A stretch of DNA of 32,000 bases from Pseudoalteromonas sp. G4 (GCF_028875915.1 NZ_JAPEHW010000010.1:41455-73454), one strand, 5' to 3'; counted from the stretch's first letter, positions 1 to 32,000 are shown. Notes: generated by a model not told the origin, from the sequence alone. Numbers and translations: made by a program.

Positions 1-168
1 GCTGTAAATAGCTTATTTGAAGTGGCTAATCCTGTGCCTGTAAAAGTGCTAATGCATCAACAAGGCAAACTCAATACCCCTAATTTACGTCCACCGCTTA
101 CTCACCATGAGCTGGAATCACCTGCGGCAATTCTCGCTGCGAATCAAAAAATATTATCCTGGAATTAA
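1..168 (+). CDS. 3' end of a DapA-family (4-hydroxy-tetrahydrodipicolinate synthase-like) aldolase gene; 5' end lies outside the window
   Basis: Frame 1 is open from base 1 to TAA at 166-168. The translation AVNSLFEVANPVPVKVLMHQQGKLNTPNLRPPLTHHE resembles the conserved DapA C-terminal block (LF-E-NP-I/V-PVK ... LR-x-P-L/M-T) as I recall it. It sits directly upstream of a DapD-like gene. Confidence 0.55.
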   Translation, partial: AVNSLFEVANPVPVKVLMHQQGKLNTPNLRPPLTHHELESPAAILAANQKILSWN

Positions 169-180
169 GAGAGAAGTACT

Positions 181-921
181 ATGAACTGGCAAGAACTATT
201 AAAAAACCTAGAAAATGGCTCTGTACGTGCAGCAAACCAAGATGAAAATGGTAACTGGCACGCAAATGTAGAAGTTAAAAAAGGCATTTTAGACGTTTTT
301 AAAAATGGTACTAACACCGAATTCCCAGGTGGATTTGTAGATAAAGATAACCTTGCAGTACGTGGTTTTTCTGCTGAAGAAGGTGTACGTATGGTGCCAG
401 GTGGTACGAGTGTTCGCCCAGGTGCTTATGTTGCAAGTGGCACAGTAATCATGCCACCAGCGTACGTTAATATTGGTGCTTACATCGACACAGGTACCAT
501 GGTAGATAGTCATGCATTAGTTGGCTCATGTGCACAAATTGGTAAAAACGTACATTTAAGTGCAGCGGTACAAATTGGCGGCGTATTAGAACCTGTTGGC
601 GCAAGCCCAGTTGTTATTGAAGACGATGCATTTATTGGTGCTGGCTGTGTAATTGTTGAAGGCGTTGTAGTTAAAAAAGGTGCAGTACTTGCTCCAGGTG
701 TTCGCCTGTCAGCAACGATCCCTGTGTATGACTGTGTTAATGAGCGCGTATTAGAGAAAGGCGAGCCTATTCCTGAAAACGCGATTGTTATTCCGGGTTC
801 TCGTCCAGCATCTAACCAGTGGGGTCGCGAGCAAGGTTTAAGCATGTCTTGTGCGCTTATTGTTAAATATCGTGATGAACAAAGCGATGCATCATTAGAA
901 TTGGAAGAGGCTTTACGTTAA
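181..921 (+). CDS. dapD: Tetrahydrodipicolinate N-succinyltransferase-like hexapeptide-repeat acyltransferase (DapD family, short N-terminus)
   Basis: 246-aa ORF. The block PPAYVNIGAYIDTGTMVDSHALVGSCAQIGKNVHLSAAVQIGGVLEPVGASPVVIEDDAFIGAG is nearly collinear with the E. coli DapD left-handed beta-helix region as recalled. Purine-rich SD (agagagaag) lies upstream of the ATG. Confidence 0.75.
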   Translation: MNWQELLKNLENGSVRAANQDENGNWHANVEVKKGILDVFKNGTNTEFPGGFVDKDNLAVRGFSAEEGVRMVPGGTSVRPGAYVASGTVIMPPAYVNIGAYIDTGTMVDSHALVGSCAQIGKNVHLSAAVQIGGVLEPVGASPVVIEDDAFIGAGCVIVEGVVVKKGAVLAPGVRLSATIPVYDCVNERVLEKGEPIPENAIVIPGSRPASNQWGREQGLSMSCALIVKYRDEQSDASLELEEALR

Positions 922-2126
922 TGAGCTTCTTGAGCACACAACAGCGTCAAGTGCTGGCTGAACTATGCCAGCAAAACGATACTCCGTTCTACGTTTATGA
1001 TCTCGATAAACTGGCTGCGCATTTAACCACCTTAACATCACAAAATGTGGTGAAACTATGGTATGCCGTTAAAGCTAACCCGCTATCAGATATTATTCAA
1101 ACGTTAGATAAATGCGGCTTTGACTTTGATGTCGCCAGTAGTGGCGAACTCAATCAGGTGCTCGCTCAGGGTATTGATGCTAAACGTGTGCTCAACACTG
1201 GACCTGCCAAATCTAAAAAGCAGATCCAACACTTTCTAAACAAAGGTGTTCGCACCTTTGTTGCCGAAAGTCATAATCAAGTGGTTTGGTTAAACCAAGC
1301 AGCAAGCGAGCATGATATTAGGCTTCGCATATTATTGCGTGTTCAATTGCGCTGGCCAGACAGTGAAAAAAACCCACTTGGTGGCGACAGCTTAACACCG
1401 TTTGGGCTTGGCTGTGATGATTGGGCTTCACTTAATATTTCAGACTTCCCTGCGCTCGATTTTGCCGGTTTACATATTTTCCAGTGGGGCAATATGTTAA
1501 GCAGTGACAAACTTGCCGAGCTATGGCGCGCCATGATTGCACCACTTCAAACGTTAAGTGCTCAGCTTGGTTTTAAATTACGTATTTTGGATTTAGGCGG
1601 AGGCTTAGGCATCCCGTATACCGAACAAGCAGAGCGTTTAGTGTGGCCGCAATTATTAGATGCTCTTGATAACATCAAGCAGGCAGTTGGTTGTGATGAA
1701 CTTTGGATGGAACTCGGCCGTTATGCTGTAGGTGAAGTTGGTTTTTATGCCAACCCTGTCGTTGAGCAAAAACAAAACTATGGCGCGAATCAACTGATTG
1801 TTGCAGGCGGTATTAATCACATTTTACGCCCTGCAGTCACTAATCAAGCCTTCCCAGCAGAATTACTTCGCCAGTCAAATGCTGAAACTAAGTCGTTTTT
1901 AGTGCACGGACCACTGTGTACTGCGCTTGATAGTTTAGGTGAGTTTTCGCTTGCTGCAGATATCAATGAAACTGACTGGCTGATTTTCTCACAGTGCGGA
2001 GCATATGGTTTTACTGAAAGTATGCCGTACTTTTTATGCCATGAATTACCTGCTGAATACACTGTTAAACAAGGGCAAATAAGCTGTGTTAGACGTGCTG
2101 AAAGCGCTGATTATTACTTGAGATAA
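921..2126 (+). CDS. PLP-dependent decarboxylase of the Orn/DAP/Arg (group IV, alanine-racemase fold) family, LysA-like
   Basis: 401-aa ORF. N-terminal TPFYVYD ... YAVKANP motif (PLP lysine) and a GGGLGIPY glycine-rich loop are typical of diaminopimelate/ornithine decarboxylases. Its start overlaps the dapD-like stop (TAATG at 919-923). Confidence 0.75.
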   Translation: MSFLSTQQRQVLAELCQQNDTPFYVYDLDKLAAHLTTLTSQNVVKLWYAVKANPLSDIIQTLDKCGFDFDVASSGELNQVLAQGIDAKRVLNTGPAKSKKQIQHFLNKGVRTFVAESHNQVVWLNQAASEHDIRLRILLRVQLRWPDSEKNPLGGDSLTPFGLGCDDWASLNISDFPALDFAGLHIFQWGNMLSSDKLAELWRAMIAPLQTLSAQLGFKLRILDLGGGLGIPYTEQAERLVWPQLLDALDNIKQAVGCDELWMELGRYAVGEVGFYANPVVEQKQNYGANQLIVAGGINHILRPAVTNQAFPAELLRQSNAETKSFLVHGPLCTALDSLGEFSLAADINETDWLIFSQCGAYGFTESMPYFLCHELPAEYTVKQGQISCVRRAESADYYLR

Positions 2127-2128
2127 CC

Positions 2129-3241
2129 ATGAACCAAATTACCCAAGAAAACATTCAAGTTGGTGAAATTGCTAACGGCTTACCACTGACTATTCCGGTT
2201 TATCGCCTTACAGGCAATGGCACTGGGCCAAGTGTTTACATTCAAGCAAATATGCATGGCGCTGAAGTACAAGGTAATGCCGTTATTTACCAACTGCTTG
2301 AAAAATTAAAGCAACAAACCTTAGCATCAAGTATTACCTTAGTACCGTATGCCAACCCAATTGGTTGCAACCAGAAATCAGGTGAATTTACGTTAGGCCG
2401 TTTTGATCCAATTACCGGTACCAACTGGAATCGTATGTATCAAAACCATACACATTTGGTAGAAAATTTTGTGGCTGAATTTAGTGATGCCAGCGTGGAT
2501 ACCATTAAAACCGAATTTAAAAAGCGTTTGGTTGCAGCAACAGCTGCTATTTTAGATGGCCCAAGTTACACCCTCAATACCGGTAAACGTATTGCGCTTA
2601 ATCTACAAAAGTTAGCTCACCAAGCAGACATTGTGCTCGACCTACACACAGGACCAATCTCAGCTAAGCATTTATATTGCCCTGACTATGCCAAAGACAG
2701 TGCGCGCTATTTTGATATTGAACACATACTGCTGATTCCAAATGAGTTTGACGGTGCAATGGACGAAGCCAACTTTTGTCCATGGTGGCAATTGAGTGAA
2801 ACATACAAATCAATTGGTAGAGAGATCCCTGTATTAGTTGAAGCATTTACCGTGGAGCTTGGTTCACAAGAAAAAATTGATCTTAGCGAAGCTGAAAACG
2901 ATGCAAATAGCATCTTAAGCTATTTAACCTATAAAGAAGCCTTACTTGACTCACAGTTTAAGCCACAACCAATTACGCGCTATGCGTGTTACTTAAACGA
3001 TTATCTAGCGTTCTACGCCCCTATGGGAGGCATGGTTGAATACACCGCAGAGTTAGGCAGTCATATAAAGGCTGGCGATACTATTGCCAAAATTTTACGT
3101 ATGGAACGCTATTTATCAGAGCAACCGCTTAATCACATTACGCTAGATAAAGATGCTATCACTATTTTGCATTTTGCCTCAGCCAGTGTAAATCAAGGTA
3201 CTGAGCTTTATAAGTTTTTCACAAATTATTTTGAATTGTAA
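2129..3241 (+). CDS. Succinylglutamate desuccinylase/aspartoacylase (AstE/AspA) family zinc deacylase
   Basis: 370-aa ORF. GPSVYIQANMHGAEVQGN (H-x-x-E zinc motif) and the later VLDLHTG histidine motif are the family signature. It starts 2 nt after the decarboxylase stop. Confidence 0.7.
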   Translation: MNQITQENIQVGEIANGLPLTIPVYRLTGNGTGPSVYIQANMHGAEVQGNAVIYQLLEKLKQQTLASSITLVPYANPIGCNQKSGEFTLGRFDPITGTNWNRMYQNHTHLVENFVAEFSDASVDTIKTEFKKRLVAATAAILDGPSYTLNTGKRIALNLQKLAHQADIVLDLHTGPISAKHLYCPDYAKDSARYFDIEHILLIPNEFDGAMDEANFCPWWQLSETYKSIGREIPVLVEAFTVELGSQEKIDLSEAENDANSILSYLTYKEALLDSQFKPQPITRYACYLNDYLAFYAPMGGMVEYTAELGSHIKAGDTIAKILRMERYLSEQPLNHITLDKDAITILHFASASVNQGTELYKFFTNYFEL

Positions 3242-3273
3242 CAGTTGCGTGAGAAGTCCCCTTTGGGGCACAA

Positions 3274-3297
3274 GGCGGCATTTATGCCGCCTTTTTT
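3274..3297 (+). terminator. Rho-independent terminator closing the DAP-like cluster
   Basis: ggcggca-ttta-tgccgcc perfect 7-bp stem (3274-3291) followed by a T6 run. Confidence 0.8.
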
Positions 3298-3349
3298 ATG
3301 TTTCGATTTTGGTTATAATATAGGCCCACTAAATTTAGGGATAAAATTA

Positions 3350-4354
3350 ATGCGCCTTTTAGCTCCTAGCATACTACTCTCACTGACTCCCCTATTTGTC
3401 TTTGCAAATGATGAACCTTCCGAAAGTCAATTAGCCAAACAATGTATCTTAAATGAACTTGCGGCTGGCGATGAATCTCAGACACTCGCAGAAGTGAAAA
3501 AAAAGTGTATTCAAATAGCCGATATGGAAAAAATGTCTGCTATTGATAAACGCGTTATTCGGGAAAAGGTCACAACAAATAATCCAAATGTAATCACTCC
3601 ACACAAACGAAACTACATTTTACCCGTTACGTATATGGATAGACCTAAAAATACGCCTGCAGCACGCGATCCAAATTTAAAAGGTGCACCGCTTGATGAT
3701 TTAGAAGCGAAGTTTCAACTGTCTTTAAAAGTGCCTTTATACCAAAGTAAGTCTGATATTGACCAAGCCTTTTATTTTGGCTTTACGTTGCAGTCCTATT
3801 GGCAACTTTATAATAACGATATTTCATCGCCATTTCGTGAAACAAACTACCAACCTGAAGTTTTCTGGATGAATTTACTCGATGATGAAAATCGTTTGTG
3901 GGGGGATGAAATGGGTATTGCGATTGGCTTTGAACACCAATCAAACGGGCGAAATATTCCCCTTTCACGTTCTTGGAACCGTATTTATGCCAACCTGTTT
4001 TGGGAGCATAATGGTTTAGTTTTTAGCTTTAAACCTTGGTATCGCATTCCAGAAGAAGAGAAACGCAACCCAGAAGATCCAACCGGTGACGATAACCCTG
4101 ATATTCATGAATATATGGGGCACTTTGAATTTGCCAGTGTATATCGCTATGAAGAGCATGAGTTTACTGTCATGTTACGCAACAACTTAAAGTCCGATAA
4201 CAAAGGTGCTGTGCAGCTTGATTGGTCCTTCCCAGCATGGGGGCGTTTACGTGGCTATGCGCAATATTACAATGGTTATGGCGAAAGTTTAATTGATTAC
4301 AACCAACACATTGAACGCTTTGGTGTGGGTATTCTATTAACTGACTTTCTCTAA
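3350..4354 (+). CDS. pldA: Outer-membrane phospholipase A (OMPLA)
   Basis: Catalytic block FEHQSNGRNIPLSRSWNR (H-x-S-N-G) and the C-terminal YNGYGESLIDYNQ...RFGVGILLTDFL match OMPLA. I moved the start to ATG 3350 (MRLLAPSILLSLTPLFVFA signal peptide), because the longer ORF from 3245 runs through the upstream terminator. Confidence 0.85.
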   Translation: MRLLAPSILLSLTPLFVFANDEPSESQLAKQCILNELAAGDESQTLAEVKKKCIQIADMEKMSAIDKRVIREKVTTNNPNVITPHKRNYILPVTYMDRPKNTPAARDPNLKGAPLDDLEAKFQLSLKVPLYQSKSDIDQAFYFGFTLQSYWQLYNNDISSPFRETNYQPEVFWMNLLDDENRLWGDEMGIAIGFEHQSNGRNIPLSRSWNRIYANLFWEHNGLVFSFKPWYRIPEEEKRNPEDPTGDDNPDIHEYMGHFEFASVYRYEEHEFTVMLRNNLKSDNKGAVQLDWSFPAWGRLRGYAQYYNGYGESLIDYNQHIERFGVGILLTDFL

Positions 4355-4375
4355 TTTAGCTGCTTAAAATCCAGA

Positions 4376-4408
4376 AATAAAAAAACCAGCCTAGGCTGGT
4401 TTTTTTAT
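4376..4408. terminator. Bidirectional Rho-independent terminator between convergent pldA and typA
   Basis: ccagc-ctag-gctgg hairpin (4386-4399) flanked by an A8 run upstream and a T8 run downstream, so it can act on both strands. Confidence 0.8.
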
Positions 4409-4426
4409 TTAAGCGATTTGCAAAAA

Positions 4427-6262
4427 TTACTTTTTCGCTTCGCGGCTAGCACGCTTACGCTCGCTTTCAGTAAGAAGTTTCTTACGAATACGGATGCTTT
4501 CAGGCGTTACTTCTACTAGCTCATCATCATCGATAAACTCAAGCGCTTGCTCAAGAGACATAATGATTGGTGGCACAAGGTTTTGTGCTTCATCAGTACC
4601 TGATGCACGAACGTTAGTAAGTTGCTTACCTTTAAGCGCGTTAACTGTAAGGTCGTTATCACGCGCGTGAATACCAATGATCATACCTTCGTATACTTCC
4701 ACACCGTGACCGATGAATAGTTTACCGCGGTCTTGTAGGTTGAATAGTGCGTTAGTAAGCGCTTTACCTGTTGCGTTAGCAATAAGTACACCGTTCTTAC
4801 GCTGACCAATGTTACCGCCTTTGTGAGGACCGTAGTGATCGAACGTGTGGTACATTAAACCTGAACCAGACGTTAGTGTCATAAAGTCAGTTTGGAAACC
4901 GATTAAACCACGTGAAGGCATGATGAAGTCCATACGAATACGGCCTTTACCATCTGGTGCCATATCAGTCATTTCAGCTTTACGCAGACCAAGTTGTTCC
5001 ATGATAGAACCTTGGTGCTCTTCTTCAACGTCAACGGTTACTGTTTCGTATGGTTCTTCTAATTGACCATCTACTTCGCGAAGGATTACTTCTGGACGAG
5101 ATACTGCAAGCTCGTAACCTTCACGACGCATGTTCTCGATTAAGATACCTAAGTGAAGCTCACCACGACCTGATACGCGGAAGCTATCTGGGTTATCTGT
5201 TTCTTCAACACGTAGTGCAACGTTGTGAACTAGTTCAGCTTGTAAACGCTCAAGAATGTTACGTGAAGTAACGAACTTACCTTCTTGACCTGAGAAAGGT
5301 GACGTGTTTACAGAGAACGTCATAGTTACTGTTGGTTCATCAACAGAAAGTGCTGGAAGTGCTTCAACTTGGTTTACATCACATACTGTGTCTGAGATTT
5401 TAAGCTCACCCAAACCTGTAATTGCGATGATGTCACCAGCTTGCGCTTCTTGAGCTTCATGACGATCAAGACCTAAATAAGTAAGCACCTGACCTACTTT
5501 ACCGTTACGCTTAGAACCATCCGCACCAATAACAGTTACTTGTTGGTTAACTTTAACCGTACCACGCTTAATACGACCTACACCGATAACACCAATGTAT
5601 GAGTTGTAGTCAAGCTGGGAAATTTGCATTTGGAAAGCGCCTTCAGGATCGGCATCAGGCTTTTCTACTTGTTCAACAATTGCTTCAAACATTGGTTGCA
5701 TGTTGTCTGACGGCTCGTCTAGATCTAACGTTGCCCAACCATTGATTGCTGACGCGTAAATAACTTGGAAGTCTAGCTGGTCATCAGTTGCACCTAAGTT
5801 ATCGAAAAGATCGAATACTTGGTCCATTACCCAATCAGGGCGCGCGCCTGGCTTGTCGATTTTGTTGATAACAACGATAGGCTTAAGACCTAATGCAAAT
5901 GCTTTTTGCGTTACGAAACGCGTTTGTGGCATCGGACCTTCTTGCGCATCAACAAGTAGTAATACTGAATCAACCATTGAAAGAACACGTTCTACTTCAC
6001 CACCGAAGTCGGCGTGTCCCGGAGTGTCTACGATGTTAATGTGGTAGTCATTCCATTCGATTGCAGTGTTTTTAGCTAGGATTGTAATACCGCGCTCTTT
6101 CTCGATATCATTTGAATCCATTACACGTTCTTCATTACCGCCACGTGTTTCTAATGTACCTGATTGCTCAAGTAGCTTATCAACTAGTGTTGTTTTACCG
6201 TGGTCAACGTGCGCGATAATCGCAATATTACGTAATTTTTCGATACTCATATTTTTACTCAA
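4427..6262 (-). CDS. typA: Ribosome-associated translational GTPase TypA/BipA
   Basis: 611-aa ORF. It begins [19 protein letters not shown] (G1), followed by [14 protein letters not shown] (G3) and NKIDKP (G4). Length and order are as in BipA. Strong codon bias. Confidence 0.95.
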
Positions 6263-6544
6263 GTTAGTGCTCTGGATAAAAGCTACGGATTATCTGATAA
6301 GCACAATACCTACCAAAGCCCGCTAAAAATCTAAGCTAAACACCTTTTATGTCATCTTAATGATGACCTCAAAAGGGTCTGCGCCTGCAAAAAAGTGGCA
6401 TATTATCCCCTATTACTGTGACAGATGAAAGTTTAGACAGAATAAAAATAGCTGATTTTTGCGATATTTTTGTCACATTGATGGTTTATTTTAAAAAAAC
6501 TATTTTGGCCTTGCGATTTTAGCCGTATTTTCTAGACTTTATCG

Positions 6545-6561
6545 CGCACCACTATGGTGCG
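6545..6561 (+). promoter_or_regulatory. NtrC (NR-I) binding site 1 upstream of glnA
   Basis: CGCACCACTATGGTGCG is a 17-bp perfect dyad matching the NtrC consensus TGCACC-N5-GGTGCA. Confidence 0.75.
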
Positions 6562-6578
6562 ATCAGGGATCTTTTTGG

Positions 6579-6595
6579 TGCATCAAATTGGTGCA
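6579..6595 (+). promoter_or_regulatory. NtrC (NR-I) binding site 2 upstream of glnA
   Basis: TGCATCAAATTGGTGCA is a 17-bp site with one half-site mismatch to the consensus. Its centre is 34 bp from site 1, about three helical turns, as in enteric glnAp2 enhancers. Confidence 0.7.
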
Positions 6596-6645
6596 AGACA
6601 AAGCCGAAAACACCAAAAACCTTTAAAATCATCTAGTTATAAAAT

Positions 6646-6661
6646 TGGCACAAAATCCGCT
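6646..6661 (+). promoter_or_regulatory. Sigma-54 (-24/-12) promoter, glnAp2-like
   Basis: TGGCAC-aaaat-CCGCT fits TGGCAC-N5-TTGCW with the invariant GG and GC correctly spaced. It lies about 50 bp upstream of the glnA ATG and about 60-100 bp downstream of the NtrC boxes. Confidence 0.75.
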
Positions 6662-6712
6662 TTATAGACAGCGATTTCAAAATTAAAAAACAACACACGG
6701 TTGGAGGACTAT

Positions 6713-8119
6713 ATGTCACACACGGTTTTACAATTTATTAAGGAAAACGACGTTAAGTTTGTTGACCTACGTTTCACAGACACAAAAGGTAAAGAGCAGC
6801 ACGTTTCTATTCCTCATCACCAAGCTGACGAAGATTTCTTTGAAGATGGTAAAATGTTCGATGGTTCTTCAATTGCTGGTTGGAAAGGCATTAACGAATC
6901 TGACATGGTATTAATGCCAGACGCAGACTCAGCTAAGCTTGACCCTTTCGCTGAAGAAACAACTTTAATCGTACGTTGTGATGTTGTAGAGCCTTCAACA
7001 CTTCAAGGTTACGAGCGTGACCCACGTTCTGTTGCTAAGCGCGCTGAAGAGTACATGCGTTCAACAGGTATCGCTGACACAATTCTTTTCGGTCCAGAGC
7101 CAGAATTCTTCCTATTTGACGATGTTAAGTTTAAAACTGACATGTCTGGTTCTATGTACAAAATCGATGCTGAAGAAGCGTGTTGGAATTCGGATAAAGA
7201 TTACGAAGGTGGTAACTCAGGTCACCGTCCTGGCGTGAAAGGCGGTTACTTCCCAGTTGCTCCAGTTGATTCATCACAAGATTGGCGTTCAGCAACGTGT
7301 CTTGTTTTAGAGGAAATGGGCCAAGTAGTTGAAGCACATCACCACGAAGTAGCTACTGCAGGTCAAAACGAGATTGCTACTCGCTTTAATACAATGGTAC
7401 TTAAAGCAGACGAAATTCAAGAAATGAAATACGTTATCCACAACATGGCACACCTTTACGGTAAAACAGCTACATTCATGCCTAAGCCAGTTGTAGGTGA
7501 TAACGGTTCAGGTATGCACTGTCACCAATCACTAGCTAAAGATGGTCAAAACATCTTCGCAGGCGATAAGTACGGCGGTCTTTCTGAAGAAGCACTTTAC
7601 TACATCGGTGGTATTATTAAGCATGCTCGCGCAATCAACGCGTTTGCGAATGCATCAACTAACTCATACAAGCGTTTAGTACCAGGTTTTGAAGCTCCAG
7701 TTATGCTTGCTTACTCAGCACGTAACCGCTCTGCATCAATCCGTATTCCAGTAGTACCATCTGCAAAAGCACGTCGTATCGAAGTTCGCTTCCCAGATCC
7801 AACAGCTAACCCATACTTAGCATTCTCAGCAATGTTAATGGCTGGCCTTGACGGTATTAAGAATAAGATTCACCCAGGTGAAGCAATGGATAAAGATCTA
7901 TACGATCTTCCAGCTGAAGAAGCTGCTGAAATCCCAACTGTTGCAGGTTCACTTGACGAAGCACTTGCTGCGCTAGATGCTGACCGTGAATTCTTAACGC
8001 AAGGTGGTGTATTCACTGATGACCTAATTGATGCGTACATCAATCTTAAGAGTCAAGAAGTAGAAAAATTAAATAGTACAACTCACCCAGTTGAGTTTGA
8101 AATGTACTACAGCGTGTAA
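6713..8119 (+). CDS. glnA: Glutamine synthetase type I (adenylylatable)
   Basis: [23 protein letters not shown]..., the GSGMHCHQS motif, and the [12 protein letters not shown] adenylylation-tyrosine loop. ATG 6713 is preceded by GGAGG (6702-6706), so I prefer it to the TTG at 6701 reported in the ORF track. Confidence 0.95.
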
Positions 8120-8167
8120 TTTTTACACGCCTCCAGATTCAATTTATTGTTTCAATGTGTGTTCCTA

Positions 8168-8190
8168 AGCCCGTTCTGCGGGCTTTTTTT
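8168..8190 (+). terminator. Rho-independent terminator after glnA
   Basis: agcccg-ttctg-cgggct hairpin followed by a T7 run. Confidence 0.8.
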
Positions 8191-8344
8191 GTGGAAAAAC
8201 GAATATATATATTATACATTTATACTACCTGTGCCTTATCGTATTGTTTAGCTAATGGTTTTTATAGCAAGTTTTACTTGGTAACAGGCGAACTTTCCGG
8301 TTCAGTACTAGAATAAAAACAATATATATAAGCAAGGATTTGAT

Positions 8345-8875
8345 GTGGCTTTTAAAGGCTATCAGCTATCACTATTAATTTTTCTACTGTTACTGCCTGT
8401 AGCAGACATTGCCGCGAAAGAAATTTACATGTGGCGTGATGAAAACGGTGTGCTCGTTTTTTCAGATACTAAACGTCCTGGCGCAAAAGTAATTTCGCTC
8501 GCGGATGATAAAGTAACCAGTATGAAAAAGGCGGATACCTCTGTCTTTGATACTAGTGATTCGCAAACACAAGCCATTAAATATGGTATCGAGATTGTTT
8601 CACCGAGCCATGAAGACACTATCCGAGACAATACCGGCTCACTCCATGTTTCCACTCGCATAACACCAAGCTTCAACCCCAAATTTAAAGTTCAGCTACT
8701 ATTTAACGGTAAGCGTAATACCCCACCACAATCAAAAGCGGTTTTTGTAATGCGCAATGTTGATCGTGGTGCACATACAATTCAAGCACAACTCTTTAAT
8801 GAAAAAGGCGAAGCTGTTGCAACTAGCGAGCAAATTACCTTCTTTATGCACCGAGCCAGTAGCATCGCAAAATAA
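8345..8875 (+). CDS. Secreted DUF4124-like protein
   Basis: 176-aa ORF with a GTG start 6 nt after AAGGA. It has a signal peptide (LSLLIFLLLLPVADIAA) followed by IYMWRDENGVLVFSD, which matches the DUF4124 signature (Y-x-W-x-D-x-x-G-x-x-x-F-S-D) as I recall it. The glnA/ntrB intergenic position is shared with other marine gammaproteobacteria, again from memory. Confidence 0.6.
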   Translation: MAFKGYQLSLLIFLLLLPVADIAAKEIYMWRDENGVLVFSDTKRPGAKVISLADDKVTSMKKADTSVFDTSDSQTQAIKYGIEIVSPSHEDTIRDNTGSLHVSTRITPSFNPKFKVQLLFNGKRNTPPQSKAVFVMRNVDRGAHTIQAQLFNEKGEAVATSEQITFFMHRASSIAK

Positions 8876-8954
8876 CTAGCTTATCGGCGAATTACGGAAC
8901 GCTTCTTGCTTTTTACTAGTAAGTCTCAATTTCGATTGATTTTAGTTAAAATAG

Positions 8955-8971
8955 CGCACTAAAATGGTGCA
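8955..8971 (+). promoter_or_regulatory. NtrC box abutting the ntrB start codon (glnL promoter/operator-like)
   Basis: CGCACTAAAATGGTGCA is a 17-mer with a good right half-site and a near-consensus left half-site. It ends one base before ATG 8972. Confidence 0.55.
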
Positions 8972-10054
8972 ATGATGCTTAAAGACATATCTAACTATAT
9001 TAAGTTACTAGAACACCTTACAAGTTGCGTTTTGTTGGTTGATGGCAAGTTTAAACTTTATTATGCCAATACCAGTGCAAGTGAATTATTTGGTATTAGC
9101 ACCAAACGCATTGTTGCAACTAATTTTGAGCAACTCTTTCATTACCACTCCATTGATTTAAAAAGAATTATTGAAAACACCTTTGATAGCGGAAATGACT
9201 GTGTTCAGCATCGCGCCAATGTAGTTTTTAACGACGGTAGGCACGCTACAATCAGTATTTCGGCACGTCGAATTGAATTGGACAGTCAACTTTTAATGTT
9301 GCTTGAATGCCGCTCTTTAAACCAAGAACTTAAGCATGATCAAGCCTCTCATCAGATGCACCAACAAAGTGCAGCACGAAATTTAATCCGCGGCCTCGCC
9401 CATGAGATTAAAAACCCCCTGGGTGGCATACGAGGCGCAGCGCAGCTGTTACAGTACGAAAGTGACCAACAAGAACGCGTACAATGTGCAAACTTAATTA
9501 TTGAACAAGCCGATCGCCTAACAGAGCTTGTTGACCGACTACTTGGGCCTAATCAATTGCCTAAAAAAGAATGGATCAATATTCACCAAACGCTGGAATC
9601 GGTTATTAAACTAAGCCTACTCGACAACCAGCATAAAATTAAATTAATTAAAGATTACGACCCGAGTATTCCCGATGTTTACATCGATAATGGCAAAATC
9701 CAGCAAGTACTACTTAATATTGTTAAAAATGCACAGCATGCACTTAACAAACTAGCTGAACTTGGCACTATTACACTTAAAACTCGAGTTAAACATCATA
9801 TTAGGCTGCACAACAAAGCATTTAAAAATGCTCTGCTAATTCAAATTATCGATAACGGCCCTGGTATCGATGACTCATTGAAAGAAACTCTTTTCTTTCC
9901 AATGGTTACAAATAAAGATGGCGGTTCAGGCCTGGGTCTTGCCATTGCTCAAACCCTTATTGACCAACATAAGGGCTATATCGAATGCGATAGTTGGCCT
10001 GGCCATACCGAATTTAATATCTATTTACCCCTTTCAAAGGAGAAGCCAGAATGA
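8972..10054 (+). CDS. glnL: Nitrogen regulation sensor histidine kinase NtrB (NR-II)
   Basis: 360-aa ORF with an N-terminal PAS-like region, the H-box GLAHEIKNPLGGIRGAAQLL, the N-box LLNIVKNAQHA and the G-box DNGPGI...GGSGLGLA. It overlaps ntrC by 4 nt. Confidence 0.9.
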   Translation: MMLKDISNYIKLLEHLTSCVLLVDGKFKLYYANTSASELFGISTKRIVATNFEQLFHYHSIDLKRIIENTFDSGNDCVQHRANVVFNDGRHATISISARRIELDSQLLMLLECRSLNQELKHDQASHQMHQQSAARNLIRGLAHEIKNPLGGIRGAAQLLQYESDQQERVQCANLIIEQADRLTELVDRLLGPNQLPKKEWINIHQTLESVIKLSLLDNQHKIKLIKDYDPSIPDVYIDNGKIQQVLLNIVKNAQHALNKLAELGTITLKTRVKHHIRLHNKAFKNALLIQIIDNGPGIDDSLKETLFFPMVTNKDGGSGLGLAIAQTLIDQHKGYIECDSWPGHTEFNIYLPLSKEKPE

Positions 10055-11448
10055 AAACTGTTTGGATAGTTGATGATGATGCTTCGATTCGCTTTGTACT
10101 GGAAAAAGCCCTTAAACGTGCAGGTTTTAGTACAGAATCATTCGCCAGCGCAGAAGCGGCAGCATCAGCACTAGAATACGACCAACCAACAGTGCTTATT
10201 TCTGATGTTAGAATGCCAGGGCAAGATGGCATGTCATTACTTGAAAATATCGTTGAGCAGAACCCTGGATTACCCGTAATTATCATGACGGCCCATTCAG
10301 ACCTCGATTCTGCTGTACAGGCTTTCCAAAAAGGGGCATTTGAATATTTAGCCAAGCCATTTGATTTAAATGAAGCTGTTTCACTTGTTGAAAGCGCATG
10401 CCGAGCAAATACTCGGGTTAAAATCAAACCCAGTAAAATGGAAAAGAAAGCGCCTGATATTATTGGCGAAGCACCTGCAATGCAGGAAGTATTTCGCGCC
10501 ATTGGTAAACTCAGCGCATCAAGTATGAGCGTACTGATTAATGGTGAATCAGGTACAGGTAAAGAGCTTGTCGCAGGTGCCTTGCACAACCATAGCCCGC
10601 GCCGTGAGAAAACCTTTATCGCACTCAATATGGCGGCAATTCCAAAAGATTTAGTTGAATCTGAACTATTTGGTCATGAAAAAGGCGCTTTCACCGGAGC
10701 CGATAGCGTGCGTAAAGGGCGTTTCGAGCAAGCCAACGGTGGTACGTTATTCCTCGATGAAATTGGCGATATGCCGCTTGATGTGCAAACACGTCTTTTA
10801 CGGGTGTTGGCTGATGGTGAGTTTTATCGTGTTGGAGGGCACCAAAGTATTAAGGTCGATGTACGTATTATTGCCGCTACCCACCAAGACTTAGAAAAGC
10901 TCGCCCGTGAAGGCAAATTCCGCGAAGATTTATTTCACCGCTTAAATGTGGTGCGTTTAAAATTGCCTCCTCTACGAGAACGAAGTGAAGACATCGAACA
11001 ACTCGCTAATTACTTCTTAGATAGAAGTGCTAAAGAGCTCAAAGTAGACAGCAAAATACTCTCTAAAGAAGCCGCTAAAAAAATGATGGGATTTGCTTGG
11101 CCAGGAAATGTTCGTCAGTTAGAAAACACCTGCCGCTGGCTTACCGTAATGACTCCAGGGCAACTCATCAGCATTGAAGACTTACCAAACGAAATCACAG
11201 ATCAGCAAAAGCATAGCGAAAGCAGCCAAGATTCAGACTGGCAGCAACAATTTCAAACTTGGTTTGAAAGCGAGCTAAAACAAGGCAAACACAATATTTG
11301 GCCAGATATTCAAAATAAAATAGAAAGCCAAATTATTAAAAGTGCATTAAAACATAGTAATGGCCACAAGCAAGATGCCGCCCAATTAATTGGTTGGGGG
11401 CGAAATACGCTCACACGAAAATTAAAAGAGCTAAATATAGAGCAATAG
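10051..11448 (+). CDS. glnG: Sigma-54-dependent response regulator NtrC (NR-I)
   Basis: 465-aa ORF with a receiver domain ([11 protein letters not shown]...SDVRMPG), an AAA+ domain ([21 protein letters not shown]) and a C-terminal Fis-type HTH ([19 protein letters not shown]). Confidence 0.92.
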
Positions 11449-11464
11449 CGTTAAATCTATTAAA

Positions 11465-11515
11465 CTGAATTAACCGACTGTTTTATCTCATTTTAGAGTG
11501 GCGGTAATTCAGTTT
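11465..11515 (+). terminator. Possible weak terminator/attenuator hairpin after ntrC
   Basis: ctgaattaaccg (11465-11476) pairs imperfectly with cggtaattcag (11502-11512) and is followed only by TTT. The loop is long (about 25 nt), so this is weak. Confidence 0.25.
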
Positions 11516-11566
11516 AAGTGCAATATTTAAAGCTCTAATTAGTTAGAGAATGCAGCGGGAAATTAT

Positions 11567-14500
11567 ATGATAAGCACGGAATCTCTAGTATCGAGTTTTT
11601 CCAAGCGCTATAAATTAGCGCTTTTTGCTATCGCGATTTTAATTTCGTGCTCATTCTTCATCATTACGCTAGAGCAAAAACAACAAGAAAGCTACGCCAA
11701 TATTATTAACAAAGCTGGTGAGCAACGCATGCTTTCTCAACGTATTGCGCTGTTAGCCACGCATATTCTTGCCCATGATAATGAACAAGCACATCACCAA
11801 CTTTTAGCACAAGCTGTAACTAAATTACGTAACAACCAAACGCAATTAATGCAGCAATTAAACCTTTTTGATGAACAATCTCAAATTGAAATCACTGCGG
11901 TTTATCAAAACGAGAAGCTCCTTTCTTCGCGCCTTGAAGAGTATATAAATAGCGCGTTATTGCTTACACAAAAACAAACACTTTCAGAATCGCAACGTGC
12001 ATTATTTGAGGTCGAAAATAGCAGCAAACTACTTGCCGATTTGCACTTAGTGGTTACCTTGTTTGAAAAGGCTGTGATAAAAGACAAACAAGCCCACAAC
12101 GAGCTGATTTATCTCACTTGGCTAGGTGCGTTAATTTGTTTACTTGGACTTGCATTTATTCTTCTTAAACCAGCTCAGTCTTGGTTGGCAGATACCTATA
12201 CTAAATTACTTATAGAACGCAATCGTGCCGCTGATTTTGAATTTGCACTTAATAAACACTCTGTCGTAATCCAAGTTGATCAACATACGAATATTCTTTA
12301 TTACAATAAAATGTTCAGCCACTTTTATGGTTACCAGCCAGGTGAATTAATCAATCAAGTCACTCAGGTATTACGTAGTAACTACCATGATGAAAGCTAT
12401 TACAATGAAATAACCGATGCGCTTAAAAATCACAAAGTGTGGCATGGGGAGATCTGTAATAAAGCAAAAAGTGGCCAAGTTTGCTGGTTTAGTACCACCA
12501 TAGTGCCCTTACGCAGTGATGACGAAAAAAATAGAAAATCGATTATTATTCAAAATGATATTACTGAGCAAAAACACGCTGAGTTTGCCTTAAAACGACT
12601 TCATGAAATCACCAGCAACCTTACAAGCTCACTAGACGATAAAATTAACGCAATGCTACAACTTGGCTGTGACATTTTTCAGCTGCCTTTTGGTATTGTG
12701 AGTGAAATTAACGATAACTACAAAGTGCTTTATAGCGTTTGTCCAAACAATGAGATTTTACCAAATCAAGAGTTTGAATTTGAGAACACCTACTGCTTTC
12801 ACACTTTTAATGCCAATAAAGCAATAGCATACAATCATGTAGCAAAAAGCGAAATTGCAGCACACCCCTGCTATAAAAACTTTGGTTTAGAAAGTTACAT
12901 TGGCTGCCCAATTTTTGTTGAAAATAAACGCTTTGGAACGCTTAACTTTTCCAGCCCAGAAACATCTCCTCATCCATTTACAAATAGCGATCTCGAAATA
13001 ATTCGCTTATTTGCGCACTGGATAGGGTTTGAGATGATGCGCATTAAACAGCAAGAAAAGTTATTGTCTCAGCAACAATTAATGGAAGAAATGAGTGAGC
13101 AGGCACAAATTGGTGCTTGGGAATATAACGTGCCTAACAATACGCTTTACTGGTCTAGTATGACAAAGCACATTCATGAAGTAGACGAAGACTTTGAGCC
13201 TGTTGTAGAGACTGCTATTGATTATTACAAAGAAGGTGAAAACCGCGAACGAATTGCCGAGTTAATGCGCTTGGCCATTGAAGAGGGTAAGCCTTTCCAA
13301 GAAGAATTAGAGCTTATCACCGCAAAAGGAAACGAAATCTGGGTTGCAGCACGTGCCCAACCTGAAATCATAAACGGCCAATGTTTACGCGTTTTTGGTT
13401 CATTCCAAGATATTACCGACCGGATAGCAGCGCAAAACACTCTAAAAGACACCAACCAACGCTTACAGTTTGTACTTGCATCAACCAGTGTAGGTATTTG
13501 GGATTGGGATGTTGAAAGCGGTAAAACCACATTTAATGAGCGCTGGGCAACTACGGTTGGCTATACACTTGATGAATTAGCCCCGACTTCAGTTGATACC
13601 TGGATGAGTCTTCTGCATCCTGAAGATTTAGCAAAAGCAGAGCAACAACTCCAGCTACACTGGCAAGGCGAAGCGGAACATTACAGTTGTGAAACCCGCA
13701 TGAAGCATAAAAACGGCGATTGGGTATGGGTACTCGACACCGGTAAAATTGTAGAATGGCATGCTGACGGCACTCCGAAGCGAATGATAGGTACACACCT
13801 TGATATTCACCAATCTAAACAAGCCGAAATTGAAATTCAGGATAAAAACGAGCGAATGGCGCTCGCTGCTGATTCCGCTGGTATTGGTATTTGGGATTAC
13901 AATGTTCAAACTCAAGATCTAAAATGGGATGAGTGGATGTTCAAACTATATGGTGTTGAACATACTGACTTTATGGGGGCGTATGAAGCGTGGGAAAAAG
14001 GCCTGCACCCTGATGATAAAGCAAAAGCCGTAGCAGCATTAGAACATGCGCTCGAAACCAATTCAAAGTTTGATACTGAATTTAGGATCATCACACCCGA
14101 GGGGAAAACACGTTATCTCAAAGCCGCCGCTTTCAACAAGCTTGATAACACTGGCAAAGTATCGAACATGATAGGTGTGAACTACGATATTACAGAGCGT
14201 GTTGAAAATGAGTTAGCACTTACAAAAGCCAAGGTAGAAGCTGAGGCTGCTGTTATCGCAAAAGATGAATTTTTAGCAAGTATGAGTCATGAAATTCGCA
14301 CCCCTATGAATGGTGTTATTGGCATGTTGGATCTACTTTATGATAGCCCACTAGACGATGAGCAACATCACCGTGTTTCGATTGCTAAAAACAGTGCAAA
14401 TTCATTACTCAATTTGATTAATGACATTCTTGATTTCTCAAAAATTGAAGCGGATAAATTAGAACTTGAACATATTCAATTCGATTTACATTTATTACTT

Positions 14501-15841
14501 TCAGAATTAGCGGAACTGTTCGCCATGCGTGCAGAGAAAAAAGGGCTTGAACTGATTTTAGATACATCAAGCTTAAGCGAACACAGTATAATTGGTGACC
14601 CAAGTCGCATTCGCCAAATTCTCTCCAATCTAATCGGCAATGCGATTAAATTTACACACCAAGGCGAAATAGTAATAAGTGCTTTACTTGAAAATGAAAG
14701 CACAGAGTACTGGCGACTTAAACTCGCTGTTAAAGATACTGGTATTGGCATCGCAGCAGATAAACAACAACAGGTGTTTGAACTATTTAGCCAAGAAGAC
14801 TCTTCAACAACACGTAATTACGGTGGTACAGGGCTTGGCTTAGCCATTGTTAAAAAACTGTGTAATCGCATGAATGGTGATGTTTCATTAATAAGCCAGC
14901 AAAATAAAGGCAGTGAGTTTATCTGTGATGTTCGTGTTACTAAGGCTAAACAAAACAAGCTATTACAGCCCACAACTTCTATAAACAACCTAAATATTTT
15001 GGTAGTTGATGATAACCAAACAAACTGTGAAATTCTGACAAAGCAGCTTGTAAACTGGGGAGCAAAGGTCAGTTCATGTAACAGTGCACAAGAAGCACTA
15101 AGCTTATGCCGTACCAAAATAGATGAAGCAATTGAATTTGATGTAGCCATACTCGATATGCAAATGCCACAAATGAGTGGTGATATGCTTGCTAAAGAAA
15201 TGCAAGCCGACCCTAAGCTTGCCAATATTAAACTGATTATGATGACGTCGATGCAACATAAAGGTGATGCCAAATATTTTGCAGATATTGGCTTTAGCGG
15301 GTATTTCCCAAAACCTGCCACCAGCGCAGATTTACTCGCTGCACTGCAAATTATTGTAGACAATGGCGAACCACTGAAACAAGCGAAGCCATTGCTAACT
15401 AGGCATTATATTAACGAATTGAGTGCACCAGAAAATAATTTAAAAGACTTAGTTTTACCTAAATTAAATATTTTGTTGGTCGAAGATAACAAAGTAAATC
15501 AATTAGTTGCTAAAGGCATATTAGCAAAGCTTAACCAACAATGTGAGCTGGCTGAAAATGGCCTTGAAGCACTTGCCACACTGAAACAAGCAAAAACGCC
15601 ATTCGACGTTATTTTTATGGATATCCAAATGCCCGAAATGGATGGTTTTCAAGCCACAAAAGCTATTCGTGAGGGGCAAGCCGGTGAACTTCATCAAAAC
15701 ACCACCATCATCGCAATGACAGCAAATGCAATGGAAGGCGATAAAGAAAAATGCCTTAACGCTGGTATGAATGAATATATATCTAAGCCCATTTCAATTG
15801 ATGATGTTGAAAGTACCTTAGTTAGTGTTGTGAATTCATAG
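11567..15841 (+). CDS. Hybrid sensor histidine kinase: PilJ/NarX-type periplasmic N-domain, PAS, GAF, three further PAS/PAC modules, HisKA, HATPase and two receiver domains
   Basis: 1424-aa ORF. GEQRMLSQRIA is a P-box-like periplasmic motif. There are several PAS/PAC repeats (e.g. VGIWDWDVESGKTTFNERW, IGIWDYNVQTQDLKWDEW). H-box FLASMSHEIRTPMNGVIG and G-box GGTGLGLAIVKKL are present. The two receivers are ILVVDDNQTN...DMQMPQMSG and ILLVEDNKVN...DIQMPEMDG. Confidence 0.88.
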   Translation: MISTESLVSSFSKRYKLALFAIAILISCSFFIITLEQKQQESYANIINKAGEQRMLSQRIALLATHILAHDNEQAHHQLLAQAVTKLRNNQTQLMQQLNLFDEQSQIEITAVYQNEKLLSSRLEEYINSALLLTQKQTLSESQRALFEVENSSKLLADLHLVVTLFEKAVIKDKQAHNELIYLTWLGALICLLGLAFILLKPAQSWLADTYTKLLIERNRAADFEFALNKHSVVIQVDQHTNILYYNKMFSHFYGYQPGELINQVTQVLRSNYHDESYYNEITDALKNHKVWHGEICNKAKSGQVCWFSTTIVPLRSDDEKNRKSIIIQNDITEQKHAEFALKRLHEITSNLTSSLDDKINAMLQLGCDIFQLPFGIVSEINDNYKVLYSVCPNNEILPNQEFEFENTYCFHTFNANKAIAYNHVAKSEIAAHPCYKNFGLESYIGCPIFVENKRFGTLNFSSPETSPHPFTNSDLEIIRLFAHWIGFEMMRIKQQEKLLSQQQLMEEMSEQAQIGAWEYNVPNNTLYWSSMTKHIHEVDEDFEPVVETAIDYYKEGENRERIAELMRLAIEEGKPFQEELELITAKGNEIWVAARAQPEIINGQCLRVFGSFQDITDRIAAQNTLKDTNQRLQFVLASTSVGIWDWDVESGKTTFNERWATTVGYTLDELAPTSVDTWMSLLHPEDLAKAEQQLQLHWQGEAEHYSCETRMKHKNGDWVWVLDTGKIVEWHADGTPKRMIGTHLDIHQSKQAEIEIQDKNERMALAADSAGIGIWDYNVQTQDLKWDEWMFKLYGVEHTDFMGAYEAWEKGLHPDDKAKAVAALEHALETNSKFDTEFRIITPEGKTRYLKAAAFNKLDNTGKVSNMIGVNYDITERVENELALTKAKVEAEAAVIAKDEFLASMSHEIRTPMNGVIGMLDLLYDSPLDDEQHHRVSIAKNSANSLLNLINDILDFSKIEADKLELEHIQFDLHLLLSELAELFAMRAEKKGLELILDTSSLSEHSIIGDPSRIRQILSNLIGNAIKFTHQGEIVISALLENESTEYWRLKLAVKDTGIGIAADKQQQVFELFSQEDSSTTRNYGGTGLGLAIVKKLCNRMNGDVSLISQQNKGSEFICDVRVTKAKQNKLLQPTTSINNLNILVVDDNQTNCEILTKQLVNWGAKVSSCNSAQEALSLCRTKIDEAIEFDVAILDMQMPQMSGDMLAKEMQADPKLANIKLIMMTSMQHKGDAKYFADIGFSGYFPKPATSADLLAALQIIVDNGEPLKQAKPLLTRHYINELSAPENNLKDLVLPKLNILLVEDNKVNQLVAKGILAKLNQQCELAENGLEALATLKQAKTPFDVIFMDIQMPEMDGFQATKAIREGQAGELHQNTTIIAMTANAMEGDKEKCLNAGMNEYISKPISIDDVESTLVSVVNS

Positions 15842-16000
15842 TCGTACCTTGCAATCATCCAATAAGCAAAAACCATAAAAACATAACAAATTGAAATTAA
15901 ATAATATATTTCTACCGACTTTGGTCTCAGTAAGTGGACGATAGCATTTAAACTAACTAATATTGTTTAGGTAATACAATTTACATTCGGGAATTTTATA

Positions 16001-16654
16001 TTGTCCTCTTCTCTAAAACATCTCTTGTTAAGCTTAACCCTACTCGCTCTTTTTGAGGCTAAAGCCAGTGTTACTCTTTTAATTACAGATCAGCACAGCC
16101 AACCTCTAGAAAATGCGCTTATTGAAATAGAGCTCAAGCAAAAAAACGCACGAAAGCAAGCAGACAAAAACCTTTATGTAATGGACCAAATTAACAAAAC
16201 ATTCAAACCTCATATTTTAGCTATTCCACAACATGCTTTGGTAAATTTTCCCAATAGTGATGATATTCGTCACCATGTTTACTCGTTTTCAAAAGTTAAG
16301 CCCTTTGAGTTGAAGCTATACGCAGGAAAACCTAAATCACCTATTTCATTTGAACAATTAGGTGTTGCCGTTTTAGGGTGCAATATTCATGATTCAATGG
16401 TGGGATATATTTATATTCACGATAACAATCTAATCTACCAAAGCGATAGTAGCGGCATAATAAATCTCGAAGCTCCCATCAATTCAATTGCTAACGCGTG
16501 GCTTTGGCACCCAAGAAACAGCAAAGGGGTAAACCAAAAGGAAATAATCGACGTAAATACCCTAACTCAAAATGATAGCCCTGTAATAAAACTAACTATT
16601 ATGCCGCCTGAAACTAGAGAAAGCTTTGAAGATGTTTTTAAATCAGCTCAATAA
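16001..16654 (+). CDS. Secreted protein of unknown function
   Basis: 217-aa ORF with a TTG start. It has a signal peptide (LLLSLTLLALFEAKA) and a beta-rich sequence containing several His residues (RHHVYSF, CNIHDSM). I do not recognise the family with confidence. It overlaps the next gene by 29 nt, so it is probably co-transcribed. Confidence 0.5.
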   Translation: MSSSLKHLLLSLTLLALFEAKASVTLLITDQHSQPLENALIEIELKQKNARKQADKNLYVMDQINKTFKPHILAIPQHALVNFPNSDDIRHHVYSFSKVKPFELKLYAGKPKSPISFEQLGVAVLGCNIHDSMVGYIYIHDNNLIYQSDSSGIINLEAPINSIANAWLWHPRNSKGVNQKEIIDVNTLTQNDSPVIKLTIMPPETRESFEDVFKSAQ

Positions 16655-18965
16655 ACTCGGGTTAAAGTCACAAATAACTTGGCTTTCTGCTTTTTTAATC
16701 ATTATTACAGCCACTTTATTAACAGCCAATTATTGGCTGACAACGGCTGATTATGTGGAACAACAACTCAAACAGCAGATCCATTTTGCACACAATGTGT
16801 TACAGCAGAATTTAAAACAACAAGAGCAAGTTCTCATCACCAGTGCCAACGTGCTTACTGCTGACTTTGGCTTTAAACAAGCTGTAGCAACACTAGACAC
16901 AAAAACCCTACAAAGCGCCTTACTTAATCATAGCCAACGAATTAAAGCTGATTTAATGGTTTTGGTTGACCTTAATGGGGAGTTTATAGCGAGCAATGAT
17001 CAAACTCACTATACATCGAAACTAGTGCAAGAGCATATAAAGTCAATGCCGTTTAAAACCGCGCAAGCTCAAATATTAAGTATTCAAGACAATGTTTATC
17101 AAATTATTTTAGTGCCTGTAAAAGCACCTAGAACAATTGGATATGCAATTATTGGCTTTCGATTTGACCAATCGACACTACGTCAATTACGAGAGCTTCT
17201 ATCATTAGATATCAGCTTTATTTCAGGTAAGATAATTTTTCAGTCTAGCTTGTCTGAAAGCAGTCTTGCCAATGAAAACCTTATGGCGCCAAATCAACAA
17301 GGAATACAATTATTACTTTCGTCAGCGAAATTTTTTCATCAAACTATTGAACTGAAAAATACCCAAAATATCAGTGTGGTACTTTCAGCGTCTTTACAAC
17401 AAATTCATAGCGACTTTAAACGCTTAGTAGTGGCAACGATTATCGCTACACTGTTAATTTTAATTTTTGCTATCAGCTTTTCGCGGGTTTTATCTAAACG
17501 CGTGACTCACCCTTTAAAAAAGCTTATGGGGCTAACTAAAGGTATTAGTGCAGGCAATTTTGTGGTGCCAAAAGTGGAAGGTAGCTTCCCAAATGAACTT
17601 GCTAAGCTCTATCAAGATTTTGAAGTGATGAGTAATGCCATTAAGCAAAGAGAGCAAAAAATAACGTACCAAGCAGAAAGAGATTTATTAACTGGCCTTA
17701 ATAATCGTTATAAAACACTGAGCGACCTTAATTTACTGTTTTCTCAAAACATCCAAATAGCAGTTATTAACTTTAATATTAAAGGCTTTAAAACATTAAA
17801 TGACACAATAGGTACGGTTAATGGGGATAAGATTTTACAAGAAATAGCCAAACGCTTAAACCATTACAAAAAGCTTTCTCAATCGAGTGAATACACCTTA
17901 CTTTCGCGATTGCATGCAGATGAATTTTTAATTGCTATCAACATTTCCAATGTAAAACAAATAAACAACATCATTACACAGCTGCGTAATGAACTCGAGC
18001 GCCCTTTCTATATCGATGAAATTGTACTCTCACTACAGCTCTACTATGGCATTGCCAATTCGATTGAGCATGGAAATAACAGCGAAAAGTTAATTCGAAG
18101 AGCTTCTATGGCAGCATCCAATGCGGTAAAAAATAATAGTACCTTACTTTTTTACCAAGACGGTGATGACGAAGCATATCTTTATAAGCTTAATTTAATT
18201 GAAGAACTTAAAGAAGCGCTGGAACAAGATGGCTCGAACCTATTTTTAAATTATCAACCCAAGCTCAATTTAAAAACCAAAAAAGTGGATAAAGCAGAGG
18301 CACTTATTCGTTGGATAAACAAAGAGGGAGAGTTTGTTAACCCAGAGCTATTTGTTGCGCTTGCAGAACAATCAGGATTAATCGTTACATTAACGCAATG
18401 GGTGATTCGCCAAGCAGTAATGCAGATTTCACTTTGGAATGAACAACAGTTTAGTCTTAATGTTTCAATTAACTTATCTGCGCAAGATATTCAACATGAG
18501 CAATTTGTATATTTTTTGCTTGAGACGACCGCAGAATATGGAGTTGATCCATCCAATATCATTCTCGAACTAACAGAACGTGATATCGCCGATAATGAAG
18601 CATTGGTTGTGTCGCGCTTAACACATTTAAAATCGTTAGGTTTTGAAATTTCTGTTGACGATTATGGCATCGGTCAATCTTCACTCGCAAAGCTCAAAAA
18701 CCTGCCTGTTGATGAACTAAAAATCGATAAATGCTTTATTCTTAAACTTGATGAATCTCAGGAAGATCAAGATATCGTCGCATCAACAATCGCCCTTGGC
18801 CATAAGCTGGGTCTCAGAGTGGTCGCTGAGGGGGTTGAGAATTTGGCAAGCCTTGAATTACTCAAACAATTTAACTGTGACTATATTCAAGGATATTACC
18901 TTGCAAAGCCGCTCAAGGCTGAGCAATTAACTCAATGGTATTTTGACTATGTTTCGGCTTCTTAG
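16626..18965 (+). CDS. Membrane c-di-GMP protein: periplasmic sensor domain between two TM helices, HAMP, degenerate GGDEF and an intact EAL domain
   Basis: 779-aa ORF. TM1 is ITWLSAFLIIITATLLTA and TM2 is VVATIIATLLILIFAISF. The region after TM2 is HAMP-like. The GG(D/E)EF position reads RLHADEF. The EAL domain has EALIRW, DDYGIGQSSL and ELKIDKCF. The exact start (16626 or 16632) is uncertain. Confidence 0.85.
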   Translation: MKMFLNQLNKLGLKSQITWLSAFLIIITATLLTANYWLTTADYVEQQLKQQIHFAHNVLQQNLKQQEQVLITSANVLTADFGFKQAVATLDTKTLQSALLNHSQRIKADLMVLVDLNGEFIASNDQTHYTSKLVQEHIKSMPFKTAQAQILSIQDNVYQIILVPVKAPRTIGYAIIGFRFDQSTLRQLRELLSLDISFISGKIIFQSSLSESSLANENLMAPNQQGIQLLLSSAKFFHQTIELKNTQNISVVLSASLQQIHSDFKRLVVATIIATLLILIFAISFSRVLSKRVTHPLKKLMGLTKGISAGNFVVPKVEGSFPNELAKLYQDFEVMSNAIKQREQKITYQAERDLLTGLNNRYKTLSDLNLLFSQNIQIAVINFNIKGFKTLNDTIGTVNGDKILQEIAKRLNHYKKLSQSSEYTLLSRLHADEFLIAINISNVKQINNIITQLRNELERPFYIDEIVLSLQLYYGIANSIEHGNNSEKLIRRASMAASNAVKNNSTLLFYQDGDDEAYLYKLNLIEELKEALEQDGSNLFLNYQPKLNLKTKKVDKAEALIRWINKEGEFVNPELFVALAEQSGLIVTLTQWVIRQAVMQISLWNEQQFSLNVSINLSAQDIQHEQFVYFLLETTAEYGVDPSNIILELTERDIADNEALVVSRLTHLKSLGFEISVDDYGIGQSSLAKLKNLPVDELKIDKCFILKLDESQEDQDIVASTIALGHKLGLRVVAEGVENLASLELLKQFNCDYIQGYYLAKPLKAEQLTQWYFDYVSAS

Positions 18966-19770
18966 TTGCTTCTTATTTTTTTCAGCATTTTATTGCTCTG
19001 CAAATGGCAAAATTCTCGCTACGCCTGGTGTATCTCAAGTTGAAGGCGCAGCTGGCGGAGGTCTAGTGCCGTGGGCTCAGCTTGCGGGATATGCCACCGA
19101 AGATGAATGGGCACTTTCGGGGTTTTGTACGCAAGCGAATGTCGATGACTTTGAACTAAGTACATGTGGTTTTCAAGCAAACTTATTTGACCGCGTTGAA
19201 TTTTCTTATGCTGAGCAAAAGTTTGATGTACTCCCGCTTTCAACCACCTTAAAACAAAATATTATTGGTACCAAAGTAAGGCTTTATGGCGATCTTGTAT
19301 ATAGCCGTTATCCGCAACTTTCATTTGGTATTCAGCACAAACAACTAGATACCGCCGATATTGCTTTTGCCCTTGATGCAGAAGATGACTCTGGTACCGA
19401 TTTCTACCTTGCAGCCAGTAAGCTGCATTTAGGCGCGCTTGCTGGCTACAACTTACTTTGGAATGCCACGCTGCGCCACACCTCAGCCAATGAAATGGGG
19501 CTACTTGGCTTCGGTGGTTCAAAGCAAAGTAGTTGGCTACAAGTTGAGGCATCTACTGCAATTTTAATAAGTAAAAATCTTGCTATTGGCACTGAATATC
19601 GCCAAAAACCAAACAACTTGGGGCTAAAAGAAGATAACTGGCATGATATATTTGTTGCGTGGTTTCCCAATAAACATCTCAGCATTACCGCGGCCTATAT
19701 CAATTTAGGTACCATTGCCGGCATCGAGAAACAACAAGGATGGTACATTTCATTAATGGGGTATTTTTAA
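18943..19770 (+). CDS. DUF3034-like secreted/outer-membrane protein
   Basis: 275-aa ORF with a signal peptide (FRLLSCFLFFSAFYCSA). ATPGVSQVEGAAGGGLVPWAQLAGY resembles the DUF3034 N-terminal signature from memory. It has an alternating beta-strand pattern and a C-terminal aromatic residue (...YISLMGYF), as in outer-membrane barrels. Confidence 0.55.
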   Translation: MTMFRLLSCFLFFSAFYCSANGKILATPGVSQVEGAAGGGLVPWAQLAGYATEDEWALSGFCTQANVDDFELSTCGFQANLFDRVEFSYAEQKFDVLPLSTTLKQNIIGTKVRLYGDLVYSRYPQLSFGIQHKQLDTADIAFALDAEDDSGTDFYLAASKLHLGALAGYNLLWNATLRHTSANEMGLLGFGGSKQSSWLQVEASTAILISKNLAIGTEYRQKPNNLGLKEDNWHDIFVAWFPNKHLSITAAYINLGTIAGIEKQQGWYISLMGYF

Positions 19771-20192
19771 TGAAGACGATAATTCCTTTTTTCCTCATAG
19801 CTTTACTGCTTACAGGTTGCGCTCACCTAAGCCAAAATCAAACCCTTTATCAGCAGCTTGATGGTCAGCAAGGCATCGAAAATATAGTAGATAGTTTTAT
19901 TAAACGCATTGCACAAGACAAGCAAGTCTTTCATTATTTTGCTAAAGCCAGCGTGAGCCATTTCCGTGCTGGATTCATTACCCATTTATGCGATGCCGCA
20001 GACGGGCCTTGCGAGTATAAAGGCGATAATATGGTCGATATTCACACTGGCATGAATATCAATGAAGCTGACTTCAATCGTATTGTTGAGCTACTAGTTA
20101 AAGCAATGGAAGATAACAACGTAAGCTACCCAGTACAAAACCGAGTACTTGCCAAACTAGCACCACACCGTGCAGATATTATTAAGCGTTAA
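19770..20192 (+). CDS. Group I truncated haemoglobin with a lipoprotein signal peptide
   Basis: MKTIIPFFLIALLLTGC carries a lipobox (LTGC). LYQQLDGQQGIENIVDSFIKRIAQDKQVFHYF ... GPCEYKGDNMVDIHTGMNINEADFNRIVELL follows the trHbN pattern (LY-x-x-L/I-GG... F-Y, proximal His in H-x-G-M-x-I). The start is set at ATG 19770, which overlaps the upstream stop (TAATG), rather than the ORF-track start at 19740. Confidence 0.72.
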   Translation: MKTIIPFFLIALLLTGCAHLSQNQTLYQQLDGQQGIENIVDSFIKRIAQDKQVFHYFAKASVSHFRAGFITHLCDAADGPCEYKGDNMVDIHTGMNINEADFNRIVELLVKAMEDNNVSYPVQNRVLAKLAPHRADIIKR

Positions 20193-20318
20193 CTTAATTT
20201 ATTCGTAACTGGCTTAACCACCAGCAAGCAAACCCTTTTTAACGCAAGACTTAAATCGACTTTTTAACTATTGGCAAAAAATTGGCGTTATTTAGGATGG
20301 AACTATCACAAATAAAAA

Positions 20319-20348
20319 AGCCCAAGCTAAAACACTTGGGCTTTTTTA
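20319..20348 (+). terminator. Rho-independent terminator ending the backbone operon
   Basis: agcccaag-ctaaaaca-cttgggct 8-bp stem followed by TTTTTT, with an A-run upstream. Confidence 0.8.
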
Positions 20349-20495
20349 TTGAATTTGTTGAGTCAGCCTATAAGACAACTGAACATAACTGTAAGCATTT
20401 GATTTTATTAAAGGCTTGAAATCTGAAAACTGAAATTTAGTGCAACCGTGTACCAGTTTGGTATATCACGATTCTGAAATGTAGGGGTTTTAGAA

Positions 20496-20519
20496 AACCG
20501 CTTGAAAGATCAAGCGGTT
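20496..20519 (-). terminator. Candidate terminator of the minus-strand condensin-like operon
   Basis: aaccgcttg-aaagat-caagcggtt perfect 9-bp stem. Read on the minus strand it is followed by TTTTCT. It lies about 150 nt downstream of the last gene's stop (20671). Confidence 0.45.
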
Positions 20520-20563
20520 ACTAAAACTTCTGAGACAGCCGGTAAGTTAGCTCAAAATAAACA

Positions 20564-20583
20564 AGTAATATTGCCTGTTTTAA
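20564..20583 (+). repeat. Left copy of a 20-nt inverted repeat (IR-L)
   Basis: agtaatatTGCCTGTTTTAA. The reverse complement of 29514-29533 is agtaaaagTGCCTGTTTTAA, giving 18/20 identity with a 12-nt perfect core. Confidence 0.45.
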
Positions 20584-20670
20584 CCGTAGCTGTGAACCCT
20601 CACCACTTAAAAAAAGCAGTGCGTAATTTTAGAATAACTGCCCTTCAAAAGTATCGATATTAGAAAACAC

Positions 20671-21594
20671 TTACTCTTCCTTTTGAAAAGGTAATTCACA
20701 AACTATGCTTTCAAAGCGTTGATCTGCGATAAGCACTTCTTGCTCAATCCATTGTTCATTAACAACAAGTTGGGAAAGAGAGTTAGGAGGGCTTATTTCA
20801 GACCATTTTAATTTATTAGTTCCTGCCAACGATTTTCGTCGCACAGTATCCCAATGTGAGGGGATCCAAATTGAAACTTCTCTTCCAAGAGCAGATGCTA
20901 GTTGTTCTGCAATTTGAATCCCATTTGGATCTAAGTCTGGAAAGTGAACCCAACTTAGTTTGTCAAAAAACTTATTTATAAAGCAAGCCACTGCAGAAAA
21001 GTCCTGTCCAGGAGAATAAATCAATAAAACGCTATCATGTATAGGAAAGTCTACAAATGCTCCAAGATTTTCAACCGTGACAATTAAAGTCGTCGTGGAT
21101 ATTGCTATCTGAGCAATTTGTAACATTAAACGTTGAGGAATCAAGACTTCCGTTCTAATGCGAGTTTCCTCATCTGCGTTTATTGTGATAGAACCTTTGA
21201 GAGCGATTTTAAGGCTAGTGTTAAAACTACGTAACCTTATAACTTCATCAGTCGTTACAATCTGCCCGTTCATTAGGGGATCTTTTTTATTATTTTTGCT
21301 GTCACCTCTCCATGCTGCCGCAGTTTTGTGATGAATCCAGTGCATTTTTCTCAATACATTAGCTGTACCAGTTTTTGCTGGAGTTCGAACAGAGTGTATT
21401 AACTTGTCCAGACGTTCAGTTGCAATCAATGTCCATTTGCCATCCTGAAATCGTACGATTTCCAACTGTACAAGATAATCTACTAGCTTTGCTTGTCGTT
21501 GCCTTTTAGGAAGCACTCCCTCCTGCCTGAGTTCCTTCAGTACAGCTAACACCATCCTAGGTGGTAAATCTAATTCCTTAATTGAATGCATCAT
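20671..21594 (-). CDS. jetD: Toprim-domain nuclease subunit of the JetD/MksG type (short form)
   Basis: The C-terminal half has LIVTVENLGAFVDF (Toprim glutamate) and SWVHFPDLDPNGIQIAEQL (DxD), the pattern of the JetD/DUF2220 Toprim domain (E-N-x-x-x-F ... G-D-x-D-x-x-G-x-x-I). It is the fourth gene of a MukFEB-like operon. The ORF track starts at 21639 (322 aa). ATG 21594 or 21591 (307/306 aa) reduces the overlap with the upstream gene from 62 nt to 17 or 14 nt. Confidence 0.7.
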   Translation of the reverse strand: MMHSIKELDLPPRMVLAVLKELRQEGVLPKRQRQAKLVDYLVQLEIVRFQDGKWTLIATERLDKLIHSVRTPAKTGTANVLRKMHWIHHKTAAAWRGDSKNNKKDPLMNGQIVTTDEVIRLRSFNTSLKIALKGSITINADEETRIRTEVLIPQRLMLQIAQIAISTTTLIVTVENLGAFVDFPIHDSVLLIYSPGQDFSAVACFINKFFDKLSWVHFPDLDPNGIQIAEQLASALGREVSIWIPSHWDTVRRKSLAGTNKLKWSEISPPNSLSQLVVNEQWIEQEVLIADQRFESIVCELPFQKEE

Positions 21595-24500
21595 TTTTTT
21601 CCGTTTCTTTAAGCATGTCCTCCATAAATTTATCCTCATTCATAGTAAGCTCCTCCGCATCTCTAATGCCACTAACCATGACTTGATGCCTACTCTTATC
21701 GCTAGTAATATGTCTTACCAGTTGGTATCCAGTACCAATAATTTTACCTAATGACTCTGGAGCTGCTAATAGAATTTGACTTCCCGTTCGTACTGCAAGT
21801 TCATGAACAGTTTTCTGCGAATGAGCATCTAATCTAGACGCTTCATCAAGCACAAGTGGTATAGCAAACGGTTTTCTTTCATGGGACATACGTCCCCAGT
21901 TTTTGAGTATTGCAATTAACACTACTAGTCCTGAACCAATTCGCTCACCTGTGGATAAACTACTATCATCCAATGGTTCAAAACTATCACTTCCTTTACG
22001 CCTTATTTCGGTATTAACCATCAAGTAGTTTTTGTGGTCAAGCAGCTTTTCACCCTCAATACGTCCACCAGTAGTGATATGAAACAATCTGCTCAATGCT
22101 TCACTTATATCGTTTGTGTCATTGAACAAGTCATCCATTGTTTGACTACCCGCTCTTAGCGCATTTAAAGTAGCGTCAAAACCTGCCTTTGATATTGGAA
22201 CCAATCGAATTTCTTCAATTTGTCCGAACTGAATACCTCTCATTTCATGGCTAAGCTGCCTTATTGCTTTCTGCTCATCTTGGACTCGACGAGCAATAGC
22301 ATTCCCCAGCTCAGAACGATCAGTTTTAAATTGCTCTTCGGCATTACTTAAAGCTTTAGTAGCAATTTGGCAGGCGCTTTCTAATTGCTGCAACATTTCT
22401 TCTGGCTCTAGGCTACGAATAAGGTCTTGGCGTGCACGACGCCTGAAAAGCTGAACAGCTTCTGCATAACATTCGATAGGGCTTACCCCAGACATATTTT
22501 CCATTAACTTGTTTAGGAAAATAGAAAATGGATCACTCTCAGGTAATCCATACTTTACAGTATCACCAAAAATCCCGCTTAAGTGTCCAGTATTTAATTT
22601 AAACCCAGCCGATGGTATGTTACGTAAAAATTCCCGTACCATCGGTTGTAAGGTATTTCCAACATTTGCCTCATCAACTTTATTAATTAGCATATTACGT
22701 TCTTCTAACCACTTGGAACGTTGCTCCGAAGCTTCTCGTAACTCTTCTTCTAGAGCCTGCTCTTTTTTAACTAGTTCCTCTGCCCTTGCCTTAATAGTTT
22801 CAATGGCTGTTTCTAATTTCGTATGTTGTTGCTTAAGCTCTGTAACTTTTAGTTCTAAGGAAGCCTGTTGCTTTTTTAAGTGTTTTTCTAATTTTGGCTC
22901 ATAACAAAACTCTAACTCCGCAAGACTAGCCCGCGATGTTCTGATGAGACTTTCTTTTCCTCCAATCTCTGCCAATAACTCCGCATAGAGTTTATCTACT
23001 TCACTTTCCTTTTCGCGTGTATTCAGTCCCTGATTCCTTAATGTATTAACTTTAGTGGATAATATTGCATGTTGATTACGCAACAATGTTGTTGAACTCT
23101 CCTGTTCTTCTAATATTTTGCTTGCTTGTTGATAAGGTTCAGTGAAATGTTCTACCACGCTTGAAAGTGTATGTAGGTCACGAAGTATTTCCGCAGCCCT
23201 TGAATAATCAACACTTGCTTTAGCAGCATCTTGGCGTAATTGCTCTGGATTTTCTGGGTATTGTTGACGAATTAACAGTATGTTTTGTTCTATATACAAG
23301 ACTGTAGACTGATAGCATGCAAGCTGCCTTTTGGCCTTTTCACATATGGAAATTTGCTCACTACACAAGGTAATTTCTGAAACAAAGTCTCTAAAAAGTA
23401 CCGAAACTTGCGGCAAGTGTTGATCAAGTACACGGACATGTTCTTTAATTTTAGAGTCTCTCGTTTTTGCCAAATCCAATTGTTCAGATAGTACGCTCTT
23501 TTTATTGGTGACTTTATTAATTTGCTCTTGTAACGATTCAACCGCAGGCTCATCACCGAAAGCTAAAACGAGGTTAGATTGAAGATGTTGGCAATCCGTA
23601 CACGAACGTTCAATTGAACGTATGTTGGATTCAACTTCCTCAAGTTTCTGTGATGTTTCTGTCACTTGACTTTCAAGTAAAGCAATCATCCTTTCACGGG
23701 CTCTATCCCCTAAAACAGGTGAAGTTCGTATTTGGCTAATTCGTAGCCCATTGTTTTCACTTAAAACGCACCATGGTGGATCTATCTCTTGCTCACCTCC
23801 AACAAATTGTGATGTGATATCAGTAAACAATAAATCGTAGTCGAACTCACCAGAACGTAATTGCTCTATCGTTGTTCCGGCACGAAGTTTAATCAAAACA
23901 ACATCTGGTAATGACCATTCTCCCCCTTGCTCTGCTAATAACGTGCGAGCTGCTGCTTCTGGATCACTGACAATAATACCTTGTGACAGTAAACCTAACG
24001 CCGCTTCGGTAAAACCTGCTTCTTCTATAGAAATATCGGCATATAAATCAGTTACGGCAACACCATTAATACTTGCAGCAAATTGTCTCAATACTTCAAT
24101 GGTTCCTGTTTCGCAATCTCGCAATTCGTTGAGTCGTTGCTCGTTAAGTTGTATGGAGGTATCCATGATACTGCGCTGCTCACGCAGTGAATTCAAAGTT
24201 GATTTAATGCTTATCAGAAATTTGGGGAGTGTTTCTGCGTTCAACTGGTCGTTAGGGTGACGCTCTATTAGCCGACTTACTACTGGCTGATACCTTTGCC
24301 ATTCATTGTGTAATGCTTCAGTTCGAACCAACTCTTCTTCTAGGGCCAGCAACTTCTCTGCAATAGACTCTAATTCAGATTGAAGCCTTAATTTATTTTC
24401 TGTTGACTCTTCTCTAGCTTCCTTTCGTTCGTTAAGTAAATCTAAATAATCGGTATCCTCACTTGGAATGCGAGGTAATTCAGCTTGTTGTAGGATACGG

Positions 24501-26125
24501 AAGATCCCTTTAGCTTGTTCTTGTTCTCGCTTTAAAGCTGCCAATTCTCGATTTAACCCATTGAGTTGTGCTGCTTGAGGCTCCCACTCTCGCAAGTGTT
24601 CTAACTTTTGCAAAAACCACGCTTGAGCTTGCCTAGGGTCTGCTGAATCTCCCGTTAAGCGAATTTTTTCAGCTACAGATGTATGGGCTTTAATAATATC
24701 ATCAACTTGCTGTGCCATCTGATCTAAATCATTGGACAGACGGCTCAATTCAGTAACCTTTGCTTTCTCACACAGGATAATCTCTGGCAATTTTTTAAGT
24801 ACCACGGGACTACCAATTTTCTTTTCTATCTGTGAATGCAAAGATACGGCATGGGAGTACAACCCAGCCTTTTTTTGGGCTATTTCGAATCGTGTTACAG
24901 CATCAGCAAGTTGTGCATTGATAGCTTCAATATTTTCATTGAGACTAGCCATTTCATTGCGTTGTTGAGCAAGCAATTTTTTAACTTTTTCCTGATCCTG
25001 CTCCAAGTTAATTTTCTTAGGTTCCAAGCACTTTAATTCTGTCGACGCCTTTTCAAGCTGCGCAAAATAAATAGCCCCAGCATTTGCGCTCTCAACCCGC
25101 TTGAGTATGTCCTGGTAGTCATGCTCAATGATTAAAAGGTTCTCCTTAATTTCGTCAATTTTGGAAGTGTTGAGTTTGTGTTGGGACTTGTTCTCTTCAA
25201 CTAATTTTTCAATTTTAGATTTCTGGTTTTGACTTTTGGTCAAAGAATTATCTGCCTCTTCAAACCTGAACTCTACTTCCACCCAAGCTTCTACTGAAAG
25301 TGCCGCACTTCTTTTTAGCAACTTGTTGAAAAACTCGTAGTCTTTCGAATTGCGATTTAGCTCTTCTCGGGTTTGTCGCAGTTTACTCATAGTCCCTTGA
25401 AGAACACCAACAACACTTTGAATATTTGTCCTTGATTGAGTTATCAAGAATTCGCTCAAATGGCGTTCAATGGCTCTATCTCGCTTTCCAGCCATTGCAC
25501 TGTGAAATATCTGTGCTAACTTCCTTTTGTCAGGAGTACTTTGACATGCTCTTGGCAGAATGCCATCTCGAAATAAATCATACATATAAGCATCCATGCC
25601 ATCGTAGGATACAAAACCACAGCCATGCTCGGCTGCTTTATCTCTGATTAAACCTGCCGTAGCTGGTGACAACGTATGTTCATGGTACTCCACCAGACAG
25701 TCTAAAGGCTTAACGTTATGAGGAAGAGTTAAACGAAAGCATTTCACCTCCAACCTCGTGCCGCTTTCTCTTTCACACCTCACAACATAAAGTACTTGCT
25801 CCGAGCCATCACGAGACTGTATTTCAAGGCCTATGAGAGATGGATGTCCCAGACGATCAAACATCTCAGCATCTTGCATTTTTTGCTTTACATTGAAATC
25901 GTCTGAAGTACCTAAACTGACATAGCGTACATCAGGAATTAAAGAGAATATGAAAGCACCTAATAGTGTAGTTTTGCCCGCACCATTGTTACCTAGTAGA
26001 CTGACCGTCGTGCCATACTGCTTACTCGCATTAAATTCATGCGGATTAACAAGATCTAAGGTACGTGCACTGATGCCATTAACATTTACAAGTGTTAATG
26101 ACTTAATTAGCGGATACATACTCAT
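21578..26125 (-). CDS. jetC: MukB-like SMC ATPase (JetC/MksB equivalent), 1515 aa
   Basis: Collinear with E. coli MukB as I recall it.
- N-terminus: KSLTLVNVNGISARTLDL...GNNGAGKTT vs RSLTLINWNGFFARTFDL...GGNGAGKST.
- Hinge: YADISIEEAGFTEAALGLLSQGIIV...SPVLGDRARERMI vs [25 protein letters not shown]...VPLFGRAARESRI.
- C-terminal head: LLDHKNYL...LSTGERIGSGLVVLIAILKNW...LVLDEASRLDAHS...LLAAPE vs LLDYRNYL...[21 protein letters not shown]...LFLDEAARLDARS...IIAAPE.
- Long heptad-rich arms lie in between. Confidence 0.88.
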   Translation of the reverse strand: MSMYPLIKSLTLVNVNGISARTLDLVNPHEFNASKQYGTTVSLLGNNGAGKTTLLGAFIFSLIPDVRYVSLGTSDDFNVKQKMQDAEMFDRLGHPSLIGLEIQSRDGSEQVLYVVRCERESGTRLEVKCFRLTLPHNVKPLDCLVEYHEHTLSPATAGLIRDKAAEHGCGFVSYDGMDAYMYDLFRDGILPRACQSTPDKRKLAQIFHSAMAGKRDRAIERHLSEFLITQSRTNIQSVVGVLQGTMSKLRQTREELNRNSKDYEFFNKLLKRSAALSVEAWVEVEFRFEEADNSLTKSQNQKSKIEKLVEENKSQHKLNTSKIDEIKENLLIIEHDYQDILKRVESANAGAIYFAQLEKASTELKCLEPKKINLEQDQEKVKKLLAQQRNEMASLNENIEAINAQLADAVTRFEIAQKKAGLYSHAVSLHSQIEKKIGSPVVLKKLPEIILCEKAKVTELSRLSNDLDQMAQQVDDIIKAHTSVAEKIRLTGDSADPRQAQAWFLQKLEHLREWEPQAAQLNGLNRELAALKREQEQAKGIFRILQQAELPRIPSEDTDYLDLLNERKEAREESTENKLRLQSELESIAEKLLALEEELVRTEALHNEWQRYQPVVSRLIERHPNDQLNAETLPKFLISIKSTLNSLREQRSIMDTSIQLNEQRLNELRDCETGTIEVLRQFAASINGVAVTDLYADISIEEAGFTEAALGLLSQGIIVSDPEAAARTLLAEQGGEWSLPDVVLIKLRAGTTIEQLRSGEFDYDLLFTDITSQFVGGEQEIDPPWCVLSENNGLRISQIRTSPVLGDRARERMIALLESQVTETSQKLEEVESNIRSIERSCTDCQHLQSNLVLAFGDEPAVESLQEQINKVTNKKSVLSEQLDLAKTRDSKIKEHVRVLDQHLPQVSVLFRDFVSEITLCSEQISICEKAKRQLACYQSTVLYIEQNILLIRQQYPENPEQLRQDAAKASVDYSRAAEILRDLHTLSSVVEHFTEPYQQASKILEEQESSTTLLRNQHAILSTKVNTLRNQGLNTREKESEVDKLYAELLAEIGGKESLIRTSRASLAELEFCYEPKLEKHLKKQQASLELKVTELKQQHTKLETAIETIKARAEELVKKEQALEEELREASEQRSKWLEERNMLINKVDEANVGNTLQPMVREFLRNIPSAGFKLNTGHLSGIFGDTVKYGLPESDPFSIFLNKLMENMSGVSPIECYAEAVQLFRRRARQDLIRSLEPEEMLQQLESACQIATKALSNAEEQFKTDRSELGNAIARRVQDEQKAIRQLSHEMRGIQFGQIEEIRLVPISKAGFDATLNALRAGSQTMDDLFNDTNDISEALSRLFHITTGGRIEGEKLLDHKNYLMVNTEIRRKGSDSFEPLDDSSLSTGERIGSGLVVLIAILKNWGRMSHERKPFAIPLVLDEASRLDAHSQKTVHELAVRTGSQILLAAPESLGKIIGTGYQLVRHITSDKSRHQVMVSGIRDAEELTMNEDKFMEDMLKETEKNDAFN

Positions 26126-26904
26126 TCGTTTTCTTCCTTTTCAGTGCTAAAAGGGAAACTGAACATATCCATATTTTCCACTCGGTGGTTTAGATTTTCG
26201 GACCAATGTTCAGTATCTATTTCGACATTATTTGACTTCTCGCTTGGTGCGGGAGATGCAATTAAATAGCCTTCACGACTGAGACTCTCAATTTTTTCAG
26301 CTAGTTCGCTTTCATCACGTAGTCCTCTTAAAGGCTCCACAAATCTATAAATAGCAGCTGTTGGCCAGAAGGAAGTTTTATCCTTAGAAAGGTTCAGAAA
26401 ATTCAATCTTGACAAAATACTGAGGCGTTTCGTTGTTTCTGCGAGAACTTTGCTTTGGTCAAATTCAGTCTTTACTACTCCTTTCCTGCGATATAAGTCG
26501 GCAAACCTGCTATCACTAAGTTGAGAGCGTAGACGTTCAATAAGATGGCCTGTGGTCAGCCATTCATAATCTGCCGCTGATTTATCAAGTTGCATAGCGA
26601 CGATGGTCAGCCCTATCACCATCGTCAGTTGGTCAAGACGGCTCTTGGGAATTAATGTACGACGTTGCGGTTGAAGGAAGTAGACGCCTTCATTTGTACA
26701 TTCAAGTGAGAGGTAAAATTTTTGATAGTACTTTGTTAACTCAGTTTCCGCTTGCTGTAAAAAACTATGTAGATGATCATATTCATCCGTAATATTTACT
26801 CCTGCTCGCAGTCGGTAGTCTGTCTCAGGAAATACATCATCATCCAATACATCAAGAATTGAATCGTACAGTTTTTCGTTATTACTAGCTTGCTCTTTAA
26901 TCAT
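26122..26904 (-). CDS. jetB: MukE-like subunit (JetB/MksE equivalent)
   Basis: 260-aa ORF. FLQQAETELTKYYQKFYLSLECTNEGVYFLQPQRRTLIPKSRLDQLTMVIG parallels MukE [51 protein letters not shown], and the protein has an acidic C-terminal tail. ATGA overlap with the downstream SMC gene. GAGGGAG lies just upstream of its ATG. Confidence 0.8.
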   Translation of the reverse strand: MIKEQASNNEKLYDSILDVLDDDVFPETDYRLRAGVNITDEYDHLHSFLQQAETELTKYYQKFYLSLECTNEGVYFLQPQRRTLIPKSRLDQLTMVIGLTIVAMQLDKSAADYEWLTTGHLIERLRSQLSDSRFADLYRRKGVVKTEFDQSKVLAETTKRLSILSRLNFLNLSKDKTSFWPTAAIYRFVEPLRGLRDESELAEKIESLSREGYLIASPAPSEKSNNVEIDTEHWSENLNHRVENMDMFSFPFSTEKEENE

Positions 26905-26910
26905 ACTCCC

Positions 26911-28269
26911 TCACTTAACTATCCATTGTTGTTCAATTTCAATATTTCCCGCATTGTCTAAGCGAACCCACTCTGGCTTCAGAGTCTTCCTTGCCCAATG
27001 CCCTTGCTCCAACAGTTGATTTACGACGAAAAACAAAAGACGGTGACGATCTGTTTCAGTAAACGTTTCGTTCTTCAGAATTCTCTGAGCAACCTTTGTG
27101 ACATCGACTTCATTACCTTTGTTGAGTATTCTGTGACTCATTCGTTTTGCCAATTGCTCCAATTGCGCACTAGGCGTATTTCGAATTACGTCATTTTCAT
27201 CACACTGCATTGGCAGTGAGTAATCCTCTGGTGGCGGTGGAGGCTCCCAATCTCGCAATTCAGTCAACGGTTCTGCTGCTAAAATCGAAGGTGACCAAGG
27301 CATATTTGCATGTTGCTGAATAGCATGTTCAATTAATAGATTCATGTTTGCATTTCTGTTCAATGAAATACGTAGTCGAATGGTATCGAGCAAACGTTTA
27401 AAAAAATCTGCCAATTCCAATAGAGCACCAGATGAAAATTCCCGAATTGCATCCAAGTGTGAATGAAGACTATTTAGTGACATTATTAGCATGTCTGGAA
27501 CTTGGCGTTGATAGCCCTTTTCGGTTAGATCATGTATTTGAAACAAGACCTTATCTGCACCGCTAATTATTACTGTCTTCAAATCAGAGATTTGTTCTGC
27601 GATCTCAGTGACTAGAGTTATTAATGACTCTACTTGTTCACTCAGTTCCGCACTGTGCATTTCTTGTATAGTTTGTCGTCTTAGTGAATAACCAAGAATC
27701 AACTGTTCTTGGTTTTTGTTGATCCCCTCCATGAGATCACGAAAAGAAGGTAATGAGGCTTTAATTTTATCATGCCAATCTTGATCTGACTCTACAGTCA
27801 ACATATTTAAATCGGAAAGCATTATTTCAATTTTGAGGTATCGCTGTCCTAGTGTTTCCTGTTGCTCCAAAGGATCTCCAGTGAATGGCTTTAATAGGTC
27901 TTGAGTGAGTTGTGTTAACCTATATAAGCCAGAAGCTTCACTTAAGGACGAACCTGCTAACATTACCAAGCCTTGGTCAATTGAACGCTTTAAGAAGTTA
28001 ATGCCTCTAACTTGTGCATTCCCATCAAACCGATCTAACCAACGGTCTACATAACCAAATATTTCAAGACATCTCTCCTCAGAATAACCAGTATTAGCTA
28101 CCAAGTACCCATCATTTTGAGACTGCTCCCATAGACTCATTGCTGCTAGATACATAAGTTCATTTGTCTCAAGCATCAAAGTTGGCTCAGCCAACCTAAT
28201 TCTGCTCAACAGCTCTGTTAGTCCAAGCTGATTAGTTGAAGTAACAATATCGACCTCCCTGTTACTCAT
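26911..28269 (-). CDS. jetA: MukF-like kleisin subunit (JetA/MksF equivalent)
   Basis: 452-aa ORF, first in the operon, similar in size and order to MukF (440 aa). Local resemblance: SGLYRLTQLTQDLL vs MukF NAIYRLTPLGIGIT. The C-terminal winged-helix-like end EWVRLDNAGNIEIEQQWIVK parallels [20 protein letters not shown]. A central PPPPPEDY linker is consistent with a flexible kleisin middle region. Confidence 0.7.
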   Translation of the reverse strand: MSNREVDIVTSTNQLGLTELLSRIRLAEPTLMLETNELMYLAAMSLWEQSQNDGYLVANTGYSEERCLEIFGYVDRWLDRFDGNAQVRGINFLKRSIDQGLVMLAGSSLSEASGLYRLTQLTQDLLKPFTGDPLEQQETLGQRYLKIEIMLSDLNMLTVESDQDWHDKIKASLPSFRDLMEGINKNQEQLILGYSLRRQTIQEMHSAELSEQVESLITLVTEIAEQISDLKTVIISGADKVLFQIHDLTEKGYQRQVPDMLIMSLNSLHSHLDAIREFSSGALLELADFFKRLLDTIRLRISLNRNANMNLLIEHAIQQHANMPWSPSILAAEPLTELRDWEPPPPPEDYSLPMQCDENDVIRNTPSAQLEQLAKRMSHRILNKGNEVDVTKVAQRILKNETFTETDRHRLLFFVVNQLLEQGHWARKTLKPEWVRLDNAGNIEIEQQWIVK

Positions 28270-28295
28270 TTTTACTACCTTGAAAAATAAACACT

Positions 28296-28467
28296 TACAT
28301 GTAGCTGAAATAATTTAAAGGATTCAAAGTTGGCTACATATTTTAATCTCTAATACGATTTAATTTAATTGAACCTCCACAAAACCAAACCGTGTTAGAC
28401 AAACTGTCTACAGATAATTATTATGTATATATAAACTACATGTAAATACTGTATACATATATATGTA
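28296..28467. promoter_or_regulatory. Divergent promoter/operator region with repeated TACAT palindromes
   Basis: - TACATGTA at 28296-28303 and again at 28437-28444.
- GCTACATAT at 28333-28341.
- A perfect 14-bp palindrome TACATATATATGTA at 28454-28467.
- A separate 6-3-6 dyad TAGACA-aac-TGTCTA at 28396-28410.
All lie between the divergent jetA-like and WYL genes. Confidence 0.45.
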
Positions 28468-28488
28468 ACAATTTCAGGCAGGTTTTTG

Positions 28489-29346
28489 ATGCAGGACATT
28501 AAATGGGAGCAAATCCTACGATTCAGGTTAATTGAGGTTGTGGTTCTTTGGGAGGGTCGTTTAACAACGAATCATCTATGCTCTGCATTTAGAATTGGTA
28601 GACAGCAAGCTTCAAGAGATATCAACAAGTACCTAAGCCTTTTTGAAAAGCCACAATTGGAGTTAGATCGCTCACTTAAAGGATATAAACCCTCAAAATC
28701 TTTCGAACCTCACTTTAGTCAAGGGACAGTAAACGAATACCTCATGCTATTACATCAACAAAGTCAGATGGTAGAGACATTTGACTTTTTTCAGATGGGG
28801 CACGCGGAATCAACTGTATTGTCGGTACCAGAGCGAACTGTTTCACCTGTGATCGTACGGAGCCTTATTCATGCGGCCAGAGAACAACGCCGAGTAGATA
28901 TTGATTACGTTTCACTTTCCAATCCCAGTATTGCGGGGCGAAACATCGTTCCACATACGATAGTAAATGATGGATTTCGTTGGCATGTGAGGGCATATTG
29001 TGAGTTACATGATGATTATAGAGATTTTGTTTTGAGCAGGTTTCGAAATGAACCTGACTTGCTCGATAAATCTGAGCATGGCCGCGAGAAAGATAACGAC
29101 TGGAATAGATCAACTAGGCTAGAAATTGTACCTAATCCTAACTTAAATGCAGCTCAACAGTTAATCGTAGCTGAAGATTATGGAATGCTTGATAACTGCT
29201 TAGTAATTACATCAAGGAACGCTCTCGTTAAGTATTATGTCCAAAGATTCAATTTGTGTTTAGACAATAATCAATTAAGAGCAAAACCAGAGGCATTCCA
29301 ATTAACAGTCAAAAATCTCAAGTCTGTTCAATATCTATTAATATGA
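28489..29346 (+). CDS. HTH-WYL domain transcriptional regulator (BrxR/CapW-like)
   Basis: The N-terminus RFRLIEVVVLWEGRLTTNHLCSAFRIGRQQASRDINKYL is a winged-HTH of the WYL-regulator type. The central VDIDYVSL...RNIVPHTIVNDGFRWHVRAYCELHDDYRDFVLSRF is a WYL-domain beta-sandwich signature. The about 285-aa size and divergent placement next to a defence operon fit the BrxR/CapW class. ATG 28489 is preferred to TTG 28486. Confidence 0.75.
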   Translation: MQDIKWEQILRFRLIEVVVLWEGRLTTNHLCSAFRIGRQQASRDINKYLSLFEKPQLELDRSLKGYKPSKSFEPHFSQGTVNEYLMLLHQQSQMVETFDFFQMGHAESTVLSVPERTVSPVIVRSLIHAAREQRRVDIDYVSLSNPSIAGRNIVPHTIVNDGFRWHVRAYCELHDDYRDFVLSRFRNEPDLLDKSEHGREKDNDWNRSTRLEIVPNPNLNAAQQLIVAEDYGMLDNCLVITSRNALVKYYVQRFNLCLDNNQLRAKPEAFQLTVKNLKSVQYLLI

Positions 29347-29513
29347 GAACCTAAACATTCTTACTAGTTGAGCATTTAGTTTCCGATATCGTTCAATATT
29401 ATTATGTGGTTAGTTTAAGTGTACTCATAATAGCCGTTCAGTTTCTCGCCTAAGACCGTCTGTTTAAGCCCTTCAAAATTCTAAAGTAGCCATTTAAGAT
29501 CATAGTCTTAGAC

Positions 29514-29533
29514 TTAAAACAGGCACTTTTACT
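29514..29533 (-). repeat. Right copy of the 20-nt inverted repeat (IR-R), ending at the recombinase ATG
   Basis: ttaaaacaggcacttttact. Its reverse complement matches 20564-20583 at 18/20. The next base (29534) is the A of the recombinase ATG. A related half-site, cgtctgtttaag, lies at 29456-29467 in the opposite orientation. Confidence 0.45.
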
Positions 29534-30100
29534 ATGACTAAACAAATCGGATACATTCGCGTTAGCTCAGTTGATCAGAACACAGCTCGCCAATTAAGCG
29601 ATGTTAAACTTGATAAGACCTTCGTTGATAAGTGCAGCGGTAAAGATACTAACAGGCCTGCCCTCAAACAGTTAATTGAATATGCTCGAGAAGGGGATGT
29701 AGTTCACTGCCATGACATAAGCCGCATGGCACGTAATACGGAAGACCTTCTTCGGTTAGTTCGCCTATTCAACGAGCAAGGTATTAGTCTGAAGTTCTAT
29801 AAAGAACACCTTGATTTTGCAGGCTCCAGTAATCCCACCCAACAGCTGATGGTCACGCTACTTGGCGCTATATACCAATTCGAGCGGTCTATGATACTTG
29901 AGCGCCAGCGTGAAGGCATAGCCATTGCTAAAGCTAACGGTAAGTACAAAGGTAAAGGCATTAACAAAGAACTACACGAACGGATCAGATTGATGTACGC
30001 TGAGGGCATAAATAAAATGCAGATAGCAAAGGCCCTAGGCTGTGCTAGGGCCACTGTTTACAAAGCTTTAGATTTGAATAATTCAAAACCTGAAAGTTAA
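29534..30100 (+). CDS. Small serine recombinase (resolvase/invertase family)
   Basis: 188-aa ORF. IGYIRVSSVDQNTARQ carries the catalytic serine motif. The catalytic domain contains RPALKQL...GDVVHCHDISRMARN. The E-helix is YQFERSMILERQREGIAIAKANGKYKGK. The C-terminal HTH is INKMQIAKALGCARATVYKAL. Confidence 0.9.
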   Translation: MTKQIGYIRVSSVDQNTARQLSDVKLDKTFVDKCSGKDTNRPALKQLIEYAREGDVVHCHDISRMARNTEDLLRLVRLFNEQGISLKFYKEHLDFAGSSNPTQQLMVTLLGAIYQFERSMILERQREGIAIAKANGKYKGKGINKELHERIRLMYAEGINKMQIAKALGCARATVYKALDLNNSKPES

Positions 30101-30141
30101 CTGTCCGGCTAAAAAGGTGTGTTTATACAATTTCAATTGGG

Positions 30142-30654
30142 CTAGCTTTCGATACCAACATCAGTATACTTTAGATCGCCTTCATCATTAACTTTTGCAG
30201 TAAAACTGAACTCTCCAGAATAGTAAGTACAACTCACGTTAGCTACGCCATAAGGATTGTGAAGCTTAATGATAAGGTAATTCAAGTCTAAATAATCTAT
30301 CTCTGTCATACCCTTATCTGACGAGCTATATGATATCGATACAAACAATGTTGGCTGCAAGAAGGAATCGCCATTTATGGTCACTTCTACCTCAGAAATT
30401 ATGTCTAAATTCTTAATAACCCTTTCGTAAAGGCCTGACAGGAATATTTCATCAGTAGAGTTTAGAGTTGATTCTATTAATGCTAAGTGCTTGGCCGAAA
30501 TACTTTTAAAAAACTTACGTATATCAGCTTGCTGAGTGATTGTAACTTTACCAAACTCACTCACTACCTGTGACCAACTGTTATCAATAAGATTATCGGT
30601 CAGCTCTAAATCTATTAAAAGTGTAGATGGTGTTCGAATTAATAATTCTCTCAT
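30142..30654 (-). CDS. Hypothetical protein, 170 aa, no recognisable family
   Basis: Clean ORF with GGAGAAAA immediately upstream of the ATG on the minus strand (complement of ttttctcc at 30656-30663). It is convergent with the recombinase gene. No motif that I can assign, no signal peptide or TM segment. Confidence 0.5.
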   Translation of the reverse strand: MRELLIRTPSTLLIDLELTDNLIDNSWSQVVSEFGKVTITQQADIRKFFKSISAKHLALIESTLNSTDEIFLSGLYERVIKNLDIISEVEVTINGDSFLQPTLFVSISYSSSDKGMTEIDYLDLNYLIIKLHNPYGVANVSCTYYSGEFSFTAKVNDEGDLKYTDVGIES

Positions 30655-30741
30655 TTTTTCTCCGTGATTTAAGTTAAAAACCTGAAATAAATTTTACTAA
30701 GAATGAGATAACAGTTTTTGTAAGGGAGAGAAGGAATAAAC

Positions 30742-30798
30742 ATGAAAGCATTAAGTCTTGCATTAAATACCACCCAAGCATTATGGTTTAAGCATTAA
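30742..30798 (+). CDS. Possible micro-ORF (18 aa, MKALSLALNTTQALWFKH)
   Basis: The ATG is preceded by a strong purine-rich SD-like tract (GGGAGAGAAGGA, ending 6 nt before the ATG). Too short to evaluate statistically. Confidence 0.2.
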   Translation: MKALSLALNTTQALWFKH

Positions 30799-30899
30799 AC
30801 TACAATTACTCTGTAACATTAAAATTATTTACCAAATATAAAACAAAGACTTAAGACCTTAAATATAAAATATAACCAAACATAGCGGGATCCCCCTGA

Positions 30900-31661
30900 A
30901 TGACTAAATGGGTTGAAGTGAAAAGTGATGAGTTTGAAACGTTTGATAAAGACGAATTTTCGTTATTTAAGCGAATTATCACTGAGAATGAAGAATACGA
31001 ACTTCGCTGGAAGGACAAAAGGCGAGTAATATTATCAATAAGCATCATTAAAGAATTCATAAAATACCTTGAAAAGCATTGTAGGTACTGCAAATCTGAT
31101 GCTGGTGTAACTGATGACTTCATCGAAGAAGCACAAACGTTTTTAAATGAGACTCATGGTGGCAGGTTTTTTGACGACGAATCAATAAGGCAGTGGGCTG
31201 AGTGTTACATTTACACATTAAAAATGGATAATAATTGGCGTAAGTTCAAAACTTGGAAAAATAAAAAGAAGTACCTTAAAAAGACCTCACGCAAAAACAG
31301 TTTGAGGCGATATAAAGTAACCATACAATTAAGCGAATTCAGGTTAGTCATTTACCCTAATGATTGCCGGTCAACTCTAGTTCCCGCTGATAGCAGGTAT
31401 AACAGTTTAGATTTTGAATTTATTGCAGATTTTAAGAAATACTTAACCCAACATTGCAAGCACCCTCCTGCTCAGTTGAAATCCATAGTAGTTGGGTCTG
31501 TTATTGTTTGCTCTCAACTCAAAACCAAACCTTTTTCTAAAGAAGATCATTTAAAGTTATGGAATAAACTCTATCCCGAATTAAGAAACAACTACAGAAC
31601 ATTAAAGAAGTATTATGACTGGCGCAAAAAAGCTAAATACTTAATTAAAACAACCAAATAA
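30900..31661 (+). CDS. Hypothetical lysine-rich protein built from two internal repeats
   Basis: 253-aa ORF. The halves align: IIKEFIKYLEKHCRYC ... IRQWAECYIYTLKMDNNWRKFKTWKNKKKYLKKTSRK against FIADFKKYLTQHCKHP ... HLKLWNKLYPELRNNYRTLKKYYDWRKKAKYLIKTTK. Family not recognised. Confidence 0.55.
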   Translation: MTKWVEVKSDEFETFDKDEFSLFKRIITENEEYELRWKDKRRVILSISIIKEFIKYLEKHCRYCKSDAGVTDDFIEEAQTFLNETHGGRFFDDESIRQWAECYIYTLKMDNNWRKFKTWKNKKKYLKKTSRKNSLRRYKVTIQLSEFRLVIYPNDCRSTLVPADSRYNSLDFEFIADFKKYLTQHCKHPPAQLKSIVVGSVIVCSQLKTKPFSKEDHLKLWNKLYPELRNNYRTLKKYYDWRKKAKYLIKTTK

Positions 31662-31733
31662 CAGATGTGATTGTATATATCAATCAATTCCAAAAGTCAC
31701 ATTTGATCTAACTACGGCAATTATTAATTTCAA

Positions 31734-32000
31734 CTAAGAGCGTTGTAAAAAATGAATTCTTTTACTTAAAGGGCGAAGAATTAATTCTGCGACAATGAAA
31801 CCATATGTCAACGACAAGGCTAAATCGGGAATCAACAGACTAAATTCATTCTTAAATGCTGATGACATGACCACAGCATATAAACACCATAAGATAGCAG
31901 CAGAATAACTATAAGTTATTGCCCCTTTGATTGTCTCTAATTTAGTTCGAGTTGGTTGGTAATCATAAACGAAGAAAGCTTTGAAAGATTTTATTAACTC
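31734..32000 (-). CDS. 3' end of a probable membrane protein gene; 5' end outside the window
   Basis: The minus-strand frame is open from the window edge to TAG (complement of 31734-31736). The translation ...AITYSYSAAILWCLYAVVMSSAFKNEFSLLIPDLALSLTYGFIVAELILRPLSKRIHFLQRS contains two hydrophobic helix-like segments. It is absent from the ORF track because its start lies outside the window. Confidence 0.4.
   Translation of the reverse strand, partial: ELIKSFKAFFVYDYQPTRTKLETIKGAITYSYSAAILWCLYAVVMSSAFKNEFSLLIPDLALSLTYGFIVAELILRPLSKRIHFLQRS

What the first reader, a model, noticed from the sequence alone, without database searches (positions are those of the whole stretch)
20671..28269. Island-encoded full-length MukF-MukE-MukB paralogue operon fused to a Toprim nuclease gene (Wadjet/MksBEFG-class system on a MukBEF scaffold)
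**Operon structure.** Four co-directional genes are translationally coupled.
- The jetA-like stop TGA (26911-26913) lies inside the GAGGGAG upstream of the next ATG at 26904.
- There is an ATGA overlap at 26122-26125.
- The last junction overlaps by 14-62 nt.

**Similarity to MukFEB.** The products match MukF/MukE/MukB in order and in size (452, 260 and 1515 aa against 440, 234 and 1486 aa in E. coli). The similarity is segment by segment.
- The SMC protein shares the MukB N-terminal head (SLTL-N-NG--ART-DL, G-NGAGK-T), the hinge block and the C-terminal head (LSTGE-IG-G, L-LDEA-RLDA-S, AAPE).
- The 260-aa protein shares the MukE core (G-FYL-P---TLIP-S-L).

**The fourth gene.** It encodes a Toprim protein (VENLGAF ... 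FPDLDPNG) of the JetD/MksG kind. This gene distinguishes plasmid-restricting Wadjet/MksBEFG systems from housekeeping condensins.

**What looks unusual.**
- The SMC subunit is MukB-sized and MukB-collinear, rather than the roughly 1100-aa JetC/MksB I associate with described Wadjet types.
- The nuclease is short (about 306-322 aa), so it may lack part of the usual N-terminal arm.
- The operon sits in an AT-rich island next to a WYL regulator and a serine recombinase.

It may therefore be a distinct, poorly described subtype, or an evolutionary intermediate between MukBEF and Wadjet.
Basis: partly seen in the sequence, partly recalled or inferred. Interest (0 to 1): 0.85.

Follow-up and report, generated by a model that had tools for sequence, protein, structure and literature searches.

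The report
MukBEF-like plasmid-defence operon with nuclease
This is an accessory four-gene DNA-motor-plus-nuclease operon in a marine Pseudoalteromonas, from the branch of the Wadjet/MksBEFG plasmid-defence family nearest the MukBEF chromosome-segregation machine; the branch is already listed in a published survey, untested, and routinely mislabelled "MukB".

Summary
Four co-directional, overlapping genes on the minus strand (20671-28269) encode a MukF-like kleisin, a MukE-like KITE protein, a 1,515-aa MukB-like SMC ATPase and a ~307-aa Toprim nuclease of the MksG/JetD kind. All catalytic motifs are intact. The host is Pseudoalteromonas sp. G4.

PADLOC's type I-III models do not recognise it.

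It is not new, however:
- The ~450/~250/~1,500/~320-aa layout is widespread.
- The window's own clade (Shewanella, Vibrio, Salmonella and other Enterobacteriaceae) is already listed as nuclease-bearing "FEBG" operons in Bürmann et al. 2025 (Cell, Data S1).
- In that paper's tree the clade sits one branch outside the pair formed by canonical MukB and a broader FEBG group.

In E. coli the system occurs in 1 of 5,426 complete genomes, beside a canonical mukB and inside a defence island. The "AT-rich island" claim fails (GC 0.400 against 0.402).

The function, extrusion-triggered cleavage of circular DNA, is inferred and not tested. Whether strain G4 has a separate canonical mukFEB could not be checked. 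Novelty: a new member of a known, catalogued but uncharacterised kind.

The parts
26911..28269 (-). MukF-like kleisin (MksF/JetA role), 452 aa
   Evidence: The NCBIfam MukF equivalog aligns residues 17-446 to model positions 8-433 of 440, but at only 65.3 bits (cut-off 407). Pfam KicB is marginal at 23.4 bits. It is 20% identical to E. coli MukF. PGAP names it 'hypothetical protein'.
26122..26904 (-). MukE-like KITE subunit (MksE/JetB role), 260 aa
   Evidence: Pfam MksE 77.6 bits and MukE 65 bits. NCBIfam MukE 62.7 bits against a cut-off of 250. It is 26% identical to E. coli MukE.
21578..26125 (-). MukB-like SMC ATPase (MksB/JetC role), 1,515 aa. Walker A lies at 25967-25993, the hinge at about 23630-24139, the signature motif at 21944-21958 and Walker B at 21839-21853.
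   Evidence: NCBIfam MukB 1023.9 bits over the full length. Pfam MukB_N and MukB_hinge both hit. The motifs are intact. It is 24% identical to E. coli MukB over residues 7-1465. It falls in a 100%-bootstrap clade with Shewanella, Vibrio and Enterobacteriaceae proteins.
20671..21594 (-). Short MksG/JetD-type Toprim nuclease, 307 aa (the ORF extends to 21639). Catalytic E175 is at 21070-21072 and D220/D222 at 20929-20937.
   Evidence: Pfam JetD_C 30.5 bits and DUF7281 30.7 bits. PADLOC JetD1 hits the C-terminal part only. E, DxD and EQE are invariant in 15 homologues. The AF2 model has pLDDT 86.4. Foldseek best hits are MksG 8b7f (8e-7), Topo VI-A, Spo11 and JetD 7til. The family profile aligns to the MksG active site.
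28486..29346 (+). Divergently transcribed WYL-domain (BrxR-like) regulator, 286 aa
   Evidence: Pfam WYL 48.7 bits. Homologues at the same position in Vibrio and in a metagenome contig carry WHD_BrxR, WYL and BrxR_CTD. It is 58% identical to the L004 regulator and 32% to one beside a Geobacteraceae locus.
28270..28485 (.). Divergent promoter/operator region (GC 0.264) with AT-rich palindromes at 28416-28473
   Evidence: The two best promoter-like matches of the whole 9.3-kb scan are back to back here, at 28446..28417 (-) and 28396..28424 (+). Inverted repeats are listed. The operator role is inferred.
20311..20350 (.). Bidirectional intrinsic-terminator-like hairpin between the globin gene and the operon's 3' end
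   Evidence: A 16-bp stem flanked by A and T runs. This is a consensus match only.
29534..30100 (+). Serine recombinase marking a variable cargo slot (context, not part of the system)
   Evidence: Pfam Resolvase and HTH_7. A ≥90%-identical recombinase with the same downstream genes is preceded by different cargo in another Pseudoalteromonas genome.

Best explanation
The locus is an accessory MksBEFG/Wadjet-group DNA-restriction system from the branch of that group nearest to MukBEF.

Inferred mechanism, by analogy with characterised type I and type II Wadjet:
1. The MukF-like kleisin joins two MukB-like SMC dimers, with MukE-like KITE dimers, into a dimer of motors.
2. The complex loads on DNA and extrudes loops using ATP.
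3. On a small circular molecule extrusion runs to completion and the motors stall.
4. The stalled complex recruits or activates a dimer of the short Toprim nuclease, which cleaves the DNA through its Glu/Asp-x-Asp metal site.
5. The divergent WYL/BrxR-like protein probably represses both promoters until a signal is received.

Shown here: gene content and order, translational coupling, intact ATPase and Toprim motifs, the nuclease fold, phylogenetic placement, sporadic island-borne distribution, and coexistence with a canonical mukB in E. coli.

Inferred: assembly, loop extrusion, target specificity, cleavage and regulation.
For: - Four coupled genes are present with intact motifs.
- The nuclease fold matches MksG, JetD and Topo VI-A, and the active-site alignment to MksG holds.
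- The same operon is conserved in Vibrio, Shewanella, Enterobacteriaceae and a metagenome contig, often with a BrxR/WYL regulator and next to Tn7-like or IS elements.
- Clade members are listed as FEBG Wadjet-group operons in Bürmann et al. 2025 (PMC7617805 Data S1). There is a direct link: QYJ90828.1 is in the same 90% cluster as P0199.
- In E. coli it occurs in 1 of 5,426 complete genomes, in an island with a Gabija-like pair, a STAND NTPase, a toxin-antitoxin and integrases, while the canonical mukB is in 5,426 of 5,426.
- The slot next to the resolvase holds other cargo in another Pseudoalteromonas.
- RefSeq already names the fourth gene of the E. coli copy a JetD-domain protein.
Against: - No member of this clade has been tested experimentally.
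- PADLOC Wadjet models give no JetA or JetB hit and only partial JetC and JetD hits.
- The nuclease's N-terminal region is about 60-90 residues shorter than in type I/II JetD, so docking to the motor may differ.
- Composition does not mark the operon as foreign.
- Whether Pseudoalteromonas sp. G4 has a separate canonical mukFEB was not established (one search was inconclusive).
Confidence: 0.8

Rival explanations
1. It is a second housekeeping condensin, for example one serving the Pseudoalteromonas chromid or backing up MukBEF. On this view the Toprim protein would be an accessory topoisomerase-like factor rather than a defence nuclease.
For: The SMC passes NCBI's MukB equivalog cut-off, and PGAP names it MukB. 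Composition is the same as the core genome. Nuclease-less Mks systems such as P. aeruginosa MksBEF do act on chromosomes (PMC10586767).
Against: - Distribution is sporadic: 1 of 5,426 E. coli genomes, and no other Pseudoalteromonas among the SMC hits.
- The context is an island or hotspot.
- The nuclease triad is invariant.
- The kleisin gene is split in some strains, which would not be tolerated for an essential function.
- MukF and MukE scores are far below the equivalog cut-offs.
Confidence: 0.07
2. It is a defence system, but its target or trigger differs from type I Wadjet. Possible targets are phage genomes, phage-plasmids or conjugative elements, or there may be a different DNA size threshold set by the MukB-length arms and the shortened nuclease.
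For: The arms are MukB-sized and collinear with MukB. The nuclease's N-terminal region is shorter. The kleisin and KITE subunits are divergent. It co-occurs with anti-phage systems in the E. coli island.
Against: All Wadjet systems tested so far (types I and II) restrict circular plasmids by extrusion-cleavage (10.1101/2025.03.10.642339). Nothing in the sequence points to a different sensor.
Confidence: 0.1
3. It is a decaying, non-functional remnant.
For: The kleisin genes are split in E. coli DETEC-P881 and V. vulnificus L003.
Against: In the window all four ORFs are intact and coupled, and every catalytic motif is preserved.
Confidence: 0.03

Closest known systems
FEBG operons of the same clade listed in Bürmann et al. 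2025 (Cell; PMC7617805, Data S1): Shewanella sp. FJAT-53555 cluster 636, Salmonella Paratyphi B SPB7 cluster 505 and Vibrio parahaemolyticus cluster 356
   Same: They share the gene order F-E-B-G and sizes (428-485, 256-260, 1,518-1,527 and 315-324 aa). They form the same SMC clade: 36-43% identity to the window, 100% bootstrap in my tree, and QYJ90828.1 shares a 90% cluster with P0199.
   Different: The window is a Pseudoalteromonas member only 36-43% identical to them. Its closest relatives (71% identity) are unnamed metagenome sequences. The paper lists these operons but does not discuss or test them.
Broad 'MukBEF-like FEBG' group (e.g. Sorangium cellulosum So ce56 cluster 169, Massilia, Pseudomonas lini, many Myxococcota and Planctomycetota)
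   Same: It has the same four-gene layout and sizes (~440-470, ~220-250, ~1,470 and ~320-335 aa). The short nuclease is homologous over its full length. Its SMC also exceeds the MukB equivalog cut-off.
   Different: Its MukF and MukE are much closer to canonical ones (NF003615 336-367 bits against 58-65; NF003602 116-121 against 63-65). In the published tree it, not the window's clade, is the sister of canonical MukB. Its hosts are not taxa known to me to carry MukBEF.
Canonical MukBEF (E. coli mukF-mukE-mukB)
   Same: Gene order, subunit sizes, full-length collinearity of the SMC, and the MukB-type N-terminal head and hinge domains.
   Different: Canonical MukBEF has no nuclease gene, is a core gene set (5,426 of 5,426 E. 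coli genomes) and forms a separate clade. The window's proteins are only 20%, 26% and 24% identical to E. coli MukF, MukE and MukB.
Type I Wadjet / MksBEFG (E. coli GF4-3 and P. aeruginosa PA14 JetABCD; C. glutamicum MksBEFG)
   Same: It is a four-subunit SMC-kleisin-KITE-Toprim system. The nuclease fold and its active-site Glu and DxD match MksG and JetD. The presumed extrusion-cleavage mechanism is the same.
   Different: Type I has a JetC of about 1,100 aa with DUF3375 and DUF4194 partners and a JetD of about 400 aa. None of those models match here beyond the Toprim core. The nuclease's N-terminal region is about 60-90 residues shorter here.
Type II Wadjet (Neobacillus vireti; 10.1101/2025.03.10.642339) and type III Wadjet
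   Same: They have longer SMC arms than type I, and type II has a MukB-like hinge. PADLOC's JetC3 and JetD3 profile lengths (1,471 and ~350 positions) resemble this system's sizes.
   Different: Type II has a tandem KITE protein of about 400 aa. PADLOC's type II and III models give only marginal, partial hits to the window's clade.

Membership tests
Wadjet / MksBEFG group (broad sense) | Operon encoding a kleisin, a KITE protein, an SMC ATPase and a Toprim nuclease | tested here: met
   The same operon is conserved in relatives.
Wadjet / MksBEFG group (broad sense) | Intact SMC ATPase motifs (Walker A, signature, Walker B) | tested here: met
   GNNGAGKTT, LSTGE and VLDEA are present.
Wadjet / MksBEFG group (broad sense) | MksG/JetD fold with the catalytic Glu and DxD of the Toprim domain | tested here: met
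   E175, D220 and D222 are invariant in 15 homologues. Foldseek hits 8b7f and 7til. The profile aligns to the MksG active site.
Wadjet / MksBEFG group (broad sense) | SMC falls inside the Mks/Wadjet group in a phylogeny | tested here: met
   A clade-mate, QYJ90828.1, is in the published tree. It is linked to my clade by shared cluster membership, and my own NJ tree gives the clade bootstrap 100.
Wadjet / MksBEFG group (broad sense) | ATP-dependent restriction or cleavage of circular plasmid DNA | not testable with these tools
   This needs transformation assays or in vitro reconstitution.
Wadjet types I-III as defined by PADLOC v2.0 models | All four proteins match JetA/B/C/D models of one type at full length | tested here: not met
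   There are no JetA or JetB hits. JetC2 scores 22.5 bits on a partial match, and JetD1 scores ≤40 bits on the Toprim core only. Relatives behave the same way.
Wadjet type II | Tandem KITE subunit with four winged-helix domains (~400 aa) | tested here: not met
   The KITE protein is 260 aa with a single MukE/MksE match. The feature itself is taken from 10.1101/2025.03.10.642339.
Canonical MukBEF condensin | MukB equivalog model (NF003422) above its cut-off | tested here: met
   1023.9 bits against a cut-off of 699, over the full length.
Canonical MukBEF condensin | MukF and MukE equivalog models above their cut-offs | tested here: not met
   MukF scores 65.3 against 407, and MukE scores 62.7 against 250.
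Canonical MukBEF condensin | No associated MksG/JetD nuclease | tested here: not met
   A Toprim nuclease gene overlaps the SMC gene's stop codon.
Canonical MukBEF condensin | Core-genome gene set that groups with E. coli MukB | tested here: not met
   It forms a separate clade. The E. coli relative is in 1 of 5,426 genomes, while the canonical mukB is in all of them.
Canonical MukBEF condensin | It is the only mukFEB of the host genome | tested here: inconclusive
   The G4 genome could not be searched. The MukE search listed only the 120 best hits, all Enterobacterales.
BrxR-type WYL regulators of defence islands | N-terminal winged helix, a WYL domain and the BrxR C-terminal domain, encoded next to a defence system | tested here: inconclusive
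   Only the WYL domain scores in the window's protein. Positional homologues carry WHD_BrxR, WYL and BrxR_CTD, and one of them is 58% identical to the window's protein.

The most novel reading that the evidence does not exclude
This clade may be a MukBEF-proximal Wadjet lineage specialised to live in cells that already run a housekeeping MukBEF. Every named host is in Alteromonadales, Vibrionales or Enterobacterales.

Its SMC keeps MukB-like scores and full-length collinearity. Its kleisin and KITE subunits, however, have diverged disproportionately. MukF model scores are about 5.6-fold lower and MukE scores about 1.9-fold lower than in the broad FEBG group, which lives in hosts not known to carry MukBEF. 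SMC scores are equal or higher.

That pattern would fit selection for insulation from the host's MukF and MukE, that is, for avoiding mixed complexes. If so, the clade would be a natural test-bed for how a nuclease-armed SMC motor and its domesticated relative coexist, and for whether MukB-length arms change the plasmid-size threshold.
Probability: 0.2. Interest if true: 0.6.

Novelty: new member of a known kind. Interest (0 to 1): 0.38.

Why it matters
- **Annotation.** NCBI's MukB equivalog model passes these defence-system SMCs, so they are named "chromosome partition protein MukB". This includes a Salmonella sequence seen on at least 1,000 contigs. PADLOC's Wadjet models miss the system. 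Second "mukB" genes in Salmonella, Klebsiella, Vibrio, Shewanella and Pseudoalteromonas are therefore probably unrecognised plasmid-restriction systems. That matters for plasmid and resistance-gene flow, and for the genetic tractability of these strains.
- **Evolution.** The two lineages nearest to canonical MukBEF both carry the nuclease. This fits the published hypothesis that MukBEF is a domesticated Wadjet that lost its nuclease. The point was already made in Bürmann et al. 2025, Figure S1A.
- **Experiment.** The E. coli and Salmonella members offer a tractable model in which a nuclease-armed MukBEF-like complex and the housekeeping MukBEF share one cell.

Tried and rejected
1. **Canonical Muk in Pseudoalteromonas.** A homology search with E. 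coli MukE returned 1,940 hits but listed only the best 120, all Enterobacterales. Two literature searches also gave nothing. The question stays unresolved.
2. **SMC homology search.** The search with the window's SMC returned only its own clade. Canonical MukBs did not reach the candidate list because coiled-coil words saturated it. E. coli MukB was therefore taken from NC_000913.3 instead.
4. **Rooting my NJ tree.** I tried rooting on the 'short' SMCs of 990-1,211 aa. Most of them proved to be truncated ORFs of the same broad group and were not monophyletic, so only the unrooted groupings and distances are used.
5. **MukB partner-binding residues.** I checked the ParC-binding acidic hinge residues and the AcpP site, with residue numbers recalled from memory. 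The alignment is unreliable in the hinge insertion and the coiled coil, so no conclusion is drawn.
6. **Plasmid-borne copies.** tblastn against 72,556 plasmids found no member of the clade. It found only a Burkholderia megaplasmid DUF2220 gene and an Aeromonas chromosome filed as a plasmid.
7. **A named 'type IV' Wadjet.** No paper uses such a term.
8. **Aeromonas orphan nuclease as a relic of mukFEB-G.** The 7 kb between it and mukB holds unrelated genes and an IS605 TnpB, so no link can be claimed.
9. **tRNA integration site.** There are no tRNA genes in the window.

Full report
**Observation.** The four minus-strand ORFs exist exactly as reported.
- The junctions are as described: the TGA at 26913-26911 lies 6 nt upstream of the ATG at 26904, inside a GAGGGAG; there is an ATGA overlap at 26125-26122; and the last junction overlaps.
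- The fourth gene most likely starts at the ATGATG at 21594/21591, giving 307/306 aa and a 17/14-nt overlap. The identical database protein is 306 aa, and all homologues align from that point.
- The 15-residue extension from 21639 is not conserved in any homologue.

**What the four proteins are.**
- The 1,515-aa protein matches NCBI's MukB equivalog model end to end (1023.9 bits, cut-off 699). It carries the Pfam MukB N-terminal and MukB hinge domains.
- Its Walker A (GNNGAGKTT), signature (LSTGE) and Walker B (VLDEA) motifs are intact.
- The 452-aa and 260-aa proteins align collinearly to the MukF and MukE models but far below the equivalog cut-offs (65 against 407; 63 against 250). They are 20% and 26% identical to E. 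coli MukF and MukE.
- The fourth protein hits JetD_C and DUF7281 over its C-terminal half.
- In an alignment of its 15 homologues, the Toprim glutamate (TVENLGAF), the DxD (F-D-x-D-P-x-G) and a C-terminal EQE are invariant.
- An AlphaFold2 model (mean pLDDT 86.4) finds C. glutamicum MksG (8b7f), topoisomerase VI-A, Spo11 and P. aeruginosa JetD (7til) as its only significant matches among solved structures.
- The family profile aligns to the MksG active site.
- The model shows one N-terminal winged-helix-like unit, a linker and a β-rich element ahead of the Toprim domain.
- The Toprim core begins near residue 164. It maps to model positions of about 220-260 out of 382-430 in the JetD1 and JetD2 models, so the N-terminal part is some 60-90 residues shorter.

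**Host and setting.**
- Exact-sequence look-up identifies the window as Pseudoalteromonas sp. G4. PGAP calls the SMC 'chromosome partition protein MukB' and the kleisin 'hypothetical protein'.
- To the left lie core genes: typA, glnA, ntrBC, signalling proteins and a globin. To the right lie a divergent WYL regulator and a serine recombinase.
- The operon is not AT-rich relative to its surroundings (GC 0.400 against 0.402, with the same GC3). There is no tRNA gene in the window.
- Accessory status rests on comparison instead. In another Pseudoalteromonas genome, the same recombinase (≥90% identity) and its downstream genes are preceded by a D12 methyltransferase and an unknown 500-aa protein rather than this operon.
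- No other Pseudoalteromonas SMC of this type appeared among the homologues.
- The 216-bp divergent intergenic region (GC 0.264) holds the two best promoter-like matches of the region, back to back, overlapping AT-rich palindromes. That layout suits autoregulated repression by the WYL protein, which is an inference.

**Relatives.**
- The short nuclease has only 15 clusters in the word-indexed search. An exhaustive profile search finds 552 representative clusters, 130 of them at E<1e-30. Nearly all of the 150 best-scoring listed are 310-340 aa, apart from fragments.
- A scan of species-representative genomes and scripted ORF calling show the same four-gene layout in two groups.
- Group (i) is the window's own clade: Vibrio, Shewanella, Phytobacter, Klebsiella, Kluyvera, Tatumella, Scandinavium, and also Salmonella, E. 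coli, E. albertii, Pectobacterium, Hafnia and Photorhabdus. Its SMCs are 36-43% identical to the window's.
- Group (ii) is a broad group in Myxococcota, Planctomycetota, Pseudomonas, Stutzerimonas, Burkholderiales and others, with SMCs of about 1,470 aa and nucleases of about 325 aa.
- So 'MukB-sized SMC plus short nuclease' is a common configuration, not an oddity.
- PADLOC's Wadjet I-III models recognise neither group.
- Pfam and NCBIfam Muk models match the broad group's kleisin and KITE proteins much better than the window clade's (MukF 336-367 against 58-65 bits; MukE 116-121 against 63-65). SMC scores are similar or higher in the window clade (707-1,016 against 1,024-1,520).

**Is it an extra copy?**
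- In E. coli, yes. The system is in 1 of 5,426 complete genomes (strain DETEC-P881), while the canonical mukB is in all 5,426 at ≥95% identity.
- There it lies in an island with a Gabija-like nuclease/UvrD pair, a NACHT-type STAND NTPase, a RelE/ParE toxin-antitoxin and integrases.
- In Vibrio it lies next to Tn7-like genes.
- For strain G4 itself the test could not be run. I recall from the literature that Alteromonadales carry MukBEF, but that was not tested here.

**Comparison with what is known.**
- Bürmann et al. 2025 (PMC7617805) surveyed the 'Mks or Wadjet group' for operons with and without MksG.
- Their Data S1 lists FEBG operons in Shewanella sp. FJAT-53555, Salmonella Paratyphi B SPB7 and Vibrio parahaemolyticus with exactly this clade's sizes. 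It also lists broad-group members such as Sorangium So ce56.
- QYJ90828.1, the Shewanella SMC, is in the same 90% cluster as P0199, which lies inside the window's 100%-bootstrap clade in my tree.
- In their tree, E. coli MukB pairs with the nuclease-less Endozoicomonas operon. That pair is sister (support 100) to the broad FEBG group.
- After an intervening Azonexus branch (support 84), the window's clade joins as the outer branch of the supergroup, which has support 100.
- My distances agree: E. coli MukB lies at 1.2-1.5 from the broad group and 1.66-1.84 from the window clade.
Nuclease-bearing lineages surround MukBEF, which fits the published domestication hypothesis. But it is already documented (their Figure S1A), and this clade is not MukBEF's nearest armed relative.
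- I found no experimental study of this branch and no named 'type IV'.

**Mechanism.**
- By homology with type I and II Wadjet, the most likely function is extrusion-triggered cleavage of small circular DNA. The MukF-like kleisin would dimerise two SMC motors, and the Toprim dimer would act as executioner. A WYL/BrxR-type repressor would control expression.
- Only the parts list, motif integrity, fold, phylogeny and genomic context are shown. Assembly, targeting and cleavage are inferred.

**Verdict.** This is a real, correctly read operon. It is a new Pseudoalteromonas member of a catalogued but uncharacterised, MukBEF-proximal branch of the Wadjet/MksBEFG group. Interest is moderate. The main practical points are the systematic 'MukB' mis-annotation and the invisibility of the system to PADLOC. 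The main open idea is that the strongly diverged kleisin and KITE subunits reflect insulation from the host's own MukBEF.

Noticed in passing
window 29534-31661; L089 7285-12453: A serine recombinase (≥90% identical across many Pseudoalteromonas) and two unknown downstream genes form a conserved module. The slot just upstream of it holds different cargo in different strains: this operon in G4, and a D12 methyltransferase plus a 500-aa unknown protein in GCA_037120705.1. It may be a defence hotspot. The module's own region has lower GC (0.334).
   Followed up: partly
L088 15013-16412; L003 3224-4665: The kleisin gene of the system is split into two ORFs in E. coli DETEC-P881 (309 + 167 aa) and in one V. 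vulnificus strain (378 + 107 aa). This suggests inactivation in some hosts.
   Followed up: no
window 21578-26125; clusters P0201, P0199, P0212: PGAP names these nuclease-associated SMCs 'chromosome partition protein MukB' because they exceed the NF003422 cut-off (window 1,024 bits, Phytobacter 1,520 bits, cut-off 699). One Salmonella sequence of this type is seen on at least 1,000 contigs. This is a systematic mis-annotation of a probable defence gene.
   Followed up: partly
L090 8704-9729; L026 9638-10594 (also L028, L029, L036): Orphan ~320-340-aa JetD-like genes with intact E/DxD/EQE motifs occur without any adjacent SMC. In Aeromonas caviae the orphan lies about 7 kb downstream of the canonical mukB, separated by unrelated genes and an IS605 TnpB. 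In Motilimonas it lies directly downstream of a pentapeptide-repeat protein, a family that includes DNA mimics.
   Followed up: partly
L007-L012 about 2120-3118; L088 13878-14873: In the Enterobacteriaceae sub-clade the operon is always preceded by a co-directional 331-aa protein with no Pfam match (84-92% identical across genera), in place of the WYL regulator seen in Pseudoalteromonas, Shewanella-type and Vibrio loci. It may be a fifth component or an alternative regulator.
   Followed up: partly
window about 23630-24139 (SMC hinge): The hinge of the window's clade carries an insertion of about 20 residues relative to E. coli MukB and the broad FEBG group, near E. coli residues 740-756.
   Followed up: no
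L019 2282-3082: A WYL regulator 32% identical to the window's sits divergently upstream of a distant broad-group FEBG operon in a Geobacteraceae MAG. The regulator-operon pairing therefore recurs across clades.
   Followed up: no
L088 24786-33221: The E. coli island carrying the relative also holds a Gabija-like pair (ATP-dependent nuclease plus UvrD-family helicase), a 1,467-aa NACHT/STAND NTPase and an unknown 600-aa protein. The 600-aa protein lies directly downstream of the nuclease gene and is also present in Phytobacter (94% identity).
   Followed up: no
window 16001-16654: A 217-aa ORF between the large PAS/GAF hybrid histidine kinase and the GGDEF-EAL protein has no Pfam match.
   Followed up: no
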